From Escherichia phage TrudiRoth: a DNA stretch of 64,000 nucleotides. Of this stretch, positions 1 to 64,000 are shown piece by piece; positions within the stretch are counted from its first letter, which is position 1, and every line of letters starts with the position of its first letter. Below the pieces are notes generated by a model that was given only the letters and a program-made list of their open reading frames with translations, did not search any database and was not told where the DNA came from. Location of the stretch: sequence record MZ501109, one strand, 5' to 3'. Both the position numbers and the translations under genes were made by a program.

Positions 1-84
1 ATAAGCATATCCAAACCAGCAATACAGGTAGCTACTCCAGCATTATACCCAGCATTCCACTGCTCCATGAGCATATTTTCTAAA

Positions 85-288
85 TTACTTTTTAGATTCT
101 GATTCAAGAAGTCCATAAAGTTTTTCCTCCAATTCCATAATACGATTTTCGTAAGAAGCACGCAGCTTCTCGATGGACAAAGCACGAACTGTAACTTCAT
201 CTGAATTGATCGCTAGCTGAGCTAGATCTTCTGTTTCCATACGTCCGTTGTAAATTAAGCGATATTTAAGATGTTTTACGTTTTTCAT
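85..288 (-). CDS. hypothetical protein
   Basis: 67-aa ORF downstream of nrdD on the same strand; no recognisable motif. Confidence 0.35.
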   Translation of the reverse strand: MKNVKHLKYRLIYNGRMETEDLAQLAINSDEVTVRALSIEKLRASYENRIMELEEKLYGLLESESKK

Positions 289-297
289 TCTTGTTCC

Positions 298-579
298 TTA
301 GTTCTGTACTGTAAATTCATTCTTATCACAGTGAGCATAATAATACCCATACATACGATAAATTTTCACAGCCTTAGTAGACCCCTTCGATTCTTCATAA
401 TCAATCCAGAGCCACTTGTCTTTACCTACATAATGTACCCGAAACTTCTTAACTTTCTTATCATTCCATGTTGCAACAACACGACGATAATCAAATCCGC
501 CCAACCAATCTAGAGCCTTACGTTCTTCACTAGGCTCTCCAAGATGGGAAACATCTACTTTTGGAAGCAATTCGCTCAT
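298..579 (-). CDS. hypothetical protein
   Basis: 93-aa ORF co-oriented with nrdD; no radical-SAM CxxxCxxC motif, so not an NrdG activase. Confidence 0.4.
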   Translation of the reverse strand: MSELLPKVDVSHLGEPSEERKALDWLGGFDYRRVVATWNDKKVKKFRVHYVGKDKWLWIDYEESKGSTKAVKIYRMYGYYYAHCDKNEFTVQN

Positions 580-677
580 AGCTTTCTCCTCTCAAATTTA
601 TAAATCAATTATACATAAGTTTTAGTTCGAAAGCAAATAAAATAAAAGCCAGGTCGACTAGCAACCTGGCTGATTCA

Positions 678-2552
678 TTATTTAGCGCGAATGTCTTGAT
701 GTTTCACTCGACCCATAACCTCATGTTGTTTACCTGGGTTAAACGGACGAGCACCTGGATTTCCAAGATATCCACAAACTCGACGAGTTACCTCAAGAGT
801 CTCAGGATCATGGTTGCCACAAATAGGGCATTTGAAACCATCCTCAGAAGCTATAGTTTCACCCAAGAACCCACATTCCCCACAAGAGTCTACTGGAGTA
901 TTAATACCGAAGTAATGAACTTTACTTGCAGCATAGTTAATAACCCATTCCAGTGCATCAGGGAATCGTTTCATATCCGGTAATTCCACATAGGAAATGC
1001 ACCCACCAGAAGCAATAGGAGTAAAGTTAGACTCATAATCAAACTTCACATTTGGAGCAACCTTACGTTCTACATCAAGGTGATGGGAATTAGTGTAATA
1101 TCCTTTAGCCAGAATATCTTCATGCTCTGGGAAATACTCACGGTCTAGGCGACAGAAGCGATCACATAGAGATTCAGATGGTGTAGCATACAGACTATAC
1201 CCTAATTGAGTCTCTTCCTTCTTCTGATCAGCACGATCACGCATGTATTGTAGCACACGTTGAACGAACTTGATACAAGACTCAGACATTGTATCTACAT
1301 CTTTACCAAACATGAGTTGCAACATTTCGTGGCAGCCAATATATCCTAGGGATACAGAAGCACGCTTGTAGAAATGATCAAACACATATTCATCTGGCCC
1401 CAGACGTAATCCAAAGGCTCCTGACGTATAGAGGATGGGCGCAGCTTTAGCTTGAATGTATTTTAAGCGATCAACCCTCCACTCCAATGCTTTTAACGCG
1501 GTATCCACACGCAGCTCAAGCAGATCGAAGAATAGATCAATATTTCCTTCCGCTTCGATAGCGATTCGAGGAAGGTTTACGGAAACAACGCCTAAGTTGT
1601 TACGACCAGAAGTTTCACCATCTTCCGCAGCAGCCAGGAATGAACGACAGCCCATAGAGACTTTGTAGTCCCCCGTAACTTCTACAACCTTATCATAACT
1701 GATGTAGTCAGGATACATACGTTCAGCAGTACATTTCATAGCTAACTTCTTGATATCATAGTTAACATCACCAGGTTTCATGTTTACGCCCTCACGCAAA
1801 ACAAATACCAGTTTAGGGAAGATAGCTGTACGTTTATTGATACCCAAACCATCCATACGTACTTCTAGTATTGCTTTCTGTACAAGACGTGCTTCCCAAG
1901 AAGTTCCTAGACCAAAACCAAAGGTAATAAACGGACTTTGACCATTAGAGTTGAACATCGTATTGATTTCATACTCCAGGCCCTGACAGGCATCGTAAAC
2001 TTCTTTCTCAGTCATTTCCGTAGCCATTACAGATGCTTTAGCTTCATCCTTAGTCCAACGCTTTGCAAACGCATGATTCTTATCATAAGACTTACGAACA
2101 TAAGGAGCCAATACTTCATCTAATCGGTCTACAGAAGTACCCCCATATTGATGTGAACTAACCTGAGTGATAATCTGAGCTGTGATAGCAGCCGCAGTAG
2201 TAATAGAGTTTGGTGTACTGATTTCAGCATTACCAACCTTCATACCATTCTTCAACATATCTTCCAAAGCAACCAGGCAACAGTTAGTCATACCTAACGC
2301 AGCGTAATCAGCATCATGGAAGTGAATATCACCAATCATGTGAGCATTTCGAATCTGGATTGGCATTTCTTCCAGAATCAGATATTTACTCAATTCCCCT
2401 GCAAGCATATCCCTTTGTGTAGGGAAACGTTCTGAGGGCTTATTGGCATTATTAAACAGCAGCTCTTCATCTGCTGAACCTTCGATAATTTCTTTGCAGT
2501 TTCGAATCAAGGACTGCATTCCTTTATACTTTAGTTCTTCATTGCGATTCAT
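678..2552 (-). CDS. nrdD: anaerobic ribonucleoside-triphosphate reductase (class III, glycyl-radical enzyme)
   Basis: 624 aa; C-terminal glycyl-radical motif RVCGYLG and Cys-rich zinc ribbon (CGECG...CPICG). Confidence 0.9.
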   Translation of the reverse strand: MNRNEELKYKGMQSLIRNCKEIIEGSADEELLFNNANKPSERFPTQRDMLAGELSKYLILEEMPIQIRNAHMIGDIHFHDADYAALGMTNCCLVALEDMLKNGMKVGNAEISTPNSITTAAAITAQIITQVSSHQYGGTSVDRLDEVLAPYVRKSYDKNHAFAKRWTKDEAKASVMATEMTEKEVYDACQGLEYEINTMFNSNGQSPFITFGFGLGTSWEARLVQKAILEVRMDGLGINKRTAIFPKLVFVLREGVNMKPGDVNYDIKKLAMKCTAERMYPDYISYDKVVEVTGDYKVSMGCRSFLAAAEDGETSGRNNLGVVSVNLPRIAIEAEGNIDLFFDLLELRVDTALKALEWRVDRLKYIQAKAAPILYTSGAFGLRLGPDEYVFDHFYKRASVSLGYIGCHEMLQLMFGKDVDTMSESCIKFVQRVLQYMRDRADQKKEETQLGYSLYATPSESLCDRFCRLDREYFPEHEDILAKGYYTNSHHLDVERKVAPNVKFDYESNFTPIASGGCISYVELPDMKRFPDALEWVINYAASKVHYFGINTPVDSCGECGFLGETIASEDGFKCPICGNHDPETLEVTRRVCGYLGNPGARPFNPGKQHEVMGRVKHQDIRAK

Positions 2553-2802
2553 TATACCCTCCTTCTCTAACTAAGACTACTATTATAACTCATTCGAAGG
2601 CGGATGTCAACAATATTTTACTATAAAGTTCTGTAACATGATCTGAGTCAAAAAATTTTATTTGCCAACCTCTACTAAAAATAGTATAATCACGCATCCG
2701 TGTACGCGATATAAAATGATTATCTAGTACCATACATCTCCCAATAAAAGCAAGCAAATTTTTTATTTAAATGCAATATCATAGGCTTATTTAAAATTGT
2801 AG

Positions 2803-2831
2803 TTGCTTTCTCCCGTATATATTGGTATAAT
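2803..2831 (+). promoter_or_regulatory. sigma70-type early promoter
   Basis: -35 TTGCTT, 17-bp spacer, -10 TATAAT upstream of phoH. Confidence 0.6.
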
Positions 2832-2904
2832 ATATTTGTAAGTTGATAAACAAGATCTTTTTGTTGATCCTCTGTTAGCGAAGTACACTATAGGAGTGTT
2901 ATTT

Positions 2905-3657
2905 ATGGGAAAAGCACGTCAAAAAAGAGAGAACCGCAATGGTTCAAGAAAGCGTGGCAACAAGTATGAGAGTAACGTAATTCAAGCAGATTTCTCTGGT
3001 GATTACGCCAATCCAGTTGCTAAATCCCTAGTTGGTAAAAACCGTGAGCAAAAATCATATATCAATATGATCAAGAACAACACAGTGACTGTGGGTATTG
3101 GTGAACCAGGTACTGGTAAAACCTTTATTCCGTCCGTTCTTGCAGCTCAGGAACTCGTAGACATTCACTCAGATATTGAGCAAGTGATCCTCGTGCGTCC
3201 GAACGAACCTCTAGGTAAATCTCTTGGTATGCTCCCAGGTGATCTGGCAGAAAAGCTAGAGCCTTGGTTGGAACCAATAACCGATGGTATGAAATGGGCA
3301 ATCGGTGATCACGCCTACAAAGGATATGTCGAACGTCAGAAAATTAAATTCCTGGCTATCGAACATGCCCGTGGCCGAACTTTCAACAACTCCTATGTAA
3401 TTGTCGATGAAGCTCAGAATATCTCCGTTGAAGCAATGATCTGTCTCCTGACTCGTGTAGGACAAGATTGTCGTTTAATTATCTGTGGGGATATAGCTCA
3501 GAAAGACATCAAGGGTGATTCAGGTCTAGCACTTCTTATGGAAGTCTATGAGAAGTACGAAAACTCTCCTTTCTCTATGATCGAACTGATCGACAACGTT
3601 CGCTCACCAGAGTCTAAAGCATTCTACGATATCTTTAAGGATATGGGGAAGGTGTAA
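2905..3657 (+). CDS. phoH: PhoH-like ATPase
   Basis: Walker A GEPGTGKTF and Walker B VIVDEAQN; ORF opens at GTG 2896, ATG 2905 follows RBS TAGGAG. Confidence 0.85.
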   Translation: MGKARQKRENRNGSRKRGNKYESNVIQADFSGDYANPVAKSLVGKNREQKSYINMIKNNTVTVGIGEPGTGKTFIPSVLAAQELVDIHSDIEQVILVRPNEPLGKSLGMLPGDLAEKLEPWLEPITDGMKWAIGDHAYKGYVERQKIKFLAIEHARGRTFNNSYVIVDEAQNISVEAMICLLTRVGQDCRLIICGDIAQKDIKGDSGLALLMEVYEKYENSPFSMIELIDNVRSPESKAFYDIFKDMGKV

Positions 3658-3658
3658 T

Positions 3659-3901
3659 ATGGGAAACGTCGTACATCTGCACCGCAAAACTAAGATCCAC
3701 CGTACTTCACTGAGCGCTGCTAATATGATTACACGTAAGGAAGGGGAAGAAAGTCCTAAGACTACCCTAGCGTGGAAAATTGTAGCCTCTAATCCAAATC
3801 GGCCTTTCAACTATAATGAACTGAGTACTTCTATAGACATTCTTATGGCTAAGGAAATACAACAGAAACTAACTGATATGACCGATAAACTTAAATGGTA
3901 A
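3659..3901 (+). CDS. hypothetical protein
   Basis: 80-aa ORF start-coupled to phoH stop, followed by terminator hairpin. Confidence 0.4.
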   Translation: MGNVVHLHRKTKIHRTSLSAANMITRKEGEESPKTTLAWKIVASNPNRPFNYNELSTSIDILMAKEIQQKLTDMTDKLKW

Positions 3902-3908
3902 GACAGAC

Positions 3909-3941
3909 GAGCCTGGGTATGAAAATATCCGGGCTCTTTTT
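3909..3941 (+). terminator. rho-independent terminator
   Basis: Stem GAGCCUGG/CCGGGCUC followed by UUUUU. Confidence 0.65.
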
Positions 3942-4024
3942 ATCTGTAAAATTGTACTTGCAAAATGACCCAAAACAAAGTAGAATATTTCCTAAATCCT
4001 GATAACTACAAAAAGGAAAGCCAA

Positions 4025-6358
4025 ATGAGCCATCGTATCGAAAAAGTAATTAAACGTGACGGTACTGTTCAGGACTTTGCTCCTGAAAAACTCAATGATT
4101 GGGCTGCATGGGCATGTAAAGATACTGACGTAAGTTGGTCTGCCGTAGTTATGGCTGCCCTGAAAAATCTACCCAAAGGTGTTGTAGACTCCGATACACT
4201 CCAAGATGTGTTAATTAAAGCCGCTGAAGGTCTTATCAAAGACAACCCAGCATATGATACTGTAGCAAAGGAATTACGTCTTGCGCAGATGCGTAAACGC
4301 CTATATGATTCTTTTGAACCTCCTTCTCTGCGTTTCTTCCACGATCATATGGTTCGTGTCGGCGCTTGGGAAGACATGAGTGCATGGATTAGCGATGATC
4401 AGTTTGAAGCTCTGAACCAAGTTATTGATCATGATCGTGATCGTTTATTCACCAGTGGTGGACTGAAACAGTTCTTCGACAAGTATTCCCGTCGTAATAT
4501 TGCAACTGGTGAAATTTATGAAACCCCGCAGTTTGCCTACATGGGTATGGCAATGGCGATGTTATCTCAACCTAACTGGACAATTCTCGATGCAATCGAC
4601 CTCTACAACGCAATGTCACTCCATAAAATCAACGTGCCGACTCCACCTCTCGTGGGTCTTAGGAGCAGCGACCGCGGTTTTGCTTCTTGTTGTCTTGTTG
4701 ATAGTACTGATACCCTCGATTCAATCGACACAGCCGAGCACATCGTCTTCAAAATGGTCGCAGCCAGAGCGGGAATCGGGTATCATCTTGAAAGCCGATC
4801 AATTGCTGATCCGGTGCGAAATGGGGCATTCCCGCATTCCGGAAAACTGCCATATTATCGACACATTGACCGATCAGTAAAAGCTAACACTCAGCAAACC
4901 CGTGGTGGTTCTGCTACTGTGTCTTACCCATACTTCGATCCTGAAATCATTCAGTTGATGCAGGTTAAGCAGCAACGTGCTACAGACGAGAATAAAATCG
5001 ATAAGATGGATTACTCTCTGAGCTTTAACAACCTTCTGTTAAAACGTTACCTGAAAAATGAAGATATTACGCTAATGTCCTACTTCTACGCACCAGAAGT
5101 TCATGAAGCGTTTTATGGCGAAGATGAGGCTAAGTTTGAAGAAATCTACGTGGCAGCGGAGAAACGTGTGGCATCTCTTACAAAGATCGACCACGAAGGA
5201 AAAACAATTCCAGCAGCTCCTAGAATCTCTGCAAAAGAAATCCTAGATACTTGGTTACGTATCCGTATGGAAACAGGGCGTATGTATGCTCATCACATTG
5301 GTGAATCTAACCGTCATGGTAACTTCCTTGACCCGATTCGTATGACCAACCTTTGTGTTGAAATTACTCAGCCAACCCGTCCATTCCATCACATTACGGA
5401 GCTGTATAAGACCCAAGATCAGTTAGACGATATGCGTCCAGAGGACATTGGTGAAGTATCTCTGTGTAACTTAGGTGGTGTTGTACTAGGTCGCATGGAA
5501 TCTCTGGCTGAATGGGAGAAAACTTGCTACATCCTTCTGAAATTCGTTGATACAATCATCGAGATTCAGGATTATCCATTCCCAACCATGGAATACACGG
5601 CTAAGAAACGTCGTAACGTTGGTATTGGTCTGATGAACGCAGCAGGTGCAATGGCAGCAGAAGGTTTGGCTTACGAAGGTGTTGAAGCACGTAACTGGAT
5701 TCACCGTGAAGCTGAAAAGCTGTCCTACTTCCTGCACAAAGCCTCTGTACGTCTGGCCAAAGAACAGGGTGCATGTGACTGGTTTAATCGTACTAAGCCT
5801 TCACAAGGAACTCTGGTAATCGACACGTATAAGAAAACTGTTGATGAACTGGTAACTGTAGGTCTAGAAATGGATTGGGAATCTCTACGTGCAGATATCC
5901 TGAAATATGGTATGCGTAACTCCGTTCTGACTGCTCAGATGCCGGGTGAAAGTTCCTCTGTACTGCTAGGTGTTACTAACTCTATTGAACCGCCTCGTAA
6001 GATTGTATCTATCAAGGGTAGTGCAGTGAATAAAGTAATTGCAATTGCTCCAGGTGCAACTGATTGGGATACATTAATGAGCTATAAACTGGCTTATGAT
6101 GTAGATCGTATCGAGTGGATCAAATGGGTAGCAACCATGCAGAAATTCTTCAGTCAGTCTATAAGTACGAATATGTACTATGACTACACCAAGTTTGAGA
6201 ATGAAATTATTCCTGGCCCAGTAGTAGTTCGTGACTTCATGACTGCTGTTAAGTACGGTTGGAAAACTTTCTACTATGCAAACTTTAACACCGAGAATGG
6301 TGGTGGTGCAGGGGAAGAAACTGCTGCTGGATGCGCATCAGGTGGTTGTAACCTGTAA
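4025..6358 (+). CDS. nrdA: ribonucleotide reductase class Ia large subunit
   Basis: ATP-cone-like N-terminus (KRDGTVQDF), NLCVEI active-site loop, C-terminal Cys pair; ORF opens at 3965 but ATG 4025 has RBS AAGGAAA and matches the NrdA N-terminus. Confidence 0.9.
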   Translation: MSHRIEKVIKRDGTVQDFAPEKLNDWAAWACKDTDVSWSAVVMAALKNLPKGVVDSDTLQDVLIKAAEGLIKDNPAYDTVAKELRLAQMRKRLYDSFEPPSLRFFHDHMVRVGAWEDMSAWISDDQFEALNQVIDHDRDRLFTSGGLKQFFDKYSRRNIATGEIYETPQFAYMGMAMAMLSQPNWTILDAIDLYNAMSLHKINVPTPPLVGLRSSDRGFASCCLVDSTDTLDSIDTAEHIVFKMVAARAGIGYHLESRSIADPVRNGAFPHSGKLPYYRHIDRSVKANTQQTRGGSATVSYPYFDPEIIQLMQVKQQRATDENKIDKMDYSLSFNNLLLKRYLKNEDITLMSYFYAPEVHEAFYGEDEAKFEEIYVAAEKRVASLTKIDHEGKTIPAAPRISAKEILDTWLRIRMETGRMYAHHIGESNRHGNFLDPIRMTNLCVEITQPTRPFHHITELYKTQDQLDDMRPEDIGEVSLCNLGGVVLGRMESLAEWEKTCYILLKFVDTIIEIQDYPFPTMEYTAKKRRNVGIGLMNAAGAMAAEGLAYEGVEARNWIHREAEKLSYFLHKASVRLAKEQGACDWFNRTKPSQGTLVIDTYKKTVDELVTVGLEMDWESLRADILKYGMRNSVLTAQMPGESSSVLLGVTNSIEPPRKIVSIKGSAVNKVIAIAPGATDWDTLMSYKLAYDVDRIEWIKWVATMQKFFSQSISTNMYYDYTKFENEIIPGPVVVRDFMTAVKYGWKTFYYANFNTENGGGAGEETAAGCASGGCNL

Positions 6359-6366
6359 TAAAAACA

Positions 6367-6392
6367 AGGAGATCTTCGGGTCTCCTTTTTCT
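6367..6392 (+). terminator. rho-independent terminator after nrdA
   Basis: Stem AGGAGAUC/GGUCUCCU, loop UUCG, U-run. Confidence 0.7.
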
Positions 6393-6404
6393 TTGAAATT
6401 TTAC

Positions 6405-6433
6405 TTGCTAATCGCTACCAGATTTGCTATAAT
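6405..6433 (+). promoter_or_regulatory. sigma70-type early promoter
   Basis: -35 TTGCTA, 17 bp, -10 TATAAT upstream of the HNH gene at 6460. Confidence 0.55.
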
Positions 6434-6459
6434 ATCTCCATTAGTTAAGGAGATTAGTT

Positions 6460-6975
6460 TTGATAACACAAGATGAATTAAAAAGGATTCTGGAGTATAA
6501 TCCAGATGAAGGAACATTTACTTGGTTAAATAACCAAGAAGTACACAATAAAGTAAGAGGACTACCTGCTGGTTGTTTAAAACCCCACTCAGTAGATCCT
6601 AACCGAAAAGACTTAGTAATACAAATCAATGGTAAGAAATATCCTGCACAAAATATTGCTTTCCTGTACATGACAGGAAACTTACCTAAAGTTATGGTTG
6701 ATCATATAGATGGAGATTCACTAAACTATAAGTGGACTAATCTAAGAGAAGCAGACTGGCAGTTAAATAGTCAAAATAGAAAAACCAGTAAAAACAATAT
6801 ATTGGGTACTAAGAATATTCGGAAGAAAGGGTCTGGATTTCAAGTTAGAAAATCCATTAACGGAAAAGAATACGTGAAAACTCTTCCAACTCTCGAAGAG
6901 GCGATAGAGTATCGAGATTCTTTAATCCTCTCTATAACCAAAGACCCAACACTACTTAGAAACACAGATAAATAG
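6460..6975 (+). CDS. HNH homing endonuclease with AP2-like DNA-binding domain
   Basis: TTG start after AAGGAG; motifs AFLYMTG, DHIDGD, NLREA and GSGFQVRKSINGKEY; free-standing between nrdA and nrdB; paralog of 28736, 39902 and 42058. Confidence 0.7.
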   Translation: MITQDELKRILEYNPDEGTFTWLNNQEVHNKVRGLPAGCLKPHSVDPNRKDLVIQINGKKYPAQNIAFLYMTGNLPKVMVDHIDGDSLNYKWTNLREADWQLNSQNRKTSKNNILGTKNIRKKGSGFQVRKSINGKEYVKTLPTLEEAIEYRDSLILSITKDPTLLRNTDK

Positions 6976-6983
6976 GAGAACTA

Positions 6984-8129
6984 ATGACAACTTTACTTAA
7001 CTTAAACTGGGATCATACCAATAAAGATCTATTTCTCGGTGATTCTCTTGGTATTGCAGATTATGTACGAGTAGCTCATCCAGAGCTAGAAAGGCTGGCG
7101 TTATTAGCTCGCTCTCAATTCTGGACTGAAACTGAAATCAGTCTGGAAGCTGATAAGAAACAATGGCCAAACCTTCCGCGTGATATTCAGGAAATTACTC
7201 TCCTGAACTTAGCATGGCAGACCCAAACAGATTCTTTCATTAGCCGTGCTCCTGAAGCAGCTATTATGCCGCTTGTAAGCCGTCCTGAATTGGAGGGTAT
7301 GCTCAAGCAGTGGAGCTACTTCGAAGATCTGCATAGCCGTGCATATAGTAACATTATTCGTAACGTTCTGACTGATCCAGCAGAATTTATTGATTCTGTA
7401 ACTAAAAACCAAGAAGCATTTGCACGTATCGCAGATTCTGTTGAACTGTTTGATGAATTGTATCTGTTAGGTCAGTATTTCCTTGCAGTACGTGATCATC
7501 GTGGTGATAATACTTATCCAGAAACTGAGTTCCCTGAAGTTAAACGTGAAACTCAGGCTAAGCTGTTAGATGCTTACTTTGCAATCTACGGTCTGGAAGC
7601 AATGCAGTTCTACGCATCCTTTGCATGTACCTTTGCTCTAGCAGAGAACGATATTCTGCAAGGTATTGCCAAGAACCTGCAACTAATCGCTAAAGATGAA
7701 GCTCTACATACTCAAATGTCTAAAGCTATCATCCAGATTATGTTCCAGCAGTTTGATAAAGATCTGGTAGACGAAGCATTAGCTAAAGCACCAGCACAAC
7801 TCCTAAAAACTCTGAAAACTGAGATTGAATGGGGCCACTTTATCTTTAAAGGCCGCAGTCTGATTGGTTTGAACGCAGAATTGCTTGAAGAATACCTTTA
7901 CTTTGTAGGACGTAACGCATTTATGCACATTGGTGTAGAATGGCCAAGCCACTTACCTGTAATTACTAAGAACCCTATTCCGTGGATTATGAACTGGCTG
8001 GATACTACTTCCTTACAGCCTGCCCCACAAGAAATCCAGATTGGTGCAGCATATCGTGTGGGTCAGGTAACTGAAACTTCTGCTGATACCCTGAAAGATC
8101 TGGGTAACGAATTTGAGGGCATGTTCTAA
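6984..8129 (+). CDS. nrdB: ribonucleotide reductase class Ia small subunit
   Basis: 381 aa, helical di-iron fold signature, adjacent to nrdA, RBS AGGAGA. Confidence 0.85.
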   Translation: MTTLLNLNWDHTNKDLFLGDSLGIADYVRVAHPELERLALLARSQFWTETEISLEADKKQWPNLPRDIQEITLLNLAWQTQTDSFISRAPEAAIMPLVSRPELEGMLKQWSYFEDLHSRAYSNIIRNVLTDPAEFIDSVTKNQEAFARIADSVELFDELYLLGQYFLAVRDHRGDNTYPETEFPEVKRETQAKLLDAYFAIYGLEAMQFYASFACTFALAENDILQGIAKNLQLIAKDEALHTQMSKAIIQIMFQQFDKDLVDEALAKAPAQLLKTLKTEIEWGHFIFKGRSLIGLNAELLEEYLYFVGRNAFMHIGVEWPSHLPVITKNPIPWIMNWLDTTSLQPAPQEIQIGAAYRVGQVTETSADTLKDLGNEFEGMF

Positions 8130-8659
8130 TGATAGCAGCAATCTATGCAACTGGGCCGAATGGGGAGTTCGGCCTCAATGGTAAGCTCCCCTGGGGTTCT
8201 TTCAAAGAAGAACTAGATATCTTCTATACTACTTTGGATTCTCTAGCACCTGATAATATTATTGTAGGTGCAGGAACTTGGTTAGCCTTCCCTGAGACTC
8301 TGCAAAAAAGAATACTAGGAGATTCTGACCTATTTATTTATGCAAATAGATCACTACCTAACTCTGTAGGATCAGCTACACGCATAAGCAACATTGGATA
8401 CCGTCTGCCTGATTTTCTCAAGGAAGAGGTAACTGTAGTATTAGGGGGAGCAACTCTGCTTCTTGAAATGTATGTCAAAAATCATCTAGATATGGCGTAT
8501 ATCTCTACTATTACTTCAGCCACACCATTATCTGCTGATGTACATCTGCATCATCATATTACTTTAACTAATTCAATGGCAACTAGAATGGACTATGTGG
8601 CAGGACAGAATGCAGATAAAACGCTTTCATTCTTACAAGAATTGGTGATATTTAAATGA
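8129..8659 (+). CDS. frd: dihydrofolate reductase
   Basis: N-terminal [22 protein letters not shown] motif; start-coupled to nrdB and thyA. Confidence 0.8.
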
Positions 8660-9510
8660 AGCAATATATTGAAACTGGAAAACGTATTCTTGAAGAGGGT
8701 GTATGGGTAACGAATCCTAGAACAGGGGTTCGTTGCCTAACCATTATTGATGCAGACTTTACCTTTAACGTAGGAGCAGGAGAACTGCCGCTAGTAACTA
8801 CTCGTAAAGCATTTGCTAAACAAGCAATAATGGAAATGATCGGATATCTCCGTGGGTACGACTCAGCAGCACAATTCCGCGCTATTGGTGTTAATACATG
8901 GAATGCTAATGCAAATGAAAATATTGCCTGGCTAGGTAATCCATTCCGTAAAGGCGAGGATGATATGGGACGAGTCTATGGTGTTCAAGGACGTCATTGG
9001 ACTAATTCTGATGGTATGGTATTTGATCAGTTAGCCAAAGTCTATCATAATTTGAAAAGAGGGATTGACGATCGTGGAGAAATTTTAACTTTTTGGAACC
9101 CTGGGGAATTTCGTAAAGGATGCCTACGTCCGTGTATGCATACCCATCAATTCTCTATTTTAGGTGATACACTATACCTAAACTCTTTCCAGAGGTCTAA
9201 TGATTTCTTGCTGGGCCAAGTATTTAATATGGTGCAATGCTATGCACTTCTAGCTATTATGGCACAGATTACAGGTCTTAAGCCAGGTATTGCTCGTCAA
9301 AAGATTATTAATCTTCATATCTATGAAGATCAGTATAATGTTCTGATGGAGCACAAGCAATTCGATCGTGAACCTTTTGCACCTCCTACTTTAGAAATCA
9401 ATCCAAATATTAGAACTTTGGATGATGTATTAACGTGGGTAAGTAAGGATGATTTTACTGTTCGTGGCTATGAACACCATCCTGCTATTGCATATCCATT
9501 TACGGTGTAA
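8656..9510 (+). CDS. thyA: thymidylate synthase
   Basis: 284 aa, catalytic [10 protein letters not shown] (PCH) motif, no intron interruption visible. Confidence 0.85.
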
Positions 9511-9558
9511 CATATATTAATTATACTATTATTTGTCATATTCTTTCTAAAACATTTT

Positions 9559-9867
9559 ATGGCCGATTATCCACTCCAAACACCATATATGCTAAAAAAG
9601 ACGCATAAAATAGGGTGGAAACTTCCATTATTAACCCATTCGCTAGTACATGCTGGATTAACATTTGCAATTCTAATCCTATTCACATCACCAGGAATGT
9701 CTATAGCTTTAGCTATTATGGAATTAATTCTACACTTTATTATAGATTATTGGAAAGCACAACGCTGTAAATACGCTATAAGCGATGCTAAGTTTTGGAT
9801 AGCTTTAGGATTTGATCAGTTACTGCATTATCTGACATACGCCCTAATAATCTTGATTATAATCTAA
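9559..9867 (+). CDS. small membrane protein
   Basis: 102 aa with three hydrophobic segments; terminator follows. Confidence 0.5.
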   Translation: MADYPLQTPYMLKKTHKIGWKLPLLTHSLVHAGLTFAILILFTSPGMSIALAIMELILHFIIDYWKAQRCKYAISDAKFWIALGFDQLLHYLTYALIILIII

Positions 9868-9872
9868 TTCAA

Positions 9873-9895
9873 ATAGCCCTTCGGGGCTATTATAT
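9873..9895 (+). terminator. terminator-like hairpin
   Basis: AUAGCCC-UUCG-GGGCUAU followed by AU-rich tract. Confidence 0.5.
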
Positions 9896-9965
9896 TTAAA
9901 TTTCATTTGCTTACTGAGTGAAATTCAAATATAATATACTTCTAATTTGACAGAAGGATTTAATA

Positions 9966-10544
9966 ATGACAGCCATAGTAGCATTTAAATATAAAGATAA
10001 AGTATACTTAGCCGGTGATCGTATGGGTTCTAATGGCTATACGAAACTGCTGGTTAAAAATCCGAAAGTATTCAAAATCTCTGATGATTTGTGCTTCGGA
10101 TACACTAGTTCCTTCTACATGGGACAATTACTAGAGCATAGCTTTACTGTACCACCACGTTTAGCAGATATTTCTGATGATAAATATTTATATACGGAAA
10201 TAGTACCTAAATTACGTGATATGTTTAACCAGAAAGATTTTGGCGAAAAGAAAAATGAAAAATATGCTGAACCTAATCTGGGACAATTTATTATGCTCTA
10301 CAAAGGAAGAATCTTTATTTTCCAATCTAATGCTTCTATTCTAGAAGTTGAATATGCCGGTGTAGGCTGTGGAGGAGAAGATGTACTTTCCAGTATTCGT
10401 ACAGGTTTAGCTATTGCGGATTGTCGAGCCACAGATTTAGATGTAGATGATATATTTGAAATCATTGATCTGGCTTTTACGCATTGTGCAGATTATATGT
10501 GTGGTGTATCTTCTCAACATGATATTTTAGTAATTGGAGAATAA
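9966..10544 (+). CDS. HslV/proteasome-like Ntn-hydrolase family protein (putative)
   Basis: N-terminus MTAIVAFKYKDKVYLAGDRMGSNG resembles HslV TTIV..AGD; AGVGCGG resembles the GSGG loop; RBS present. Confidence 0.5.
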   Translation: MTAIVAFKYKDKVYLAGDRMGSNGYTKLLVKNPKVFKISDDLCFGYTSSFYMGQLLEHSFTVPPRLADISDDKYLYTEIVPKLRDMFNQKDFGEKKNEKYAEPNLGQFIMLYKGRIFIFQSNASILEVEYAGVGCGGEDVLSSIRTGLAIADCRATDLDVDDIFEIIDLAFTHCADYMCGVSSQHDILVIGE

Positions 10545-10546
10545 AT

Positions 10547-10816
10547 ATGTCTATTCTTTTATCTGCTTTAGAAGCAAAACAAAATACTATTGCTAGCATT
10601 AAAAAGGAAGTAATTGACCTAGAATCACTTATTGCCGTAGAGATTGACAAAGCTATTAAAGATAAAGAATTTAATTGTCACATCCAGGGATTAACTGAAT
10701 ACTCAGAAAACGCTAGAAATAGCGTCATGCAAAAACTTAGCAAACTAGGTTATGTTGTAGAAGCTAAGTATGAACAGCGTGAAGGTTTTTGGCTTGAAAT
10801 TGATTGGAGCAAATAA
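10547..10816 (+). CDS. hypothetical protein
   Basis: 89-aa ORF start-coupled between neighbours. Confidence 0.45.
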   Translation: MSILLSALEAKQNTIASIKKEVIDLESLIAVEIDKAIKDKEFNCHIQGLTEYSENARNSVMQKLSKLGYVVEAKYEQREGFWLEIDWSK

Positions 10817-11292
10817 TGTCGGTTTTCCACATATATACAGATGGTGCATGTAAAGGCAATCCTGGTTTAGGTGCGTGGGGATTCGTTGTCTATAATGATA
10901 ATGATGATCGTATTGGCTCTAAATCTGGCTTCAGCCCTAAAACTACTAATAACGAAATGGAACTTACTGCAATTGTAGAAGTTCTTCGTTGGTCTACTAA
11001 GAAAGATAATCGTCCAGTAATTATCTACACTGATTCTGCTTACTGCAAAAATGGTATGGAAAGCTGGATGTGGTCTTGGCAGAAGAAAGGCTGGAAGAAG
11101 GGAGATGGTGAAACCCCTCTTAATCTAGAACTCTGGCAAGAAGCATTTAAACTAACCCAACAGTACATTAACTTCCATGATACCAATCCAACCTTTGTTA
11201 AGGTTAAAGGTCACTCAGGTATTCGTGGTAATGAAGAAGTTGATGCTCTATGCAATACTGTAATTACTGAGCAAGAACTTGCTGAGATGTAA
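10816..11292 (+). CDS. rnhA: ribonuclease H
   Basis: RNase HI motifs HIYTDGACKGNPG, ELTAIVE, IYTDSAY, HSGIRGNEEVDAL; ORF opens at TTG 10804, ATG 10816 follows GGAG. Confidence 0.85.
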   Translation: MSVFHIYTDGACKGNPGLGAWGFVVYNDNDDRIGSKSGFSPKTTNNEMELTAIVEVLRWSTKKDNRPVIIYTDSAYCKNGMESWMWSWQKKGWKKGDGETPLNLELWQEAFKLTQQYINFHDTNPTFVKVKGHSGIRGNEEVDALCNTVITEQELAEM

Positions 11293-11312
11293 TAAATAAA
11301 TTAAAAATTCAC

Positions 11313-11341
11313 TTGCTTAAAGCCCTCGAATTTAGTATAAT
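11313..11341 (+). promoter_or_regulatory. sigma70-type early promoter
   Basis: -35 TTGCTT, 17 bp, -10 TATAAT inside the conserved AAAAATTCA-TTGCT cassette. Confidence 0.65.
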
Positions 11342-11368
11342 ATTCGTATTGAAAGTGAGGAGGGCTTT

Positions 11369-11647
11369 ATGCGAATTTACAACTCAAATTCATTAGGATT
11401 TAAACCTTTGAGAAAACGCGCACAATCTCCGCGTCAGATCAGAAAGGCAAATATTGGTGAGCCAGAAACTAGGCTTCCACCACCTCCGGAGCAACGTCTA
11501 GTTTACCTAGATGAAGAGTTAGCCGAAAGGGAACGCAAAGCTCAAGAAGAAATTGAGCGTAAGAAACTGTGTACTGCTCCTGCGTATAACAAGGGTGGTT
11601 ATCAATACGTTTCCAGTGAGGAACAAGCTAAGATGATCGGCAGATAA
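11369..11647 (+). CDS. hypothetical protein
   Basis: 92-aa ORF behind promoter 11313-11341 and RBS GAGGAGGG. Confidence 0.45.
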   Translation: MRIYNSNSLGFKPLRKRAQSPRQIRKANIGEPETRLPPPPEQRLVYLDEELAERERKAQEEIERKKLCTAPAYNKGGYQYVSSEEQAKMIGR

Positions 11648-11663
11648 TTTTTAAAAAATTCAT

Positions 11664-11692
11664 TTGCTAAACGCTTCAAAATTTAGTATAAT
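11664..11692 (+). promoter_or_regulatory. sigma70-type early promoter
   Basis: -35 TTGCTA, 17 bp, -10 TATAAT. Confidence 0.65.
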
Positions 11693-11730
11693 ATATCTCA
11701 TAAATTGATCAACAAAAAGGAAAACAAATA

Positions 11731-12246
11731 ATGGCTAAGCAGAAAAACGCAAAAACTCAGGCAGCTCCGGCAGTTAAAACTTTCGCTCAGACCGAAGCCA
11801 ATCGTAAGGCTCGTCTGGAACGTCATCTGCGTAAGCATCCTAGCGATGCTCAGGCTCAGACTGCTCTGAAGTCTCCGGTTCCGATTCGTCAGAAGCCGAA
11901 GGCTAAGAACTCCACTCGCGCAACTGCTAAGCAGGTTGTGTTCATCAAGGGTGAAGGTCATAAGTCTGTACCGGTAACTCTGAGCTTTAACGGAGGTGCT
12001 GAGATGTTCGCCCGCAACGGTATGGCTCTGAAAGATTACGAAAAAGCAGTCAATCAGAAGCGTAAGCCAATGGCTGACGTAATGCGTGAATCCCGTGGAC
12101 AGTTTGGCTCCGTTAAACCGAATATCTTCGGGGTAGAGTATAGCCGTGACAACGTTCGCGCTCTGTGCTATGGTATCGGTATTAAGTTTACTGGTGCTTC
12201 TGATCGTAAATCCACTAAACCTGCTCGTAAGCGTAAAGCGAAGTAA
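11731..12246 (+). CDS. hypothetical basic protein
   Basis: 171 aa, Lys/Arg-rich, own promoter and RBS, terminator follows; the overlapping - strand ORF is treated as a shadow. Confidence 0.5.
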   Translation: MAKQKNAKTQAAPAVKTFAQTEANRKARLERHLRKHPSDAQAQTALKSPVPIRQKPKAKNSTRATAKQVVFIKGEGHKSVPVTLSFNGGAEMFARNGMALKDYEKAVNQKRKPMADVMRESRGQFGSVKPNIFGVEYSRDNVRALCYGIGIKFTGASDRKSTKPARKRKAK

Positions 12247-12252
12247 TGATTG

Positions 12253-12270
12253 ATGGGGCGAAAGCCCCAT
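12253..12270 (+). terminator. GAAA-tetraloop hairpin (weak terminator or RNA-end element)
   Basis: AUGGGGC-GAAA-GCCCCAU with no clear U-tract. Confidence 0.4.
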
Positions 12271-12307
12271 ATACTAACTCTTTCTCTGACTAATTAAGGA
12301 TATTTTT

Positions 12308-12523
12308 ATGTTCTCTAAGAAACCACGTTCCGTTACTGAAATCGTTGCTTCCTTTACCACTATTACTGATGAACTTCAAGCTCGTATTGAAGCTGACCAG
12401 AAAACTGCTGCTGATATTCAGAAACAGCAGGAAGAACTCGCTCTGAAACTGGCTGAAACCAATAAGAGTGAAAAATCTGCTCAAACTATTAAGGAAAATA
12501 TCCTTAAACTGCTGGGCAAGTAA
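12308..12523 (+). CDS. hypothetical protein
   Basis: 71 aa, coiled-coil-like, flanked by two GGGGCGAAAGCCCC hairpins. Confidence 0.45.
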   Translation: MFSKKPRSVTEIVASFTTITDELQARIEADQKTAADIQKQQEELALKLAETNKSEKSAQTIKENILKLLGK

Positions 12524-12532
12524 TTTAAATCA

Positions 12533-12556
12533 GGGGGCGAAAGCCCCTCTTATTTG
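12533..12556 (+). terminator. rho-independent terminator
   Basis: GGGGGC-GAAA-GCCCCU followed by CUUAUUU. Confidence 0.55.
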
Positions 12557-12564
12557 GAGAAACT

Positions 12565-12777
12565 ATGCGTAACTTCGTTGCAAAGAATGATTTTAACCGT
12601 GCTAGCACTCACAAGTCTGCTAGAGACTACACTCGTCTTTCTAAACATGAGCTTCTAGAAGAAATCATGGAAGAAAACTGGGATGTTAGTGAAAATGGAA
12701 CAGACCTGTTTGAAGAAGGGGAACTTCCTCTGAAAGACCCCAAACAGTGGGAGTCTATTAAAGAGACAGCTCTTTAA
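12565..12777 (+). CDS. hypothetical acidic protein
   Basis: 70-aa ORF. Confidence 0.45.
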   Translation: MRNFVAKNDFNRASTHKSARDYTRLSKHELLEEIMEENWDVSENGTDLFEEGELPLKDPKQWESIKETAL

Positions 12778-12807
12778 TAGTTTTCTACAACAATAAAGGA
12801 CATAATT

Positions 12808-13509
12808 ATGAAATTCAAGCCCTTTGGTATGCTGGACATTGAATCTCTAGGTACTCCAGGAAATTGCGGTACTACTCATATTGCAATGCCTTCTTTCGCT
12901 TTTGTAGCGATGCACGGAATTGATAAAGATCCTGATCTGGTATTCGTTACTCTAGACGTTCAAGATCAGCTTAATGCGGGTGCTAAGGTAACTGCCTCTA
13001 CTATTGCATTCTGGATGGATCAAGCTAAAAACAGTCCATCTGCGCTCCATATTATGGAGGCTCTAAATGGTCGTAATCCTAAACTGATTGCCTTCCGTGA
13101 TGGTAAGCATCACTGCACTAATGACGTAGGCTCTAATTATGCTGCCTTCTCTATGGCTCAGAACATTATGGAATTGTCTCTAGGAGATAATGCTCTGTAT
13201 TACGGCAATGGCCCAGAGTTTGATATGACTATCTACTCTGCAAATACGTTCCATGCCGGAACCCATGAAGAAGTAGTTCCGTGGAAATTCTGGAACTTAG
13301 GTAATGTTCGATCTTTCCGTAATCAATGGATGCAAGCTGGTTATAGTTATAAAGATCTAGAAGCCGAAGGTGCTAGCTGGGCAAAAGCTAAAATGGAAAA
13401 GATGGATACCATTCGTTATGGAATCTATCCAGTTAAACATGATCCAGCATTCGATGCTTTAGTTGAAAGTTATTGTGTAGCCATCATGATCGAAAAAATC
13501 AAAATTTGA
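12808..13509 (+). CDS. DEDDh-type 3'-5' exonuclease-like protein (putative)
   Basis: Exo I-like LDIESLG, Exo II-like GNGPEFD, Exo III-like KHDPAFDAL. Confidence 0.5.
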   Translation: MKFKPFGMLDIESLGTPGNCGTTHIAMPSFAFVAMHGIDKDPDLVFVTLDVQDQLNAGAKVTASTIAFWMDQAKNSPSALHIMEALNGRNPKLIAFRDGKHHCTNDVGSNYAAFSMAQNIMELSLGDNALYYGNGPEFDMTIYSANTFHAGTHEEVVPWKFWNLGNVRSFRNQWMQAGYSYKDLEAEGASWAKAKMEKMDTIRYGIYPVKHDPAFDALVESYCVAIMIEKIKI

Positions 13510-13510
13510 T

Positions 13511-13539
13511 TTGCTTTCAGCTCCAAAATTCTGTATAAT
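13511..13539 (+). promoter_or_regulatory. sigma70-type early promoter
   Basis: -35 TTGCTT, 17 bp, -10 TATAAT. Confidence 0.65.
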
Positions 13540-13579
13540 ATATTCATAAATTTGAGAGAACAACAAAAGGAAAATAATT

Positions 13580-13762
13580 ATGCCAGTATCTAAAAACGTC
13601 CGTAAAAATGGTAAAGTAGCAAAACGTAACCTGGGTCTGCGTCGTATGGCTGAGCGTCAGTCCGGCATCCAGAAAATCTTTAATGTACTGAATCGCACCA
13701 ACCCGAATATTGATAACAGTTCTGATACTGTTCTGCGCACTCTGCTCGCAATCGGTCTGTAA
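13580..13762 (+). CDS. hypothetical protein
   Basis: 60-aa basic ORF behind promoter 13511-13539. Confidence 0.4.
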   Translation: MPVSKNVRKNGKVAKRNLGLRRMAERQSGIQKIFNVLNRTNPNIDNSSDTVLRTLLAIGL

Positions 13763-13816
13763 TAGACCGTTTTTAAAACAAGTTCAAATCTCAAACTTCA
13801 TATAAGGAAGCAAATA

Positions 13817-14455
13817 ATGACTACTCGTATCTCTAAAACTCGTGCTCTGGCAACTATCAAGTCTCTGGAAGCTAAAATCCGTAAAGCTACTGAACAACAG
13901 CTTTTGATTGCTGTTGGTGAAGGTAAAGACAAGAATCAAGTTGTCGTTGGTGCTGCAATCGAAGTAGATGCTCTGTCTACTCGTATTAAAACTGATTTCC
14001 AGTCTCTGCTGGATATGATGACCCAGCGTGATCATCTGAAAGCAGCGCTGATCAAGAGCAATGCTGAAACTGTTGTAGAGATCGGTTCCCGCTCTATGAC
14101 TGTTGCGGAAGCAATCGAAGCTAAGCGTTCTATGGAACTCAAAGCTCAGTTGCTGGCTAACATGCGTAAGCAGTTCCATGCTGCTACTGTTAAGTTTAAC
14201 ACTCAAAAGGCTCAGTTTGATGCCAAGTATGAGCGTTTGCAGGATACCATGGCTACCCGTGACAAGAAGACTTCCGAGGATGAAGTTAAGATGCAGCTTA
14301 ACCTGCTGGAACTCAAGAACACTCCGTTCCTGATCGATCCGCTGGAGCTGGAAAAGCTGATCAAGCAACACGACGAAGAGTACCAGGACTTTGCAACCAA
14401 CGTTGACTTTGTTCTGTCTGAGTCCAACGCCTCTACTTTTATCGAAGTAGAGTAA
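13817..14455 (+). CDS. hypothetical coiled-coil protein
   Basis: 212 aa with RBS; the overlapping - strand ORF is treated as a shadow. Confidence 0.5.
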   Translation: MTTRISKTRALATIKSLEAKIRKATEQQLLIAVGEGKDKNQVVVGAAIEVDALSTRIKTDFQSLLDMMTQRDHLKAALIKSNAETVVEIGSRSMTVAEAIEAKRSMELKAQLLANMRKQFHAATVKFNTQKAQFDAKYERLQDTMATRDKKTSEDEVKMQLNLLELKNTPFLIDPLELEKLIKQHDEEYQDFATNVDFVLSESNASTFIEVE

Positions 14456-14838
14456 TAATTTAAAAGACTAGTAAATCGGTAGACGAAAGCCCAAGCATCT
14501 TACCTCGCAGCAGCGGTTGAAATACGAGGTTAAATAAGACCGCTGACCATACTATAAAGTATAATCTATTGGAGATTATGTTTATTACATCAGACATTTA
14601 ATCTGACACGTAAAAACAAAAGGTCGTTGGTAGTACCAACACAACTTCAAAGATCAACGCTCAAGTATGAAAGCTGAAAAGTTAAAAGCACTCAAACTTC
14701 TAACCTTCTAAAGCTAAAAGATGCAAAGTATTCGTTGATGATTCAAACCCTAGATCAAAGGTACATGGCTCATAAGATATGGCCTGTGGCGCCTCTAGGC
14801 TGTTTATCGGTTTACTAGTCTCTCAATTTAAAAATGTA

Positions 14839-14867
14839 TTTGCTAATTAGTTTAGTTTTCTATATAA
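14839..14867 (+). promoter_or_regulatory. sigma70-type early promoter
   Basis: -35 TTGCTA, 17 bp, -10 TATAAT. Confidence 0.6.
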
Positions 14868-14898
14868 TATATTTTTAAATTGATGAGACGAGGCTATT

Positions 14899-15216
14899 AT
14901 GATTTTTCATATTCTGATTGATGATGTGCGTAACCTTCATGGAATGGACATTATCATTCGAACCCCCGAAGCCGCTGTTGAGTTTCTGAATAAAACCGAT
15001 ACCACAGGTCATTTCGTTTATATGGATAACGATCTGGCTGTAGATGGTATGGAAGGTTATCAAATTCTTCGTTTACTCCTAGAATTTGGTCAGAGACCCA
15101 AGAAAGTGGTACTAGTAACCTCGAACCCAGTAGCTAAAGAGACCATGCGTAATGATCTCTTAGACGAAGGGTATCAAGAAAGCCCTAATCGTATTGAGTA
15201 CGATTGGCCGGAGTAA
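14899..15216 (+). CDS. hypothetical protein
   Basis: 105-aa ORF behind promoter 14839-14867. Confidence 0.45.
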   Translation: MIFHILIDDVRNLHGMDIIIRTPEAAVEFLNKTDTTGHFVYMDNDLAVDGMEGYQILRLLLEFGQRPKKVVLVTSNPVAKETMRNDLLDEGYQESPNRIEYDWPE

Positions 15217-15221
15217 ATAAA

Positions 15222-15671
15222 ATGAAGGCAGCTTTGCTTTTAATAGCTGCCCTAACCTATAGCTTCAATAGTCATGCGACCTACGACTCAAAGCAGATTG
15301 ATTGCATTGCAAAAAATATCTACTTCGAAGCACGAGGTGAGGGCACTAAAGGAATGATCGCAGTTGCACAGGTTACTAAAAACCGTGTTAACTCTGGTAC
15401 TTTTCCTAATTCTTACTGTAAAGTAGTATATCAGTCTAACCAGTTCTCTTGGGTGGCCAAGAGACCAAAAGTTGATAAAACCGATGAGGCTTGGCAAGTT
15501 GCTAAGAATTTAGCTAGAGTGATATACTACGTTGATTTACCACAAGATCCAACACATGGAGCGTTATACTTCCATAGTGGTAAAGATAAACCGTACTGGA
15601 CAAAGAAGTTTAAGAAAACAACGAAGATTCAAGGCCATACGTTCTACAAGCCTGTGGTTAAGAAAACTTAA
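15222..15671 (+). CDS. SleB-like cell wall hydrolase with signal peptide
   Basis: Signal peptide MKAALLLIAALTYSFNSHA and hydrolase motif NIYFEARGEG...VAQVTKNRV; ATG 15222 preferred over TTG 15204. Confidence 0.65.
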   Translation: MKAALLLIAALTYSFNSHATYDSKQIDCIAKNIYFEARGEGTKGMIAVAQVTKNRVNSGTFPNSYCKVVYQSNQFSWVAKRPKVDKTDEAWQVAKNLARVIYYVDLPQDPTHGALYFHSGKDKPYWTKKFKKTTKIQGHTFYKPVVKKT

Positions 15672-15680
15672 AAATTCGAT

Positions 15681-15709
15681 TGCTTAAAGCCTTAAATTTC
15701 TGTATAATA
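15681..15709 (+). promoter_or_regulatory. sigma70-type early promoter
   Basis: -35 TTGCTT, 17 bp, -10 TATAAT. Confidence 0.65.
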
Positions 15710-15739
15710 CTTTCATAAATTAATGAGAGGAAGCGAAAT

Positions 15740-15910
15740 ATGAAATCAGTTGTAATTATTGGTGTTAATACTCGTGGTATCCGTACTACGAAAACAGTTA
15801 AAACTACTAACGTTGCTGAAATTACTACAAACCCTAAGAAGTTTGATTTCGCTAAAGTCTCGGCAGTTATGACAGAACAATCTTTTAACCAAGCACTGGG
15901 AATTAAATAA
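15740..15910 (+). CDS. small hypothetical protein
   Basis: 56-aa ORF (below the track cutoff) behind promoter 15681-15709. Confidence 0.3.
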   Translation: MKSVVIIGVNTRGIRTTKTVKTTNVAEITTNPKKFDFAKVSAVMTEQSFNQALGIK

Positions 15911-16353
15911 TGGAAGAGAATATTCTAGATGTTTTGCGTAGGGCTTTGCAGGAATCTAAGGTTGATGGTTCTGATAAAGAAGTAGCTAAAAGCTACCAGA
16001 CCATAATCGGAGATCTTCAGCGTGTTGATAAAGACTTCATTACTTCTGAACAGTTTGTATCTTATATAAAAGCTCAACTGAAAAGCATTAATCAGACGAA
16101 AGCTAAACTTCACGGTCAAGACCTTGATAATTATAGCTTGCAGTCTGCTCAGTATGAGTATATACTGAACAAATGGCTACAACAGTATCTGCCGCCTCAG
16201 TTATCTGATTCTGAGATTCGCAAATACTTTGCAGAATTAGTTAAGTTGAACCCTGGGATTACAAAAGGTATGCTGATGAAAGCGATTAAGGAAGAGTTTC
16301 CTGGTCGTTACGACGGTGGCATTGCTGCTCAGGTTGCTGGCGAATTTAATTAA
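15910..16353 (+). CDS. GatB/YqeY-domain-like protein (putative)
   Basis: C-terminal SDSEIRKYFAELVKLNPGITKGMLMKAIKEEFPGRYDG resembles the YqeY domain. Confidence 0.45.
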   Translation: MEENILDVLRRALQESKVDGSDKEVAKSYQTIIGDLQRVDKDFITSEQFVSYIKAQLKSINQTKAKLHGQDLDNYSLQSAQYEYILNKWLQQYLPPQLSDSEIRKYFAELVKLNPGITKGMLMKAIKEEFPGRYDGGIAAQVAGEFN

Positions 16354-16361
16354 AAATTGAT

Positions 16362-16390
16362 TTGCTAAACGCCTCAAAATTCTGTATAAT
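16362..16390 (+). promoter_or_regulatory. sigma70-type early promoter driving an ORF-free region
   Basis: -35 TTGCTA, 17 bp, -10 TATAAT; no ORF of 60 aa or more for about 880 nt downstream. Confidence 0.65.
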
Positions 16391-17276
16391 AGATTCATAA
16401 ATTAGAGAACAGCGAGCCGATTACGCTGAGTGAGTTTAGTGATTCCTACTAGGATAGCTATTCCACTGAATAGAGTCGGTGAGTTTAGAATGATCACCTG
16501 TTAGAGTTCCGAGTCCAGTCCGGTATATCCGGCCAAGTGACTAGAGTAACGAATATAGGTTCGAGACTTCTTGTAAAACTCGGGAGCTGTCCCGAAATCT
16601 CGTAAACTCTTCTCTAGTTTATGTTAGTGGGGTGTCGAACTGACTTATGTGATAACACTGCCGTCCTAGTATAAACGGTAATATCAAACCGTAACTGGTG
16701 GAAGATGCAGGTTCGAATCCTGCGGTCGGAAAGAATCAGATAACTCGGGCTTATACCGGATAAGCATTCGCTGCTGGAGTACATACTATGACGGTTCAGG
16801 AGGTACGCCACCTGATCAGTATTAGGTTAGAATCGAAACAGCTAAACCACGAGGAAACCTGACGGCCTCAACCAAACTCGGAACTCGGGATCACTGCCTA
16901 GTGTGTGCCCCGTTTAACCTGAGACTAGGCATCCAGCTTCGCATCGAAAATCGGAGGTGCGATTCTAACAGACCGCGTGAATATGAGAGTGGGAAACGCT
17001 GACATGAGAGATGTCACTAATGGTGCCCAATAGTACAGGTAATTCGCGATAATTCCTGTTGAGCGGCAGCAGTAGGCTGGGAGTCATGACCTAAGCCTAA
17101 CCGAGTTCTTCACATACGGAGAACATAACCACAAAGTCACCCTGACTTAAACTGGAAGATATTGTCTGACGGAAGGGCTGCAGAGCTTAATCTGAGGGGG
17201 CTGACCCTACCTACCATCGGGTATCTTTAAGAGCTTTTTCGAGAGTTCTTAAAAATACCTAACAAAAGGAATCAAT

Positions 17277-17786
17277 ATGAATCTAGGAACAACTTGTATC
17301 TTTGATCATCAAGAAATGTGTTGCCCTCGTATTCTGCATATAGCACATTTCTCTGAACGATTGACACTTGATCAAGCTCGCGAGAAAATGAGTGAGATTA
17401 CAGGATATAATTTTCGAGAAGGTGAATACTTTAGCGTAGCTTTGGATTACATCGACAATACTCGTCTTTATCACCTAGTTCAGCTTGGTGAAGAAACTGA
17501 TGAAGTAAAAATGGCGAAAGATACATTACGTCGTTATCGCCCGCAGATTCTAGAGAGTACACTTCGCGGAGAGCCTAGTGATTACTTCTATATGCGCTGT
17601 TATGACGCAGATGCACAAGAATACATGGCACATCAACGTTTCTACCACGATATTAAAGAGTTCGTTAATATCAAGTATGACAAGCTATTGATTGACTCTA
17701 AAGCACAACGTGCAGCTAAAAATGCTGAGAAATCTGCTAAAGAAGCTGTTGAAAGTCAAACTAAATTGAATAAAGTCATTAAATGA
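17277..17786 (+). CDS. hypothetical protein
   Basis: 169-aa ORF with RBS AAGGAA after the ORF-free region. Confidence 0.5.
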   Translation: MNLGTTCIFDHQEMCCPRILHIAHFSERLTLDQAREKMSEITGYNFREGEYFSVALDYIDNTRLYHLVQLGEETDEVKMAKDTLRRYRPQILESTLRGEPSDYFYMRCYDADAQEYMAHQRFYHDIKEFVNIKYDKLLIDSKAQRAAKNAEKSAKEAVESQTKLNKVIK

Positions 17787-17794
17787 TTAACTTT

Positions 17795-17869
17795 CGGGGT
17801 GTAGTCTAAGGGATAGGCAGGAGTCTTCTAAATTCCTTTATGCAGGTTCGAATCCTGTCACCTCGGCCA
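17795..17869 (+). tRNA. tRNA-Arg (anticodon UCU)
   Basis: Hand-folded: acceptor CGGGGUG/CACCUCG, anticodon loop CUUCUAA, T-arm GCAGG-UUCGAAU-CCUGU, encoded CCA. Confidence 0.7.
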
Positions 17870-17895
17870 ATTTTATTAACTGCTAGGAAAATAAA

Positions 17896-18096
17896 GTGAA
17901 AACACGATATATAGTAAAAGTAGTAGGTGAACATTCACAAGTAAATACCACCGATGTTACAGCGCTAGCATTTGAAGTAGTCTCCGGTATAGTCATATTT
18001 CATAACGGAGATATCAAAGCTCCTGAATTTGCTGTGGATGCTAGCCTGTTTATTTCTGCAACTAAAGTAACTGTAGTAGCTAACTCTTCTAAATAA
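17896..18096 (+). CDS. hypothetical protein
   Basis: 66-aa ORF with GTG start after tRNA-Arg. Confidence 0.3.
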   Translation: MKTRYIVKVVGEHSQVNTTDVTALAFEVVSGIVIFHNGDIKAPEFAVDASLFISATKVTVVANSSK

Positions 18097-18107
18097 TAAG
18101 GAAATAT

Positions 18108-19052
18108 ATGTTTACTAAAAACACTAAAGAACTGACTTCCGATCAAAAAGTAATTCGTACTATTAAACGTTGGGGCGTTGGTGCTGTAGTTGGTCTTGGC
18201 GCTCTTATTCTGGCTCTCAATTCCTATACAGTTGTTCAGGACGGTACGGTTAAAACTCAGACTTTCCTGGGTAAAGTTAGTCCTAATCCTGTATTGCCGG
18301 GGTTCCATATTGTCAACCCATTCGCCTCTTTTGATACTTTTAGTACGAAAGATATTTCTATGAAACTGGATAAACTTCAGGTTCCTAGCCAGGATAAGTT
18401 TAAGTCCACTGTTGACATTACCGTTATGTTGCAGTTTGATGGTGCTAAAGCTCCTATGAACCGTGTTAACGCAGGTACTCAGGATCAAGCTCTGAACAAG
18501 TACGTTGAAGAGAAGATGCTATCTACGATTCGTGAGTTTGGTAAGTCTGTACCAAAAGCACAAGATCTGTTCGACGCTAAGATTCAGGCTCAACTGCAAA
18601 CTGCTATTCAGCAAGAAGTAGAAGAGTACGCGCGTCCTTATGGTTACACGGTTAAGCAAGTATTCCTTCAGGATATTACTCTGCCACCTGTAATCATGGA
18701 ACAGGTACAAAACACAAAAGTTCGTGAAGAACAAGTTAACGCCGCTAAAGCTGAATTGGCTCGTGTTGAACAAGAAGCACAGCAGAAAGTTAAGCAAGCT
18801 GAAGCTGATCGTTCTGCTCGTGAAAACATGGCAGTAGCTAACGAACGTGACGCAGATGCTAAACTGTACGCAGCTAAGAAAGAAGCTGAAGCTAACGCCG
18901 CGCTGCAACGTACCATTACTCCTGAAATGATTCGTTGGAAGCAGCTGGAAGTTGAAATGCTTCGTGCTGAAAAATACCAAGGTGGTGTACCGCAGACTGT
19001 TGTTGGTACTGGCTACGATGGTCAAATGATCATGGATATGCGTAACAAGTAA
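18108..19052 (+). CDS. SPFH/band-7 (prohibitin/HflK-like) membrane protein
   Basis: N-terminal TM segment, SPFH core and long Ala/Glu/Gln-rich coiled coil; strong terminator follows. Confidence 0.75.
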   Translation: MFTKNTKELTSDQKVIRTIKRWGVGAVVGLGALILALNSYTVVQDGTVKTQTFLGKVSPNPVLPGFHIVNPFASFDTFSTKDISMKLDKLQVPSQDKFKSTVDITVMLQFDGAKAPMNRVNAGTQDQALNKYVEEKMLSTIREFGKSVPKAQDLFDAKIQAQLQTAIQQEVEEYARPYGYTVKQVFLQDITLPPVIMEQVQNTKVREEQVNAAKAELARVEQEAQQKVKQAEADRSARENMAVANERDADAKLYAAKKEAEANAALQRTITPEMIRWKQLEVEMLRAEKYQGGVPQTVVGTGYDGQMIMDMRNK

Positions 19053-19075
19053 TAGTTACACGTAATCTTCGAACC

Positions 19076-19110
19076 AAGCCCGCGTTTCCTCTGAGAGCGC
19101 GGGCTTTTCT
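19076..19110 (+). terminator. rho-independent terminator after the SPFH gene
   Basis: 9-bp stem AAGCCCGCG/CGCGGGCUU then UUUU. Confidence 0.75.
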
Positions 19111-19255
19111 GTATTTAAGGCAAAAGAAAAGCCCATAAGTTATTCAACTAAGGTCTTTAGTATTTAATTCTTTAGAATCATATACTATTATTTCAGCAAC
19201 AACGTGCTGCCCTTAAGTGCCCTGCGATTTTCCTCTAAAAAGTTAAAAAATTCGA

Positions 19256-19284
19256 TTGCTTGAATGCTAAATTCTCTGTATAAT
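19256..19284 (+). promoter_or_regulatory. sigma70-type early promoter
   Basis: -35 TTGCTT, 17 bp, -10 TATAAT upstream of nadR. Confidence 0.65.
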
Positions 19285-19314
19285 ATATTTATAAATTTGA
19301 GAGAGGAATCAAAT

Positions 19315-20370
19315 ATGATTAAGACTGGTCTAGTAATTGGTAAGTTCGCACCATTAACACGTGGTCATATTAACCTAATAAACACAGCAGCAACTATGTG
19401 TGAACGAGTTATAGTTGTAGTTAGTCATGATAATCGCTGGCTGGATAAACAAAACACACGTGATCAGGAAGTCTTACAGTTAAAGAACCGACTTCGTTGG
19501 TTAGAACAAACTTACGCGGATATTGAGCACATTTCGGTAGAGTACATTATTGAAGATGATATTCCTGAATATCCGAATGGTTGGCCGGAATATGCTAGAA
19601 TACTTAATGAAAATTATGGACATTTGCCTGAGATCACCATTTTCTCTAGCGAACTAGACTATGATGCAGAATATAAGAAATATCTGCCGAAGTTTGGTCA
19701 TTATATTGTAGATTCTGATCGGACTCGTGTTCCAATCTCAGCTACAATGATTCGTAATGATCTTATGAAGTATTGGGAGTTTCTTCCTAGCGTAGTTCGT
19801 AAAGATTACGTGCGTAAGGTTGTAATCATTGGGACTGAAAGCTCGGGAAAGACTACTTTAACAAAATACCTTGCGAAGCTATACAACACTTCGTGGGTAG
19901 AAGAATATGGTCGAACGTATTGTGAAGTTGATCTAGTTGGTAACGAAAATCTGCTTACCAGCGAAGATTATAGTAAAATTGCGTTCAGACACAAAGAGCT
20001 AGAGTTTGAAGCAGAACGTACTGCAAATAAGATCATGTTTGTGGATACAAATGCTTTTATTACTGAGTTCTACCACAGACTTTATGAACATAGTAAGAAT
20101 CCTGTGGTTACAGCAATTGCAAAAGAAGAACATTATGATTTAGTAATTGTTCTAGCGCCTACTGTCAAGTGGGTAGATGATGGTTTACGTATTAACTCCG
20201 ATCGTTCAATTACTTCTGAACTGTTCGAGCAGATGAAGAAAGAATTTCCAAATCAGTTCCCTGAAGGGCGTACTGTTTACATCGACTCTCCGGACTACAA
20301 AGTTCGTATGGACGAAGCAGTAAACGCAGTAGACTGGCTGATTCATCACTTTAACGTTGGAGAGTTTTAA
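19315..20370 (+). CDS. nadR: NadR-like bifunctional NMN adenylyltransferase / ribosylnicotinamide kinase
   Basis: Nucleotidyltransferase motif GKFAPLTRGHINLI and P-loop kinase domain GTESSGKTTL; ATG 19315 after promoter 19256-19284. Confidence 0.75.
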   Translation: MIKTGLVIGKFAPLTRGHINLINTAATMCERVIVVVSHDNRWLDKQNTRDQEVLQLKNRLRWLEQTYADIEHISVEYIIEDDIPEYPNGWPEYARILNENYGHLPEITIFSSELDYDAEYKKYLPKFGHYIVDSDRTRVPISATMIRNDLMKYWEFLPSVVRKDYVRKVVIIGTESSGKTTLTKYLAKLYNTSWVEEYGRTYCEVDLVGNENLLTSEDYSKIAFRHKELEFEAERTANKIMFVDTNAFITEFYHRLYEHSKNPVVTAIAKEEHYDLVIVLAPTVKWVDDGLRINSDRSITSELFEQMKKEFPNQFPEGRTVYIDSPDYKVRMDEAVNAVDWLIHHFNVGEF

Positions 20371-20371
20371 T

Positions 20372-21049
20372 ATGACTAACTATCTCGTAAATGACTTTAA
20401 AAACTGGAAACCTCTGGAATATCTGTGGCTGTTCATAGCGGTTGTCTTCATTAGTTTAGCAAACTATAATGGTACAGCTCTAGATTGGGCTACTGCAATA
20501 ACCAATGTGGTTTGTGTTATTCTGGTTGCAAAAGGACGTGTTTCCAACTATATTTGGGGCTTAGTGGGTGTTCTTACATATGGTATTACAGCTTTAAACG
20601 CAGATCTTTATGGTAACGCTGCACTAAACCTGCTATACTACGTTCCTATGCAGTTTTATGGAATGTACTTATGGCATAAAAATAAGCCAAGTAATCTGCC
20701 GGATGTTCCAACTAAGGTTCTGACTAAAGCCCAAGCTCTGCTGACTCTAGGGATTCTAGCAGTAGCCACGTTAGGGTATGGTAGTTTCTTAGCTACTACG
20801 GCTGATCCATTTCCAATGTTGGATGCATTTACTGCGGTAGGTAGTGTGATCGCTATGTGGCTTATGGTTAAGCAGTATGCCGAGCAGTGGCTGATCTGGA
20901 TTGCTATTAACATTGGTACTGTGTACATTTGGCTTGTAACTGCTCAATCTACAGGTGCATCTTATGCAATCCTAGCAATGTGGCTAGTATTCTTAGGTAA
21001 CTCTATTATGGGAGCCTATAAAGGATACTTTGTACGCGTTAACAAATAA
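20372..21049 (+). CDS. pnuC: nicotinamide riboside transporter PnuC
   Basis: About 7 TM segments, PnuC-like WxxxY-rich profile; overlaps nadR stop; ORF opens at TTG 20357. Confidence 0.75.
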   Translation: MTNYLVNDFKNWKPLEYLWLFIAVVFISLANYNGTALDWATAITNVVCVILVAKGRVSNYIWGLVGVLTYGITALNADLYGNAALNLLYYVPMQFYGMYLWHKNKPSNLPDVPTKVLTKAQALLTLGILAVATLGYGSFLATTADPFPMLDAFTAVGSVIAMWLMVKQYAEQWLIWIAINIGTVYIWLVTAQSTGASYAILAMWLVFLGNSIMGAYKGYFVRVNK

Positions 21050-21058
21050 AGTAGTTAT

Positions 21059-21082
21059 AGCCCTCGCTTAGAGGGCTATTAT
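21059..21082 (+). terminator. terminator-like hairpin after pnuC
   Basis: AGCCCUC-GCUUA-GAGGGCU followed by AUUAUA. Confidence 0.5.
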
Positions 21083-21096
21083 ACAGAAATTTTCAC

Positions 21097-21125
21097 TTGC
21101 TTAATATAGAAAATTTCTGTATAAT
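21097..21125 (+). promoter_or_regulatory. sigma70-type early promoter
   Basis: -35 TTGCTT, 17 bp, -10 TATAAT. Confidence 0.65.
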
Positions 21126-21155
21126 ATATTTATAAATTTGAGAGAGGAATCAAAT

Positions 21156-21452
21156 ATGAAACGCATTGTACTTGCATTGACTCTAGTATCTACTTCTGTA
21201 TTTGCTGCTCCACAACAGGAACTTTGTCAAGTTCAAGTTTGTAATAAGCTAGAACGATTTACTCTAGACATTTGGTCACATATTAAAGATAATATGGGTG
21301 AACAGTGTTTTGATATTGTTCTGCCAAAAGAACAAGCTGTTCCTGGTGCTGTTCTCAGTTCAGAATCACGTTGGTGGCAGGGTTCTTCTATCAATCCAAC
21401 TAAGAAGTCAGTGACACGTATCAAACAAGTATATCAGTGCAATGTTCAGTAA
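21156..21452 (+). CDS. secreted small protein
   Basis: Signal peptide MKRIVLALTLVSTSVFAAP and six Cys. Confidence 0.5.
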   Translation: MKRIVLALTLVSTSVFAAPQQELCQVQVCNKLERFTLDIWSHIKDNMGEQCFDIVLPKEQAVPGAVLSSESRWWQGSSINPTKKSVTRIKQVYQCNVQ

Positions 21453-21460
21453 AATTTCAC

Positions 21461-21489
21461 TTGCTTAATGCCGAAATTTTCTGTATAAT
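21461..21489 (+). promoter_or_regulatory. sigma70-type early promoter (tRNA-Ser/tRNA-Met unit)
   Basis: -35 TTGCTT, 17 bp, -10 TATAAT directly upstream of the tRNA at 21504. Confidence 0.65.
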
Positions 21490-21503
21490 ATATTCATAAT
21501 TTC

Positions 21504-21597
21504 GGAAGATTAACCCTAAAGGTAAGGGAGCTGTTTGCTAAACAGCTAGTAGCTGTGGAAACACGGTGTGCCAGTTCGAGTCTGGCATCTTCCTCCA
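21504..21597 (+). tRNA. tRNA-Ser (anticodon GCU)
   Basis: Acceptor GGAAGAU/AUCUUCC, anticodon stem GCUGU/ACAGC with loop UUGCUAA, long variable arm, T-arm GCCAG-UUCGAGU-CUGGC, CCA. Confidence 0.75.
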
Positions 21598-21602
21598 AAT
21601 TT

Positions 21603-21680
21603 GGTTCTCAAGCTCATTTGGTATGAGCCGTCGCCTCATAAGCGAAAGGTAGGTAGGTTCGAATCCTCCGGGAGCCACCA
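21603..21680 (+). tRNA. tRNA-Met/Ile2 (anticodon CAU)
   Basis: D-stem GCUC/GAGC, anticodon loop CUCAUAA, T-loop UUCGAAU, CCA. Confidence 0.65.
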
Positions 21681-21697
21681 ATTAACTAGGAGACGAT

Positions 21698-21883
21698 ATG
21701 TCTAAGTTTCAGGAATTGAAGCAGGAACTAGAAGAGTGTGCCTGCCCAAAATGCTTCGGAGCAGGTGAATGGAACGATGCTGAACCTGGTGATACATGGT
21801 ATAATACATACGTTTGTACACATTGTAATGGTTCTGGTATTAATCCTGAATGCGGTATTTCTCTAGGTATTGAGCGAGGCTAA
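21698..21883 (+). CDS. zinc-ribbon protein
   Basis: 61 aa with CACPKC...CTHCNGSG. Confidence 0.45.
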   Translation: MSKFQELKQELEECACPKCFGAGEWNDAEPGDTWYNTYVCTHCNGSGINPECGISLGIERG

Positions 21884-22217
21884 GATGGATATTTACACTA
21901 CACCAGCAGTAAACCTGATTGGCTCTTGCCTTGTGCATTTCCGCTTCTTCCAAACGGATGATAGCAAAGAGGAGTATACCTATCCTCTGATGGATTTTCA
22001 GATTGAGGACTTCTTCCGTGAAGTGCGTAATATCTCTGAGAACTTCTATTATGGCATGGATAAGGAAGACTTTGACATTGAGTTCCCTATAATCTCTCGT
22101 TATTTCCTAGAGCAGTCCGACGCTCGGTTTGAGAAGATTGAACACATGGAAGTAGCCTGGGCTATCCAGTTCGAAATTACTGGCTTTGCTCGATACATTC
22201 AAGGTTACGAACTATGA
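21870..22217 (+). CDS. hypothetical protein
   Basis: 115-aa ORF overlapping the previous stop. Confidence 0.45.
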   Translation: MSEAKMDIYTTPAVNLIGSCLVHFRFFQTDDSKEEYTYPLMDFQIEDFFREVRNISENFYYGMDKEDFDIEFPIISRYFLEQSDARFEKIEHMEVAWAIQFEITGFARYIQGYEL

Positions 22218-22309
22218 AATTAAAAGATTATTATATTGGTTGGTTTGTAGGACTAATAGTAGGATTTTCACTGGGCTACAACTTGTATCAACTGATAAAC
22301 TGATTACAT

Positions 22310-22386
22310 GGGGGTGTAATCGAATTGGCATAGGTACTGGACTTAAAATTCAGGTTTTGTGGGTTCGAATCCCACCACCCCTACCA
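22310..22386 (+). tRNA. tRNA with anticodon UAA (Leu?), class I geometry
   Basis: Acceptor GGGGGUG/CACCCCU, anticodon stem CUGGA/UUCAG with loop CUUAAAA, T-arm GUGGG-UUCGAAU-CCCAC, A73, CCA; D-arm poorly paired. Confidence 0.45.
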
Positions 22387-22537
22387 AATTAAGGAAATAA
22401 AATGAAAGCTATTAAGAAAGCACTGCGTAAATTTATGTATTGTCGTTTTCATAGCATCAAGGCTTCAACTAATGGTACTACTTACGATCGCTATGATCCT
22501 AAGTTTGGCTTACATTCTAAATAACTGGAGAAAACAA

Positions 22538-22744
22538 ATGGCTAATCCTGAAATTACGGCACAACGCTTTATGCTGAAAGGAATTATTGCTGAAGCAGGC
22601 ATGACAGAAGAAGTTGCAGATTTTCAAAAGCAATTCCTCAATATTCTCACTCAAGCCAAAGAGCTAGGAGAGAAAGAACATGGCGCGGCTATTATGGCAA
22701 TCACATTGGTTGGGCTTGATCTGGCTGAAGAATCAGGAGTTTAA
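22538..22744 (+). CDS. hypothetical protein
   Basis: ORF opens at 22472; ATG 22538 has RBS GGAG. Confidence 0.4.
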   Translation: MANPEITAQRFMLKGIIAEAGMTEEVADFQKQFLNILTQAKELGEKEHGAAIMAITLVGLDLAEESGV

Positions 22745-22774
22745 CTCCTCCAAGCAGAAATTTTAAAAATGTAC

Positions 22775-22804
22775 TTGCTTTTTACTTAAGATTTCTGCTA
22801 TAAT
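22775..22804 (+). promoter_or_regulatory. sigma70-type early promoter
   Basis: -35 TTGCTT, 18 bp, -10 TATAAT. Confidence 0.6.
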
Positions 22805-22833
22805 AGTTATATAAGTTGATGAGAGGAATCAGA

Positions 22834-23100
22834 ATGTTAAAACGTTTTGCAGCAACTGGTATTGAAAGCTCAGTATGTAAATCCTGGGGTGGTTGGGAAG
22901 GTGAGATCGAGTGGCTTTATTTCTACAATGTAGAACTTCTTCCAGAGATCAAAGCTCAATGTATTGAGGCTGGTATGGCTCCTGATGCTACGGCTGATGT
23001 TGAAATCAGCATGAATAAGCTAGAGGGTCGAGTAGTCACTGTTACTGATGAAGGTGAAGAGGTATTCGAACTTCCATTCACTTTGAAAGTCACTCCTTAA
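22834..23100 (+). CDS. hypothetical protein
   Basis: 88 aa behind promoter 22775-22804 and the conserved leader GATGAGAGGAATCA. Confidence 0.5.
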   Translation: MLKRFAATGIESSVCKSWGGWEGEIEWLYFYNVELLPEIKAQCIEAGMAPDATADVEISMNKLEGRVVTVTDEGEEVFELPFTLKVTP

Positions 23101-23145
23101 TTTGATTAACTGATACAGCACTGAGCAAGTTCTTTAAAATTTGAC

Positions 23146-23174
23146 TTGCTCAGTCCTTCAAAACTTGATATAAT
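23146..23174 (+). promoter_or_regulatory. sigma70-type early promoter (tRNA cluster)
   Basis: -35 TTGCTC, 17 bp, -10 TATAAT; -35 lies inside a 10-bp inverted repeat. Confidence 0.55.
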
Positions 23175-23238
23175 AGTTATCTAATTTGGAAAACATATTT
23201 AAAAGTGTTTAAACTAGTATTTGAATATTTCTAAATAT

Positions 23239-23329
23239 GTTGGATTAGTATCGTAGAGGTAGCGAAGCAGACTGTAAATCTGCCGACTCGGAAGGGTCTC
23301 GGGTGGTTCGACTCCATCATCCAACACCA
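23239..23329 (+). tRNA. tRNA-Tyr (anticodon GUA)
   Basis: Acceptor GUUGGAU/AUCCAAC, anticodon stem GCAGA/UCUGC with loop CUGUAAA, long variable arm, CCA. Confidence 0.75.
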
Positions 23330-23336
23330 AATTTAA

Positions 23337-23413
23337 GTCCTGTTAGACAAACTGGTAAAGTCACTACCCTTTCAAGGTAGGATTTGCGGGTTCGATCCCC
23401 GCACAGGACGCCA
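23337..23413 (+). tRNA. tRNA-Glu (anticodon UUC)
   Basis: Acceptor GUCCUGU/ACAGGAC, anticodon stem CUACC/GGUAG with loop CUUUCAA, T-arm GCGGG-UUCGAUC-CCCGC, CCA. Confidence 0.75.
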
Positions 23414-23421
23414 ATTTCTGC

Positions 23422-23498
23422 ATTCCTAGAGTGTTACTGGACAGCATGTCGGTCTCCAAAACCGTACGGTCTAGGTTCGAGTCCTAGTAGGTTTGCCA
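23422..23498 (+). tRNA. tRNA-like, anticodon CCA (Trp?), poorly paired
   Basis: T-arm CUAGG-UUCGAGU-CCUAG and CCA end are good; anticodon loop CUCCAAA; acceptor and D stems have mismatches. Confidence 0.3.
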
Positions 23499-23504
23499 AT
23501 ATTT

Positions 23505-23579
23505 GCACCTTTAGCTGAGATGGATTAGCGCTTGCCTGAAGAGCTTGAGAGGTTCGTTCGATACGAACAGGGTGCACCA
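23505..23579 (+). tRNA. tRNA-like, anticodon GAA (Phe?)
   Basis: Acceptor GCACCUU/AGGGUGC, T-arm GUUCG-UUCGAUA-CGAAC, CCA; anticodon loop CUGAAGA with two U-U mismatches in the stem. Confidence 0.4.
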
Positions 23580-23596
23580 ATTTGAAGGAGATGCTG

Positions 23597-23869
23597 ATGC
23601 ATCCTGAAAACTTCTTTATTTACTGTGCGGATAAGTCACTGAAACGCAGAATTAACAAAGTCTATCATTATCGTGCTAGTCAACAGCCTTATGTTTATGC
23701 TTTTGATGGAGATTACATCCCACTAGAACAGTTGGCCTGTGATTACATGGTTTTGAAGAACTTTGACGAGACAAAGATCTCAAGCGTTCATAATCGACAG
23801 AACCCGTTAACGTGGAAATATAAGAAGAAAAAGAAAGGCATCAAATTCTTAAAAAATGTAGTTGCTTAA
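23597..23869 (+). CDS. hypothetical protein
   Basis: RBS GAAGGAG then ATG 23597; ORF opens at 23582. Confidence 0.45.
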   Translation: MHPENFFIYCADKSLKRRINKVYHYRASQQPYVYAFDGDYIPLEQLACDYMVLKNFDETKISSVHNRQNPLTWKYKKKKKGIKFLKNVVA

Positions 23870-23890
23870 CCGCTTAAAGTTCTGTATAAT
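23862..23890 (+). promoter_or_regulatory. sigma70-type early promoter
   Basis: -35 TTGCTT, 17 bp, -10 TATAAT. Confidence 0.65.
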
Positions 23891-23919
23891 TATTACATAA
23901 ATTGAACTGGAGAAGCAAC

Positions 23920-24144
23920 ATGACAGAACAAGAATTGAAAGAACGTAAGCTGGTAATGCTTCGCTTACTAAACATTTTCTCTGGTATGGATGGTGGTATT
24001 GACTTCATTCAACTACGCACTTTTGTAGAAGAAGCAGAAGGCGAGGCTATCACTAGGATTCTTAAACATATGGGTTTGTTACTAGATGCTGCTAATGTGG
24101 CTACTCAATATAAACTCGAAGATTTACCGGAGCGTGTTAAATGA
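23920..24144 (+). CDS. hypothetical protein
   Basis: ATG 23920 behind promoter 23862-23890. Confidence 0.45.
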   Translation: MTEQELKERKLVMLRLLNIFSGMDGGIDFIQLRTFVEEAEGEAITRILKHMGLLLDAANVATQYKLEDLPERVK

Positions 24145-24332
24145 AAATGTTAGTTAAATTTAAGTGTTGTGGTTCTGAACATATTTTCACTCGTTATAGA
24201 GAGTTTAAGATGTGTGAGTGCGGTAAATCAGGCTACGATGCTGGAGATGGCTATTATGCTAGATCTATAGGACATTCTAAAGATCTAGAGTTTACTAATC
24301 TCGAAAAGCAAGATAAATCGACCGTTGGCTGA
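24141..24332 (+). CDS. zinc-ribbon protein
   Basis: 63 aa with CCGSEH...CECG; its stop overlaps the 5' end of a tRNA. Confidence 0.4.
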   Translation: MKMLVKFKCCGSEHIFTRYREFKMCECGKSGYDAGDGYYARSIGHSKDLEFTNLEKQDKSTVG

Positions 24333-24394
24333 ATGGCTTAGGCGGAGGCCTGCAAAACCTCCTTATGTGAGTTCGAATCTCATGCGGTCGTCCA
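24319..24394 (+). tRNA. tRNA-Cys (anticodon GCA)
   Basis: Acceptor CGACCGU/GCGGUCG, anticodon loop CUGCAAA, T-arm GUGAG-UUCGAAU-CUCAU, CCA; 5' end overlaps the stop of ORF 24141..24332. Confidence 0.5.
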
Positions 24395-24401
24395 AATTTT
24401 A

Positions 24402-24484
24402 GGGTCGTTAGCCAAGCGGTTTGGCGGTGGACTGTTAATCCATGTCGAAAGACAACGTAGGTTCGAATCCTACACGGCCCGCCA
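24402..24484 (+). tRNA. tRNA-Asn (anticodon GUU) with 13-nt variable region
   Basis: Acceptor GGGUCGU/ACGGCCC, D-stem GCCA/UGGC, anticodon loop CUGUUAA, variable GUCGAAAGACAAC, T-arm GUAGG-UUCGAAU-CCUAC, CCA. Confidence 0.5.
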
Positions 24485-24587
24485 TATTCTGTGTAGAGTT
24501 AAGTAAACCGGTAGCCAACCAGCTATCATTGCTGATATCGAATTCAGTCACAGATACCATTTTTCATTAACAACTGAGGAAATAGAT

Positions 24588-24773
24588 ATGACAACTCGTG
24601 CAATTGCTCGACTAGAAGCTGATCGTGATAATCTGATTAATAATATTAAGGTTCGTGGTAATATTATTAAGGCTCTGAAAGCTGAACTTCTTGAAGAACT
24701 TCAAGGTCAAGTAGAGCGTCGTGAAGCTCTAAAAGAGGTTGAGGAAGCTATCGAAAAACTCAAAACTGAGTAA
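24588..24773 (+). CDS. hypothetical coiled-coil protein
   Basis: 61-aa ORF. Confidence 0.4.
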   Translation: MTTRAIARLEADRDNLINNIKVRGNIIKALKAELLEELQGQVERREALKEVEEAIEKLKTE

Positions 24774-24776
24774 ATT

Positions 24777-25358
24777 ATGCACGGAATATCCTTACCCATT
24801 CCAGGGTTTGAGGAGTACTTAGTAAGTTTGGATGGGTTAGTATTTAGTATCAAATCAAACAAAATACTAACCCAAATAACCAGTAATTACGGATACTTAT
24901 CTATACGTCTCCATAAAAATGGTCAACAGAGAAATACCGGTGTACATAGGATTTTAGCATGTGCATTTAAGAAATTACCAAGTCTAGACTCTGAACTAGA
25001 AGTTGACCATATTAACACAGACATTACTTATTGGGGTCTTAATAACTTACAAGTGCTCACAAAAGAGCAGCATCTAGAAAAGACTTTAAAAGATAAAGGA
25101 TTTAGTAAACTAAACCATGATAATTGTTGTAAGGATTGTGGTAAAGCTATTTCTTTAAAAGCTGAAAAATGTCAGGAGTGCTCTTCACATAAACCAAAAG
25201 ATATCTCTATAACTAAAGAAATAATCGAGGTTACAGTAAGAGAGCTAGGCTGGTCAGGTGCAGGGAGAAAGTTAAGTTATTCAGATAATGGGTTGCGTAA
25301 AAGATACACTTCTTTAGGAGGCAATCCTAAAGAACTTAAAAAGTTAAAGGTACTATAG
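24777..25358 (+). CDS. HNH homing endonuclease (second family)
   Basis: N-terminal GFEEYLVSLDGLVFS, HNH core HRILACAF...VDHINTD...NL and C-terminal Cys cluster; sits inside the tRNA array. Confidence 0.65.
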   Translation: MHGISLPIPGFEEYLVSLDGLVFSIKSNKILTQITSNYGYLSIRLHKNGQQRNTGVHRILACAFKKLPSLDSELEVDHINTDITYWGLNNLQVLTKEQHLEKTLKDKGFSKLNHDNCCKDCGKAISLKAEKCQECSSHKPKDISITKEIIEVTVRELGWSGAGRKLSYSDNGLRKRYTSLGGNPKELKKLKVL

Positions 25359-25423
25359 TCTAACGGTTAGGATACTCCCCTGTCACGGGAGAGGTAGGGT
25401 TTCGATTACCCTTAGTACCGCCA
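25349..25423 (+). tRNA. tRNA-Asp (anticodon GUC)
   Basis: Acceptor GGUACUA/UAGUACC, anticodon stem CUCCC/GGGAG with loop CUGUCAC, T-arm AGGGU-UUCGAUU-ACCCU, CCA; 5' end overlaps the HNH gene stop. Confidence 0.75.
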
Positions 25424-25429
25424 AATTAT

Positions 25430-25506
25430 ACATCCATAGCTCAATTGGTTAGAGCTACCGCCTCTTAAGCGGTAGGTTCTAGGTTCAAGTCCTAGTGGGT
25501 GTACCA
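25430..25506 (+). tRNA. tRNA-Lys (anticodon CUU)
   Basis: Acceptor ACAUCCA/UGGGUGU, D-stem GCUC/GAGC, anticodon stem ACCGC/GCGGU with loop CUCUUAA, T-arm CUAGG-UUCAAGU-CCUAG, CCA. Confidence 0.75.
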
Positions 25507-25719
25507 AACATCAGAGCAGCGTGATGTACTGCAAAGACCCAAAGTCCGGGGTGGACTTCTTGATTCAAAGGAGCAGGCACTAATTATCATTCTAGCGTGG
25601 TGGAGAGGGGACACCAGCTTGCCGAGGGTAGAAGCTCGTTCGATTCGAGTGAAAGAATGGTTCTCGTAAATCCGCACAAGTGATAGCAGGTTCAAGTCCT
25701 GCCTAGATTGACTTATTAT

Positions 25720-25793
25720 GCGTTCGTAGTTAAAAGGTATAATTTTTGGTTGCCAACCAGAAGTTGAGGGTTCGATTCCCTCCGACCGCACCA
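25720..25793 (+). tRNA. tRNA-Gly (anticodon GCC)
   Basis: Acceptor GCGUUCG/CGACCGC (one mismatch), D-stem GUUA/UAAU, anticodon loop UUGCCAA, T-arm GAGGG-UUCGAUU-CCCUC, CCA. Confidence 0.7.
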
Positions 25794-26102
25794 AATCTAT
25801 CAAACCAAGCCTGCGCATTCGTGTAACAACTTGTGCGTCTGTAAGGTGATAGTAAACAAGCCACGGAGTTCCGGCCGTTCAACGTGGTAAAATCTTCTGA
25901 ATAACAGGTCGTGGATACCTCTTTGGAGGCTCAACGGAAACGCAGGAGTGTAAGTAAACGAAAGTTTACTTATTATGTAGGTTCCGATAGATCGGCGGGT
26001 CTATTCTGGCATTTAAGAGAAGTCTCGCAAACTTCTTTGTCAGCCGTGGGGTTGGTAGCCTCCAGGTGGCCTACACAATAAGTAAATTTATTAAAAATTA
26101 AT

Positions 26103-26131
26103 TTGCTATTCTGCTTAATTATCTGTATAAT
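26103..26131 (+). promoter_or_regulatory. sigma70-type early promoter
   Basis: -35 TTGCTA, 17 bp, -10 TATAAT. Confidence 0.6.
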
Positions 26132-26165
26132 ATATTTTATAAAGTGAATAGAAGGAAGTTAACAA

Positions 26166-26405
26166 ATGAAAAAATATTCAGAAGAATTTCTAGAAGATAT
26201 GGATTTACATTACCTGTTAACTTTGGTTTTAGAAGAAAAAATCTATGACCAATTTGATCTAGAAGGTCTTACAAAAGTAGATTGTATTCGTGCCCTTCTC
26301 ACTGTTGAAACTCGCTATTTCGAATGTCAACAGTGTGGTGAAGTTAATGAGTGCTCTTGGGAATGTCCAGAGTGTGGATATGACGATCTGCTTGAAACAG
26401 AATAA
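26166..26405 (+). CDS. zinc-ribbon protein
   Basis: 79 aa with CQQCG...CPECG; flanked by two near-identical tRNA-Lys(CUU) cores. Confidence 0.5.
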   Translation: MKKYSEEFLEDMDLHYLLTLVLEEKIYDQFDLEGLTKVDCIRALLTVETRYFECQQCGEVNECSWECPECGYDDLLETE

Positions 26406-26408
26406 TAT

Positions 26409-26485
26409 CTCCGATTAGCTCAATTGGTTAGAGCTACCGCCTCTTAAGCGGTAGGTTCTAGGTTCAAGTCCTTCATTGGAGACCA
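26409..26485 (+). tRNA. tRNA-Lys (anticodon CUU)-like second copy with degenerate T-stem
   Basis: 58-nt core identical to the tRNA at 25430-25506, but T-stem 3' strand is CCUUC (3 bp only) and the acceptor differs; CCA present. Confidence 0.45.
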
Positions 26486-26491
26486 AACAAT

Positions 26492-26569
26492 TGCGGGTTA
26501 GATCTTTGGTAGAGATCGCTAGTCTCATAAGCTAGAAAGAGGTAGGTTCGATTCCTGCACCCGCTTCCA
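26492..26569 (+). tRNA. tRNA-Met/Ile2 (anticodon CAU), unpaired 1-72
   Basis: D-stem GAUC/GAUC, anticodon stem CUAGU/GCUAG with loop CUCAUAA, T-arm GUAGG-UUCGAUU-CCUGC, U1-U72 mismatch, CCA. Confidence 0.65.
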
Positions 26570-26590
26570 ATTTAATAGAAGGATTTCGAA

Positions 26591-26755
26591 ATGAAATTAT
26601 TTCGTTTAAAAGTAAGTGATTTACGTTCTAGCAAAGATCGTAAGAAGTATCCACTAGCCCATTACGGTAAAGATGAAAACGAAGTGATGGCGGAATTTGG
26701 TATTAATCACCCTTACTTAAAAGTTTATTCTATTAAGGAAGTCTATGCTAATTAA
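26591..26755 (+). CDS. small hypothetical protein
   Basis: 54-aa ORF (below the track cutoff) translated by hand; RBS AAGGA. Confidence 0.3.
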   Translation: MKLFRLKVSDLRSSKDRKKYPLAHYGKDENEVMAEFGINHPYLKVYSIKEVYAN

Positions 26756-27218
26756 TAAAGTTTTAGCTGCCTTAAACCTTCCTGATAACTTCATTATAGA
26801 TGATAAGCTCATAAGAGCTTATATGAGCAAATATAACGAAATTTCAGGTAAAGAAGGTAAGTTAAAAACTTCAGAGTTTAGATTCTGTTATCGAATGGCA
26901 GCCTTAAATCTCTTAAAATATAAAAGGGAGCATAAAATACCTATAACGGAAGGTTTTGTATATGTAATTGGTAATCCAGCATGGCCAGGCATGTATAAAA
27001 TAGGTATGACTATAGATGTGAATGAGAGGTTAACAAGTTATCAAACTTATTCACCTAATAGAGACTACAAGCTATACCATTTCAGATTTTCGTCGGATAA
27101 AAGACGTACAGAGAAAGAATTACATAATCTTCTTAAAGATTATAGAGTATCTGGAGAATGGTTTGAAGTACCTGTACTAGATGCTTTTAAATTATTAGTA
27201 GAAAAATTGGATTGCTAG
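26745..27218 (+). CDS. T5orf172-domain (GIY-YIG superfamily) protein
   Basis: GFVYVIGNPAWPGMYKIGMTIDVNERL matches the GIY..YIG..R pattern. Confidence 0.65.
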   Translation: MLINKVLAALNLPDNFIIDDKLIRAYMSKYNEISGKEGKLKTSEFRFCYRMAALNLLKYKREHKIPITEGFVYVIGNPAWPGMYKIGMTIDVNERLTSYQTYSPNRDYKLYHFRFSSDKRRTEKELHNLLKDYRVSGEWFEVPVLDAFKLLVEKLDC

Positions 27219-27286
27219 CTCAACTGGATAAGAGTAGCGGACCTTTAATCCGTCAGTTCTGGGTTCGAATCCCAGGCAATCCACCA
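27209..27286 (+). tRNA. tRNA-Lys (anticodon UUU) with C at position 33
   Basis: Acceptor GGAUUGC/GCAAUCC, anticodon stem GCGGA/UCCGU with loop CCUUUAA, T-arm CUGGG-UUCGAAU-CCCAG, CCA; 5' end overlaps the T5orf172 gene stop. Confidence 0.7.
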
Positions 27287-27290
27287 AATT

Positions 27291-27364
27291 GCTCGGTTAG
27301 TTTAATGGGAGAACCCCGTCTTTACACGGCGGTTGCGATAGTTCGATTCTATCACCGAGTACCA
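27291..27364 (+). tRNA. tRNA-Val (anticodon UAC)
   Basis: Acceptor GCUCGGU/ACCGAGU, D-stem GUUU/GAAC, anticodon stem CCGUC/GGCGG with loop UUUACAC, T-arm GAUAG-UUCGAUU-CUAUC, CCA. Confidence 0.75.
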
Positions 27365-27382
27365 CTCAACTAAAATAAGGAA

Positions 27383-27625
27383 TTGCAAATGCAATTATCA
27401 TCTAAAGTTCAAGGTTTCTTCGCACATGCAACAGCAGAATTTGCTATTAGCAAGGGTTGGGATTTTGAGCAAGAACTTTCTGAGTTCTATAAAGATATAG
27501 ATATGAATACGCCATACATGGGACTCTCCACTGGTCAAGAGATCACAGAAGGCGATGTGTTCAAGGCAAGTCAAGGTGAGGTAACACCTAGTTTTGCCGC
27601 TTTTTTGGAGTGGCTTCACAATTAA
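27383..27625 (+). CDS. hypothetical protein
   Basis: 80-aa ORF with RBS AAGGAA. Confidence 0.45.
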   Translation: MQMQLSSKVQGFFAHATAEFAISKGWDFEQELSEFYKDIDMNTPYMGLSTGQEITEGDVFKASQGEVTPSFAAFLEWLHN

Positions 27626-27734
27626 AGAAGAAGCTCCAGATGATGATGTATTTATGCAAAGCATGCACTCTGGGAGTTCTGATATGTTATTTGTTAAAGA
27701 TGTACGACATATCCAAGAAGTGGTAAAAACGCAG

Positions 27735-27763
27735 TTGCTTAATGCTTAATTTCTTGTTATAAT
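27735..27763 (+). promoter_or_regulatory. sigma70-type early promoter driving an ORF-free leader
   Basis: -35 TTGCTT, 17 bp, -10 TATAAT; about 320 nt without an ORF before the next tRNA. Confidence 0.6.
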
Positions 27764-28097
27764 ATTTATATAAATTGATGCGAAAATAGCTGCCTAGATA
27801 CCAGGTGTATGACGTCTACACTAGCAGAGCTACCGAAAAAGAGATCCTCAGGATAAACGTCGTAGCAAAATTAGTCTGGTATCCATTAATTTAGTTCACT
27901 AAGGTATTAGCTCGACCTAGGACTGGCTGCCAAAAAGCACGATCCCTACGATTTGGGAGAAGTTCTAGATTAGTCCACTAGATTCAGCGGCAACTGAATA
28001 GTGTATCGGGTTTGTGAAGAGCAGCTATTCTCTACTGGCTAATGTCTGAGGTTAGTACGCACACCGAGCTAATAGCCTTAGTAAACTTAAAGAATTT

Positions 28098-28173
28098 GGG
28101 CGAATAGTGTCAGCGGGAGCACACCAGACTTGCAAGTCTGGTAGGGAGGGTTCGAGTCTCTCTTTGTCCACCA
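28098..28173 (+). tRNA. tRNA, isotype unresolved (Ala-UGC or Cys-GCA)
   Basis: Acceptor GGGCGAA/UUUGUCC, D-stem GUGU/ACAC, T-arm GAGGG-UUCGAGU-CUCUC, CCA; perfect anticodon stem CAGAC/GUCUG encloses only 6 nt (UUGCAA). Confidence 0.45.
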
Positions 28174-28188
28174 AATTAAAAAGAATGC

Positions 28189-28265
28189 GCGCGATTGACG
28201 GAATAGGTATACGTGTCAGCCTTAGAAGTTGAATTTTGAGGGTTCGAATCCCTTGTCGCGCACCA
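28189..28265 (+). tRNA. tRNA with anticodon UAG (Leu?), class I geometry
   Basis: Acceptor GCGCGAU/GUCGCGC, anticodon stem UCAGC/GUUGA with loop CUUAGAA, 5-nt variable loop, T-arm GAGGG-UUCGAAU-CCCUU, A73, CCA. Confidence 0.5.
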
Positions 28266-28390
28266 AATTTGATGGTCAGAGTAAATTAAACCTACTATCT
28301 CGGTTGAGCTGTTTTAATGGATTCGAATCCCAGCGAGGCGTAACTGCCTGGCGTGATAGAGGCATCATTCCACTAACATTGGAAAAACTA

Positions 28391-28621
28391 ATGAAACGAA
28401 AATTAAAAAAGTCTTATATAATTAAGATAAATAAGCTACGAAGTAGGGCAAAAGGATGGCCACTTCGAATATTAATTGCGGATAACCATATTAGATACCA
28501 TGCGGAACAACATCATTACAAACAGTGGGAGTCATACTGTCGCTCAAAAGCAGGTCGTTTAGATGGATCTTATGAGCTTCTATTTGGTAAGAAGCCTACT
28601 AGATTAGCTTTAGGTAAGTAA
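28391..28621 (+). CDS. small basic protein
   Basis: First in-frame ATG of track ORF 28229..28621; the upstream part overlaps a tRNA. Confidence 0.35.
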   Translation: MKRKLKKSYIIKINKLRSRAKGWPLRILIADNHIRYHAEQHHYKQWESYCRSKAGRLDGSYELLFGKKPTRLALGK

Positions 28622-28626
28622 TACTT

Positions 28627-28720
28627 GGAAAAGCAAATAGACTGGCGACTAAACCCGATTGGAAATCGGTTGAGTAATAGCAATATTGCCTTATGGGTTC
28701 AACTCCCATCTTTTCCGCCA
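28627..28720 (+). tRNA. tRNA-Ser (anticodon GGA)
   Basis: Acceptor GGAAAAG/CUUUUCC, anticodon loop UUGGAAA, long variable arm with GCAAUAUUGC hairpin, T-arm AUGGG-UUCAACU-CCCAU, G73, CCA. Confidence 0.7.
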
Positions 28721-28735
28721 AATATTGGAGTATAG

Positions 28736-29251
28736 ATGCTAACACAACAAGAATTAAAATCCGTGTTGTTATATAAACCAGATACTGGAGAGTTTTTCTG
28801 GAAATATAGATCTGATTTAGATAGTCAATGGAATAGTAAATATGCTGGAACTAGGGCAGGATTTATTAATGAACTAGGCTATTGGAAGATAACTCTAGGA
28901 AATACTAGCTGGTTAGCACATCGTCTAGCATTCTTATACATGACTGGGGAAATACCAGATCTAATTGACCACAAGGATCAAGATAAGTCCAATACTAAAT
29001 GGGATAACTTACGAATAGCCACTGTATCACAGAATCAGGCTAATGCTAAATTAAGGGTAGATAATACCTCTGGGTACAAAAATGTAACTTGGCATAAGCA
29101 AAGAAATAAGTGGAAAGTAGAAGTACGTAAAGATGGCAAACTCCATTATGGTGGACTTTTTACAGAACTAGATAAAGCTGTAAATAAAGCTAATAATCTT
29201 AGACGTGAGTTATTCGGGGAATTTGCAGTATATGAAGAGTTTATGGGGTAG
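28736..29251 (+). CDS. HNH homing endonuclease with AP2-like domain
   Basis: Shares AHRLAFLYMTGE, DHKDQDK, NLR and GYKNV motifs with 6460, 39902 and 42058. Confidence 0.7.
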   Translation: MLTQQELKSVLLYKPDTGEFFWKYRSDLDSQWNSKYAGTRAGFINELGYWKITLGNTSWLAHRLAFLYMTGEIPDLIDHKDQDKSNTKWDNLRIATVSQNQANAKLRVDNTSGYKNVTWHKQRNKWKVEVRKDGKLHYGGLFTELDKAVNKANNLRRELFGEFAVYEEFMG

Positions 29252-29341
29252 GTCAATCCAACGGCTGGCGCTGGACTCCGACTTGAAATCGGTTGATCGT
29301 AGTGATACGGTGTAAGGGTTCGATCCCCTTACCTACCTCCA
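29247..29341 (+). tRNA. tRNA-Ser (anticodon UGA)
   Basis: Acceptor GGUAGGU/ACCUACC, anticodon loop CUUGAAA, long variable arm, T-arm AAGGG-UUCGAUC-CCCUU, CCA; 5' end overlaps the HNH gene stop. Confidence 0.7.
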
Positions 29342-29361
29342 ATTAACTATAAGGAATCCTT

Positions 29362-29535
29362 ATGAGCAAAACAGCTACTGTAACAATGAAGGATGGTACA
29401 AAATTTAAAGCATGTCTTCATGAAACAGATAATGGATGGAAGGCTTATTTGCCACACCTAGATTCCACTGGGTATGGAATGACCCAACGTGAAGCTATTG
29501 TTGATGCTTTAAATGAGGCTTCCGCTGGTTTATAA
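29362..29535 (+). CDS. small hypothetical protein
   Basis: 57-aa ORF translated by hand; RBS AAGGAA. Confidence 0.35.
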   Translation: MSKTATVTMKDGTKFKACLHETDNGWKAYLPHLDSTGYGMTQREAIVDALNEASAGL

Positions 29536-29794
29536 AAATTCTTGGAATATGCCGGAATTGGTAGACGGGACTGCCGAATAGGTTTACTAGGAACATCCAC
29601 TCCTAGAAATATACCTTAAAAGCGGTTGAGTTAAATGGTATAACTCATGAAGGTTCAAGTCCTTCTATTCCTTGATACATCAATGGCTCAAAGTGTAACG
29701 GTGCTATTTGATGCTCTTGGCAAGACTTCCCCGACATGCGTTCGGGAGTAAGCTGCTAAGACTAGAGTAGAAGAGTTTCAACAAGACAACGATA

Positions 29795-29869
29795 GCTCTT
29801 AAAGCATTGCTGGCGATGCAGTTGCCTTGTAAGCATCTGAACCGGGTTCGATTCCTAGTGGGAGCACCA
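29795..29869 (+). tRNA. tRNA-Thr (anticodon UGU)
   Basis: Acceptor GCUCUUA/UGGGAGC (two G-U pairs), D-stem GCAU/AUGC, anticodon loop CUUGUAA, T-loop UUCGAUU, CCA. Confidence 0.65.
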
Positions 29870-29885
29870 AAATTAAAAAATTCAT

Positions 29886-29914
29886 TTGCCTTCTCTCTTA
29901 TTTCTTGTTATTAT
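29886..29914 (+). promoter_or_regulatory. sigma70-type early promoter
   Basis: -35 TTGCCT, 17 bp, -10 TATTAT. Confidence 0.5.
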
Positions 29915-29944
29915 ATTTATATAAATTAATGAGAGGGAAACCAA

Positions 29945-30238
29945 ATGAAACGTTATCTTTCTGTTATGTTCCAAACTGGTGGTCAACGCTATACTTATGA
30001 ATTTCCATCTTCTTGGAAGATCAAAGAAGGTGATCAAGTAGTAGTGTTAACACCGCGTGATGGTTTCAAGGTAGTAACGGTTAAGCAAGTATTTCCAAAA
30101 GATCACGAACCATCTAAGGCTATTCAGTACAAGATGATTCATGGTCTGGTACGAAAAGTACCTAGAACAGAAGTCGAAGTAGATAAAACTGGGGAAGCTA
30201 AATACCAGTATACCTCTTACTTAGACGAGTTGTTATAA
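29945..30238 (+). CDS. hypothetical protein
   Basis: 97 aa behind promoter 29886-29914. Confidence 0.5.
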   Translation: MKRYLSVMFQTGGQRYTYEFPSSWKIKEGDQVVVLTPRDGFKVVTVKQVFPKDHEPSKAIQYKMIHGLVRKVPRTEVEVDKTGEAKYQYTSYLDELL

Positions 30239-30444
30239 TGGGAATTACTTTCACAGAAAAGATTATGGGCAATGGTGTTATGATCATTACCGCATGGGAT
30301 GGTAATCAGTGGTGTAGTGTTTCAGGTATTAAGCCTGAAGAACAAACACTAGAAAATATCTCAAAGATTAAGCGAAGAATGGCAGAACGTGCACGACTTC
30401 CAGGTGCGCCTAGAAATGGTAAACGTTCTGCAATTAAATGTTAA
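30238..30444 (+). CDS. hypothetical protein
   Basis: 68 aa, start-coupled. Confidence 0.45.
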   Translation: MGITFTEKIMGNGVMIITAWDGNQWCSVSGIKPEEQTLENISKIKRRMAERARLPGAPRNGKRSAIKC

Positions 30445-30445
30445 T

Positions 30446-30522
30446 GCTTCGGTAGCTTAGCGATCTAAAGCACTCGGCTGATAACCGAGAGATCGGGGGT
30501 TTAAATCCCTCCCGGAGTACCA
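30446..30522 (+). tRNA. tRNA-Ile (anticodon GAU) with UUUAAAU T-loop
   Basis: Acceptor GCUUCGG/CCGGAGU, D-stem GCUU/AAGC, anticodon stem CUCGG/CCGAG with loop CUGAUAA, T-arm GGGGG-UUUAAAU-CCCUC, CCA. Confidence 0.7.
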
Positions 30523-30558
30523 AATTTAGGAAGTAAGACTATGCGTCCAGGAAAGTTT

Positions 30559-30572
30559 AAAAAAAAAAAAAA
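30559..30572 (+). repeat. A14 homopolymer tract
   Basis: 14 consecutive A between tRNA-Ile and the third CAU tRNA, inside a 15-codon ORF (MRPGKFKKKKKLIGL). Confidence 0.9.
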
Positions 30573-30626
30573 GCTAATTGGTCTAAAGAGTATAAAGAAT
30601 ATTTACTTAGTCTAGTAAAACATAAT

Positions 30627-30702
30627 AGTTAGTTGGCAGAGTGGTTATGCACCTCCTTCATACGGAGCGACTACAGTGGTTCAAATCCACTACTAACTAC
30701 CA
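30627..30702 (+). tRNA. tRNA-Met/Ile2 (anticodon CAU)
   Basis: Acceptor AGUUAGU/ACUAACU, anticodon loop UUCAUAC, T-arm AGUGG-UUCAAAU-CCACU, CCA. Confidence 0.7.
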
Positions 30703-30740
30703 TAAAAAAGAGCTAGAGATAGCTAAATATAGGAGCAAGT

Positions 30741-30935
30741 GTGTTAACTGTTAAAATAATGTCTGCAAATGGTGGTGAAGAAATTCATGATGGTAATAGC
30801 GTAGGATTTAATCCTAAAAATAAGAGTATTCATGTCTCGGGATTAGATCAAGCCATATTCCTAAAAGAGGATGAAGTCGCCTACGTTATGAATCAGAACG
30901 GTAAAACAGTTTCTGTTTACTACGGTAAGCTGTAA
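30741..30935 (+). CDS. hypothetical protein
   Basis: 64 aa, GTG start after AGGAG. Confidence 0.4.
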   Translation: MLTVKIMSANGGEEIHDGNSVGFNPKNKSIHVSGLDQAIFLKEDEVAYVMNQNGKTVSVYYGKL

Positions 30936-31302
30936 AGAACAGAGGATCAGGTCATTGTACCAGATCCTGCTGAGAAGAGAGTCCACATTCTATAAATGGC
31001 CGGGCGTGACAGCAGGAAGTAGACTGCAACTCCATGCTATCCAGGAGTATAAATGTAGAAGCTAAGACTTTAGATAGCCATTGTCTTAGCGTGAGCAATC
31101 ACGTAGTTGCAACAGACCTGGAAGATCGCAACGTTAAAATCAAAGCTCCTGTGCTTATTAAACTGAATGGGACTATCAATCCACAAGCCGGACTACGAGC
31201 GATTATCGGGTATTCACTTAATAAGCAAGCCTGCCTTCCAGTTTTTATCTTGCTTCTGGGTTAACAAAAAGCTGAGCCAAATTCTAACATCAGGGAGATC
31301 TA

Positions 31303-31671
31303 ATGAAAGCATATCAAAGTCTTAAGTCTGGCGTAATTAACATTGTTCATAACAATCAGATCATTCAACTATATTCTAAAGATGGTGAACTTAAACAGAA
31401 AGTTCTAGTCGAAGATCTAGAAGGTATCACACCTCACTTTGACCCTGAGGCCTTTCGCATTGTAGATGTGGAAGTGGTTCCTCAAGTCGAGGGTGGTCAG
31501 CACCTAAATGTCAATGTGTTAAGCCGTGATCAGCTTTTGGATGCACAGAAACATCCTGAAAAATATCCTCAGTTGACCATCCGTGTCTCTGGCTATGCTG
31601 TTCGATTTAACGCATTGACGCGTGAACAACAGAACGACGTTATTAGTCGTACATTTACTCAGGCGATATAA
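31303..31671 (+). CDS. grcA: autonomous glycyl-radical cofactor GrcA/YfiD-like
   Basis: [12 protein letters not shown]...[37 protein letters not shown] closely matches the C-terminal glycyl-radical domain of GrcA/PFL; RVSGY radical site. Confidence 0.8.
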
Positions 31672-31752
31672 TGGGGTTTGGATACGATTTCTCCCAGCTA
31701 CGCAAGGTAGTCGAGCAAACTCCATTTATCTCCCAAGTTTTAGGAGAAATGT

Positions 31753-32052
31753 GTGGATCGAGCATTAAGACGCCATCACCGGCAACGTGTGAAAAACAAT
31801 CGCAAAAAGTATTGGACAGTCTTCCCACATGAAGAAAGTCCTAAGCGGTTAGGCATTATCACTACCACTCCTTGCATCTGTTCTTGTTGGATGTGTGGGA
31901 ATCCTCGCAAATACTATAAGAATAGTAAAGCAGGCATGAAAATCTCGGAGATTAAAAAGATGGATGCAATGATTATGGGCATCACCTTTACAGGTGGTAT
32001 CTCTGATGAATTCGACGGTTTTGTAACTCAGGATATTGTCGAAATTATCTAA
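31753..32052 (+). CDS. hypothetical protein
   Basis: 99 aa, GTG start; terminator follows. Confidence 0.35.
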   Translation: MDRALRRHHRQRVKNNRKKYWTVFPHEESPKRLGIITTTPCICSCWMCGNPRKYYKNSKAGMKISEIKKMDAMIMGITFTGGISDEFDGFVTQDIVEII

Positions 32053-32062
32053 TTAATAATAA

Positions 32063-32098
32063 ACCCCAGCTATTGAATAGGTAGTCTGGGGTTTTCTT
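32063..32098 (+). terminator. rho-independent terminator
   Basis: Stem ACCCCAG/CUGGGGU followed by UUUUCUU. Confidence 0.65.
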
Positions 32099-32116
32099 GT
32101 ATGTAGGATTTTCGAA

Positions 32117-32302
32117 ATGAAAATTTTTAAAGTGAACTATAGCGGCCTGTGGTTAGGTGGTACAGCTATTGTCGTTGCAGAAACTGCAGAAGAAGCAATC
32201 GAACTGACTAGAAACCATAGAAGTTCTATAGAATTCGAGGATGTGACAGTAGAAGAACTCCCGAGCAGTGGGGTAGTATACAACAACAACGGAGATTACT
32301 GA
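32117..32302 (+). CDS. hypothetical protein
   Basis: 61-aa ORF. Confidence 0.4.
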   Translation: MKIFKVNYSGLWLGGTAIVVAETAEEAIELTRNHRSSIEFEDVTVEELPSSGVVYNNNGDY

Positions 32303-32360
32303 TGTTATATTTTGAAGTTCGCCCACATTAAGTTAATTTAAAAGACTTAATGGAGGTAAT

Positions 32361-32756
32361 ATGAGCCGTACATATCGTAAACAATCTGGTGATCGTCACT
32401 GGCGTGATGCACATCGTTCTACTTATAATTTTCATAGCACTAATATCCGTATTCCGTATACCTACACGGATAGGGATGGTAAGCAGTGGAAGTATTATCA
32501 AGTTCGATCCAATGAAGCATGGGCTAAAACTTGGGATGAAATTGAGAAGGAGATTCAGGAAAATATCATCCGTAACGAGAAGAAAGATGGGCACTGGTGG
32601 GATTCTGTTAGTAGGAATGTTAAGTGGCATTCTAACAAAATGGTTCGTCAGGGAAACCGTCGCGAACTTCATCGTGTGATGAAAGATCCAGAAAATTACG
32701 ACTATAATCGCGATCATGATCTGCGTAAGCGTGGGTTATGGTGGTGCTACGACTAA
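32361..32756 (+). CDS. hypothetical protein
   Basis: 131 aa, Trp/His/Arg-rich, RBS GGAGG. Confidence 0.5.
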   Translation: MSRTYRKQSGDRHWRDAHRSTYNFHSTNIRIPYTYTDRDGKQWKYYQVRSNEAWAKTWDEIEKEIQENIIRNEKKDGHWWDSVSRNVKWHSNKMVRQGNRRELHRVMKDPENYDYNRDHDLRKRGLWWCYD

Positions 32757-32773
32757 TTTCGTAAATAATTCAT

Positions 32774-32802
32774 TTGCTAAAACCCTCTCCTTTTGATATA
32801 AT
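32774..32802 (+). promoter_or_regulatory. sigma70-type early promoter
   Basis: -35 TTGCTA, 17 bp, -10 TATAAT. Confidence 0.65.
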
Positions 32803-32832
32803 ATTTATATAAATTGATGAGAGGGCTTTGAA

Positions 32833-33105
32833 ATGAAAGAAGCAGAAATTAATGAAATGGCTAGAATATTCATCGTTTCCTATATGCAAGGCAGTTGCAA
32901 TAGTTTATTCGAGTCTGCTATAGTATTTCAGGAAATGTTAGCCGAGAAAGGCGTACATATGGAAGATACTGAAATTGAAGATCTTCTAATGGAAACTTGT
33001 AGTAGTGCTGAAGTCTTCCAGTGTGGTAACTGTAATTGGTGGTGTCCAGAGCATGATCGTTCTGAAGAAGGTTCCTACTGTTCCGATTGTGAAGGAGAAG
33101 AATAA
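32833..33105 (+). CDS. Cys-rich small protein
   Basis: 90 aa with CGNCNWWC...CSDC behind promoter 32774-32802. Confidence 0.5.
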   Translation: MKEAEINEMARIFIVSYMQGSCNSLFESAIVFQEMLAEKGVHMEDTEIEDLLMETCSSAEVFQCGNCNWWCPEHDRSEEGSYCSDCEGEE

Positions 33106-33404
33106 TGAATAAGTTTATTATTGCTCTAGTAATTTCAGCAGTTAGTTTCGGTTCTCTGGCATCTACCAAAGTTTCTATGAAAAATGGTAATGTTAAAGTT
33201 CAGCAGAATGGCATTACCACCGAATATGGTAAAGTACGTGATGTAAAAGAACGTAATGGCAAAGTAGAAATATATACTAATAAAAACTTCTCTACTCCGG
33301 CTGTTACTGTTAGTAAACGTGGTGAAATCACTACTCAACGTACTAATAGTTCTGATTCTTTTACTTGCCGTTATGACTGCGGCTTTGAAGGTGAAGATGA
33401 GTAA
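33105..33404 (+). CDS. secreted protein
   Basis: 99 aa with signal peptide MNKFIIALVISAVSFGSLAS. Confidence 0.5.
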   Translation: MNKFIIALVISAVSFGSLASTKVSMKNGNVKVQQNGITTEYGKVRDVKERNGKVEIYTNKNFSTPAVTVSKRGEITTQRTNSSDSFTCRYDCGFEGEDE

Positions 33405-33816
33405 TTTAGACCCTAGAATTAAACATGCAGTCGAAGAAATCCAAGATCAGATAGATGAGGACTTCACTGTTTGGTCAAGATTTGGCAATGGTGAAGGCTG
33501 TCAGCTTTATAGCATGAAAATGGGCATCTCGATTGAACTTAGTATCAATCCAGAGGGCAACGTAGAAGCCCAACCCATGTTCAGTGTTCCAGGCTTCTCT
33601 GGATTTGTTATGGGCATGAAACTATGTCTACCAAATAAACATCTTTACCGTGTTATCTGTCAGCTAGAAACAATTAAACATTTCTTGCCAGAAGATAACA
33701 TTAATGACTACTATCATGAAGTTGTAGCAGCTTACATGATGAAAGAACGCAAACGTCGGAGAGAAGAACGTGAAAGAGCTAAATCTCAACAGTCTAGTAC
33801 AGATTCCAGCAACTGA
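33397..33816 (+). CDS. hypothetical protein
   Basis: ATG 33397 overlaps the previous stop; track ORF opens at 33319. Confidence 0.45.
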   Translation: MSNLDPRIKHAVEEIQDQIDEDFTVWSRFGNGEGCQLYSMKMGISIELSINPEGNVEAQPMFSVPGFSGFVMGMKLCLPNKHLYRVICQLETIKHFLPEDNINDYYHEVVAAYMMKERKRRREERERAKSQQSSTDSSN

Positions 33817-34063
33817 TGCTGTACTAGAATATCTTAGAAAGGATCATGTTAAATTCTGGACTGATTATAGCTACGAGCATAACTCAGATTTAGCTACTGA
33901 TTTTGCAAATAAACGAATAGCTGAGTATACAGATCCTAGAGTTAAGAATGGTGTGATTACTTTACCACTTTGGGATGTGATGGAAAAGTTTGGTAAAGAT
34001 TTGTGCCCAGGTTGTGTACCATTGTTTGTTACTATTCTAATTGATGAAAAGGATCTTAAATGA
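33770..34063 (+). CDS. hypothetical protein
   Basis: 97 aa, GTG start overlapping the upstream ORF. Confidence 0.35.
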   Translation: MKELNLNSLVQIPATDAVLEYLRKDHVKFWTDYSYEHNSDLATDFANKRIAEYTDPRVKNGVITLPLWDVMEKFGKDLCPGCVPLFVTILIDEKDLK

Positions 34064-34344
34064 TTATCTCTCCATTTGCTTTGTGGTTTGTTATTGGTGC
34101 AGTTGTCGCGATTTACAGCCTGATTGATGATCTGTATATCTCTAAAAATAAAGATGTTATTCTTTATGTTATAAACAAATATCGTCCACCAGAATTAGCA
34201 GAATTTGACAATGAAAAGATGTTCAAATTCATTATGTCAGGTATGCTTATCATGGACACCTTGTTCGGGCCAGTAGCTACTTACTTCTTCTTCCGTAAAA
34301 CTCGTAAGATGAAAAAGTTTCGCGCTGAAATGCAGAGCAAGTAA
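34060..34344 (+). CDS. membrane protein
   Basis: 94 aa with two hydrophobic segments. Confidence 0.45.
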   Translation: MIISPFALWFVIGAVVAIYSLIDDLYISKNKDVILYVINKYRPPELAEFDNEKMFKFIMSGMLIMDTLFGPVATYFFFRKTRKMKKFRAEMQSK

Positions 34345-34461
34345 AGAACTCGCGTAGGACCGAGTTGCGTCACCTGCAACTGTTACGGATAAGGGAGTCG
34401 TGCCCCTTTAGTGCGGTAAGTGGTGAGTTGGTCGCTGACCTCAACTTTAACTGGAGATATC

Positions 34462-34809
34462 ATGAGCTTTATTTTATTCAGTGTAGCAGCATGGTTTATT
34501 ATTGGTTTAGGCTATGCTATTGCAGTTATTCGTCATCTGGATGAATATTCTGCTGAATGGTTTATTAAGTACCTACGTTTAGACGATCGAGAACACGAGT
34601 TCGACAGTGCTGAGGAAAGACAGGCTGTCCAGTCAATGACTCCCAAAGAATGCTTGCTTTACATGCGTGTAATTGGTTTCTTTGGACTGTTGGTAGTGGG
34701 GCCGCTAGGTCTTACTATTGCTCCCTACAAAGAAGTTGTTGACGACATTAAACTATGGAGAACCGCTGGATCGCTACGTCGTGCTAGAGAATTAAGTAAA
34801 CAAGAGTGA
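34462..34809 (+). CDS. membrane protein
   Basis: ATG 34462 after GGAGAT; track ORF opens at 34420. Confidence 0.45.
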   Translation: MSFILFSVAAWFIIGLGYAIAVIRHLDEYSAEWFIKYLRLDDREHEFDSAEERQAVQSMTPKECLLYMRVIGFFGLLVVGPLGLTIAPYKEVVDDIKLWRTAGSLRRARELSKQE

Positions 34810-34844
34810 TGATAATCACCTCCTAGCAAGAATAATAATGACAA

Positions 34845-34880
34845 AGCCCAGCCTGCAATTTTGCGACTGGGCTATTTTTG
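34845..34880 (+). terminator. rho-independent terminator
   Basis: Stem AGCCCAG/CUGGGCU followed by AUUUUUG. Confidence 0.6.
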
Positions 34881-34894
34881 TAATAAAATTTCAG

Positions 34895-34923
34895 TTGCTC
34901 AGATGCCACAAGTATTGTATAAT
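34895..34923 (+). promoter_or_regulatory. sigma70-type early promoter
   Basis: -35 TTGCTC, 17 bp, -10 TATAAT. Confidence 0.6.
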
Positions 34924-34954
34924 ATGTTTATAGATTGAGGCAAAAGGATAATTT

Positions 34955-35653
34955 ATGAGAATCATTTCAAAGTTCAATGATGTATACGATTTGCAGAATA
35001 GTTTATTTGATCCAGATCGTGTCTGGGAGCGTAAAACTGAAGAGCTGCGAGTAAAAGTAACTGACGATGTAGAAAAGAATATCGTTCATAATCGTCAGGT
35101 GTTTCGTGAGGGTTCCTTATCCTTCCGTGGTGACTTCGAATACTCAGTAAATCCACTGTTTATTGCAGGCGAAGTTTACTGGTTACATGAACTGTCCTGC
35201 TGGCATCCAGCATTCAGTTTCAAAACGTTCAACATCGATGCTGTGTTCGATAAAATGGAAGAAATGGGATTACATGCCCGTTCTTACTTACTAGATAAGA
35301 ATCGTGGTGATGTTCGTGAAACCATGCGAGATATGTTGGTTGAAGCAAAACCTAAAGCAGAACGTATCTTATCTGAACTGCGCGTACCAATTGCATATGT
35401 GAAAGGTATTAAGAAGAACGATAACGATGATGTTCGTAACTTCGTAATTCAGACAAACATTCGTTTCCATCAGTCAGGTATTCCGTGGCAGGAAATTGAA
35501 AGTAACTTATACCGTTTACACCAAGTTCTCGAACAGTATATCTTCGGTGTACTAGGAACTGGTGAGCCTGATATGATTACCGTATCAGATAAAGACAGGT
35601 TAGCAGCACATGGATTTGATACAAAAACTTCTTTCAGGAATATGGCAAGGTAA
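34955..35653 (+). CDS. hypothetical protein
   Basis: 232 aa behind promoter 34895-34923. Confidence 0.5.
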   Translation: MRIISKFNDVYDLQNSLFDPDRVWERKTEELRVKVTDDVEKNIVHNRQVFREGSLSFRGDFEYSVNPLFIAGEVYWLHELSCWHPAFSFKTFNIDAVFDKMEEMGLHARSYLLDKNRGDVRETMRDMLVEAKPKAERILSELRVPIAYVKGIKKNDNDDVRNFVIQTNIRFHQSGIPWQEIESNLYRLHQVLEQYIFGVLGTGEPDMITVSDKDRLAAHGFDTKTSFRNMAR

Positions 35654-36059
35654 GTGGTATATCCTGGGAGCTGGTCTTGCGATAGGTATCGGATTCGGTG
35701 CTTATCACTTAGTTAATAAGGTTGAGACTCTAGCAGGTGATCTTGCAGTTGCGACTAAAAAGATCTCCACTCTAGAGACTTCTCTTAATAAAGTGAAAAC
35801 TGAGAGTGAACTTCGTGAGACTCGAATGAACCAGTATTTCACAATGAATAATATTTCGCAAGCAGATCTAGACAAAAAGATTAAGCAGTTAGATAAAGCT
35901 CTTAGTCGTCAAGATGTTATCGCTGCAAAGCCTGGATTGGTAACATTAATTGCTAAAAAGCAGAATAAAGAGTTCGAGGAAAGATTAGCGTGTTTAACTG
36001 GAAACTTGGAGTACTGCTCGCAGCCGCAATCACAATCACAGGCTGTGCAGAAGAAATAA
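35610..36059 (+). CDS. i-spanin-like protein (putative)
   Basis: N-terminal TM segment (WYILGAGLAIGIGFGAY) followed by coiled coil. Confidence 0.45.
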   Translation: MDLIQKLLSGIWQGKWYILGAGLAIGIGFGAYHLVNKVETLAGDLAVATKKISTLETSLNKVKTESELRETRMNQYFTMNNISQADLDKKIKQLDKALSRQDVIAAKPGLVTLIAKKQNKEFEERLACLTGNLEYCSQPQSQSQAVQKK

Positions 36060-36343
36060 AACCGGAGCCATCCCATGAGTTAAAGCAAGCTCATATAGAT
36101 TGGCCTAAAGGACTTCAGCCGTGTAGCTTTGATTTCAAATTCGAAAAGAAATTAGCTACAAATGGTGAAGATGGCGTAGTAGTTGTTGTACCTTACAAAG
36201 ATTGGAATGCAAAAGCAAAATGCGAGGAAGCAGTTTACTCTTACATTTCACGACTGACCGGTATGGTTTGCTTCTATCGTCAAGATTTACAAGAAAAACG
36301 TTGCTTAGTTTATTATCCACCCATTACAAATAGGAAAGATTAA
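35990..36343 (+). CDS. o-spanin-like lipoprotein (putative)
   Basis: Signal peptide with lipobox ITGC; start lies in the +1 frame inside the end of the i-spanin-like ORF. Confidence 0.5.
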   Translation: MFNWKLGVLLAAAITITGCAEEIKPEPSHELKQAHIDWPKGLQPCSFDFKFEKKLATNGEDGVVVVVPYKDWNAKAKCEEAVYSYISRLTGMVCFYRQDLQEKRCLVYYPPITNRKD

Positions 36344-37095
36344 TGTCAGTATTAGTCGGTTTACACGGTGAGGCTGGTGCGGGAAAAGATACCGTTGCAG
36401 AATTAATGATTGACTGGTGTAATGACACGTTCCCAACGTGTTTATCCCGTCGTTACAGTTTTGCTAAACCCGTTTACGAACTTGCATCCGTAATCCTCGG
36501 GGTAACTCCAGAGTTTCTGGGAGAGCGCAGGGGGAAAGAGATTGACCAATGGTTTACAGTCACACAATCTCAATTGGAGCGAGCTAGAGACATATGGTTT
36601 AAGTATGGTATCGATAAGTTTGAGGACTTCTCGTACGTTTGGCCTATTTTTGAAGGAAAATACCTTGATCCTCAGCAGTTAATTGGGCAAGCTGATGATG
36701 CGCTGTATAGCGTGTTTATCTCCCCAAGAAAAATGCTACAGCTTGTAGGTACTGAGTTAGGAAGGCAGCTGGTGCATGAACGCATTTGGCTCATAATTCT
36801 GGAGCAATCCATCGATAAAGACGACCCAGACGTCGCAATCGTTACCGATGTGCGTTTTCCCAATGAGGGAGAGCTAATCATGGAAACCAATACTCTAGAT
36901 ATGGATTCCATACTTATTAAGGTTGAATCTGGTATTACTAATAAGTATCGCATCGAGACAGATCATCCGTCTGAAAGCGGTATTCCTGAAAAATACATTT
37001 CTCATAAATTTGAGAATACCTTCAACGGACTTGATGCACTTCGTACCGATGTGTACCACTTCTGTGACTTAGAGCTAGAACCACTAGTTGGATAA
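36343..37095 (+). CDS. dnk: deoxynucleoside monophosphate kinase
   Basis: P-loop GLHGEAGAGKDT; 250 aa as for T5 Dnk. Confidence 0.7.
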   Translation: MSVLVGLHGEAGAGKDTVAELMIDWCNDTFPTCLSRRYSFAKPVYELASVILGVTPEFLGERRGKEIDQWFTVTQSQLERARDIWFKYGIDKFEDFSYVWPIFEGKYLDPQQLIGQADDALYSVFISPRKMLQLVGTELGRQLVHERIWLIILEQSIDKDDPDVAIVTDVRFPNEGELIMETNTLDMDSILIKVESGITNKYRIETDHPSESGIPEKYISHKFENTFNGLDALRTDVYHFCDLELEPLVG

Positions 37096-37107
37096 TTAAG
37101 GATCACT

Positions 37108-37707
37108 ATGACTAACAAGAAAGAAGAAAAGACTAACCTGTTTCACACTGTTCGCCAATCTAATGAGTATACCTTTTTCTTTGACGAAGAGTTAGGCTCA
37201 CCGGATGAGTATCGTGATCTATCAATGATACTGATGCAGGCTGGTGAAGATGATGAAATTAATCTGATGATTAATGGGCCTGGTGGTTACGTTGATACTG
37301 CTGCACAGCTATCTAACCTAATAGCTAACTGTCGTGGAACGGTTATTGGGCACCTGCTCGGTCCTAGTGCTTCTGCTTACTGCACAATCTTCCTATCTTG
37401 CCACGGTTGGGTTGTACATCCACATGCTACGCTTATGGGACATACGTTCTCTGGCGGATTCTGCGAGAAAGGTCAAGAAATCAAGAAAGCCTATGAATCC
37501 TACAACCAGTTTGTAGAAGATATGATGCTAGATATTTACTTTCCGTTCTTCTCTGTCGACGAAATCGAGGACATGGTAAAAGAGAATAAGAATATCTATC
37601 TCAACAGCAAAGAAATCAATAAGCGTATTGAAATTTTGGCGAATTATCGTAAAGAGCAGTGTAGTAAAGCTCAAGCCCCACATCCAGAAGAACATGGAGA
37701 AGTGTAA
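37108..37707 (+). CDS. ClpP-family serine peptidase-like protein
   Basis: INLMINGPGGYVDTAAQL resembles ClpP IYLYINSPGG; candidate catalytic Ser in GPSASAY and His in HPHATLMGH. Confidence 0.6.
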   Translation: MTNKKEEKTNLFHTVRQSNEYTFFFDEELGSPDEYRDLSMILMQAGEDDEINLMINGPGGYVDTAAQLSNLIANCRGTVIGHLLGPSASAYCTIFLSCHGWVVHPHATLMGHTFSGGFCEKGQEIKKAYESYNQFVEDMMLDIYFPFFSVDEIEDMVKENKNIYLNSKEINKRIEILANYRKEQCSKAQAPHPEEHGEV

Positions 37708-37715
37708 GTAGTTTT

Positions 37716-37750
37716 AAGCCAGAGTTTAACGACTCTGGCTTTTCTTTTGC
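37716..37750 (+). terminator. rho-independent terminator after the ClpP-like gene
   Basis: 10-bp stem AAGCCAGAGU/ACUCUGGCUU followed by UUUCUUUUG. Confidence 0.75.
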
Positions 37751-37863
37751 CTAAAATTCTTCTTGACAACGACAAAAAATTGTGCTCCAGAAGTGATCTT
37801 AAAAAACACATTGTAATTTTACTCTAGAATTAGTATAATGGTAGTGGTTAGAGGAGGTTACAA

Positions 37864-38520
37864 GTGGAAAAGTTTATACAACTATTAACGATACTGCTAC
37901 AAGAAGCGAAAGATCCAGCTTCACTACTAAAACGTCTGCTAACTATCTTAGTTGCTGTCATTATTTTCTTGTTTGTAAGTAACACTAGCGAGGTGATGTC
38001 ATTTTTAAAGACTTTCTCCACGTCTTCGGTTTTACAGGATGTTCAAACCCAAAGGATAGATAACTTTCCTAATGTAGCACGAGAAAAGAGTATGGTTCTT
38101 TTCTCCCAGACTGGTGCGGATGCCGTTTTTGTAGTAAAGTATAAACCAGATGCTATAAATGATTATTCAAACATTATTGCATGGGAAAGCAATGCGCAAT
38201 TGGATAGGGCTGACTTGGCCGATAAAGCAGTAAATAAGACGTCTGAACTTTATAGACGTCACCTGGAAGGCTTTAACTACGCTGCGGATTTAAGTGTAAA
38301 AGTAAATAAATATACGGGGTCAAATATACCAGCGTTTAAGAACATTACTTTTAATTACGTCTACACTTGTCCATATTTCAACCTAAATAATATCTATGCT
38401 GGATACATAGGTATTGCATGGAAGGATAAACCCGTAGATACAGCTGATTCGGAACAATTTAATGAGTACTTAGCAAAGCTCTGTTCCCCACAACGGAGAT
38501 CATTAGGTAGATCTATATGA
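37864..38520 (+). CDS. holin-like membrane protein (putative)
   Basis: 218 aa with one strong TM segment, immediately upstream of and overlapping the endolysin gene; GTG start after GGAGG. Confidence 0.5.
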   Translation: MEKFIQLLTILLQEAKDPASLLKRLLTILVAVIIFLFVSNTSEVMSFLKTFSTSSVLQDVQTQRIDNFPNVAREKSMVLFSQTGADAVFVVKYKPDAINDYSNIIAWESNAQLDRADLADKAVNKTSELYRRHLEGFNYAADLSVKVNKYTGSNIPAFKNITFNYVYTCPYFNLNNIYAGYIGIAWKDKPVDTADSEQFNEYLAKLCSPQRRSLGRSI

Positions 38521-38930
38521 GTTTTAAATTTGGTAAAAATAGCGAAAAACAATTAGCAACTGTTAAGCCCGAGCTACAGAAGGTAGCTCGTAGGGCTTTA
38601 GAATTATCTCCATATGATTTCATAATCGTACAGGGTATTCGTACAGTAGCACAAAGTGCCCAAAACATTGCTAATGGTACTTCATTTTTGAAAGACCCTA
38701 GCAAGAGTAAGCATGTAACTGGAGACGCTATCGATTTTGCACCATATATTAATGGAAAGATTGATTGGAAAGATCTGGAAGCATTTTGGGCTGTTAAGAA
38801 GGCTTTTGAACAAGCCGGTAAGGAACTTGGTGTCAAACTTCGTTTTGGTGCCGACTGGAATAGTTCTGGTGATTATCATGATGAGATCGATCGTGGTACT
38901 TACGACGGTGGTCACGTAGAATTAGTCTGA
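38517..38930 (+). CDS. lys: endolysin, L-alanyl-D-glutamate peptidase (T5-type)
   Basis: 137 aa with zinc-site motifs HVTGDAIDF and DGGHVEL; matches the T5 endolysin as I recall it. Confidence 0.85.
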   Translation: MSFKFGKNSEKQLATVKPELQKVARRALELSPYDFIIVQGIRTVAQSAQNIANGTSFLKDPSKSKHVTGDAIDFAPYINGKIDWKDLEAFWAVKKAFEQAGKELGVKLRFGADWNSSGDYHDEIDRGTYDGGHVELV

Positions 38931-38940
38931 TAATAAATCA

Positions 38941-38964
38941 AGGCGGGGTAATTCCCGCCTTTTA
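38941..38964 (+). terminator. rho-independent terminator after the endolysin gene
   Basis: AGGCGGG-GUAAUU-CCCGCCU then UUU. Confidence 0.7.
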
Positions 38965-39005
38965 AAGCAAAGGGGGCTTTAAAAACTTAATGATAGGAGA
39001 AAGCC

Positions 39006-39422
39006 ATGTTTGCAGAACTATTCACCATGATATTACTAGGAATATGGAAAATAAGCCTAGTAATTTTCATCTTAATGATAATTCTCACTGTTGTCGCACT
39101 AGTTACCCAAAATGATACATTAAAGAAAGTCGTTCATGGGCTAGAGTATATAATTATGGGCACATTCGGCGTTTGCAAATGCAACTGTCAGAGGAATACG
39201 AAATATTGTTGGCTTTGGATGGAGTTAGAGAACTGCATCACAGTAGCCCTGGCTGTCTCATTCGGTATGATTCTTATGGCCCTAACTCTAGCATTGATAC
39301 CACTAATGTTAGCTGGGGGAGTCACGGCTTATTTCACCCTTTTCTCCCCTATACTTATGTATTCAATATATCCAATAACTATGTACTTAGTTAGGAAGAG
39401 ATTCCCACATCAAGCACACTAA
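39006..39422 (+). CDS. polytopic membrane protein
   Basis: 138 aa with about four hydrophobic segments. Confidence 0.5.
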   Translation: MFAELFTMILLGIWKISLVIFILMIILTVVALVTQNDTLKKVVHGLEYIIMGTFGVCKCNCQRNTKYCWLWMELENCITVALAVSFGMILMALTLALIPLMLAGGVTAYFTLFSPILMYSIYPITMYLVRKRFPHQAH

Positions 39423-39435
39423 TATAAAAAAGTAG

Positions 39436-39464
39436 TTGACTTTCCGCTGAAATTTTTATATAAT
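39436..39464 (+). promoter_or_regulatory. sigma70-type early promoter
   Basis: -35 TTGACT, 17 bp, -10 TATAAT. Confidence 0.65.
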
Positions 39465-39497
39465 ATTTGTATAAATTGAATCAGAGGAGTTTCACAA

Positions 39498-39905
39498 ATG
39501 TCAGATCGTTACTATACTCAGATGGCTAACCATTACAATATGGCTCCGTATGAATTGAACATCGCATTACGTGACCTCGATTCACCAGAGCGTGCAAAAC
39601 TTGAGAAAAAGGCGGGAATTCGTATGTCTAGCAAGGGCAAGAAACTTACTCGTATTGACTTAAATACCATGTTAATGGAAGAGCTTGGCGTGAATATTGA
39701 AGGTCAGAAGTTGCCTCTCAATGTTCTTGAAACGATGCTGGATAAAGTCAAAAAGAAAACCTATAAGAAAGTACAAGTACCGGAAGGCAGGCTAAAAGCC
39801 CCTTATCAGGCTGCTGTATCTGAGTGCTTAGGTGCTACCTTAGATCTTAGCACTGCAACTGTTAAAGTGATGCGTGCGTTTTTAGAGGCAGTTAATAAAT
39901 TGTGA
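39498..39905 (+). CDS. hypothetical protein
   Basis: 135 aa behind promoter 39436-39464. Confidence 0.5.
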   Translation: MSDRYYTQMANHYNMAPYELNIALRDLDSPERAKLEKKAGIRMSSKGKKLTRIDLNTMLMEELGVNIEGQKLPLNVLETMLDKVKKKTYKKVQVPEGRLKAPYQAAVSECLGATLDLSTATVKVMRAFLEAVNKL

Positions 39906-40429
39906 TTACCCAAGAAAGATTGAAGGAGCTTCTAGAGTACAATCCAGATACAGGGATATTTATATGGAAGAGCCGAAAGATAGATAGAAGTGGTTTTAAC
40001 AAGCAATTCGCAGGAAAAGTTGCTGGCAATCCTCAAAATAACGGTTATATCAATATTACTGTTGATTCCGAAGTTCATGGGGCACATAGATTAGCTTTTC
40101 TTTACATGGAAGGCTATATGCCTGCAAGGGTAGACCACGAAAACATGGTTAGGTCTGATAACAAATGGCTTAACCTACGAGAAGCTACAGTCTCTCAAAA
40201 TGGTGCTAATGCGTTAAAGTATTCTAACAATAGTTCTGGATATAAGAACGTATACTGGACAAAGAAAACGTGTAAATGGCAAGTACAGGTTATGAAAGAT
40301 GGTAAATCCTACTCGGGAGGATACTTCACAAACCTCAAAGATGCTGTAGAAACTGCCAATGAGTTAAGATTTGAATTATTTGGGGAATTTGCCCTATATG
40401 AACCATTTAAAGGAGATAAACATGAGTAA
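39902..40429 (+). CDS. HNH homing endonuclease with AP2-like domain
   Basis: AHRLAFLYMEGYMP, DHENMVRSDNKWLNLREAT and GYKNVYW; paralog of 6460, 28736 and 42058. Confidence 0.7.
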   Translation: MITQERLKELLEYNPDTGIFIWKSRKIDRSGFNKQFAGKVAGNPQNNGYINITVDSEVHGAHRLAFLYMEGYMPARVDHENMVRSDNKWLNLREATVSQNGANALKYSNNSSGYKNVYWTKKTCKWQVQVMKDGKSYSGGYFTNLKDAVETANELRFELFGEFALYEPFKGDKHE

Positions 40430-40712
40430 ATTAGTATATCTATTAAAGGGATCTACCTGCAATCCGTGCAAAATGTTCGAGCCTGTATTCGATAAAGTAG
40501 TACAGGACTACAGTCTAGAAGTTCATAAAGAGACTGATAACACAGAACTTATGCAGAAATTTGGCGTTCGTCAGGTTCCTGTAGTAGTTCTAGCAGATCG
40601 TCTCCCTAATGGTCGTGTGGAAGCCAACCACATTCTGATTGGTCGTCAGCTTCGTAAAGAAACTATGCACGATGCAATCAAAAACTTCCTGGAAGATAAT
40701 CCAGAAGATTAA
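40422..40712 (+). CDS. thioredoxin-like protein
   Basis: CNPCKMFEPV redox motif; ATG 40422 after AGGAG; track ORF opens at 40371. Confidence 0.6.
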   Translation: MSKLVYLLKGSTCNPCKMFEPVFDKVVQDYSLEVHKETDNTELMQKFGVRQVPVVVLADRLPNGRVEANHILIGRQLRKETMHDAIKNFLEDNPED

Positions 40713-40720
40713 TAAATCCA

Positions 40721-40750
40721 ACCCAGATCTTAGCTGATCTGGGTTTTTTA
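40721..40750 (+). terminator. rho-independent terminator
   Basis: 9-bp stem ACCCAGAUC/GAUCUGGGU then UUUUUUAUU. Confidence 0.75.
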
Positions 40751-40754
40751 TTAC

Positions 40755-40783
40755 TTGCTTTCTGCTAAAAATTTTGATATAAT
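40755..40783 (+). promoter_or_regulatory. sigma70-type early promoter
   Basis: -35 TTGCTT, 17 bp, -10 TATAAT. Confidence 0.65.
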
Positions 40784-40814
40784 ATATTTATAAATTGATG
40801 AGAGGAGTATCACA

Positions 40815-41195
40815 TTGAATTACGCATATCTTATAATACATAACAACGTGGTCTGTGGTACTCGTGCTGTAGAAATGGGAATCACAGAAGAAAAATATAA
40901 GTCACTACCTGAAAAAGAGCAAGAATATTACGTTGAGCAAGCTGCTTGGGAATATGCTGAAGTTTATCCCGAAGAACGTGAAGGTCGTGTTACTATTGTT
41001 GTTGCTCTGGGGCTGGTGGGCTGTGATACCGAAGTTGATACAGATCTAGAAACACTTGAAGAATGGGAAGAGCTGGATATTGCAGAGCAAAATGCTATTA
41101 TCCGTGAATCTTTCTGGGAAGCAGTAGACTGTCACGTTGTCTTTGAGCCAAACGATACAGAAGCTGAAAAACATACTAATTGGATGACTCGATAA
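40815..41195 (+). CDS. hypothetical acidic protein
   Basis: 126 aa, TTG start behind promoter 40755-40783. Confidence 0.4.
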   Translation: MNYAYLIIHNNVVCGTRAVEMGITEEKYKSLPEKEQEYYVEQAAWEYAEVYPEEREGRVTIVVALGLVGCDTEVDTDLETLEEWEELDIAEQNAIIRESFWEAVDCHVVFEPNDTEAEKHTNWMTR

Positions 41196-42058
41196 TGAAA
41201 AAAGAATTTAACCTGCATGAAATGTTAGTAGTACCAGACGATGTTAACCTGTTCTTCGTAGGAGATATTCACGGCTGTAATGATATGCTGGAAGATGCTC
41301 TTAAACTAGCAGGATATAAAGAAAAGCGTGACTATGTTGTCTGTGTTGGCGACTTAATTGACCGTGGCCCGCAGAACTTACAGGTTCTAGCCAAATTCTT
41401 ATATAACCCACGTTTCCGTAGCGTTCGTGGCAACCATGATCAGTTTATGATTGCCGGGGATTATGCCAACTGGATGTATAATGGTGGAATGTGGGCAATG
41501 AATGATCTGGATACCGATACAATTAAAGGTATCGCAGAAGATATGGCAGTTAAAATGCCAGTATTCATGACTGTACTCCATCGTGGCAAGAAATACGGTA
41601 TTGTTCATGGTGGAATACCATTCCAGTATAAAGATGCGGGATTCGATGTACATACACCTAATTGGGACGATATTATTGATCATATCGCTGCAAGTGAAAA
41701 TGATCCTAATGATCATCCTAGTTATTACATTGAGCCATATCTATGGGATCGTGATGTAATTCAGGAAATTGGGTTCATCCTAGCACGTGGAGGAGCTACT
41801 CATGAGTACTTCAATCGTTATGCTAGCTTTAAGAATCAGTTAGTAGTTGAAGTACCTCCAGTTAAAGGTGTGGACTATGTATTCCATGGGCACACAGGTG
41901 TACCATACCCAATCCTGTACCAGAACCGCGTATACCTAGATACTGGCGGTGTGTTCAACGGGAAGTTGACGGTTGCGCAAGTTAATGATGAAGCCGGTAA
42001 GATTATGACATTTACCACAGATAAAAATGATAGCTGTGGTGTACAGAGGATTCTGTAA
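41195..42058 (+). CDS. Ser/Thr protein phosphatase (PPP family)
   Basis: Motifs GDIHG, GDLIDRG and RGNHD; ATG 41195 overlaps the previous stop. Confidence 0.75.
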   Translation: MKKEFNLHEMLVVPDDVNLFFVGDIHGCNDMLEDALKLAGYKEKRDYVVCVGDLIDRGPQNLQVLAKFLYNPRFRSVRGNHDQFMIAGDYANWMYNGGMWAMNDLDTDTIKGIAEDMAVKMPVFMTVLHRGKKYGIVHGGIPFQYKDAGFDVHTPNWDDIIDHIAASENDPNDHPSYYIEPYLWDRDVIQEIGFILARGGATHEYFNRYASFKNQLVVEVPPVKGVDYVFHGHTGVPYPILYQNRVYLDTGGVFNGKLTVAQVNDEAGKIMTFTTDKNDSCGVQRIL

Positions 42059-42570
42059 TGGCCGGTATTTCTCAGGAATACCTGAAGAGTAGACTAACCT
42101 ATAATCCTGAAACATGGGAGTTTCGGTGGAAGCCTAACCCAAATGCTAGTAAAACATGGAATACTAGGTTTGCTGGTAAAGAAGCAGGTACTCTAAATAA
42201 AACTACCGGATATATCAATTTAACAATTGATGGGGTTAAGCATGGTGCACATAGAATGGCTTTCTTATACATGGAGGGCTATTTACCTACTAAAGTGGAT
42301 CACAAAGATACAATAAGAACAAATAATGCTTGGAGTAACCTTAGGGCTGCTGATAATGCTCAGAATACTTGGAATGCTGGTATGAAAAGCTCCAATACTT
42401 CAGGATTTAAAGGTGTTTACTTAGATAAGCGTATAAATAAATATGTAGGTAGAGTTCGCTTTAGAGACAAAAGGTTCTCTACTAAATATTATGAAAATGC
42501 TGAGGATGCAGCTAAAGAGTTGGAAATCCTTAGAGAACAGTTACATAAAGAATTTGCGAGGAATGAATAA
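42058..42570 (+). CDS. HNH homing endonuclease with AP2-like domain
   Basis: AHRMAFLYMEGYLP, DHKDTIRTNNAWSNLR and GFKGVY. Confidence 0.7.
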   Translation: MAGISQEYLKSRLTYNPETWEFRWKPNPNASKTWNTRFAGKEAGTLNKTTGYINLTIDGVKHGAHRMAFLYMEGYLPTKVDHKDTIRTNNAWSNLRAADNAQNTWNAGMKSSNTSGFKGVYLDKRINKYVGRVRFRDKRFSTKYYENAEDAAKELEILREQLHKEFARNE

Positions 42571-43168
42571 TGCGTGTTAAATTCTGGTCGGATTTGCACT
42601 TAGACCACCCTGGAACTCTTCGCTTCCGTCCGTGGTTTAAGAATATGAAAGAACATGATGAATATATCCTAGATACTTTGTCCAAGCACATTGGCAAGCG
42701 TACTAAGCTCGTCTTGCTAGGGGATATTGCCGTGGGGCGTGAAGGGTTGGCTAAATTAAAGTCGGTTATCCACAATGTGCCTAACCAGTTAATCATGGGC
42801 AACCACGATGCTGAACGTCAGGGTCTGCATATTAAAGATCTTGTAGACGTTTATGATGATATTCAGGCTCTAGGTAAGCAAACAGGTGGTGGCAAGAAGT
42901 TTTGGCTGTCACACTGTCACACTGTCCATTGCACGAAGCAGAACTTCGTGGTAAGCTAAACATTCACGGACATGTGCACACCAATTCTGTGCGCGACCCA
43001 CGTTATATCAACATCTCTTTTGAGATGAGTAAGACTCCTATTCCTCTAGAAGATATTGTATCTGGCAAGTTCACAAGCTATGATAGAGTAGTTAACTGCA
43101 CTACTGGTGAAGTACTCCAAATCGATGAAGATGTGGCAGCAGTATTGAGGGGAGATATCAATGTTTGA
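42570..43168 (+). pseudogene. calcineurin-like metallophosphoesterase interrupted by an 8-bp tandem duplication
   Basis: Frame 1 (42570..42959) carries DLHLD, GDIAVG and GNHD; frame 2 (42902..43168) carries HGHVH; removing one GTCACACT copy at 42908-42923 fuses them into ...FWLSHCPLHEAELRGKLNIHGHVHT... Confidence 0.6.
42908..42923 (+). repeat. 8-bp tandem duplication GTCACACT x2 inside the metallophosphoesterase reading frame
   Basis: GTCACACTGTCACACTGTCC read directly; accounts for the +2 frame change. Confidence 0.85.
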
Positions 43169-43270
43169 TTTTGATGGTATGGCTCGTGAGATATTTATAG
43201 CAATAGGGGTAGTAGTTCTTATCTCTTTCTTTACGGGCCTAGGCTTAGGCCTTTTATTTTAAAACTTCAT

Positions 43271-43299
43271 TTGCTAAAATGCTTAGTTTTCTGTATAAT
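43271..43299 (+). promoter_or_regulatory. sigma70-type early promoter
   Basis: -35 TTGCTA, 17 bp, -10 TATAAT. Confidence 0.65.
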
Positions 43300-43329
43300 T
43301 ACTTTATAAATTGATGAGAAGGAATCAAA

Positions 43330-43761
43330 ATGCAAAAGATTGATAAAGCACTTTTAATCGCAACAGCAGATAAGTTTGAGCAAGTTAAAGCTACTTTTAA
43401 GGCAGTCTTTCAGTCCTATGTTCAAGACAAATCGAACCCGATTTCTGAGCGTTTGATGATGTGGGAATGTTTTGCTTGCAATGCTCTGCTAATTTCCGAT
43501 TATAAGGGAGAAGTATCTGAGGAATTGCATGAGATCTTTATTAATGAGGATACTCCACGCTATCAGTTAGTGAACTTCCAAGATCTAGCTGAGCAAGTTA
43601 TTCCTGATGATCTTTGGGACAAGTATTACGGTGATCCTGAAGAAGATGGTATGGAACCTGAGAAGTGCATTGAACTGATCTGTAAAGATCATCCTGAAAT
43701 TGCTGAGAAATTTGAGTTGGTATTTGCTTCGGAGTTCTCAGGTTTCGTTAACGATTGGTAA
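43330..43761 (+). CDS. hypothetical acidic protein
   Basis: 143 aa behind promoter 43271-43299. Confidence 0.5.
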   Translation: MQKIDKALLIATADKFEQVKATFKAVFQSYVQDKSNPISERLMMWECFACNALLISDYKGEVSEELHEIFINEDTPRYQLVNFQDLAEQVIPDDLWDKYYGDPEEDGMEPEKCIELICKDHPEIAEKFELVFASEFSGFVNDW

Positions 43762-43774
43762 ATAAATAATTTAC

Positions 43775-43803
43775 TTGCTAAATGTCCAGAAATCTTATAT
43801 AAT
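43775..43803 (+). promoter_or_regulatory. sigma70-type early promoter
   Basis: -35 TTGCTA, 17 bp, -10 TATAAT. Confidence 0.65.
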
Positions 43804-43835
43804 ATATTTATAAATTAATGAGAGAGGAAGTTCAA

Positions 43836-44087
43836 ATGGAAAACATGACTAAAACTGAAATGGCAAACGTATTGGCTATCCTGCTGGACATGCAAGGGTT
43901 TGAAGGTCAGCTCATGAAGATGTCTATTCCGGCAATGAAAAAGATGTACGATTCTCTGAACAAGAATGCTATGGCATTCAACCTCGCAAAACAGGAAGCA
44001 CGTTTTGCGAAAGAGCATCAAGCAACTGCCGAACGTCGTGCAGCATCTTTTGAGCGTGAAGTTAAGCAACTAAAAGGTAAGAAATAA
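43836..44087 (+). CDS. hypothetical protein
   Basis: ATG 43836 behind promoter 43775-43803. Confidence 0.45.
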   Translation: MENMTKTEMANVLAILLDMQGFEGQLMKMSIPAMKKMYDSLNKNAMAFNLAKQEARFAKEHQATAERRAASFEREVKQLKGKK

Positions 44088-44461
44088 TGACTAACGGAAA
44101 ATTCTTACTTGTACTAGGGCTGAATGCCCTAGTTTCCCTGGCTATCACGCTTGGTGTTACCGATTTCACGCTCAACCAGCGTGAGAAGATGGAGGACTTA
44201 CCTTTATCCTTCTCAGCGGTTGAATATACTAACCAAGAAGCAGATGTTATACGTTACCAAGCTAACCTAGACGAGGGTCTTTCGAAGTATTCTGGTGTGG
44301 AAGTTTTTGATGCGTATAAACTGAATGATATCGCTGAAGCTAAGCTTCAGATTGAAGAAGGTAAACTCTTCTGTAAAGCAAGTAACTCATCCCTAGTAAA
44401 AATTAAGTTTTATGAAACTATAAGCCCCTACATTAAATGTAGTAATGGAGTAACGGATTAA
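44087..44461 (+). CDS. hypothetical protein with N-terminal TM segment
   Basis: 124-aa ORF. Confidence 0.45.
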   Translation: MTNGKFLLVLGLNALVSLAITLGVTDFTLNQREKMEDLPLSFSAVEYTNQEADVIRYQANLDEGLSKYSGVEVFDAYKLNDIAEAKLQIEEGKLFCKASNSSLVKIKFYETISPYIKCSNGVTD

Positions 44462-44742
44462 TGATTACAGAAATTTTAATTGGATTGCTGGTTCTCACGA
44501 CTTTAGCAGCAATTGGCGGAATCATTGGCATTATTAATGCTAATAAAAATATGGATAGGATGCGCCTCACTAATGATGGGCTAGTTAAACGTCTCGTTGA
44601 ACAGGAAGAAGATATCGAATTAGCACAAAGACGCTCAGATCTTCTTAAAGAAAAGCTAACGAATATTGAAACTCTTGTTGGTAACACTAAACTTCCTATT
44701 AAAGTCCTGCGCGCTCAGGTAATCACGGAGATTAAGAAATGA
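44461..44742 (+). CDS. membrane-anchored coiled-coil protein
   Basis: 93-aa ORF. Confidence 0.45.
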   Translation: MITEILIGLLVLTTLAAIGGIIGIINANKNMDRMRLTNDGLVKRLVEQEEDIELAQRRSDLLKEKLTNIETLVGNTKLPIKVLRAQVITEIKK

Positions 44743-44984
44743 TGTTAATTATCTTAGCTTTTTATCTGGTTATTGTTGGTGTTCTGGTTACTAAGTATCA
44801 TACCTGGATCCCGAAGAACGTTGCTAAAGTAGCACTGTTTGTTCTGCCAGTTCCTATCATCATCGTTGCAATGCTGTTCACGATGTTGGCTGGTAAAGTG
44901 ACAAAAACCGACGTTAAACGCATTGTAGATGAACTACAGCAATCTTCTGACCTGATCGAGGATATTCTGAAAGATGAAGCTTAA
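44739..44984 (+). CDS. membrane protein
   Basis: 81 aa with two TM segments. Confidence 0.45.
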   Translation: MMLIILAFYLVIVGVLVTKYHTWIPKNVAKVALFVLPVPIIIVAMLFTMLAGKVTKTDVKRIVDELQQSSDLIEDILKDEA

Positions 44985-45306
44985 TTTTAGTGAATTAACC
45001 CTGCTGGACGAGTTTCTAGGTTTTGTTACTGAACGTGGGTTTATTAATGTAGATCCTCAGACACTAGAAGTTCTGCAATCTATCCAGAATAAAACTAGAA
45101 CAGATCTAGAAGACTTATGGCGACCGCTTTCTGAGCTAACTCCTCTTAACATGAAAGTGATTGTTAAAAATATTGAAACTGGTGAAGAACGCGAAATGGT
45201 TCGTAAAGAACTGGCTAATAGTTATTCTCCAGAGTCCTTAGTAATGCATCATGACGATGAACCAGAAACACTTTGGACAGCCCATTACGTTTGGCGTCTG
45301 CCTTGA
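44974..45306 (+). CDS. hypothetical protein
   Basis: 110-aa ORF. Confidence 0.45.
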   Translation: MKLNFSELTLLDEFLGFVTERGFINVDPQTLEVLQSIQNKTRTDLEDLWRPLSELTPLNMKVIVKNIETGEEREMVRKELANSYSPESLVMHHDDEPETLWTAHYVWRLP

Positions 45307-45406
45307 TTGATTTAACAACTGTTACGGCAATCCTAGTCTTCGGTTTAGTGGTTGCCGTTTTCATAATAGTTGAGCAGGCCAAAGTAATACGGAGACTTAA
45401 AAATAG

Positions 45407-45607
45407 ATGATTAATTTTTATAACCCTAAATTGCAGAAAGCAACGTGGGATTACTTTATAATTCTACCAGCTTTTATGTTAAGTTGTGCAATCATTAACA
45501 TTATGTATCAAGAAGCTGGTTGGACAGTCCAAGATTTCCACATTTCACAAGTTCTTCCTTTCATGTATGAAGGCGTTATCGCAGCAATAAATGGAGTTTG
45601 TAAATGA
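45407..45607 (+). CDS. small membrane protein
   Basis: 66-aa ORF. Confidence 0.35.
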   Translation: MINFYNPKLQKATWDYFIILPAFMLSCAIINIMYQEAGWTVQDFHISQVLPFMYEGVIAAINGVCK

Positions 45608-46071
45608 CAGCACTGCAAAGATTACAGAATTACTGGTTTGATGGCCAATTTAATGATTTATTCATCCAGTTGTTTGTCGAAACGAACGGACGTTTTAATT
45701 ACCGCTTCTTTAATACTTTCCATGAAACGAAGTTCTCGCATACAGAGATTAACGCAGCGATTCAAGATCTCACTGGTTCTAAGGTAATTCCTTATCGTGA
45801 TGTAGATTTTGCACCTGACTGTTTTGGTTTTGAACTGTTTAAGAAAGCATATAAGTTCGGTAAGTTCGAAGATGCACGACATTGGGTTCATGACTTCTGG
45901 TATAATACCGATATCGTCCCTAGCCGTGTACTGATCCTCAACTGGATTGCTAAACAACATCCGCCGAAGGCACAATCGGCATTCCTTCCAACTGATACAG
46001 GAAATCTTTACCATGACACAAAAGAAAAATCCAGTGCTAGAGCAGATGAAGCAGTTGGAGAAGCAGATTGA
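45604..46071 (+). CDS. hypothetical protein
   Basis: 155-aa ORF. Confidence 0.45.
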   Translation: MTALQRLQNYWFDGQFNDLFIQLFVETNGRFNYRFFNTFHETKFSHTEINAAIQDLTGSKVIPYRDVDFAPDCFGFELFKKAYKFGKFEDARHWVHDFWYNTDIVPSRVLILNWIAKQHPPKAQSAFLPTDTGNLYHDTKEKSSARADEAVGEAD

Positions 46072-46396
46072 GGAAGGAAGCGTTGATGGACAGTCAATTG
46101 TCAATCATGCTTTTGATCTTACAGTAGGATGTGCTAATCCGCTGGTGGCAGGTGAAACAGCAGATATTCTTGGGCTTTTAATGGCAGTTGGCCAGTTAAT
46201 CGAGATTACCCAAGAAGAGCTAGACAATGATGAAGAAGTAATTGTTCATGATGTTCTTGGTGCTCTAGATCTGATTGTTAATGCTTATGCCTATAAACGC
46301 CGCCACTCAATTGATGAATATCGAGTTTCTCGTGAGATTACCGAATCTATTCTGGAAACTGCTGATATGGCCTTAAACGGCAAGCAACTTCACTAA
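46013..46396 (+). CDS. hypothetical protein
   Basis: First ATG of track ORF 45947..46396; terminator follows. Confidence 0.4.
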   Translation: MTQKKNPVLEQMKQLEKQIEEGSVDGQSIVNHAFDLTVGCANPLVAGETADILGLLMAVGQLIEITQEELDNDEEVIVHDVLGALDLIVNAYAYKRRHSIDEYRVSREITESILETADMALNGKQLH

Positions 46397-46402
46397 TCCT
46401 AG

Positions 46403-46431
46403 AGGCCAGGACTTAATTGTTCTGGCCTTTC
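46403..46431 (+). terminator. terminator-like hairpin
   Basis: AGGCCAG/CUGGCCU stem followed by UUUCG. Confidence 0.55.
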
Positions 46432-46450
46432 GTGTATCAAGGAATATAAT

Positions 46451-46648
46451 ATGAAATCACTAGATAATTACTTAAAAGCTAAATACAGTCCTATAGAAGA
46501 TCAATCCGCTGTAACTTGTGAAATAAGTCAAAATAATACATTACGATTAGCTCAAAAAGGTGGAGGAGCATCCGCCAGCATTATTTGGCTATCCGAAGAA
46601 CAAGCAAAAGACTTGTACCATAAGCTAGACAAGTTATTTAATAAGTAA
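46451..46648 (+). CDS. hypothetical protein
   Basis: 65-aa ORF. Confidence 0.4.
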   Translation: MKSLDNYLKAKYSPIEDQSAVTCEISQNNTLRLAQKGGGASASIIWLSEEQAKDLYHKLDKLFNK

Positions 46649-46649
46649 T

Positions 46650-47168
46650 ATGAGAGATAAAATAAACGAATTACTTTATGAGGAAGCATTACAATTCCCC
46701 ATAAATAGATTCACTAAATCAGATGGATCTATTAATAGAACTAAGCTCAAACAACTTCATCCAGATTTCCAGCAAGATGCACTTAATCTAATCTTTATTA
46801 GAAGAGCTGTAGAAGCACATGGTAAGTTCTTTGGGTATGAAAGAGTTAAGTATAGAACTATGCAACAGCAAGTTGAGATCTATTGTCCAGATCATGATGG
46901 TTACTTCTTGCAAACTGCACGGTCTCACTTAGAAGGACATGGTTGCCGATTATGTGCACATAAAGTTGTGACACGCTTAACAGAATATGGAGTGTACACC
47001 GTACCAGCACCTTTCCACAAATTTATAGTTGACGGTGAGCACATAATTTGGTATAATAAAGATCAAAAGTTAAAACAGGAGTTAAAGAAAGATGGAGTAC
47101 GTAGTCTGGTCAAACCCCTTAGCTCTACTCTCCCACAAACTGTTCAAGACGACGTGGGGAAAGAATGA
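46650..47168 (+). CDS. zinc-finger protein, paralog of 49190 (possibly truncated)
   Basis: Shares LHPDFQQ.ALNLIFI, YGYERV and ARSHLEGHGC..CA with ORF 49190. Confidence 0.45.
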   Translation: MRDKINELLYEEALQFPINRFTKSDGSINRTKLKQLHPDFQQDALNLIFIRRAVEAHGKFFGYERVKYRTMQQQVEIYCPDHDGYFLQTARSHLEGHGCRLCAHKVVTRLTEYGVYTVPAPFHKFIVDGEHIIWYNKDQKLKQELKKDGVRSLVKPLSSTLPQTVQDDVGKE

Positions 47169-47376
47169 GATAATTGTTAACGAGAGTCCTCTTAATCATC
47201 AACATCCTTTAGTCCCAGCTCTCTACAAGATTATTATAAATGGTACAGAATACCTAGTAGATGATTTCGGTAAAGAGTTTGTACAAGAAGCCATAGACAA
47301 CAATAACATTTCTATGGGCGAATTAATTAATAGAGCATCTAATTTTGATAAGAGTTGGATGCTAATCTGGGGTTGA
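47092..47376 (+). CDS. hypothetical protein
   Basis: Overlaps the 3' end of 46650 in another frame; may be the frameshifted remainder of a 49190-like gene. Confidence 0.3.
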   Translation: MEYVVWSNPLALLSHKLFKTTWGKNEIIVNESPLNHQHPLVPALYKIIINGTEYLVDDFGKEFVQEAIDNNNISMGELINRASNFDKSWMLIWG

Positions 47377-47561
47377 TATGGAAACATTACTTCTTGTACT
47401 ACTAGGCGGTTCACTCTTAACCATTCTAGGCTTGATAATTATATGTAGTCGCCTCAATGTTAAGAATCTAGAATTAGATAGTGAGAATCAGATTCTTAAC
47501 CGAGAAATTAAACAACATAATACACAGCTCGTAAGCTGTTAGATAAACTGGAGAATAGATA

Positions 47562-48167
47562 ATGTTTACACAACAAACCATTAAAGTAGTTGCAGATCAT
47601 GAACTCGACACATGGGATTACAGCTTTAAAGATCTGACTGCTACAGTACAGTTTAAATCTATGCAACTGTCGTTTTTGCACATTGATCTTCAGGCTTGCA
47701 AAGAGTTTCAGGCTAAGCTCATGAATGCTCGTAAGATCTTTGGCACAGCTCGCATCCCGGCTGATAATCTGATTAATGCACTGATCGATGCAGGATACAA
47801 ACTCGTGAAGACTGAAGTGAACCGCCCGAGTACTACAACTATTCCTCGTAATGACCCTTGGCATATTACTGCACTAACTAATTCTGATAAAAGATTAATG
47901 TCGGATATGCACAATGTTCCGTGTGGTGGCGTGGTAAGCAATACGCAATCATATAAATTTGGGGAAACATCTAGCGTAGACGAGTGGAATAAAGCTGGCG
48001 TTGCAATGATGGGCTTTGCAAAAGATCGCGGAGCACAAGAAGACTCCGGAGTTTCTAGGAACTCATATACTATCCGTTTGAGCAATCCTAGAAAAGAGGG
48101 AGAGCTTGAAGAAATGTTAACGAAAGTATTCGAAGCTATTGATGCAGATAAAGCTAGAGGTCGTTAA
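47562..48167 (+). CDS. hypothetical protein
   Basis: 201 aa with RBS. Confidence 0.5.
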   Translation: MFTQQTIKVVADHELDTWDYSFKDLTATVQFKSMQLSFLHIDLQACKEFQAKLMNARKIFGTARIPADNLINALIDAGYKLVKTEVNRPSTTTIPRNDPWHITALTNSDKRLMSDMHNVPCGGVVSNTQSYKFGETSSVDEWNKAGVAMMGFAKDRGAQEDSGVSRNSYTIRLSNPRKEGELEEMLTKVFEAIDADKARGR

Positions 48168-48475
48168 TGGATATAATTACTCAGTTTACTGTAGGCCGCT
48201 GTAAGGTGGCCACACTCAATAAACATACAGTCGGAGTTAGTACATTATCTGAAAACGAATATGAACAAAAAGAAGATATGCAGTATATTCTCTTCATTGG
48301 TTCAGATGATATGAAGTTACTTAAAGACCTAGTATTTAAGTTACCTCCAAATATAAAAATAACACCTAGAAATATATCTCACTTATCTAAGCAGCTAGGG
48401 TTTACGTGGATTAAGTTAGATCCTTCAGTGAAATCAGTAACAAAAACTAAACCAAAACCGGATGATTATATATGA
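48167..48475 (+). CDS. hypothetical protein
   Basis: 102-aa ORF. Confidence 0.45.
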   Translation: MDIITQFTVGRCKVATLNKHTVGVSTLSENEYEQKEDMQYILFIGSDDMKLLKDLVFKLPPNIKITPRNISHLSKQLGFTWIKLDPSVKSVTKTKPKPDDYI

Positions 48476-49197
48476 GTATAAAAAAGAATTTAGCAGAGAT
48501 TATTAAGTTAGCTAGAGCTTGTAATGGAAAGAATGTTTCCGAACTTAATGAGTTAGAAGCTCATGCAGTAGCATTTTGTGCAGAGTTTTATCCAGCATAT
48601 ATTAATGCTAGTGGGCAACCTAAATATAATAAAGATGCAGAAGAAGTCACATTAGCCCCTTCATACATTAGCTTACGTCGTCTAATTCAAACTATTGATC
48701 CGACTATTAAAGGATTCTCAGCGGATTCATTCCATGTGTTTGCAGATGTAGAACTTCCACATTTTAAGGAAGCAAATGCAAAGTCAGCATTAGAATGTTA
48801 TCCAAATATTTTAATGGTTCCACAAAAGCAATGTAAATACGATCATCTTCCTAGACTTATTAAAAAGGTAGAACCTCCTTATTCTTCCTTATCTGAATTA
48901 AAGCTAGGGATTGTATCTACTCTTACGCAAGTTCATCTAAGTTTAGTTGATGACAATGTTACTTCTAATCCTATTCTAGATGCCGCACATTATGAAATTC
49001 TACGTGACCCTGAGCAAGCTAGAAAAGTTGCAAAGTCAGTTAAGTTTGATATCTCAACAATTCTTGACATTGAACAAGAAACGAGACCTAGAGGAAGTGT
49101 GGATTATTCTGCGCTTAATTCTGAAGCATCTTATTTAGCGACATTCCTTTTTATGGCATCGAAAGGAGTTATTCTAAAGGTTAACAAAGATGGATGA
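48472..49197 (+). CDS. hypothetical protein
   Basis: 241-aa ORF. Confidence 0.5.
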   Translation: MSIKKNLAEIIKLARACNGKNVSELNELEAHAVAFCAEFYPAYINASGQPKYNKDAEEVTLAPSYISLRRLIQTIDPTIKGFSADSFHVFADVELPHFKEANAKSALECYPNILMVPQKQCKYDHLPRLIKKVEPPYSSLSELKLGIVSTLTQVHLSLVDDNVTSNPILDAAHYEILRDPEQARKVAKSVKFDISTILDIEQETRPRGSVDYSALNSEASYLATFLFMASKGVILKVNKDG

Positions 49198-49918
49198 TTT
49201 ACGTAGTGAAATTAATAAAAACCTAAGAGAGGAAGCCAGGAGGTTTCCTCTCAAAAACTTTTTAAAGTCAAACGGTTCTACTAATATTACAAAGATTAGG
49301 CAGCTTCATCCAGACTTCCAACAAGAGGCATTAAATCTTATCTTTATTAAGAAAGCATTGAAAGTCCAAAAGGAAGAGTATGGGTATGAAAGAGTTAACT
49401 ATAAAACAGCTACTCAATTAGTAGAGATTTGGTGTTACAAACATCAAGGCTATTTTATGCAAACAGCTAGATCCCATCTAGAAGGGCACGGTTGTTTACA
49501 ATGTGCTAGAGAAAGCAATCTCAATACACCTATCGAGAAACCGGAAATAGATGAGGATGTTCAGTTTCCCACCTATCTCTATATCTTCTCTAATAAGGAT
49601 CAGTCTAGGAAGAAATTAAAGACGAAGATTGGAGTTTCTAGAGAGCCACATCAAAGGTTTAAGAATCTAGAATATGATAAACTGCGTGTGCCGGGTTTCG
49701 AAGATATGGAAGTATTTGGTATATATCAGTATAAGAAAGGATCTAAAGAACTTGCTTATAAAATGGAACATCAAGCACATAAATTTTTCGAGAGCAGATT
49801 TGCTAATCATTATAAATTCGATGGAGCAAAAGAGATATTCAACGTTAAGGCTGTGGAGGCAGAAGAATATTTATTAAGTCAAGGATGCATAAAAATTTAC
49901 CCAACTCCAAACTCATGA
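49190..49918 (+). CDS. zinc-finger plus GIY-YIG/T5orf172-like protein
   Basis: N-terminal Cys/His cluster (HQGYF...HLEGHGCLQCA) and C-terminal TYLYIFSN...KIGVSREPHQR. Confidence 0.5.
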   Translation: MDDLRSEINKNLREEARRFPLKNFLKSNGSTNITKIRQLHPDFQQEALNLIFIKKALKVQKEEYGYERVNYKTATQLVEIWCYKHQGYFMQTARSHLEGHGCLQCARESNLNTPIEKPEIDEDVQFPTYLYIFSNKDQSRKKLKTKIGVSREPHQRFKNLEYDKLRVPGFEDMEVFGIYQYKKGSKELAYKMEHQAHKFFESRFANHYKFDGAKEIFNVKAVEAEEYLLSQGCIKIYPTPNS

Positions 49919-49945
49919 TAAAAATTTAAAAGTAACGAAATCTGC

Positions 49946-49975
49946 TTGACATTCGTGAGAATAATGTGTTATAAT
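49946..49975 (+). promoter_or_regulatory. near-consensus sigma70 promoter with no downstream ORF
   Basis: -35 TTGACA, 18-bp spacer, -10 TATAAT; opens into the repeat region. Confidence 0.55.
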
Positions 49976-50378
49976 AATCTCATAGATTAAAAACATCAAC
50001 TTGTTTTTACCTCTAGGCCGTAGATTTACATCATTCCTCGTAGGAAAACACTTGATGACGGTTCTGCTTGCAGGTTCTCGTCAATTGTTCTTCCTCCCCG
50101 AGACTCAGGAGGATGTATCAAATCGCGCGCGCCTAGAGGGGCTAACTCTCATGAAATGGGGGTATATTAACTTTTAAATAACTAAAAATATTTAAAGGCA
50201 ATATTTATGTTCAAGATGATACACCTGTTGCCGCTCATCTGCTAGGATGGCACAACACTTTCTTCTAGGCTCCTAAGTTTCTAGGAATAGTTAAGCACTA
50301 ACTCTAGAGTTTACACTAAACTTTAAATCTGTTTCTCACACATTCTAGGGCAGTTTCTCTCCAACGTTACATATCCTA

Positions 50379-50418
50379 GGGCGGTTTCCTATACAGGGCG
50401 GTTATAGGGAGGGCGGTT
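50379..50418. repeat. three close copies of GGGCGGTT
   Basis: Copies at 50379, 50396 and 50411, each preceded by TAGG/CAGG. Confidence 0.7.
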
Positions 50419-50462
50419 ATTTCTAGGAGACATTTTTTGAAAACACATTTCTGGAAATTACT

Positions 50463-51062
50463 GTCGGATTTGCACATTACATTTCTAGAAATTTATGGTC
50501 GGATTTGCACATTGATAGGAGTCTCCAAAGTTTTTAGGAACACTGAAAATAGCAGCATTATTTCGGGCCGAAGGCCCATATTTGCCTGAGTTTTTAGAGC
50601 CACAGGAATTTTCACTTGTCAAGCGATTTTGCCCCATTTTGCTAATAAAATTTCGCTTTATCTCCCCTAATCTCAATTCTAGCCAAAACATCCCGCATTA
50701 TCCTCAAAAATGCAGCAAACCGGTGCTAAAGCACCATCACCGCTGCTCCTTCCGTAGTTCCTCCCAAAATCTCATCGGATTCGCACTTCTCCCCAAACTC
50801 ACACAATCACACACCCTCTCATCGAAGTCACAAAAATCTTGTCGGATTTGCACACCTTAACACTTGTCGGATTTGCACATACTCTAGTAAACCCAGCTGG
50901 ATTGCATCGCAGTTGCGGATTGCTGGAGTTTTTAGGAAAATTCATTGTCGGATTTGCACACTATAAAAATTTTTCGGGTAGGATTTGCACATTACCAAAA
51001 ATTGTCGGATTCGCACATACACGCCAGCACGTAACCCATGGAGCAAATGTCGGATTTGCACA
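50463..51062. repeat. about nine dispersed direct copies of a GTCGGATTTGCACA-like 14-mer
   Basis: Exact copies at 50463, 50498, 50841, 50866, 50947 and 51049; variants at 50774 (ATCGGATTCGCAC), 50978 (GTAGGATTTGCACA) and 51004 (GTCGGATTCGCACA). Confidence 0.85.
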
Positions 51063-51090
51063 AAAGCGCAGGGCAATTTGCCCTGCCTGC

Positions 51091-51250
51091 CGAAATGCGA
51101 ATGATAATGAGAATGATTCGCATTTGAGAAGTTGAATGCGAATGAGAACAGTTATCATTTGACTACCGGAATACGAATGAGAATGATTTGCATTTAGGAA
51201 GGGAAACGCTAATAATAATGAGAATGACTCGCATTTACAAAGCGAAGTGA
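51091..51250. repeat. four degenerate tandem units of about 36-42 bp
   Basis: AATGAGAATGA cores at 51106, about 51141 (variant), 51175 and 51217, each followed by (T)CGCATTT. Confidence 0.75.
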
Positions 51251-51268
51251 GAAACACTGTTATTTAAG

Positions 51269-51351
51269 TTATCCACAGGTTTATTAACAGCACGATCTGA
51301 CTTGACAAAATCCTAGTGATTTTGAGGCGTTATCCACAGACTTATCAACAG
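51269..51351 (+). promoter_or_regulatory. two iteron-like 22-bp repeats each containing a consensus DnaA box
   Basis: TTATCCACAGGTTTATTAACAG at 51269 and TTATCCACAGACTTATCAACAG at 51330. Confidence 0.6.
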
Positions 51352-51360
51352 GTTATTCTA

Positions 51361-51378
51361 CTGTATATTTATACAGTA
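51361..51378. repeat. 18-bp near-palindrome CTGTATATTTATACAGTA, copy 1
   Basis: Identical 18-mer recurs at 55075-55092 on the other side of the - strand block. Confidence 0.8.
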
Positions 51379-51494
51379 TTCCTGCGTAGTGAATAACTCT
51401 AATATAGCTCTAAAACGCTCTCAAACGCGTTCTAACGCGTTTATTTTTGGGGGAGGTATTTTAATAAGGGGAAATTTGAGGAAGGCCAGAAAAG

Positions 51495-51518
51495 ACGGGG
51501 CCGATAGTTGCGCCCCGT
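51495..51518 (-). terminator. terminator closing the - strand block
   Basis: Stem ACGGGGC/GCCCCGU; on the - strand it is followed by CUUUUCU, directly downstream of ORF 51524..51718. Confidence 0.6.
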
Positions 51519-51523
51519 TATTA

Positions 51524-51718
51524 TTAGTCTGGTAGTCGATGTGTGATCTTTTCGCTTTCGCCGTAGGAGTCTACCAAATGTTGATAGTAACCATCGTTAT
51601 CATAAATCACTTTATCATAATCGCCACGCTCCACCGCTTGCCGATTTTCCAGCGTATCAGGCACAAAGAAAGTATCAACGGTAACAGTAGTTTTAGTTAC
51701 AACAATTTTATCACTCAT
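51524..51718 (-). CDS. hypothetical protein
   Basis: 64-aa ORF, last gene of the - strand block; terminator hairpin 51495-51518 follows. Confidence 0.4.
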   Translation of the reverse strand: MSDKIVVTKTTVTVDTFFVPDTLENRQAVERGDYDKVIYDNDGYYQHLVDSYGESEKITHRLPD

Positions 51719-51848
51719 AACGCCATTGCTCCTAGAATGAGAATGATTATCAATATCATTGTGAAGCCATTACCAAATCGTAAACGCTGGGAATGTTTCC
51801 CAGCGGTATTATTAGATTTATGGCTTTGTGTTTTTCGCCACCAGCTAT

Positions 51849-52061
51849 TCACGGTTTTAAATTCTCTATAGTTAATTTTGCGCGAATAGTGATTCCATAT
51901 AATTCGCCTCCCTTGTTTCTTACATCAGGTAGCCAGTCCCACAATTCATGGTATCCGCTTAAAATTCCTAGCGATGCAAGATTAGCAATAAAACCGGCTA
52001 TAGTAACCGCTTCCAGTGAAATAGTTACACGATTATTAATAACTAAAGTAAACTTTTTCAT
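51849..52061 (-). CDS. hypothetical protein
   Basis: 70-aa ORF. Confidence 0.4.
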   Translation of the reverse strand: MKKFTLVINNRVTISLEAVTIAGFIANLASLGILSGYHELWDWLPDVRNKGGELYGITIRAKLTIENLKP

Positions 52062-52402
52062 TGCGCCACCTTTCGAAACGCTGTTTCGATACTTTCAGCG
52101 GTTGATTGAATATACGCGCCTTTCATAATTAGACGCTCCGTACATACTTTGCGGAAAATGAAAATGAATTCATTTTCATTTTCCGCTATTAACGCTTCCC
52201 CCATAACCTGAACGTCACAAGACCCAAAAGTTAAAAATTGAAACGCTAGTTCACGGGCGACAACGGCAGAAATTTTATAATGTGCTTTGCCCTCATAGAT
52301 ATTAACCACGCCTTTATAAACAGGGGAAAGCTGATTTAAATAGTTTGCTAATAATGCCGGACGGCAATTAGTTACAAAGCGATTGCCCTCATAAATAACC
52401 AT
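52058..52402 (-). CDS. hypothetical protein
   Basis: 114-aa ORF. Confidence 0.45.
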   Translation of the reverse strand: MVIYEGNRFVTNCRPALLANYLNQLSPVYKGVVNIYEGKAHYKISAVVARELAFQFLTFGSCDVQVMGEALIAENENEFIFIFRKVCTERLIMKGAYIQSTAESIETAFRKVAQ

Positions 52403-52508
52403 TAAATGATCCTCGCATCACGGATAACCATAATCACTAGCGTGATCAACATTGCAGCACTAGACACGCCACAAACAAAAGTTAGCATTTTAACAATTGC
52501 CCCTTCCA

Positions 52509-52721
52509 TTATAACACCCCACGAAAAGCAGCGTAAAAAGTAGCAAAGTGTTTAACCGTTTCGGCTATCAAATTGCCGCGCTTGTCAAATTTCTTTTCTG
52601 TAACACGGAAAGCGTTTTTGTTGCGTGCTACATATTCTATTTTACAATCTGGACGCTCGAAGGTGTTAACATCCACCAGCTTAAAACCTTTAGAACGGGC
52701 AAGGGAAACATTTTTTAACAT
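52509..52721 (-). CDS. hypothetical protein
   Basis: 70-aa ORF. Confidence 0.4.
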   Translation of the reverse strand: MLKNVSLARSKGFKLVDVNTFERPDCKIEYVARNKNAFRVTEKKFDKRGNLIAETVKHFATFYAAFRGVL

Positions 52722-52919
52722 TTTTATTCCCCTTTACCAGTCATACAGCCCAACAAGTAAGAAAACCCCGCGATACCTGCTCCAATAATAACCACGTGAA
52801 CGCCGAAAGCTATTACAAACAGCGATAAAATAGCGCCCAAGATACTAGCCAGAATAGATCGAAAAATAACCATTTTATTAGCTCCTAGAAATTAGGGGAT
52901 AATATATCCCCTTTAATAA

Positions 52920-53147
52920 TTACATTAAAACAATTTTTACCGCTTGCTTTTTGGTGCAGTGGTTAGTTTTCAATTCATCCAACAAAAAGCCCGCCGTTTG
53001 CTGGTCAATCTTGTCATTGTCATAAAGTTCCTGAATGGTAACATAAGTTTTACCTATGCCGAACTCAGAAACCATAACGCTGACAATAGCGGGAACGGAT
53101 ACCCATTCCATACCGTTAAAAATTGCAGAAGATGATGAATGTACCAT
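52920..53147 (-). CDS. hypothetical protein
   Basis: 75-aa ORF. Confidence 0.4.
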   Translation of the reverse strand: MVHSSSSAIFNGMEWVSVPAIVSVMVSEFGIGKTYVTIQELYDNDKIDQQTAGFLLDELKTNHCTKKQAVKIVLM

Positions 53148-53254
53148 TTTAACGCCTCCTAGAAATCAGGGAAAATTTTCAATCCACCGTTTCGGTGTAA
53201 AGGCATTATAACAAAAAAGGCCACCATAATAGGCGACCTTTACAAAACTTTACA

Positions 53255-53776
53255 TTAGACTATTTCTAATGCTTCCACACCGAAACAGCGTTTTAGTTCT
53301 TTCTGTAAAACTGCATATTCATCCCAACGGGAATTATCAGGAATATAAACAAGCTGTTTTAATCGATTTGCATATAATAACGCCTTGTTACCAATTATTT
53401 CCGCGCCACCGTGTTTAATAATTAGTTTCATAACGGTATTAATAGGATCGCCGCCATTTACATAAGTACCGGACTTACTCAATTGATAATGATAAATACT
53501 CGCATATACATTATCATTTTCAATCCATTCCCCTGTTTCTTCATCTTCTTCCCCATCGCTACCGAAACGAGAAGCATTATCATATGCGTGTTCGTTTGCG
53601 AAAGCGTCCAGATCACAGCCAGCGGGAACAAAATGTTCCTCCGTCCAGCCCTCCCCGCAATAGCCAGTATGACAATCAACTAAAACGATCATATCGTGCT
53701 TAGCTTCATTCACACTTTCTAGTGAAAATCCATACTTGCAAACACTATCACGCTCAATAATTAATTTACTAAACAT
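53255..53776 (-). CDS. hypothetical protein
   Basis: 173 aa with central acidic stretch GSDGEEDEETGEW. Confidence 0.5.
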   Translation of the reverse strand: MFSKLIIERDSVCKYGFSLESVNEAKHDMIVLVDCHTGYCGEGWTEEHFVPAGCDLDAFANEHAYDNASRFGSDGEEDEETGEWIENDNVYASIYHYQLSKSGTYVNGGDPINTVMKLIIKHGGAEIIGNKALLYANRLKQLVYIPDNSRWDEYAVLQKELKRCFGVEALEIV

Positions 53777-53804
53777 AATTAGTCTCCTAACTAAAAGGGA
53801 AAGC

Positions 53805-53818
53805 GGGGATTATTCCCC
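53805..53818 (-). terminator. GGGGA-UUAU-UCCCC hairpin, member of a recurring motif
   Basis: Same motif as 57277-57294, in the sense orientation of the local genes, between - strand ORFs. Confidence 0.4.
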
Positions 53819-53829
53819 ACTAGTAATTA

Positions 53830-54825
53830 TTATTCACTTTCGGTGTTAGTGGTAAAGGTAGAAATGTCAATACCTTTTACCATTTCGTCGATCATTTCAG
53901 CAATATTGAAACTCTGTACCATTTCCAACATTGCCGCTTCCATTGCCGCGCCTGCTACCGCTTTCGCTTTCTGATTAGTCGGGGCGTACTGGTCAACTGC
54001 TACGCTTAACAGGTTAGCGATCACTATACGACCAATCGGCGTATCGATATAACCTTTAATCATAAACGGCGCTTTTTTCGCCGCTACTTTCGTGATTTGA
54101 GTTAATGCAATTTTACCCGCTTCCAGTTTTGCAGCATTTACAACAGCGGATTTATTAGCAGCAACGATAGAAGATACTTTAGTCATGATATTTCCTTTAT
54201 TTTCAGTAGTTTGCGCATTTGCGCTTGAAGTTTGAGAGTTTACAGCCTGTTTTGCTACGTTGTCAACTGGTTTTAGTGTAAATCCAGCGTTTGCAACGTT
54301 TGATTCATTCCCATACTCTAAATAATCGTTAGGGATCAACATGTTACCGCTAGCGCGTTCAAAACACAATACGCCAGTTGTTTCGATTGCGTCACTATCC
54401 GCACGTTTAATGGCGCTTGTCAATTCGCCCCAAATGCTAGACAGTAAATCTTCTACATCTCTGGAATTAATACCATTTACGCGAGTAGCGAAAACCATTT
54501 CTTTTTCTTGTACATTGTAACCACGGGCAATATAGCTTTTTTCGTCGTGACCTACAATGATAAAATCAATATCGCTTCCCCGCTGATTTCGTATGATGTG
54601 ATAGTCACGGTTGTAAAGCACTAGAACGCGGCTAGGGTCTAGTAATAGCGTGAAATCATCGACTGAATAATGAGTATCATTATTATCTAAAATATCATCG
54701 TGAATCTTTTCAACCATTGCCACCGTATGTTGTAGGCTTGCTGGACTTGATCCGTCTAGCAGGTTGCGCAAAATACCCTTAATAATAGTGGCGTTTGCTG
54801 GTACTGCAATTCTTACAGTAGACAT
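53830..54825 (-). CDS. hypothetical protein
   Basis: 331 aa, first and largest gene of the - strand block; Ala/Val/Asn-rich central region. Confidence 0.55.
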   Translation of the reverse strand: MSTVRIAVPANATIIKGILRNLLDGSSPASLQHTVAMVEKIHDDILDNNDTHYSVDDFTLLLDPSRVLVLYNRDYHIIRNQRGSDIDFIIVGHDEKSYIARGYNVQEKEMVFATRVNGINSRDVEDLLSSIWGELTSAIKRADSDAIETTGVLCFERASGNMLIPNDYLEYGNESNVANAGFTLKPVDNVAKQAVNSQTSSANAQTTENKGNIMTKVSSIVAANKSAVVNAAKLEAGKIALTQITKVAAKKAPFMIKGYIDTPIGRIVIANLLSVAVDQYAPTNQKAKAVAGAAMEAAMLEMVQSFNIAEMIDEMVKGIDISTFTTNTESE

Positions 54826-55074
54826 TTCTTTGTCTCCCTCGTTAATCGGTGAGTGAATGATATAGATAATTGTTCGCTATGGGCAAGAAAAAAGAAAAGG
54901 TTTTTTATTCCTTGCCTAACGCTTGTTTTTATGATACCCGCGTGTTTTCTATTTCTAGCTCTCTGTAAGCGTACACAAGGCTTTATTATAATAAGGGTAG
55001 CAGTGAGAAAACGCCGTGTAGCGTGTTCTAGACCTCTTAAATTTGATTGCGGTTGTTACTGCTACCATTCTACC

Positions 55075-55092
55075 CTGTATATTTATACAGTA
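55075..55092. repeat. 18-bp near-palindrome CTGTATATTTATACAGTA, copy 2
   Basis: Identical to 51361-51378. Confidence 0.8.
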
Positions 55093-55112
55093 GGATAACC
55101 TGTATATAAGTC

Positions 55113-55170
55113 TGTGGATAAGTCGCCAAATCGTCGCCTATTACGTCAAGTTATTTTGTGCTGTGGATAA
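55113..55170 (-). promoter_or_regulatory. two consensus DnaA boxes in inverted orientation
   Basis: TGTGGATAA at 55113-55121 and 55162-55170; an 8/9 box AGTGGATAA at 55447-55455. Confidence 0.6.
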
Positions 55171-55831
55171 CTTTGGGGATAAGTTAAATGATAGTGGTTC
55201 TCACTTAGCCCGATAGTTTCTCATAGTTATTATTTCTCTTTAATTTATAAGTATATTATATAATATGAAATAGTTAGTTGGCTAATAGGTTTTTAGAGTA
55301 TTAATAGTCTGCTAATAATAACGCATGTTACAATCCACCAGCGTGATTATCATCCTAGCGACTATTAGCGTGCTAATGACCTGATACACGTCCAGACTTA
55401 TTTGTCAATGAAAAATAATAGCAGAAAATACTTTTTTGAAAAATCAAGTGGATAACTCATTAAATTTCATTTTTGCTTTTTGTATAAGTTATTAACAGGG
55501 TCTAAAACGCTCTGTAACGCATTCTAAGCGCCTCAAAGGAAAAGATAGGCAATCATAAGGAGTACACCGAGAAAACCTCACCACTAGCGAAATAAGTTTT
55601 GTCAAGTACCCCAAAGCAGATATAAATGAAAAAATTACTTGCTAAAATGGTTGTTTTGATGTTATTCGCGCGCCCGTTTCATTTAATTTTAGGCAGTCGC
55701 TGGACGTGGTGCGGTGGCGTTTGTCCTTACGTTTCTTTACAAAAATAAGGTTGCGCCCTTCTCGGTATTCTCCTATTATTTATCACGTAGGGCGGCAATG
55801 ACGAACTACACGGCGGAGAAGTTTACCACCG

Positions 55832-55870
55832 CGCTCTTTAAAAACTAGGGAACATCTTAAAGCCTATCGG
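55832..55870. repeat. left arm of a ~40-bp inverted repeat
   Basis: CGCTCTTTAAAAACTAGGGAACATCTTAAAGCCTATCGG; its reverse complement occurs at 56277-56315 with one mismatch. Confidence 0.85.
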
Positions 55871-55903
55871 CGGTAAACTTATATAATATAAGGAATCGAC
55901 GAT

Positions 55904-56062
55904 ATGACAACAATATTTAACGATCATCCAGCTACCCACGACACGATCGAAAAAATCGAACAATGGGTAAAGACTGCAAATGAATACTATGCTAATCATT
56001 CGGAAGCGGTAATAATCTGCAATGATGGGAATGGTTTATATGCTTTGGAGGATCTCAAATGA
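55904..56062 (+). CDS. small hypothetical protein
   Basis: 52-aa ORF translated by hand; RBS AAGGAA; stop overlaps the next start (ATGA). Confidence 0.35.
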   Translation: MTTIFNDHPATHDTIEKIEQWVKTANEYYANHSEAVIICNDGNGLYALEDLK

Positions 56063-56268
56063 AACAAACGCTTTTGATCACTGGCAAGCCTATCAAGTCA
56101 CTTGATAGCAGAACAAAAAATTTGTTGATAGTAGCGCAAAAATCGGTAAAATACCGATTCAAGCAGTACAAGAAAGGAAGGCAGCAAGGTCTGGAAATGG
56201 TGTGGCGTAATATAATGATTGATTTATATAACTCCCATCAAATCGAAAAAAGTTTAAAAAACGCTTGA
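56059..56268 (+). CDS. small basic protein
   Basis: 69-aa ORF coupled to the previous one; the pair is flanked by a ~40-bp inverted repeat. Confidence 0.4.
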   Translation: MKQTLLITGKPIKSLDSRTKNLLIVAQKSVKYRFKQYKKGRQQGLEMVWRNIMIDLYNSHQIEKSLKNA

Positions 56269-56276
56269 TACGCTAG

Positions 56277-56315
56277 CCGATAGGTTTTAAGATGTTCCCT
56301 AGTTTTTAAAGAGCG
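56277..56315. repeat. right arm of a ~40-bp inverted repeat
   Basis: CCGATAGGTTTTAAGATGTTCCCTAGTTTTTAAAGAGCG. Confidence 0.85.
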
Positions 56316-56499
56316 ATAACTTGATAAAATTTGACGGTCGGCACTTACCATAATGTGCCCCGCCCCCTAACTGGGATATAGCGGCCCGCGTGGAGTTCTT
56401 TAAATTTATTATACTGGCGAGCGGATTATAATCTAATAGCGTTTCAACGTATCGAGGCGCTATTGTGGAATAATCCCCCAATAAACCGGAGTATTAAAA

Positions 56500-56751
56500 A
56501 TGCAAAACGTTATTACCGCGCCGAAAGTAGGTCAATCTGTTTTCATTCCTTTTGTAACTAAAACGGATGAATTAACCGGAAAAGCCGAACGTATTAAAGG
56601 TGTGGCGCTTGATCCTTTCGATAAAATCGAAGCGGTATACGCGGAAACGGAACGGAGTAACAACGGCAAGCCAATTTATAACGTTCGCGTTAAATCCGGC
56701 GACGTTGTAAAGATCATTCAGAAAGATGATAAATGGCAAGCTATTAGCTAA
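56500..56751 (+). CDS. hypothetical protein
   Basis: 83-aa ORF with RBS; hairpin follows. Confidence 0.45.
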   Translation: MQNVITAPKVGQSVFIPFVTKTDELTGKAERIKGVALDPFDKIEAVYAETERSNNGKPIYNVRVKSGDVVKIIQKDDKWQAIS

Positions 56752-56850
56752 TTAGTGCTAACTTTATATTCCCCTGAAATATGGGGAATATATGGATTAA
56801 CATTAGTTAATCATAATCCCTTAATTAATAATTGAATGGAGTATTAAATT

Positions 56851-57267
56851 ATGTCTAACGTTAAAACCGAAAAAGCCGCAAAATTCGCATGGAATGAAGA
56901 AAACACTGAAAAAGCCGTTTCTATGTATTCTGAAATGGTCGCTAAAAGCGGAATTGAATTTGCTAACACTGACGGCTTAAAAGAAATCGCCGCCGCCGTT
57001 GGCGCGGCTTCTCCCGTGTCTGTTCGCTCAAAATTGACCAGCGCAAAAGCCTACCAGAAAAGCGATAAACCTCGCAAAGTTGGCGGTGGTAGCTCAATCC
57101 GTAAAGCTCACTATGTGCGCGTCATTGCTAAACATGCCATTGATAGCGGCATTGTAAAAGACGCCGACGATCTGGCAAGTCTGGAAAGCGCAAAATTGGA
57201 AACGCTGGACGCCGTAGCGCAATTGTTAGGCGTAGCGGAGGAAGTAAAACAGGCCGCAGGCGAATAA
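56851..57267 (+). CDS. pre-early protein, possible A2-like
   Basis: 138 aa immediately upstream of the A1-like gene; assignment is positional only. Confidence 0.4.
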   Translation: MSNVKTEKAAKFAWNEENTEKAVSMYSEMVAKSGIEFANTDGLKEIAAAVGAASPVSVRSKLTSAKAYQKSDKPRKVGGGSSIRKAHYVRVIAKHAIDSGIVKDADDLASLESAKLETLDAVAQLLGVAEEVKQAAGE

Positions 57268-57276
57268 ATTTAATCA

Positions 57277-57294
57277 GTGGGGAATAATCCCCAC
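57277..57294 (+). terminator. GUGGGGA-AUAA-UCCCCAC hairpin, member of a recurring motif
   Basis: 7-bp perfect stem 10 nt after the stop of ORF 56851..57267; related hairpin at 56768-56786. Confidence 0.45.
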
Positions 57295-57316
57295 TATCCC
57301 TTAAAGGAGAATAATT

Positions 57317-57541
57317 TTGATCTTTTATCCTAGCGAAGCGTTTATTTTGGGCTTATTTATAGTTGCCGCCGCTTTTATTCTGAATTATACGCGGTCAATT
57401 CTGGCAATAATCGGAATTAATAACGTTTACGCCGCAAATAATTTCCGCAAAAACGCGAATATTCAAAAATATATGTCAATCATCTTTCTTACAATTGGCA
57501 TTGTATTTGGCTTTTGTTCTAGTTTAACGCCGATTAATTAA
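57317..57541 (+). CDS. small membrane protein
   Basis: 74 aa with two hydrophobic segments. Confidence 0.35.
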   Translation: MIFYPSEAFILGLFIVAAAFILNYTRSILAIIGINNVYAANNFRKNANIQKYMSIIFLTIGIVFGFCSSLTPIN

Positions 57542-57653
57542 ATGTTGCAAATTATAACGCCTTTAAAAGTCCTCACTTCAGGCAAGGCGTTATATTTGGC
57601 AATATTGCCAGCTTTAAAATGTTTTAAATCCCTTTAATGGAGTTACTTAACTT

Positions 57654-59318
57654 ATGAATATTTCCGCAGAAAAACAGTCTCAGATCAATAAACTTGCCGC
57701 CGACTTTAATTTCTACGGTAAGCGTTTACGCGCTACCAAACTTGAAGTTTGCGACGATATTTCAAAAGCTGTATATGATACGCCGAAACATTCAACGGCA
57801 ATTTGTGACTGGTTGGAAGCAAATAAGCCAGCGAAACCGAAGGCAGCGAAAGCTGTAAAAGCCATTAAAAACGATGATCGCCCCGAAGCGGCGGGGATCG
57901 TTTCTAGCACGGTTGAGCAATGGGAAGTTAAATCCGGTCGCCGTTTTATTCTAACGTCGATTCAAAATAATACTTTCCCGCACAAAAACTTTTTGAAAGC
58001 GCTTGAGCAATACGCTAGTTATTATGGCGCTGAATTGCTTGTTAGCAAATTCATTTACAACAAAAACGGATTTCAGAATGGGGAAGGCGGCGAAAAAATC
58101 AAATATGATCCCGCATTTGATAAATATATTTGTGAGAAAAACGTATTTTTAAATAATCGCCGCTTTGCTTTCATGGCTGAAATTAACGTATTACCAACGG
58201 CAGATTATCCGCTTTCAGGATTCGCAGAAACTGCCACCGCTTTAAATATTGAAGGTCTGGCAATTGGTCACGCAAAAATTACCGCTGAAAGTGTGCCAGC
58301 GTTAAAAGGTGAAGTAGTGCGCCGTATGTACTCCACCGGAACGGCTACGCTTAAAAACTACATTCAGCAGAAAGCAGGTCAAAAAGCTGAGGCGCTGCAT
58401 AATTACGGCGCTTTGCTGGTAGAATTTGACGACGACGGCGAATTTTTTGTTCGCCAGCTTGAGACAATGGATGAAAGCGGGATGTTTTATGATTTGAATA
58501 TTTGCGCTATACCAACCGGATGTTTCAAAACATCTGATCATGTTTTAGGTTTGCAATATGGCGATATTCACGCCGAAAAATTAGATGATGATTGCGCTGT
58601 TGCATCATGGGTGGGCGAAAATAGCTTGCTTGATATTCTTAAACCAAAATATCAGTTTATCCATGATGTGCATGATTTTACATCGCGTAACCATCATAAT
58701 CGCGCCTCTGGTGTATTCCTAGCTAAACAGTACGCCGCCGGACGTGATAAAGTTATTGATGATCTTATCGATACTGGACGTGTATTAGAATCAATGGAGC
58801 GCGATTTTTCTCAAACAATCATCGTGGAATCCAATCATGATTTGGCGTTATCCCGTTGGCTTGACGATCGCAACGCTAATATTAAAGACGATCCCGCAAA
58901 CGCCGAACTGTATCACAGCCTAAACGCCGCTATTTATGCAGCTATTGCAAAACAAGATGATACCTTTAACGTATTGGATTACGCGCTTAGAAACGTTGCA
59001 GGTTGCGAATTTAACGCTATTTTTCTGACTACTGACCAATCTTTCAAGATTGCAGGAATTGAATGCGGCGTACACGGTCACAATGGCATTAACGGCAGTC
59101 GGGGCAATCCTAAGCAGTTTAAGAAACTTGGACGCCTCAACACTGGCCATACTCACACGGCGAGCATTTACGGTGGCGTGTATACCGCTGGCGTTGCTGG
59201 TAGTCTCGATATGGGTTACAACGTGGGCGCGTCAAGCTGGACGCAAACGCATTTAATTACCTATGCAAACGGGCAACGTACTTTGATTGATTTCAAAAAC
59301 GGTAAATTCTTTGCATAG
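57654..59318 (+). CDS. A1: A1-like pre-early protein (metallophosphoesterase fold)
   Basis: 554 aa with GDIH, SNHD and GHTH phosphoesterase motifs; size and position next to dmp match T5 A1 as I recall it. Confidence 0.7.
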   Translation: MNISAEKQSQINKLAADFNFYGKRLRATKLEVCDDISKAVYDTPKHSTAICDWLEANKPAKPKAAKAVKAIKNDDRPEAAGIVSSTVEQWEVKSGRRFILTSIQNNTFPHKNFLKALEQYASYYGAELLVSKFIYNKNGFQNGEGGEKIKYDPAFDKYICEKNVFLNNRRFAFMAEINVLPTADYPLSGFAETATALNIEGLAIGHAKITAESVPALKGEVVRRMYSTGTATLKNYIQQKAGQKAEALHNYGALLVEFDDDGEFFVRQLETMDESGMFYDLNICAIPTGCFKTSDHVLGLQYGDIHAEKLDDDCAVASWVGENSLLDILKPKYQFIHDVHDFTSRNHHNRASGVFLAKQYAAGRDKVIDDLIDTGRVLESMERDFSQTIIVESNHDLALSRWLDDRNANIKDDPANAELYHSLNAAIYAAIAKQDDTFNVLDYALRNVAGCEFNAIFLTTDQSFKIAGIECGVHGHNGINGSRGNPKQFKKLGRLNTGHTHTASIYGGVYTAGVAGSLDMGYNVGASSWTQTHLITYANGQRTLIDFKNGKFFA

Positions 59319-59370
59319 TTAAATTTAATCGGCGGTTGAAATATACCGCCATTAATAAAAGGTTTATTAA

Positions 59371-59628
59371 ATGAATATTGTATTACCTAAAACGCTGGAT
59401 AAAAAGCAGTATATAACGCCGGATGATATGGAGTGCGGCAAGGTATACCAATTCGATTATATGTTGGCTAGTCCGACAAATACAGGTTGTATTATTGCAG
59501 TTGATACCCGCGATAATGACGTATTAACGTTTAATGATTATTCTGACTTTATGGAATGGTTAGATGATCAAAGTATCACTAATAATGGCGAATTAACGCC
59601 CTATCAATTAACGCTCACAATTAAATAG
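59371..59628 (+). CDS. hypothetical protein
   Basis: 85-aa ORF. Confidence 0.4.
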   Translation: MNIVLPKTLDKKQYITPDDMECGKVYQFDYMLASPTNTGCIIAVDTRDNDVLTFNDYSDFMEWLDDQSITNNGELTPYQLTLTIK

Positions 59629-59666
59629 TTTAATCCCGTAAATATAAATAATCAGGAGTTATAAAC

Positions 59667-60059
59667 ATGAAACAACAAAATATTCCTTTTGACGCTGCAA
59701 AATCTTCCATCGTTCTAGTTTATTCTAATGGTGAACGTTATCACGTCGAGGCGGGGCAAGTTAATTTTGATTTGCTGAATTATAACGACGCTTTGCAGGT
59801 TACTACCTTTGCTTATGATACCGGCAAAGTGGCAAGCCATACGAAAGCAAAAGGCGTTTACGCTGATACTTTGACAGTGCAAACAATTATTATTGATGCG
59901 CTTAAATCCGGTCTAGCGTTTGCAGTTGTTAAGCCGTGTCCGGTCTGCAATCCAGAAGCTAGCGCGATGGTTTACATTTGCGCGGGAATCCGTTCTAGTG
60001 TATCCGGTGAAGATCTTAGCTTTATTGGTGACGCGCTAGCGTACGGCCTCACTAATTAA
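59667..60059 (+). CDS. hypothetical protein
   Basis: 130-aa ORF. Confidence 0.45.
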   Translation: MKQQNIPFDAAKSSIVLVYSNGERYHVEAGQVNFDLLNYNDALQVTTFAYDTGKVASHTKAKGVYADTLTVQTIIIDALKSGLAFAVVKPCPVCNPEASAMVYICAGIRSSVSGEDLSFIGDALAYGLTN

Positions 60060-60147
60060 TAGTTAATTGAACATTGCCAGCTAATCTAATATAATTAGCT
60101 GGCAAGATTGAATTAACCCTAAACCCCTTAAATGGAGAATGTAGCAA

Positions 60148-60882
60148 ATGAATCAAGTTAATATGAATATTACCCGCGCTTTCCCGCATATTTCCCGCGT
60201 TATGATTTGGGATTTAGACGGGACAATCATTAATTCAATGCACCGTGTAGCGCCTTGTTTTGATGATAACGGAAATTTAAATTTAAATAAGTATTCCCGC
60301 GAAGCCTGCAAACATGATTTAATTATGCAGGATTCTTTATTGCCGTTGGTTGAATATATGCGCCAATGTATGAATGATGCAAATACTTTAAATATTATTT
60401 GTACCGCGCGCCTTATGTCTAAAAGCGATTACTTTTATTTGCGTAAACAAGGCTTGCGAGGGCGCGGAAATAGCAATATCCGCGTATTCTCCCGCGATAC
60501 ATTACACAAATACTTTGAAGCGGATAAGGTTAGCGAAATATACCACAGCAAAGACGCTGTATACAAAAGCTATTACTTTGAACTATTTAAACAGCTATAT
60601 CCGAACGCTGATTTTACGATGATTGATGATCATAAAGGCGTATTATCGGCGGCGGCAAGTGCTGGATTTAAAACGTTGGATGCTCAAGCCGTTAACGATA
60701 TCCTATCAATCGGCGTAACATTGATCGGTGAAACCTTTATTGATGAATCGCTTGATGATGATAACGATTATCAATTCCTAGCCGAACGTTTAAAAATGTG
60801 TTGGGAAGGTATGACCGAGGAAGAACGCGCGGAATATAGTACCACTCCGCAACAATTCATTGATAAATTAAAAGTTGCCTAA
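60148..60882 (+). CDS. dmp: 5'-deoxynucleotidase (HAD family)
   Basis: HAD motif I WDLDGTI; 244 aa; terminator follows. Confidence 0.7.
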   Translation: MNQVNMNITRAFPHISRVMIWDLDGTIINSMHRVAPCFDDNGNLNLNKYSREACKHDLIMQDSLLPLVEYMRQCMNDANTLNIICTARLMSKSDYFYLRKQGLRGRGNSNIRVFSRDTLHKYFEADKVSEIYHSKDAVYKSYYFELFKQLYPNADFTMIDDHKGVLSAAASAGFKTLDAQAVNDILSIGVTLIGETFIDESLDDDNDYQFLAERLKMCWEGMTEEERAEYSTTPQQFIDKLKVA

Positions 60883-60897
60883 CAATTAAAAATAAAA

Positions 60898-60935
60898 TAG
60901 TCACACTGTGTAATGATAACATGGTGTGACTATTA
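60898..60935 (+). terminator. terminator-like hairpin after dmp
   Basis: 9-bp stem UAGUCACAC/GUGUGACUA followed by UUAGCUU. Confidence 0.55.
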
Positions 60936-61045
60936 GCTTGCTAAGTACCGGGGCGGTAATGAGACTCATTCTCATCTAGGGAACCTCTGGGCACACCTTC
61001 ATGTGTAATCTTATGAGATTTCGAGAATTGGTAATTAGCGCTAAC

Positions 61046-61291
61046 TTAGGAGGAACACCGGTCTACCGGCTTGTATCCTGATTCTGACATACGAAATCTC
61101 CTCCGCGATGCCCGAGATCCATCCGACCACTCTCGCTCAAACTCCTCCCGTTTCTCCGCAAACTTCCGCTCCCTTTCCGAAAGCTCCCGCGATACTCCCG
61201 CAATATATTCACGATGCTTATTAATCGCCCCGAGTGTTCCGAAGATTCCCGCAAGCACCCCGATAATGAAGATAGCCACAAAACTAAACAT
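61046..61291 (-). CDS. small membrane protein
   Basis: 81 aa with N-terminal TM segment then Arg/Glu-rich tail. Confidence 0.3.
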   Translation of the reverse strand: MFSFVAIFIIGVLAGIFGTLGAINKHREYIAGVSRELSERERKFAEKREEFEREWSDGSRASRRRFRMSESGYKPVDRCSS

Positions 61292-61394
61292 TACTTGTCT
61301 CCCCGCAGCTTACGTTCGATACGAGCTAAGTGGTTATCTAAGATGCACTGTCCGATAATTACCACAACTAGTAAAGCAATAATTACTACTTCCA

Positions 61395-61580
61395 TTATAA
61401 CCACCCCGCCATAGCTGCTAACCAAAAGAGTACAAAGATAAAGAATAACACAGTCCCGAATCCGAAACTATTTATCCAACTTTCGTACACTTCCCCGCGT
61501 CTGTTCTTTCTTCTGTTGTCGTCTGACATCTCTTTGCTTCTCCTGTAGTCTTGGTATTTGGAATACCCTAGCAATTGCAC
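61395..61580 (-). CDS. small membrane protein
   Basis: 61 aa with C-terminal TM segment. Confidence 0.3.
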   Translation of the reverse strand: MQLLGYSKYQDYRRSKEMSDDNRRKNRRGEVYESWINSFGFGTVLFFIFVLFWLAAMAGWL

Positions 61581-61858
61581 GAACCATTATGACTGTCCCG
61601 ATAAGATCCATTACTTCATCAAAGCCGGATTCTTCTAGTAAGAAGGATGTTCCCATCACGTCTTCTATTGTATCTTCTATGACGTCTTGAATGATTTCAT
61701 CAATTGCATCATGTATTGCTTTTTATTCCTGGGATTTATTTCAAAGTTAACAGGTTCCTGAAAGGACTTTTCTTCATCTTGCATTGTGTTTGCTACCTGT
61801 ACCTCATCCCAGAAATAAAAATTTTTGTTTACTTCGAGATCTTTTTACTTTATACTAA

Positions 61859-62125
61859 TTACAAGTGACCAGATTGTTCTAGTTTAAATTTGCAATCACC
61901 ATATTTGAGATCAAACTGTGACAAATCCCACCACCCAAACTTAGTGCGTAACTGAGTTTTAGGGAATCGGTAGCCCACAGTACGTGCTTCTCGAATATCT
62001 AAAGCGTAGTGTTCTTCACCAACATGACCATAAGACTTCACATATGCCTTACAAAATGGCTCGGGAGCTGGCACACAACCCGTCAACACTACTGCTGCAA
62101 CTACGATGGCTAGTAACTTTTTCAT
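61859..62125 (-). CDS. llp: Llp-like lipoprotein (receptor-blocking, superinfection exclusion)
   Basis: Signal peptide with lipobox LTGC; divergent from and adjacent to the receptor-binding-protein gene. Confidence 0.6.
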   Translation of the reverse strand: MKKLLAIVVAAVVLTGCVPAPEPFCKAYVKSYGHVGEEHYALDIREARTVGYRFPKTQLRTKFGWWDLSQFDLKYGDCKFKLEQSGHL

Positions 62126-62208
62126 AATCGTTCCTCTGTTTAATTTATAAATATATTATAGCAAAATAGAGGGATCTAAGCAAATACATTTTTAAAGAAG
62201 GAGATTGT

Positions 62209-63990
62209 ATGAGTTTTTTCGCAGGAAAATTTAGTGATGGTAAAACTGTATTATCTCTAAACGCTGCTAATGGTGGTGATATAAATCAGCACTACTCTCC
62301 AAATACTAATAGTATCTTCCACTCAGATATGCCATTTGTCCTAGTTGATGGGACTTATGAAGCAGCCCTAGGTAACGCAGGTAATGGATACTTTGTTACT
62401 CAGATGCCTTGGGATATTATAAATATTAAATCCAATGATCCGGGTAGAGTTATATTAACTGCTATTGAGATAAACGGTACTCATCGTGGATTTCTGAATG
62501 GTACTCAATCTCAGGTTGGCCAGTTCTTATCATTCTTTGAAGACCCACCACGTGCTGGTGCTGAATTATCTGTAACATCTGCTTTTGCGATCGGTGATAG
62601 TTTAGCTCATGGTACTTATATCTATAATGGTGGTCTTGGTCATGAGGAATCTATTGCTAGGCAAGGTTCTGGAGGCAGTTTACTACAGTCCTCTGGTTTC
62701 CAGATCTTTAGACCTGGTGGTGTTTCTGCTGGTGAAGCCATTGCCAGAGCCTGGAGTCTTATGGGTTTTCCAACTGGTGTCTCTACTGTTCCTTTAGATG
62801 GTGGTAACGCAGATTATTGGGAACCTAACTGGCAGGCGCCTATTGGTTCTGCTGGTAGAGGCCATGATTGGTTTTATGTTTGTAGTTCTAATATTCGTGG
62901 CTTCGCAGGTAAAAAAGGCGTACTACCAGATAACGTAAACGTTCTTTACCAATCTCCTGCATACCCAGAAAAAATATATGTTTGTAGAGGTTCTACTTCT
63001 AATATGGCTGCTCAGTCTGCTAGAAAGGTATATGTACAGGACTGGTATAACGTTACGCCAACTAAGGTTATTTGGTATGTGCTAAATCTGCGCTATTCTA
63101 ATGGTAGTATGGGAGTTTCTGGTAATCCATTTACCGGTTCAGATATCCTAATATCTCCGTCTAATTTTACTATTAAAGGTGTTAGCCTACCAAATACAGG
63201 CTATAAATTTATTAACCAGAATGCTTTCGGAAACTTAGGCTATCGCCCTGATATGGAGTATGTTGGTAATAACGCTGCGTATACCGGAGTTTTTGGTGAT
63301 AATACTGCACGATGTGAATTTATCGGCTCTAGTAATGGCGGGTTGTGGTCTCCTGTTAACTATGGGGGTGCAGCTTCTCAAATTAGCTTATATAAATTTG
63401 GTATAGGTAAACAATGGTATGTAGATACTAATACCAACTCCATTGGTAATGAACATGGACCTGTGTGGAGTCCTAGTACTGTACCCCTCAGGTTATTCCC
63501 AGGCAACGTTGCAAGTACTTATGTAGGGGACGATATAACTCCATCCTACCCTGGTGCTGGTGACTTCTACACACCTTTGGCCACAGTTTGGTTGGGATTA
63601 CCAAATGCTCACTCTACTGTTATATTAACTACTGAAGTTATTATGGGTAATCTTAATACTGCTGGAATGCCTGTGCGTACTTACGGCGGTAGCGCTTGGC
63701 AGGTACAAGGTAGACGTCAACAAAGTTATACAGCTGGTGATGGTGTATTCCACCAGATTCTTACTCTGCCACCTGGATATCTAGTACCTTATCACAGTAC
63801 AACTTCCTATAGTTATATACAGACTTGGGCTAGTAGGCCTGATGAGTTTGCTTTCCGTAGGAACGGATATATTTATACTATTAAAAACCTTGGTAATGGC
63901 AACGTTGAGTTGGGTGTTATCATTCACGCTGCAGAAGCGGCAGCTGTTTTCTTGCCAAGACTACGTGTAACAGTTCAACGCCTAACCTAA
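62209..63990 (+). CDS. oad: receptor-binding tail protein (pb5-like)
   Basis: 593 aa, Gly/Asn/Ser/Thr-rich, paired with the llp-like lipoprotein as in T5 oad-llp. Confidence 0.6.
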   Translation: MSFFAGKFSDGKTVLSLNAANGGDINQHYSPNTNSIFHSDMPFVLVDGTYEAALGNAGNGYFVTQMPWDIINIKSNDPGRVILTAIEINGTHRGFLNGTQSQVGQFLSFFEDPPRAGAELSVTSAFAIGDSLAHGTYIYNGGLGHEESIARQGSGGSLLQSSGFQIFRPGGVSAGEAIARAWSLMGFPTGVSTVPLDGGNADYWEPNWQAPIGSAGRGHDWFYVCSSNIRGFAGKKGVLPDNVNVLYQSPAYPEKIYVCRGSTSNMAAQSARKVYVQDWYNVTPTKVIWYVLNLRYSNGSMGVSGNPFTGSDILISPSNFTIKGVSLPNTGYKFINQNAFGNLGYRPDMEYVGNNAAYTGVFGDNTARCEFIGSSNGGLWSPVNYGGAASQISLYKFGIGKQWYVDTNTNSIGNEHGPVWSPSTVPLRLFPGNVASTYVGDDITPSYPGAGDFYTPLATVWLGLPNAHSTVILTTEVIMGNLNTAGMPVRTYGGSAWQVQGRRQQSYTAGDGVFHQILTLPPGYLVPYHSTTSYSYIQTWASRPDEFAFRRNGYIYTIKNLGNGNVELGVIIHAAEAAAVFLPRLRVTVQRLT

Positions 63991-64000
63991 AGGAGGATAT

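What the first reader, a model, noticed from the sequence alone, without database searches (positions are those of the whole stretch)
16391..17276. Promoter-driven ORF-free region of about 0.9 kb with tRNA-like T-loop and long-range complementary segments
A canonical early promoter (16362-16390) opens into about 880 nt with no ORF of 60 aa or more on the + strand, in a genome that is otherwise densely coding. Composition is more balanced than the surrounding AT-rich DNA. It contains GCAGG-TTCGAAT-CCTGC (about 16705-16725) without a matching acceptor stem, and distant complementary pairs such as TTAGAATCG (about 16829) with CGATTCTAA (about 16965), and GCCTAGT with ACTAGGC near 16900-16930. This fits a large structured non-coding RNA better than degenerate tRNAs.
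Basis: partly seen in the sequence, partly recalled or inferred. Interest (0 to 1): 0.7.

Follow-up and report, generated by a model that had tools for sequence, protein, structure and literature searches.

The report
Large structured RNA of T5-like phages
The gene-free 0.9 kb stretch encodes a large, intricately folded non-coding RNA, the counterpart of the little-studied 'RNAX' of phage T5, which sits at the head of the phage's tRNA gene cluster and has no known function.

Summary
The window is Salmonella phage oselot, a T5-like phage. A sigma-70 promoter (16362-16390) opens into 923 nt with no + strand ORF of 60 aa or more. GC is 46% against 39% for the window.

The T5 GenBank record annotates the homologous stretch as misc_RNA rnaX, 'stable RNA with unknown functions'. 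It runs from promoter P16-17 to tRNA-Arg. So an RNA gene here is already on record for T5, but it is unannotated in oselot and absent from Rfam.

Comparison of homologues from six genera of Demerecviridae shows a multi-domain fold with strong covariation:
- a 5' four-helix domain with a pseudoknot;
- a universal core built on a 12-bp pseudoknot (99.6% of cells paired, 7 compensatory pairs);
- a middle domain;
- a 3' domain of about 11 helices.

Paired cells are 89-95% against 22-50% when partners are slid.

The 'T-loop' belongs to an embedded tRNA-like module with a near-complete acceptor stem. It scores 29.3 bits and is replaced by a plain hairpin in some lineages. The long-range 9-mer pair is inconclusive.

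No conserved reading frame exists, and there is no match to GOLLD, ROOL or any other large Rfam family. The function remains unknown.

The parts
16362..16390 (+). Sigma-70 promoter: -35 TTGCTA at 16362-67 and -10 TATAAT at 16385-90. The inferred transcription start is near 16397.
   Evidence: Consensus scan, 10 of 12 matches. It is homologous to T5 'promoter P 16-17', which drives rnaX, and to the 'putative P16-17-like promoter' in phage S114. The start site is inferred from spacing, not measured.
16397..17259 (+). RNAX-type non-coding RNA, about 863 nt from the inferred start to the end of the 3' hairpin.
   Evidence: Homology to the T5 misc_RNA rnaX. No conserved ORF. MFE z-score -4.96. Covariation. 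G.U cells outnumber A.C cells 254 to 58 in the modelled pairs, which fits a + strand RNA.
16397..16622 (+). Domain I. P1 16397-16409/16610-16622. P2 16410-14/16424-28. Pseudoknot between the P2 loop (16417-21) and 16475-79. P3 16429-32/16464-67. P4 16480-83/16599-16602. P5 16580-85/16590-95. Conserved joiner UAAACUC at 16603-09.
   Evidence: 14 sequences from Epseptimavirus, Tequintavirus, Sugarlandvirus, Hongcheonvirus, Novosibvirus and Priunavirus. 90.7% of cells are paired, against 37-45% with slid partners. 21 of 34 pairs changed on both sides. 0 of 500 shuffles reached the observed value. The domain is absent from T5 itself, where only a P1 hairpin remains, and is replaced by an HNH endonuclease gene in phage fuchur.
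16631..16765 (+). Universal core. P6 16631-35/16655-59. The 14-nt P6 loop (16640-53) pairs with 16735-48 to form pseudoknot PK2 (12 bp plus two conserved mismatches). P7 lies in between. P8 hairpin 16749-54/16760-65.
   Evidence: 20 sequences, including Proteus phage Stubb and Providencia phages PR1 and PSTCR5. PK2 has 99.6% of cells paired and 7 of 12 pairs changed on both sides. The whole model is 91.8% paired, against 33-50% with slid partners, and 0 of 500 shuffles reached it.
16660..16731 (+). P7, the embedded tRNA-like module. It has an acceptor-like stem (5 of 7 pairs), a D arm, a short 'anticodon' arm with the conserved loop GUAACU, and the T arm GCAGG-UUCGAAU-CCUGC (16707-23). No CCA is encoded.
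   Evidence: Rfam tRNA 29.3 bits against a cut-off of 29, the lowest of 23 tRNA matches in the window. ARAGORN does not call it here. The homologous module scores 38.3 bits in T5 and Pectobacterium DU_PP_V and 26.6 in Klebsiella K30. Non-tRNA hairpins that keep only the closing stem replace it in L004/L005, Stubb, PR1 and PSTCR5.
16766..16987 (+). Middle domain. Helix a 16773-76/16839-42. Long hairpin b 16783-16822. Hairpin e 16851-54/16866-69. Hairpin d 16939-45/16956-62.
Evidence: 10 sequences. 88.8% of cells are paired, against 22-49% with slid partners, and 8 pairs changed on both sides. Helices a, g and d each carry compensatory changes. The region differs in sequence in the T5 type. It overlaps hairpin d by 3 nt, and its 5' partner is missing in L029.
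16988..17219 (+). 3' domain. Closing GGG 16991-93 with CCC 17206-08. H1 17000-05/17011-16. H2 17023-26/17033-36. H3 17037-44/17051-57. H4 17058-61/17067-70. H5 17074-80/17091-98. H6 17105-10/17118-24. H7 17129-31/17153-55. H8 17134-39/17143-48. H9 17164-67/17175-78.
   Evidence: RNAalifold on 18 sequences and pair counts. 95.3% of cells are paired, against 32-46% with slid partners. 19 pairs changed on both sides, and 0 of 500 shuffles reached the observed value. Phages L005 and 1-23 replace whole hairpins but keep the joiner motifs.
17083..17090 (+). Invariant self-complementary loop GUCAUGAC, presented by hairpin H5.
   Evidence: The H5 stem covaries (helices 6 and 7). GGAGUCAUGACC is invariant in Epseptimavirus, Sugarlandvirus and Hongcheonvirus, and GUCAUGAC is invariant in Tequintavirus too. 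A GUCAUGAC loop also occurs in Proteus phage Stubb. The 8-mer occurs only once in the 64-kb window. A role in dimerisation or in binding a dimeric protein is inference.
17125..17157 (+). Almost invariant block AUAACCAC-AAAGUCACCCUGACUU-AAACUGGAA, covering H7 and H8.
   Evidence: Helices 9 and 10 never vary in 18 sequences. The block is conserved in the Klebsiella phages and duplicated in T5.
17220..17259 (+). Terminal AU-rich hairpin of 16 bp, GGUAUCUUUAAGAGC-UUUUU-CGAGAGUUCUUAAAAAUACC.
   Evidence: 93-100% identical across subfamilies, far more conserved than the rest of the RNA. In most relatives it lies 2-4 nt before tRNA-Arg. It has no U tract, so it is not a terminator by the scan. It is unique in the window. 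The pairs never vary, so covariation says nothing about it.
17277..17786 (+). Inserted 169-aa ORF (oselot_95, hypothetical protein) between the RNA and tRNA-Arg. It is context, not part of the RNA.
   Evidence: ORF list and annotation. No Pfam or PHROG family matches. It is absent at this site in T5, S114 and Stitch, where the hairpin abuts tRNA-Arg.
17795..17869 (+). tRNA-Arg(UCU), the first tRNA of the cluster and in the same transcription direction. It is context.
   Evidence: ARAGORN. Rfam tRNA 49.3 bits. It follows RNAX in every lineage examined.

Best explanation
The region encodes the oselot orthologue of bacteriophage T5 'RNAX'. This is a large non-coding RNA, about 860 nt here and 645-1300 nt in relatives.

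Shown:
- a sigma-70 promoter, and homology to a stretch that the T5 record annotates as a stable RNA;
- conservation across six genera of T5-like phages;
- a modular fold kept by compensatory changes, made of domain I (four-way junction plus pseudoknot), a universal pseudoknotted core, a middle domain, a 3' domain with invariant loops, and an invariant terminal hairpin;
- peripheral elements that are swapped, lost or interrupted by mobile genes (domain I, the tRNA-like P7, hairpin interiors), while the core and the joiner motifs persist.

Inferred:
- Host RNA polymerase transcribes the RNA early, as the first product of the tRNA-cluster transcription unit.
- Where tRNA-Arg abuts the RNA, RNase P cleavage at the tRNA's 5' end makes the RNA's 3' end. 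The terminal hairpin then protects that end from exonucleases.
- The released RNA acts in trans as a stable folded particle. Its invariant single-stranded and loop motifs (the GUCAUGAC palindrome, the AAGUCACCYUGACUU hairpin, UAAACUGGAA, UAAACUC) are binding surfaces for itself or for a protein of the tRNA or translation machinery. This is my best guess for the mechanism, at roughly 30%.

In position and style it resembles the GOLLD and ROOL RNAs of other phages. The biological role is unknown.
For: Identity: the window is 100% identical to Salmonella phage oselot. The T5 record annotates the homologous stretch as misc_RNA rnaX, 'stable RNA with unknown functions', between promoter P 16-17 and tRNA-Arg. 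Three blocks align to T5 RNAX at 79.5-90.5% identity.

Spread: blastn finds related sequence in 526 phage records. Homologues were identified in Pectobacterium DU_PP_V, Klebsiella Sugarlandvirus, Proteus Stubb and Providencia PR1 and PSTCR5.

Structure:
- Domain I is 90.7% paired, with 21 of 34 compensatory pairs.
- The core is 91.8% paired, and PK2 is 99.6% paired with 7 of 12 compensatory pairs.
- The middle domain is 88.8% paired.
- The 3' domain is 95.3% paired, with 19 compensatory pairs.
- Slid-partner controls give 22-50% paired in every case.

Strand: the promoter orientation, MFE z-scores of -4.96 for the + strand and -1.77 for the - strand, and 254 G.U cells against 58 A.C cells.

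Non-coding: open frames are short, and similarity appears in several frames on both strands.

No terminator-like site lies between the promoter and tRNA-Arg.
Against: - No expression data for oselot were available. The 'stable RNA' label for T5 is a database annotation whose primary data I could not read.
- The 5' and 3' ends are inferred.
- Domain I and the tRNA-like module are missing in some phages, so they cannot be essential to a shared function.
- The sequences are related, and some alignments (MAFFT) are imperfect in variable regions. The shuffle statistics therefore overstate significance.
- Part of the 3' model came from RNAalifold on the same alignment that was used for the counts.
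- The terminal hairpin and H7/H8 never vary, so their pairing is untested.
- Nothing here bears directly on function.
- Two Vibrio Demerecviridae show no such RNA next to their YqeY-like gene, within 3.5 kb on either side.
Confidence: 0.85

Rival explanations
1. The stretch is a long structured 5' leader that works only in cis. It would act as a processing or folding platform for the downstream tRNA-Arg and the rest of the tRNA-cluster transcript, and would not have a function of its own after release.
For: In every lineage it lies directly upstream of tRNA-Arg(UCU), in the same orientation, with no terminator between them. The most conserved element is the hairpin 2-4 nt before the tRNA.
Against: Protein genes are inserted between the RNA and tRNA-Arg in oselot (169 aa), in Klebsiella phages (two ORFs) and in Providencia PR1. 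The RNA is not lost in these phages, so close adjacency is not required. A 650-1300 nt multi-domain fold with invariant loops is far more than a tRNA leader needs. The T5 record lists it as a separate stable RNA species.
Confidence: 0.1
2. The stretch is a graveyard of decayed tRNA genes (tRNA pseudogenes) in the tRNA region, with no function as a whole.
For: It lies at the edge of a cluster of 22 tRNA genes. One segment is tRNA-like at the Rfam cut-off. Several annotators call it tRNA-OTHER, tRNA-Sec or tRNA-Pro in relatives. T5 carries other 'tRNA-like stable RNAs'.
Against: Only one of the modules resembles a tRNA, even at an E-value limit of 10. The other helices and both pseudoknots are not cloverleaf parts, and they are maintained by compensatory changes across genera. 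Decaying pseudogenes would not show this.
Confidence: 0.03
3. The stretch encodes one or more small proteins, or a protein with an unusual start, that standard ORF rules miss.
For: Gene callers have placed short hypothetical ORFs here in some relatives, such as Klebsiella Kpn02 and TrudiGerster. A 65-aa ORF on the - strand overlaps the most conserved part.
Against: The longest ORFs with a start codon are 53-94 aa, and they differ in position, frame and strand between lineages. Peptide similarity appears in several frames on both strands at the same places, as expected from nucleotide conservation alone. G.U-tolerant pairing is conserved instead.
Confidence: 0.01
4. The conserved inverted repeats act at the DNA level, for example as an origin, a packaging or recombination site, or a homing-endonuclease target, and not as RNA.
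For: The region is mosaic and is a hotspot for insertions of HNH endonuclease genes and other ORFs. The terminal hairpin is conserved in sequence rather than by covariation.
Against: A promoter reads into the stretch. Pairing tolerates G.U but rarely A.C, which is strand-specific and typical of RNA. Long-range pseudoknots make no sense for duplex DNA. A DNA-level role for the terminal hairpin alone is not excluded.
Confidence: 0.01

Closest known systems
Bacteriophage T5 RNAX (misc_RNA rnaX, GenBank AY543070.1, 40848..41566, 'stable RNA with unknown functions')
   Same: Same genomic slot: after the YqeY-like gene, driven by promoter P16-17, and upstream of tRNA-Arg(UCU). Alignable core, 3' domain and terminal hairpin, at 79.5-90.5% identity. 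Shared covarying helices. I regard the oselot RNA as its orthologue.
   Different: T5 lacks domain I, keeping only the P1 hairpin. Its middle domain has a different sequence. It carries an internal duplication of the AGUCACCUUGACUUAAACUGGAA block. Its tRNA-like module is closer to a true tRNA, at 38.3 bits and 7 of 7 acceptor pairs. Oselot has a 169-aa ORF between the RNA and tRNA-Arg.
GOLLD RNA (giant ornate RNA of phages and prophages)
   Same: Both are phage-encoded, very large, complex folds near tRNA islands. GOLLD has a conserved 3' region and a variable 5' region, and tRNAs sometimes lie inside the RNA. Its function is unknown (PMC12286853; PMC5737381). RNAX has a variable or dispensable 5' domain, a conserved core and 3' domain, and an embedded tRNA-like module.
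   Different: No match to the Rfam GOLLD model, even at an E-value limit of 10. Different hosts (Enterobacterales) and a strictly lytic phage family. Homo-oligomeric cage formation is untested for RNAX.
ROOL RNA (about 581 nt, phages and prophages)
   Same: Both are large multi-junction folds with several pseudoknots, often next to tRNA genes in phages. ROOL is abundant and its function is unknown.
   Different: No match to the Rfam ROOL model. No shared motifs were recognised. ROOL has few invariant nucleotides, whereas RNAX has long invariant blocks.
tRNA, and tRNA-like modules inside larger RNAs (for example bacterial Y-RNA-like YrlA; this comparison is from my own knowledge)
   Same: The P7 module has acceptor-like, D and T arms with a canonical UUCGAAU T loop.
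   Different: The anticodon arm is abnormal: a 3-4 bp stem and the conserved loop GUAACU. The acceptor stem has two mismatches and no CCA is encoded. The score sits at the Rfam cut-off. The module is replaced by plain hairpins in several lineages. No Rfam Y-RNA-type family matched.
Other 'stable RNAs with unknown functions' of the T5 tRNA region (RNAI, RNAIII, RNAIV, RNA1, RNA2, RNA2H, RNA3)
   Same: Same genome region, same annotation source and same lack of a known function. Six of them have homologues in this window.
   Different: They are 73-172 nt long, and some are tRNA-like. RNAX is 4-10 times larger and multi-domain.

Membership tests
T5 RNAX | Lies between the P16-17-type promoter and tRNA-Arg(UCU) at the head of the tRNA cluster | tested here: met
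   Promoter at 16362-90. tRNA-Arg(tct) at 17795-17869. The order matches the T5 annotation. In oselot one ORF is inserted before the tRNA.
T5 RNAX | Nucleotide homology to the annotated T5 rnaX | tested here: met
   T5 RNAX positions 8-169, 350-517 and 677-718 align to window 16605-16765, 16988-17157 and 17221-17262 at 85.2%, 79.5% and 90.5% identity.
T5 RNAX | Secondary structure shared with T5-type sequences | tested here: met
   The core and 3' domain helices are kept through compensatory changes between the oselot type and the T5 type.
T5 RNAX | Accumulates as a stable RNA in infected cells | not testable with these tools
   The only basis is the wording of the T5 GenBank annotation. No paper on it was found in the library.
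tRNA (Rfam RF00005), for the module at 16660-16731 | Score at or above the curated cut-off | tested here: met
   29.3 bits against a cut-off of 29, the lowest of 23 matches in the window; the other 22 score 32.6-69.6. ARAGORN does not call it here.
tRNA (Rfam RF00005), for the module at 16660-16731 | Seven-pair acceptor stem, and a five-pair anticodon stem with a 7-nt loop | tested here: not met
   The acceptor stem has 5 of 7 pairs, with G1.A72 and U5.U68 mismatches. The 'anticodon' arm is a 3-4 bp stem with the conserved 6-nt loop GUAACU (sequence).
tRNA (Rfam RF00005), for the module at 16660-16731 | Kept as a tRNA in related genomes | tested here: not met
   Non-tRNA hairpins replace it in L004/L005, Stubb, PR1 and PSTCR5. 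Its anticodon arm is replaced by a long hairpin in Kpn02 and L090.
GOLLD RNA | Match to the Rfam covariance model | tested here: not met
   No match at an E-value limit of 10 in window 15500-18500, at a limit of 1 in the T5, Klebsiella, Pectobacterium and Proteus loci, or at gathering score over the whole window.
GOLLD RNA | Phage-encoded, next to a tRNA island, variable 5' part and conserved 3' part, tRNA sometimes embedded | tested here: met
   Context and modularity as described. The features of GOLLD are taken from PMC12286853. This is a resemblance in style, not evidence of homology.
GOLLD and ROOL RNAs | Forms a homo-oligomeric RNA-only cage | not testable with these tools
   The only lead is an invariant self-complementary loop, GUCAUGAC at 17083-90.
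ROOL RNA | Match to the Rfam covariance model | tested here: not met
   No match.
Other large structured RNAs in Rfam (RNase P RNA, tmRNA, 6S RNA, group I and II introns, OLE, HEARO, raiA) | Match to any Rfam covariance model | tested here: not met
   The only Rfam match inside the region, even at an E-value limit of 10, is the tRNA model.

The most novel reading that the evidence does not exclude
RNAX is a third, independent family of giant 'ornate' phage RNAs tied to tRNA islands, after GOLLD and ROOL. It is found throughout the T5-like phages of Enterobacterales. On this reading it works as an RNA particle in its own right, possibly self-associating through the invariant GUCAUGAC loop. It would engage tRNAs or the tRNA and translation machinery, or the host defences aimed at them. 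Because T5 and E. coli are genetically tractable, this would give the first easy experimental system for asking what such RNAs do.
Probability: 0.3. Interest if true: 0.85.

Novelty: new member of a known kind. Interest (0 to 1): 0.62.

Why it matters
RNAs this large and this intricately folded are very rare outside ribosomal RNA. [quoted passage not shown]

GOLLD and ROOL are phage RNAs near tRNA islands. Their structures are now known, but their functions are not.

The RNA here has a similar size, position and modularity. It sits in T5-like phages, which are among the best-studied and most widely used coliphages and Salmonella phages. It is nevertheless unannotated in almost all of the roughly 500 genomes that carry it, it is absent from Rfam, and I found no paper on it in the library.

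A structural model with two pseudoknots, a defined universal core and named invariant loops makes targeted mutagenesis, deletion phenotyping and cryo-EM possible. The result also warns annotators that the short 'hypothetical proteins' and the 'tRNA-OTHER', 'tRNA-Sec' and 'tRNA-Pro' calls in this gap are probably artefacts.

Tried and rejected
- Rfam scans at lax thresholds, on the window and on four relatives, found nothing but tRNA.
- Literature searches for RNAX, T5 stable RNAs and T5 transcriptomics found nothing relevant.
- The single-sequence MFE fold does not reproduce the covariation-supported P1 or the pseudoknots, so I did not use it as a model.
- The core motif scan of metagenomes returned 28 stretches, of which 8 to 11 were real T5-like hits. 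The scan of bacterial genomes returned 16 stretches and no real hit. The other hits lie in what look like protein-coding genes, mostly of Clostridia and other uncultured-bacterium assemblies, and show no RNAX features. The RNA was therefore not found outside T5-like phages by this crude test.
- tblastn with the SPFH protein and with the endolysin did not work as markers for Demerecviridae, because both proteins also occur in unrelated phages.
- I examined a functional link to the upstream YqeY-like gene (phrog_1460, annotated 'tRNA amidotransferase'). The gene lies next to RNAX in five genera. However, Klebsiella phages have RNAX without it. Two Vibrio phages have the gene inside their tRNA clusters with no RNAX nearby. 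The link is not obligate in either direction, and I keep it only as a weak lead.
- The terminal hairpin is not a repeated processing signal, since there is one copy in the window. The scan does not call it an intrinsic terminator.
Full report
**What the window is.** The query stretch is 100% identical to Salmonella phage oselot (MT074465.1, genus Epseptimavirus, family Demerecviridae), a T5-like phage. In that record nothing is annotated between the YqeY-domain gene (window 15910-16353) and a hypothetical gene (17277-17786). That gene is followed by tRNA-Arg(UCU) at 17795-17869, the first of the 22 ordinary tRNA genes in the window.

**Checking the observation.**
- The promoter is real as a consensus match: TTGCTA-17-TATAAT at 16362-16390, 10 of 12.
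- The stretch 16354-17276 has no + strand ORF of 60 aa or more, and is the third-largest such gap in the window. The longest ORF on either strand is a 65-aa GTG ORF on the - strand.
- GC is 46.0% against 39.4% for the window.
- One detail is wrong. The T arm does have an acceptor-like partner stem, 16660-66 with 16724-30, forming 5 of 7 pairs. Rfam's tRNA model aligns a whole cloverleaf at 29.3 bits against a cut-off of 29. That is the weakest of the 23 tRNA matches in the window. ARAGORN does not call it.
- The + strand folds much better than shuffled sequence (z = -4.96). The - strand does not (z = -1.77).

**It is already on record in T5.** The T5 GenBank record AY543070.1 annotates the homologous stretch as misc_RNA rnaX: 'RNAX, stable RNA with unknown functions', 719 nt. 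It is driven by 'promoter P 16-17' and ends at the first base of tRNA-Arg.
- The same record lists seven smaller 'stable RNAs with unknown functions' in the tRNA region. Six of them have homologues in this window.
- T5 RNAX aligns to window 16605-16765, 16988-17157 and 17221-17262 at 79.5-90.5% identity.
- I found no paper on RNAX in the library, and Rfam has no family for it.
- The existence of an RNA gene here is therefore known for T5. Its fold, family and function appear undescribed.

**Distribution.** blastn finds related sequence in 526 phage records, with mosaic coverage. I collected copies from these groups:
- Epseptimavirus and Tequintavirus;
- Klebsiella Sugarlandvirus;
- Pectobacterium Hongcheonvirus;
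- Proteus Novosibvirus, phage Stubb;
- Providencia Priunavirus, phages PR1 and PSTCR5.

The length from promoter to terminal hairpin ranges from 645 to about 1300 nt. In every lineage the RNA lies upstream of tRNA-Arg(UCU). Two Vibrio Demerecviridae showed no such RNA within 3.5 kb of their YqeY-like gene. A crude motif scan did not find it in bacterial genomes.

**Structure, domain I (16397-16622).**
- P1 pairs 16397-16409 with 16610-16622 and encloses P2, P3, P4 and P5.
- The P2 loop (16417-21) pairs with 16475-79 to form a pseudoknot. Its two middle pairs change from C-G/G-C to A-U/G-C to A-U/U-A across lineages.
- On 14 sequences, 90.7% of cells are paired, against 37-45% when partners are slid. 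21 of 34 pairs changed on both sides, and no shuffle reached the observed values.
- T5 itself has lost the whole domain and keeps only a P1 hairpin.
- In phage fuchur an HNH endonuclease gene takes its place.

**Structure, universal core (16631-16765).**
- A short stem, P6, carries a loop whose 14 nt (16640-53) pair with 16735-48. This gives 12 pairs with two conserved mismatches.
- P7 sits between the two strands, and hairpin P8 follows.
- The pseudoknot is paired in 99.6% of cells, and 7 of 12 pairs changed on both sides, in 20 sequences that include Proteus and Providencia phages.
- In oselot, T5, Klebsiella and Pectobacterium phages, P7 is the tRNA-like module. It scores 26.6-38.3 bits, against 43-74 bits for the true tRNAs at those loci.
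- In L004/L005, Stubb, PR1 and PSTCR5, P7 is an ordinary hairpin that keeps only the closing stem.
- The tRNA shape is therefore a peripheral decoration and not the heart of the RNA.

**Structure, middle domain (16766-16987).** Helices a, b, e, g and d are 88.8% paired, against 22-49% in controls. Helices a, g and d carry compensatory changes.
It is supported.
It overlaps hairpin d, and its 5' partner is absent in one relative. It remains unproven.

**Structure, 3' domain and terminal hairpin (16988-17259).**
- About eleven helices are 95.3% paired, against 32-46% in controls, and 19 pairs changed on both sides.
- Some phages replace whole hairpins but keep the joiners.
- Three elements are essentially invariant: the loop of H5 with the self-complementary GUCAUGAC (17083-90), the block AUAACCAC-AAAGUCACCCUGACUU-AAACUGGAA (17125-57), and the terminal 40-nt hairpin (17220-59).
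- The terminal hairpin is 93-100% identical even between subfamilies, and normally sits 2-4 nt before tRNA-Arg.
- In oselot, Klebsiella phages and PR1, unrelated ORFs have been inserted between this end and tRNA-Arg.

**Strand and coding.**
- G.U cells outnumber A.C cells 254 to 58 in the modelled pairs, as expected for a + strand RNA. The caveat is that the model was built on that strand.
- Open frames are short and shift between lineages. Peptide similarity appears in several frames on both strands at the same spots, which is the signature of nucleotide conservation rather than protein conservation.

**How it probably works.**
- Shown: a promoter, a conserved modular fold, and a fixed place at the head of the tRNA cluster.
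- Inferred: early transcription by host RNA polymerase; release of the 3' end by RNase P cleavage at tRNA-Arg where the two abut; protection by the terminal hairpin; and action in trans as a stable folded particle. Its invariant loops would bind either another copy of the RNA or a protein of the tRNA or translation machinery.
- I rate the identity and the structured-RNA part at about 0.85. I rate any specific functional reading at no more than 0.3.
- The upstream YqeY-like gene (phrog_1460; weak Pfam YqeY match; PDB 1ng6 at E = 0.04) lies next to RNAX in five genera. It is absent from Klebsiella phages that have RNAX, and present in Vibrio phages where I found no RNAX nearby. It is only a weak lead.

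**Comparison with known systems.**
- It is an orthologue of T5 RNAX.
- It works like, but is not a member of, the GOLLD and ROOL RNAs. Those are phage RNAs of 580 to over 800 nt near tRNA islands. GOLLD has a variable 5' part and sometimes embedded tRNAs. Both form RNA-only cages, and their function is unknown. Their Rfam models do not match here.
- The rivals (a cis-acting tRNA leader, decayed tRNA genes, small proteins, a DNA-level element) are each contradicted by at least one result above. Only the cis-leader reading keeps appreciable weight.

**Verdict.** As a feature it is a new member of a known but neglected kind. The covariation-supported architecture, the family-wide distribution and the parallels with GOLLD and ROOL make it a worthwhile target.

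Noticed in passing
window 17277-17786: A 169-aa ORF with no Pfam or PHROG match lies between the RNA's terminal hairpin and tRNA-Arg. T5, S114 and Stitch have nothing at this site. Klebsiella phages have two other ORFs there (108 aa in phrog_18988, plus 58 aa), and Providencia PR1 has yet another. The junction looks like a hotspot for gene insertion.
   Followed up: partly
L033:1016-1495 (Salmonella phage fuchur): An HNH endonuclease gene (Pfam HNH_3, phrog_99) replaces domain I of the RNA, between the promoter and the core. Other relatives, such as JLBYU43, also list HNH genes here. This suggests homing endonucleases drive the mosaic pattern.
   Followed up: partly
window 24487-24559, 25588-25712, 25975-26077, 27905-28017, 29541-29684, 29685-29779: These are homologues (90-99% identity) of T5 RNA3, RNA2, RNAIV, RNA2H, RNA1 and RNAI. 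The T5 record annotates all of them as stable or tRNA-like RNAs of unknown function. ARAGORN finds no tRNA gene and Rfam gives no match at gathering score at any of these positions in the window.
   Followed up: partly
window 55099-56058: A 960-nt stretch with no ORF of 60 aa or more on either strand, the largest such gap in the window. No Rfam family reaches its gathering score there.
   Followed up: no
window 28098-28173: ARAGORN reports a tRNA with an undetermined identity and a four-base anticodon (tgca). Rfam's tRNA model scores it at 40.2 bits.
   Followed up: no
L002:3010-3170 (phage T5): T5 RNAX carries a tandem duplication of the otherwise single, invariant block AGUCACCUUGAC(U/A)UAAACUGGAA. 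The two copies are separated by an insert of about 60 nt that can form a hairpin.
   Followed up: no
L122 (Vibrio phage Brizo) 3468-3911; L123 (Vibrio phage JSF12) 3465-3869: The YqeY-like gene (annotated 'tRNA amidotransferase', phrog_1460) lies inside the tRNA gene clusters of Vibrio Demerecviridae as well. Its association with phage tRNA genes is therefore broader than its association with RNAX.
   Followed up: partly
window as a whole, against MT074465.1: The offset between the window and the record (window position = record position minus 60146) would put the window's end beyond the record's 113,503 bases. The window therefore cannot be collinear with that linear record along its whole length. 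It may be a permuted or wrapped copy, or a different isolate.
   Followed up: no

Follow-up and report, generated by a model that had tools for sequence, protein, structure and literature searches.

What do a NadR-like enzyme and a PnuC-type transporter, encoded side by side, do for a T5-like phage? A preliminary description of this locus had called the two genes an NAD salvage pair and suggested that a nicotinamide riboside (NR) import and conversion route could counter NAD-depleting defenses or supply NAD for phage metabolism. We examined the pair in its window, by which we mean the whole 64,000-nucleotide stretch of Escherichia phage TrudiRoth DNA (sequence record MZ501109) that was analyzed. 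The window comes from a T5-like phage (Demerecviridae, Epseptimavirus-like); hundreds of Demerecviridae records match the region. It contains 23 tRNA genes at 17.8-30.7 kb.

The counter-defense idea is already known. In a 2024 preprint (bioRxiv 10.1101/2024.02.11.579819), Osterman et al. had pointed to the same operon in BASEL phages as a probable further route of NAD+ reconstitution, and the demonstration came in August 2026, when Yan et al. named Bas30_86/Bas30_87 of Escherichia phage TrudiRoth NARP3 (Sci Adv 2026; PMC13464706). We found that nadR-pnuC is very probably (roughly 0.9) a copy of NARP3, its two genes forming a self-contained unit within the tRNA-rich early part of a T5-like phage genome.

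Both open reading frames were found where the preliminary description had placed them:

19315-20370, plus strand, gene for the NadR-like bifunctional enzyme (ATG at 19315, TAA at 20368-20370, 351 amino acids)
20359-20364, plus strand, ribosome-binding site GGAGAG of pnuC, 7 nt upstream of the pnuC ATG and in the 3'-terminal part of nadR
20372-21049, plus strand, gene for the PnuC-type nicotinamide riboside transporter (ATG at 20372, TAA at 21047-21049, 225 amino acids)

That description also had the genes overlapping at the stop and start codons, which proved incorrect. The junction reads TAAtATG, and the genes abut, with 1 base separating the stop from the start. Starting pnuC at the in-frame TTG at 20357 would create an overlap. 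We rejected this start in favor of ATG 20372 because of the GGAGAG sequence 7 nt upstream, the published residue numbering of the transporter (N45, Q94, and N180), and the CDS coordinates in annotated relatives. The placement of GGAGAG inside the end of nadR would be compatible with translational coupling of nadR and pnuC. The enzyme-first order and the same layout of adjacent genes were also found in Salmonella phage S114 and in Escherichia coli phage Shin27 (Epseptimavirus), which is the best match over 25 kb among the records compared (90% coverage, 98.8% identity).

We found that the motif quoted in the preliminary description, GKFAPLTRGHINLI, corresponds to residues 9-22 of the NadR-like protein. 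The second NMNAT (adenylyltransferase) motif, ISATMIR, lies at residue 141, and the Walker A motif of the kinase, GTESSGKT, lies at residue 173. Pfam matches were to CTP_transf_like at residues 7-147 (3.4e-07) and to AAA_28 at residues 168-314 (8.5e-32), and the NCBIfam NadR equivalog NF005988 scored 253 bits against a cutoff of 201. The assignment of an NMN adenylyltransferase and a ribosylnicotinamide kinase, made earlier from motifs, was thus confirmed by Pfam and NCBIfam HMM searches. The protein is divided as follows, with no HTH domain:

residues ~1-166, NMN adenylyltransferase
residues ~167-351, ribosylnicotinamide kinase

Many phage records give the first gene another identity, naming it "NadR transcriptional regulator" or "multifunctional transcriptional regulator...", in which case its product would control NAD genes of the host or the phage. 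The alignment with NF005988, however, spans only model positions 65-407 of 411. Because it starts at position 65, we concluded that the N-terminal HTH (DNA-binding) domain of bacterial NadR is absent. Upstream, the reading frame stays open for only 17 more codons, and the preceding 260 nt consist of terminator and promoter, leaving no coding space for an HTH domain. Bas30_86 was likewise described as a truncated NadR without the HTH domain (PMC13464706). We therefore rejected the regulator identity, to which we give almost no credence. Without the DNA-binding domain, the NadR-like protein is an enzyme and not a regulator, it does not belong with the trifunctional bacterial NadR proteins, and the GenBank name "NadR transcriptional regulator" is a misnomer here.

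The identification of the second protein as a PnuC transporter was borne out by matches to Pfam NMN_transporter (2.9e-43) and to the NCBIfam equivalog TIGR01528 (121 bits, cutoff 42). Other members of the Pnu family carry thiamine or riboflavin precursors, and the phage protein scored far under the cutoff of the enterobacterial PnuC subfamily model NF011926 (67 versus 335 bits). It might then carry a substrate other than NR or have a nontransport role, such as superinfection exclusion. We consider this very improbable. The match to TIGR01528 speaks against it, as do the alignment over 207 residues with the Neisseria mucosa nicotinamide riboside transporter 4QTN (1.4e-32) and the position of pnuC one base after the gene for an NR kinase. 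The PnuC-like protein Bas30_87 forms a trimer and binds NR (Kd, about 0.66 μM), and this binding was abolished in the N45A, Q94A, and N180A mutants (PMC13464706). All three NR-binding residues are present in the PnuC protein of the window, numbered from ATG 20372.

We found that the NadR-like protein is identical at 351/351 residues to the chains of PDB 9X6F/9X6H, which are crystal structures of Bas30_86 with NAD+ bound and in the apo form (PMC13464706). That work names or mutates 22 enzyme residues (binding and catalytic), and each of them is present at the same position here, including K10, H18, S37, E80, P84, G89, D115, E230, and D275. Those shown by mutation of Bas30_86 to be needed are K10/S37, E80/P84/G89, E230, and D275 (PMC13464706). 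We equated the PnuC protein with Bas30_87 by length, residue numbering, and cluster membership. The locus thus shares with NARP3 an identical enzyme, a transporter of the same length with the same three NR-binding residues, the gene order, and a T5-like phage as carrier. We concluded that nadR-pnuC and NARP3 are the same system and that nothing of substance differs.

The activities of this system have been published. In an HPLC assay, the NadR-like enzyme, with ATP, converted NR to NMN and then to NAD+ (PMC13464706). Plating of T7 and lambda rose 10^3- to 10^4-fold on Sir2-HerA hosts, and this required both genes, neither being sufficient alone (PMC13464706). Together, the two genes restored NAD+/NADH levels, and NARP3 likewise countered DSR1 (PMC13464706). 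The rescue was NR dose dependent, with an EC50 of 3.6-5.6 μM; in all of these functional experiments, the genes were expressed from plasmids and the phages, T7 and lambda, were heterologous (PMC13464706). The proposal that NR import and conversion would act against NAD-depleting defenses has therefore been demonstrated for Bas30_86/87 (PMC13464706), whose enzyme is the one encoded here.

According to the model that we favor, host RNA polymerase would transcribe nadR-like and pnuC after infection from one T5-type promoter. PnuC in the inner membrane would then admit external NR, as shown for Bas30_87 expressed from plasmids. The kinase domain of the NadR-like enzyme would use ATP to convert NR to NMN, and the adenylyltransferase domain would join NMN and ATP to form NAD+, both steps having been shown for the identical protein expressed from a plasmid. 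An NAD+ pool emptied by NAD-cleaving defenses of the Sir2-HerA or DSR1 type would in this way be refilled, and the phage would complete replication, as seen in the plasmid assays with T7 and lambda. Because Sir2 and TIR enzymes do not release NR when they cleave NAD, the pathway has to rely on NR from the environment.

We compared the pair with other NAD-rebuilding systems. NARP1 (Adps plus Namat) and NARP2 (Nampt plus Nmnat) likewise consist of two phage genes each, rebuild NAD+, and overcome NAD-depleting defenses (bioRxiv 10.1101/2024.02.11.579819). NARP1 starts from intracellular ADP-ribose and nicotinamide, and NARP2 starts from nicotinamide and PRPP. NARP3 differs from both in that it starts from imported NR, rather than recycling the products of NAD cleavage, and includes a membrane transporter and is hence medium dependent. 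Although the final step of NARP2 is also carried out by an NMN adenylyltransferase, the partner gene of the NadR-like enzyme encodes the PnuC transporter, which places the pair outside NARP2. We found no Pfam match to the NARP2 partner Nampt among the 15 window open reading frames scanned, and none is listed in the annotated relatives examined. The NadV/NatV proteins of Vibrio phage KVP40 similarly include a phage NMNAT-containing bifunctional enzyme for NAD salvage. In contrast to the phage enzyme studied here, KVP40 NatV combines NMNAT with a Nudix domain in place of a kinase domain, and its pathway runs from nicotinamide via Nampt. The NMNAT/Nudix model gave a negligible score with the NadR-like protein (18 bits against a cutoff of 449).

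Bacterial NadR is also a two-domain NMNAT plus ribosylnicotinamide kinase enzyme, and the phage protein matched Haemophilus influenzae NadR (1LW7) with an E value of 7.6e-55 and 8X7F with an E value of 7.5e-51. 8X7F is the trifunctional NadR of E. coli / Salmonella. The bacterial and phage enzymes share the NR-to-NMN-to-NAD+ chemistry, but the phage protein is without the N-terminal HTH repressor domain. H. influenzae NadR as crystallized (1LW7) has two enzyme domains only, as does the phage protein. The phage transporter has the same fold as chromosomal PnuC. In E. coli, nadR and pnuC are at separate loci, whereas in the phage they are one unit and one base apart.

The sequences that flank the pair bear on how it would be expressed:

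18108-19052, plus strand, gene for an SPFH/Band 7 membrane protein, homologue of the T5.080 "lipoprotein" (Pfam, 2.9e-19)
19076-19106, plus strand, terminator-like hairpin, a 12-bp GC-rich stem followed by a T run (-20.7 kcal/mol, z -4.0)
19256-19284, plus strand, candidate sigma-70-type promoter called from the sequence (TTGCTT at 19256-19261, 17-nt spacer, TATAAT at 19279-19284)
19299-19308, plus strand, leader sequence GAGAGAGGAA, a purine-rich ribosome-binding site 6 nt upstream of the nadR ATG
21057-21079, plus strand, GC-rich hairpin just 3' of pnuC (-18 kcal/mol, z -5.1)

We found that the promoter and leader in front of nadR belong to a family with the form TTGCTT, 17 nt, TATAAT, and then ATAAATT..GAGAGG. 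The window contains six occurrences of the pattern TTGCTT-N16-18-TATAAT-N10-25-GAGAGG, whereas 0 were expected (none in 100 shuffles). The copies of the family lie at 19275-19318, 21116-21159, 588-636 (minus strand), 15680-15730, 22775-22826, and 40755-40805. Those before nadR (19275-19318) and before the next gene (21116-21159) are identical over 44 nt, ribosome-binding site and start codon included. We take the family to resemble the classic strong T5 promoters. At the equivalent of the nadR promoter site, S114 annotates a "putative P15b-like promoter." Our call of the nadR promoter was made from this annotation and the repeated promoter/leader pattern, not from a generic sigma-70 scan. That scan was not enriched over shuffles overall and missed the TTGCTT/TATAAT candidate, whose -35 hexamer matches at 3/6 positions; inside nadR, upstream of the pnuC start, it gave no promoter-like site. 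No member of the promoter/leader family was found between nadR-like and pnuC. The single shared promoter of the preliminary description therefore stands as a reading of the sequence, with one family member upstream and none between the genes. We infer promoter use and early timing of nadR-pnuC on the same basis.

The terminator-like hairpin at 19076-19106 would close the unit of the upstream SPFH gene and isolate nadR-pnuC, and both S114 and T5 have a bidirectional rho-independent terminator annotated at the equivalent site. The hairpin at 21057-21079, which has a weak T tail and was not called by the terminator scan, is the probable end of the transcription unit. Because of the 1-nt gap, the internal ribosome-binding site, the one upstream member of the promoter family, and the flanking hairpins, nadR-like and pnuC look like one small transcription unit.

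The open reading frame directly after pnuC (21156-21452, plus strand) encodes 98 amino acids and has in front of it the promoter/leader copy that matches the one of nadR. The N terminus of the encoded protein resembles a signal peptide (MKRIVLALTLVSTSVFAAP). It had no Pfam match and is "hypothetical" in relatives. On the other side of the pair, the terminator that separates the T5.080 homologue from nadR is annotated in T5 as bidirectional and adjoins a major single-strand nick site.

We then considered how widely the pair is carried. We found matches to the nadR-pnuC coding region in 208 phage records, and in 201 of these the match spanned at least 80% of the region. The matching records are mostly Salmonella and Escherichia T5-like phages, and about 200 T5-like records annotate the same pair with the same gene lengths; the names given are NadR, NMN adenylyltransferase, or ribosylnicotinamide kinase, plus PnuC. 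Sequences identical to the PnuC protein were present on 35 contigs, and those identical to the enzyme were present on 24. The flanking 25 kb matches 623 phage records, a set that is mostly T5-like and also includes more distant phages, and about one third of them (208/623) carry the cassette. T5 itself lacks nadR-pnuC. The syntenic slot of T5 (NC_005859 37279-39671), bounded by T5.080 and its bidirectional terminator on one side and by tRNA-Ser(GCU) on the other, contains T5.076-T5.079 instead. The position beside the bidirectional terminator is thus a variable cargo site among T5-like phages.

Within the tRNA cluster, ARAGORN reported a tRNA at 28098-28173 (plus strand) with the four-base anticodon tgca, and its identity was not called. 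tRNA-Ala genes are annotated in the tRNA clusters of Shin27 and T5. Elsewhere in the window, we obtained these further Pfam matches:

36343-37095, 41180-42058, 49190-49918, and 53830-54825 (minus strand), in this order a dNMP kinase-like protein, a calcineurin-like phosphoesterase, a T5orf172 domain protein, and a DUF7566 protein

The calcineurin-like phosphoesterase is annotated as a Ser/Thr phosphatase in Shin27. The large open reading frames at 57654-59318 and 62209-63990 had no Pfam match. Shin27 also has a gene for a Sir2-family "NAD-dependent deacetylase" (3072-3923 of the compared segment), about 20 kb upstream of nadR. The Sir2-like gene would fall just left of the start of the window. 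Its product is a candidate NAD consumer and might help to explain the presence of an NAD supply route in the phage.

These surroundings relate to a different purpose for the pair, one in which it is an auxiliary metabolic module that provides NAD+ for NAD-consuming or NAD(P)-dependent phage enzymes and for a burst in nucleotide metabolism, with or without a defense system in the host. The neighboring genes include nrdA/B, nrdD, and the genes for thymidylate synthase and the dNMP kinase-like protein, with dihydrofolate reductase in relatives, and Shin27 encodes the Sir2-like "NAD-dependent deacetylase." The NAD salvage genes of Vibrio phage KVP40 were reportedly first interpreted as metabolic supply. 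The published phenotypes, moreover, come from heterologous phages and not from the native phage. Against this, the published rescue was specific to NAD-depleting defenses and needed both genes. An accessory cassette, carried by 208 of the 623 records and absent from T5, also points to a conditional benefit more than to a core metabolic need. Because of this accessory distribution and the defense-specific published phenotype, we favored counter-defense and regard a metabolic supply module as unlikely. The two roles are not mutually exclusive.

A related possibility is that in the native T5-like phage the cassette serves mainly as a nutrient-conditional NAD supply for phage NAD consumers, such as the Sir2-like protein of Shin27, rather than in counter-defense. 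We think this rather doubtful. If it were true, the fitness or host range of the phage would depend on environmental nicotinamide riboside.

Our preferred reading remains that nadR-pnuC is NARP3 and acts against NAD-depleting defenses. The mechanism, the structure, and the anti-defense effect have already been published for the identical protein, and finding the system again bears out the preliminary description but adds no new biology. What it points to is the part that the module plays in its native phage and how this part would vary with environmental NR. NAD depletion is one of the commonest ways in which bacteria abort phage infection, and NAD-rebuilding pathways decide whether such defenses work.

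What the first reader, a model, noticed from the sequence alone, without database searches (positions are those of the whole stretch)
22310..22386. Class I (short variable loop) tRNA with anticodon UAA
A 77-nt tRNA with clean acceptor, anticodon and T arms and A73 carries anticodon UAA (reads UUA, Leu), but has a 5-nt variable loop instead of the long arm typical of bacterial tRNA-Leu, and a poorly paired D-arm. It could be an unusual Leu isoacceptor for the AT-rich phage codon usage, or a mis-folded call.
Basis: seen in the sequence. Interest (0 to 1): 0.45.

Follow-up and report, generated by a model that had tools for sequence, protein, structure and literature searches.

The report
Arm-less leucine tRNA of T5-like phage
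This is a real, strongly conserved phage tRNA that reads the leucine codon UUA but lacks the long side arm that textbook leucine tRNAs carry. It keeps every other feature the E. coli leucine-charging enzyme is known to need, so it is most likely a working "minimal" leucine tRNA rather than a mis-call.

Summary
The tRNA at 22310-22386(+) is real: ARAGORN calls tRNA-Leu(UAA) and Rfam scores it 57.4 bits against a threshold of 29. It has a 5-nt variable loop (type I). The "poor" D-arm is the normal tRNA-Leu design: 3 pairs plus G13·A22 and a D-loop AAUUGGCAU in the same register as E. coli leuZ.

It carries the published E. coli LeuRS identity set except the arm: A73, U8:A14, A15-U48, G18G19, A20a and the T-loop partners. 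It is 100% identical in about 290 T5-like phage records. It shows 0/77 variable columns where flanking genes vary at 8-21% of columns.

Its closest non-T5 relative is a type II phage tRNA-Leu(UAA) that differs mainly by having the arm. UUA is the phage's top Leu codon (25% of Leu against 11% in an E. coli sample).

Type I Leu tRNAs are not unique to this phage. About 1 in 10 tRNA-Leu(UAA) in an IMG/VR sample are type I, while Ser and Tyr tRNAs almost never are. They are also chromosomal in many Actinomycetota.

Type I tRNA-Leu is published for Streptomyces and mitochondria, and that work found E. coli LeuRS inactive on the Streptomyces one. Charging here is inferred, not shown. Verdict: new member of a known kind, moderate interest.

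The parts
22310..22386 (+). Whole gene: type I (short variable loop) tRNA-Leu, anticodon UAA, 77 nt with encoded CCA
   Evidence: ARAGORN; Rfam RF00005 57.4 bits; annotated tRNA-Leu in many GenBank T5-like phages
22310..22316 (+). Acceptor stem 5' strand GGGGGUG. It pairs with 22376-22382 (CACCCCU). The first pair is G1.U72, as in E. coli leuZ.
   Evidence: Sequence; Rfam alignment; leuZ sequence
22317..22318 (+). U8 and A9. U8 is the partner of A14 in the U8:A14 tertiary pair, a LeuRS determinant.
   Evidence: Sequence; identity set in PMC9976931 and PMC6614811
22319..22335 (+). D-arm AUCG-AAUUGGCAU-AGGU: pairs A10-U25, U11-G24, C12-G23 and the mismatch G13.A22. The loop carries A14, A15, G18G19 and A20a in the E. 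coli tRNA-Leu register.
   Evidence: Rfam alignment; same register in leuZ; this register is in 32/45 unselected short phage Leu tRNAs against 26/528 non-Leu tRNAs
22337..22353 (+). Anticodon arm CUGGA-CUUAAAA-UUCAG. A36-A37-A38 is the MiaA motif; U34 is a TrmL/MnmEG-type wobble position.
   Evidence: modification determinants from PMC4615657
22344..22346 (+). Anticodon UAA. It reads UUA, and UUG by wobble. It is not a stop-codon suppressor.
   Evidence: ARAGORN and Rfam agree
22354..22358 (+). Variable loop GUUUU, 5 nt (positions 44-48). U48 is the partner of A15 (Levitt pair). There is no long arm.
   Evidence: U48 in 106/108 IMG/VR type I Leu(UAA) and 44/45 other short Leu, against 37.5% of non-Leu tRNAs
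22359..22375 (+). T arm GUGGG-UUCGAAU-CCCAC, carrying U54, U55, C56 and A58, the partners of G18/G19.
22376..22382 (+). Acceptor stem 3' strand CACCCCU
22383..22386 (+). Discriminator A73 followed by genome-encoded CCA
   Evidence: A73 in 106/108 IMG/VR type I Leu(UAA)
28189..28265 (+). Second type I tRNA-Leu of the same phage, anticodon UAG, 77 nt. D-arm ACGG-AAUAGGUAU-ACGU, variable loop AUUUU, A73. It sits where phage T5 has an 85-nt type II tRNA-Leu(UAG).
   Evidence: ARAGORN; Rfam 55.6 bits; T5 comparison

Best explanation
It is a functional phage tRNA-Leu(UAA) that has lost the long variable arm, i.e. a type I tRNA-Leu.

Proposed path, all steps inferred:
1. It is transcribed with the rest of the + strand tRNA/small-ORF cluster and cut out by host RNase P and 3' processing. 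CCA is already encoded.
2. It is modified in the anticodon loop by host MiaA/TrmL-type enzymes.
3. It is leucylated by the host (E. coli/Salmonella) LeuRS.
4. It decodes UUA, and UUG by wobble, during infection.

It supplements a codon the phage uses about twice as often as the host. Its partner tRNA-Leu(UAG) does the same for CUA, which the phage uses about 6-7 times as often.

The arm can be absent because bacterial LeuRS of the E. coli type reads A73 and the D-loop/variable-loop/T-loop core, not the arm or the anticodon. SerRS and bacterial TyrRS do use the arm, which would explain why the phage's Ser and Tyr tRNAs keep theirs.

What is shown: the gene, its fold, its conservation, its identity elements, its relatives and the codon usage.
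For: (1) Bona fide tRNA. ARAGORN and Rfam (57.4 bits) give the same cloverleaf and anticodon.

(2) Purifying selection. It is >=99% identical in 291 phage records. In five Epseptimavirus relatives it has 0/77 variable columns against 107/717 in flanking ORFs (Fisher P=1.2e-5). This holds even where the 86-bp stretch just upstream is deleted.

(3) Identity. A73, U8:A14, A15-U48, G18G19, A20a, U54-A58, U55 and C56 are all present. These are the elements listed for E. coli LeuRS, and E. coli tRNA-Leu variants lacking the long arm stay active (PMC9976931; PMC6614811 introduction). In Aquifex, removing the arm mainly lowers affinity, whereas deleting U48 abolishes charging (PMC2377443). The G1.U72 + A73 end is the same as in host leuZ.

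(4) Ancestry. The closest relative outside T5-like phages is the 87-nt type II tRNA-Leu(UAA) of Pseudomonas phage 201phi2-1. It shares 50/66 positions once the anticodon and variable region are removed. That alignment score (34) is higher than for any non-Leu tRNA in a 790-tRNA comparison set (best 29). The D-arm is nearly identical and the T stem identical.

(5) Family behaviour. Among 108 distinct type I Leu(UAA) tRNAs from IMG/VR, A73 and U48 are each 106/108 and the D stem is 3 pairs + a 13.22 mismatch in 94/108, with compensatory changes. Short Leu(UAG/CAA/CAG) tRNAs that the search pattern did not select show A73 43/45, U48 44/45 and the Leu D-loop register 32/45. Non-Leu tRNAs show 61%, 37.5% and 4.9%.

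(6) Only Leu loses the arm. In a sample unbiased for arm length, Leu tRNAs are 30 short/145 long, while Ser is 0/47 and Tyr 1/23 short (P=4e-4).

(7) Demand. UUA is 25.1% of Leu codons (21.7 per 1000) and CUA 18.6% in the window. A 49-kb E. coli sample gives 10.6% and 2.6%.

(8) Anticodon-loop enzymes do not need the arm. Deleting the whole variable arm does not affect E. coli TrmL, and MiaA needs A36A37A38, which is present (PMC4615657).
Against: - No expression, processing or charging data for this tRNA were found. Phage T5 itself, the experimentally studied relative, lacks the gene and has only a type II tRNA-Leu(UAG).
- Fan et al. 2019 report that E. coli LeuRS did not charge the type I tRNA-Leu(CAA) of S. 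coelicolor. They describe EcLeuRS as charging only type II, and its leucine-specific domain as favouring a large variable loop. However, that tRNA has C48 rather than U48, so it lacks the A15-U48 element.
- One published E. coli determinant, the position of residue 47n in the arm, cannot exist here.
- The single-sequence MFE fold is not the cloverleaf.
- Codon-usage matching is only correlative, and no promoter or terminator signal above chance was found nearby.
Confidence: 0.77

Rival explanations
1. It is a Leu tRNA, but the loss of the arm is itself the adaptation. A type I shape would let the phage's tRNA-Leu escape host toxins or nucleases that pick out class II tRNAs by their long arm, or let it replace host tRNA-Leu destroyed during infection. 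Counter-defence, not codon supply, would then keep it.
For: - Phage tRNAs are documented as escapes from tRNA-targeting defences: PARIS, Retron-Eco7 and P2 Old.
- MenT3, and apparently the abortive-infection toxin AbiEii, prefer class II tRNAs with long arms (preprint 10.64898/2026.01.19.700257).
- Both Leu tRNAs of this phage are type I.
- About 270 phage records (T5-like and some Felixounavirus-like) carry a type I Leu(UAG) at 80-90% identity to the window's allele, against about 54 T5-like records with the type II one.
Against: - No defence system of E. coli or Salmonella known to target tRNA-Leu or the long arm was found in the literature searched.
- The phage's Ser and Tyr tRNAs keep their arms and would stay exposed.
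- Type I tRNA-Leu also occurs as an ordinary chromosomal gene in Actinomycetota, so the shape does not need a defence rationale.
- Tolerance by LeuRS alone explains the Leu-only pattern.
Confidence: 0.12
2. It is not aminoacylated at all. It is a tRNA-shaped RNA kept for another reason, for example as an RNase P/RNase E processing signal punctuating the long tRNA/small-ORF transcripts, or as a stable tRNA-like RNA of the kind annotated in T5.
For: - T5 is annotated with several 'tRNA-like stable RNAs with unknown functions' in the same cluster.
- The window has at least one degenerate tRNA-like element, at 29605-29673, 23.9 bits.
- EcLeuRS failed on a different type I tRNA-Leu.
Against: - A processing signal would not need an invariant anticodon loop with the MiaA motif.
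- It would also not need A73, the A15-U48 pair or a Leu-specific D-loop register.
- All of these are conserved here and across more than 100 unrelated phage type I Leu tRNAs.
- The tRNA scores in the upper half of the phage's tRNAs on the Rfam model.
Confidence: 0.07
3. It is charged by a different synthetase, so the phage partly re-reads UUA as another amino acid.
For: A short variable loop is the norm for non-Leu/Ser/Tyr tRNAs. A35, A36 and A73 are shared with tRNA-Phe.
Against: - G3-C70 excludes Ala.
- There is no long arm and no G73, which excludes Ser.
- A35 excludes Tyr, Lys and Gln.
- U34, C20 and A59 do not fit E. coli tRNA-Phe determinants (G34, U20, U59).
- The body is most similar to Leu tRNAs.
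- UUA is used at Leu-like frequency as the top Leu codon.
Confidence: 0.03

Closest known systems
E. coli tRNA-Leu(UAA), leuZ (type II, 87 nt)
   Same: Same anticodon. Similar anticodon loop (UUUAAAA against CUUAAAA). Same G1.U72 + A73 end. Same 3-bp D stem with G13.A22, same D-loop register A14 A15 N N G18 G19 N A20a N, and U48. 42/66 identical outside the anticodon and variable region.
   Different: leuZ has a 15-nt variable arm (CGGCGUUCGCGCUGU); the phage tRNA has GUUUU. There is no blastn-level similarity to any E. coli chromosome, so it is not a recent host capture.
Type II tRNA-Leu(UAA) of Pseudomonas phage 201phi2-1 (87 nt)
   Same: Closest relative found outside T5-like phages. D-arm AUCGAAUUGGUAUAGAU against AUCGAAUUGGCAUAGGU. 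Identical T stem GUGGG/CCCAC, same anticodon loop, acceptor ..GGUG/CACC... 50/66 identical.
   Different: It has the long arm CGCCCGUAAGGGAUU where the window has GUUUU. Its T loop AUCGAGG is atypical.
Type I tRNA-Leu(CAA) of Streptomyces coelicolor (Fan et al. 2019, PMC6614811)
   Same: A bacterial-system tRNA-Leu with a 5-nt variable loop, shown to be leucylated. A five-nucleotide loop including nt 48 is the minimum for good activity.
   Different: Its loop is ACAGC with C48. It is charged by a specialised ScoLeuRS for which A73 is not an identity element. EcLeuRS did not charge it. The phage tRNA has U48/A15 and A73, the E. coli-type set, and works in a host with no type I tRNA-Leu of its own.
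Animal mitochondrial tRNA-Leu(UUR) (type I)
   Same: Short variable loop, UAA anticodon, and A73 and A14 as the main determinants (PMC9976931).
   Different: Mitochondrial tRNAs have a relaxed, A/U-rich, partly unfolded structure and a dedicated mitochondrial LeuRS. The phage tRNA has a fully canonical elbow (G18G19/UUCGAAU).
Engineered E. coli tRNA-Leu variants lacking the variable arm (in vitro selection and minimalist tRNAs, as summarised in PMC9976931)
   Same: They retain A73 and the D/T tertiary core and remain LeuRS substrates. The phage tRNA looks like a natural version of these.
   Different: Those are laboratory constructs. The primary papers were not available to read here, so kinetic penalties are not known to me.
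Phage T5 tRNA-Leu(UAG), tRNAL1 (type II, 85 nt)
   Same: Same phage family. It holds the same genomic slot (next to tRNA-Ala) as the window's second Leu tRNA. The T5 record notes that it can be converted to an amber suppressor.
   Different: It has a long arm and an unrelated acceptor stem. T5 has no Leu(UAA) gene at all.

Membership tests
tRNA (Rfam RF00005) | Full-length match to the covariance model above the gathering score | tested here: met
   57.4 bits against 29, model positions 1-71/71, no truncation
tRNA (Rfam RF00005) | 7-bp acceptor stem, 5-bp anticodon stem with 7-nt loop and U33, 5-bp T stem with a GTTCRANYC loop | tested here: met
   Read from the sequence and the alignment; ARAGORN gives the same fold
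Bacterial (E. coli-type) tRNA-Leu | Leu anticodon (NAA/NAG) | tested here: met
   UAA at 22344-22346
Bacterial (E. coli-type) tRNA-Leu | Discriminator A73 | tested here: met
   A at 22383; determinant per PMC9976931
Bacterial (E. coli-type) tRNA-Leu | U8:A14, and A15-U48 trans-Levitt pair | tested here: met
   U8 at 22317, A14/A15 at 22323-22324, U48 at 22358
Bacterial (E. coli-type) tRNA-Leu | G18G19 position in the D-loop and A20a, with U54-A58, U55 and C56 partners | tested here: met
   D-loop AAUUGGCAU is in the same register as leuZ AAUCGGUAG; T loop is UUCGAAU
Bacterial (E. coli-type) tRNA-Leu | Long variable arm (>10 nt; class II architecture) | tested here: not met
   Variable loop is 5 nt, GUUUU. 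It is therefore not a canonical class II tRNA-Leu.
Bacterial (E. coli-type) tRNA-Leu | Leucylation by host LeuRS | not testable with these tools
   Needs an aminoacylation assay. The literature points both ways: arm-less E. coli variants are active, while EcLeuRS is inactive on Sco type I tRNA-Leu(CAA).
Type I tRNA-Leu (Streptomyces / animal mitochondria kind) | Leu anticodon combined with a 4-5-nt variable loop in an otherwise complete cloverleaf | tested here: met
   the same architecture is seen in 108 IMG/VR and about 116 bacterial-genome sequences
Type I tRNA-Leu (Streptomyces / animal mitochondria kind) | A cognate LeuRS shown to accept type I substrates | not tested
   The host is E. 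coli/Salmonella. No synthetase gene was looked for in the window.
Stop-codon suppressor tRNA | Anticodon complementary to a stop codon (CUA, UCA, UUA) | tested here: not met
   Anticodon 5'-UAA-3' pairs with codon UUA, not with the stop codon UAA

The most novel reading that the evidence does not exclude
Loss of the long arm is a counter-defence trait. Type I tRNA-Leu lets phages keep decoding Leu codons when host abortive-infection toxins or nucleases that recognise class II tRNAs by their long arm (MenT3/AbiEii-like nucleotidyltransferases or similar) disable the host's tRNA-Leu. Leu is the only class II isotype where this escape is possible, because LeuRS does not need the arm. That would explain why roughly a tenth of phage tRNA-Leu(UAA), but almost no phage tRNA-Ser or tRNA-Tyr, are arm-less.
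Probability: 0.12. Interest if true: 0.75.

Novelty: new member of a known kind. Interest (0 to 1): 0.45.

Why it matters
Reviews state that tRNA-Leu carries a long variable arm everywhere except animal mitochondria. The one bacterial exception studied (Streptomyces) was explained by a specialised LeuRS, with E. coli LeuRS described as type II-only.

Here hundreds of E. coli/Salmonella phages carry two perfectly conserved type I Leu tRNAs built on the E. coli identity set. About a tenth of tRNA-Leu(UAA) genes in a sample of uncultured-phage contigs are also type I.

If these tRNAs are charged in E. coli, they are natural proof that the arm is dispensable for an E. coli-type LeuRS in vivo. They would also be ready-made compact Leu tRNA scaffolds, and a clean test of why class II architecture persists. 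The test is a single aminoacylation assay.

For the window itself the practical conclusion is plain: the call is a correct tRNA-Leu annotation.

Tried and rejected
- Single-sequence folding does not recover the cloverleaf (MFE -24.7 against -20.9 kcal/mol for the cloverleaf, z=-1.2). This is uninformative for an unmodified A/U-rich tRNA and was not used.
- blastn of the tRNA against 5,426 E. coli genomes gave only 23-nt T-arm matches on plasmids. There is no sign of host origin.
- The promoter/terminator scan around the gene was at chance level.
- Phage T5 was expected to provide experimental data, but it lacks this gene.
- Nine full-text literature searches, plus reading of phage-tRNA, tRNA-identity and non-canonical-tRNA papers, found no description of type I tRNA-Leu in phages. 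The phage-tRNA/defence papers read do not discuss tRNA-Leu structure. Absence from this library is not proof of absence.
- G1.U72 was considered as a special mark. It is common in phage Glu, Val, Lys and Ile tRNAs and present in host leuZ, so it was dropped.
- Larkin et al. 2002 (PMC115294) could not be read.
- Suppressor-tRNA and mischarging readings were rejected on the anticodon and on identity elements.

Full report
**1. What is there**

The window comes from a T5-like phage (Demerecviridae). Bases 21900-22800 are 100% identical to E. coli phage Shin27 and 93-99% identical to many Epseptimavirus and Tequintavirus genomes.

ARAGORN finds 23 tRNA genes between 17.8 and 30.7 kb, all on the + strand. 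One is tRNA-Leu(taa) at exactly 22310-22386. Infernal against Rfam aligns 22310-22383 to the whole tRNA model at 57.4 bits (gathering score 29). That places it ninth among the region's tRNA matches. Both tools give the same anticodon, UAA at 22344-22346.

The parts read directly from the sequence:
- acceptor GGGGGUG/CACCCCU, with G1.U72
- U8, A9
- D-arm AUCG-AAUUGGCAU-AGGU
- A26
- anticodon arm CUGGA-CUUAAAA-UUCAG
- variable loop GUUUU
- T arm GUGGG-UUCGAAU-CCCAC
- A73, then CCA

**2. The D-arm is not defective**

The Rfam alignment pairs A10-U25, U11-G24 and C12-G23 and leaves G13 opposite A22. E. coli leuZ, fetched for comparison, has GUGG-AAUCGGUAG-ACAC. That is also three pairs plus G13.A22, with a 9-nt loop in the same register: A14 A15 N N G18 G19 N A20a N.

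The single-sequence MFE structure is not the cloverleaf (-24.7 against -20.9 kcal/mol). I therefore rest the fold on the covariance-model match and on comparative data rather than on energy.

**3. It is under strong selection**

The 77 nt are >=99% identical in 291 phage records. Many of these annotate it as tRNA-Leu.

I aligned five Epseptimavirus relatives over 901 bp. The tRNA has 0 variable columns of 77. The flanking ORFs have 21%, 8% and 11% variable columns. In two of the phages the 86-bp stretch immediately upstream is deleted. Zero of 77 against 107 of 717 gives Fisher P=1.2e-5.

**4. It looks like a Leu tRNA in everything but the arm**

[quoted passage not shown] It states that neither the anticodon nor the sequence or folding of the long arm matters. 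[quoted passage not shown] The introduction of PMC6614811 adds A14. All of these bases are present here.

For Aquifex LeuRS, removing the arm mainly costs affinity, while deleting U48 abolishes charging.

The G1.U72/A73 end is the same as in leuZ.

The anticodon loop has the A36-A37-A38 motif that MiaA needs. [quoted passage not shown]

**5. Relatives**

No E. coli chromosome has a blastn-detectable match.

Outside T5-like phages, the best full-length relative is the annotated 87-nt type II tRNA-Leu(UAA) of Pseudomonas phage 201phi2-1. With the anticodon and variable region removed, the two share 50 of 66 positions. The D-arm is nearly identical and the T stem identical. That alignment score (34) exceeds the score for every non-Leu tRNA in a 790-tRNA comparison set, where the best is 29. 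The main difference is CGCCCGUAAGGGAUU against GUUUU.

The tRNA is therefore best read as a descendant of a type II phage tRNA-Leu that lost its arm.

The same phage has a second type I Leu tRNA, anticodon UAG, at 28189-28265 (55.6 bits). It occupies the slot, next to tRNA-Ala, where T5 itself carries an 85-nt type II tRNA-Leu(UAG). T5 has no Leu(UAA) gene.

About 270 phage records (T5-like, plus some Felixounavirus-like) match the window's type I Leu(UAG) at 80-90% identity. About 54 records carry the T5 type II allele at 95% identity or more.

**6. The shape is a recurrent phage solution, specific to Leu**

First scan. I searched IMG/VR with a pattern fixing the Leu-type D-loop, a UAA anticodon loop, type I spacing and the T loop. 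The scan stopped at its 120-locus limit. ARAGORN called a 74-78-nt tRNA-Leu(taa) in 112 of the 120 loci, with 108-109 distinct sequences. At positions the pattern did not constrain:
- A73 is 106/108.
- U48 is 106/108.
- The D stem is exactly three pairs plus a 13.22 mismatch in 94/108.
- Pair types vary in a compensatory way, for example G-C 58, A-U 21, U-A 13 and C-G 7 at 10-25.

Unselected tRNAs in the same loci. Short Leu tRNAs with other anticodons, which the pattern did not select, show A73 in 43/45, U48 in 44/45 and the Leu D-loop register in 32/45. Short non-Leu tRNAs show 61%, 37.5% and 4.9% (P from 4e-7 to 3e-26).

Second scan. It gave 117 confirmed tRNA-Leu(UAA): 11 type I and 106 type II. 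In those loci Ser tRNAs were 47 long and 0 short, and Tyr tRNAs 22 long and 1 short. Leu overall was 30 short and 145 long (P=4e-4).

So roughly one phage tRNA-Leu(UAA) in ten is arm-less, while Ser and Tyr tRNAs essentially never are. This is the pattern expected if the arm is lost only where the synthetase tolerates it.

**7. Demand**

In 49 long ORFs of the window (11,358 codons), UUA is the commonest Leu codon: 25.1% of Leu, 21.7 per 1000. CUA is 18.6%. In 55 annotated genes of a 49-kb E. coli K-12 stretch, the figures are 10.6% and 2.6%, with CUG at 52%.

The phage's two Leu tRNAs read exactly the Leu codons most enriched relative to the host. This is consistent with codon supply but is only correlative.

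**8. Context**

The gene lies 6 nt after a 29-codon ORF and 15 nt before a 40-codon ORF, all on the + strand, inside the long tRNA/small-ORF cluster. Promoter-like and terminator-like matches nearby are at chance level. Co-transcription and nucleolytic processing are inferred.

**9. Comparison with what is known**

Type I tRNA-Leu is known in animal mitochondria. Since Fan et al. 2019 (PMC6614811) it is also known in Streptomyces coelicolor, whose tRNA-Leu(CAA) has the loop ACAGC.

That paper matters here in two ways.
- It removes any claim that the architecture is unprecedented.
- It reports that E. coli LeuRS did not charge the Streptomyces type I tRNA, and it calls ScoLeuRS the only prokaryotic LeuRS able to charge both types.

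This is the main evidence against my explanation. It is softened because the Streptomyces tRNA has C48, so it cannot form the A15-U48 pair that E. coli LeuRS requires. For ScoLeuRS, A73 is not even a determinant. The phage tRNA is built on the E. coli rule set.

The paper does not mention phages. Neither does a 2020 review of non-canonical tRNAs. My searches found no description of type I tRNA-Leu in phages.

**10. A wider observation, only partly followed**

A stricter version of the pattern, run on one genome per bacterial species, also hit the 120-locus limit. ARAGORN confirmed 121 short tRNA-Leu(taa) genes (116 distinct sequences) across these loci. They come mostly from Actinomycetota (Nocardia, Mycobacterium, Nocardioides, Gordonia, Arthrobacter and relatives) and Planctomycetota. 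In 98 of the 120 loci this was the only tRNA called in the up-to-8-kb locus.

The neighbourhood is conserved and housekeeping: DivIC, DUF501 and Ppx/GppA, then a UDG-family or pyridine-nucleotide-disulphide oxidoreductase gene, then the tRNA. So type I tRNA-Leu(UAA) is an ordinary chromosomal gene in these phyla, beyond the single Streptomyces CAA case in the literature.

Many of the IMG/VR type I tRNAs resemble this actinobacterial body type (C13.A22, loop NNAGU). The T5-like tRNA belongs to a different body type (G13.A22, loop GUUUU).

**11. Rivals**

- Counter-defence (probability about 0.12). Arm loss would evade toxins that recognise class II tRNAs; MenT3, and apparently AbiEii, prefer long-arm tRNAs. 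This is compatible with everything seen. However, no enterobacterial system of that kind was found, and the Ser and Tyr tRNAs keep their arms.
- Non-charged tRNA-like RNA (about 0.07). This is hard to square with the conserved anticodon loop, A73, U48 and the Leu-specific D-loop.
- Mischarging (about 0.03). This is disfavoured by the absence of other synthetases' determinants.

**12. Verdict**

The call is correct and the tRNA is almost certainly functional. Its unusual feature is real, and it is shared with a sizeable minority of phage Leu tRNAs and with some bacterial phyla. It is a new member of a known kind (type I tRNA-Leu). The point of interest is that it operates in a host whose LeuRS has been described as type II-only. 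A single aminoacylation assay would settle that.

Noticed in passing
window 28098-28173 (+): A tRNA-Ala(UGC)-like gene (G3.U70 present) with an 8-nt anticodon loop, CUUGCAAG. ARAGORN calls it 'tRNA-??? (tgca)'; Rfam gives 40.2 bits. The T5 homologue (L007 7715-7789) has the normal 7-nt loop CUUGCAA, so the window has one inserted G. It could be a sequencing or assembly error, an inactivated gene, or an anticodon-loop variant of the kind proposed to resist anticodon nucleases.
   Followed up: partly
window 28189-28265 (+): A second type I tRNA-Leu (anticodon UAG, 77 nt, variable loop AUUUU, A73) in the slot where T5 has an 85-nt type II tRNA-Leu(UAG). This allele is rare: one GenBank phage record at 95-99% identity, about 270 at 80-90%.
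   Followed up: partly
window 29247-29337 (+): A class II tRNA with anticodon UGA (Ser) that ARAGORN did not call. Rfam matches it best with the tRNA-Sec model at 38.3 bits, below that family's threshold of 47. It probably corresponds to T5 tRNA-Ser1(UGA).
   Followed up: no
window 29605-29673 (+): A weak tRNA-like element (RF00005 23.9 bits, below threshold) with almost no D-loop and a long anticodon-region insertion. It is reminiscent of the 'tRNA-like stable RNAs' annotated in the T5 tRNA cluster.
   Followed up: no
L006 (Escherichia phage APCEc03, KR422353.1 about 1293-1370): A chimeric sequence made of the 5' half of the Leu(UAA) gene fused to the 3' half of a Leu(UAG) gene. The acceptor strands no longer match and ARAGORN makes no tRNA call. 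It looks like a deletion by recombination between the two type I Leu genes.
   Followed up: partly
window 27900-28500: The best full-length GenBank phage matches here are only about 86% identical, although 21900-22800 is 100% identical to phage Shin27. The tRNA cluster of this phage is mosaic.
   Followed up: no
L130-L249 (bacterial genome contigs; e.g. L130 2387-2453, L134 2739-2805, L165 4331-4397): Chromosomal type I tRNA-Leu(UAA) genes (74-77 nt, A73, U48) in many Actinomycetota and Planctomycetota. They usually stand alone in a conserved DivIC / DUF501 / Ppx-GppA / UDG or oxidoreductase neighbourhood. This extends the published Streptomyces tRNA-Leu(CAA) case.
   Followed up: partly
L009-L128 and L255-L362 (IMG/VR contigs): Phage tRNAs follow bacterial discriminator rules closely: Asn/Asp G73, Cys U73, His C73, Gly mostly U73, Ser mostly G73. 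G1.U72 is frequent only in isotypes where pair 1:72 is not an identity element: Glu 68%, Val 52%, Leu about 45%, Lys 32%, Ile 28%, and 0% in Gly, Ala, Thr, Tyr, Pro and Asp.
   Followed up: partly
H120-H123 (Felixounavirus-like phages TH10, BPS17L1, vB_EcoM-Ro111lw): Matches of about 74 nt to the window's type I tRNA-Leu(UAG) at 78-82% identity, annotated tRNA-Leu in at least one record. Arm-less Leu tRNAs therefore probably also occur in an unrelated group of enterobacterial myoviruses.
   Followed up: no
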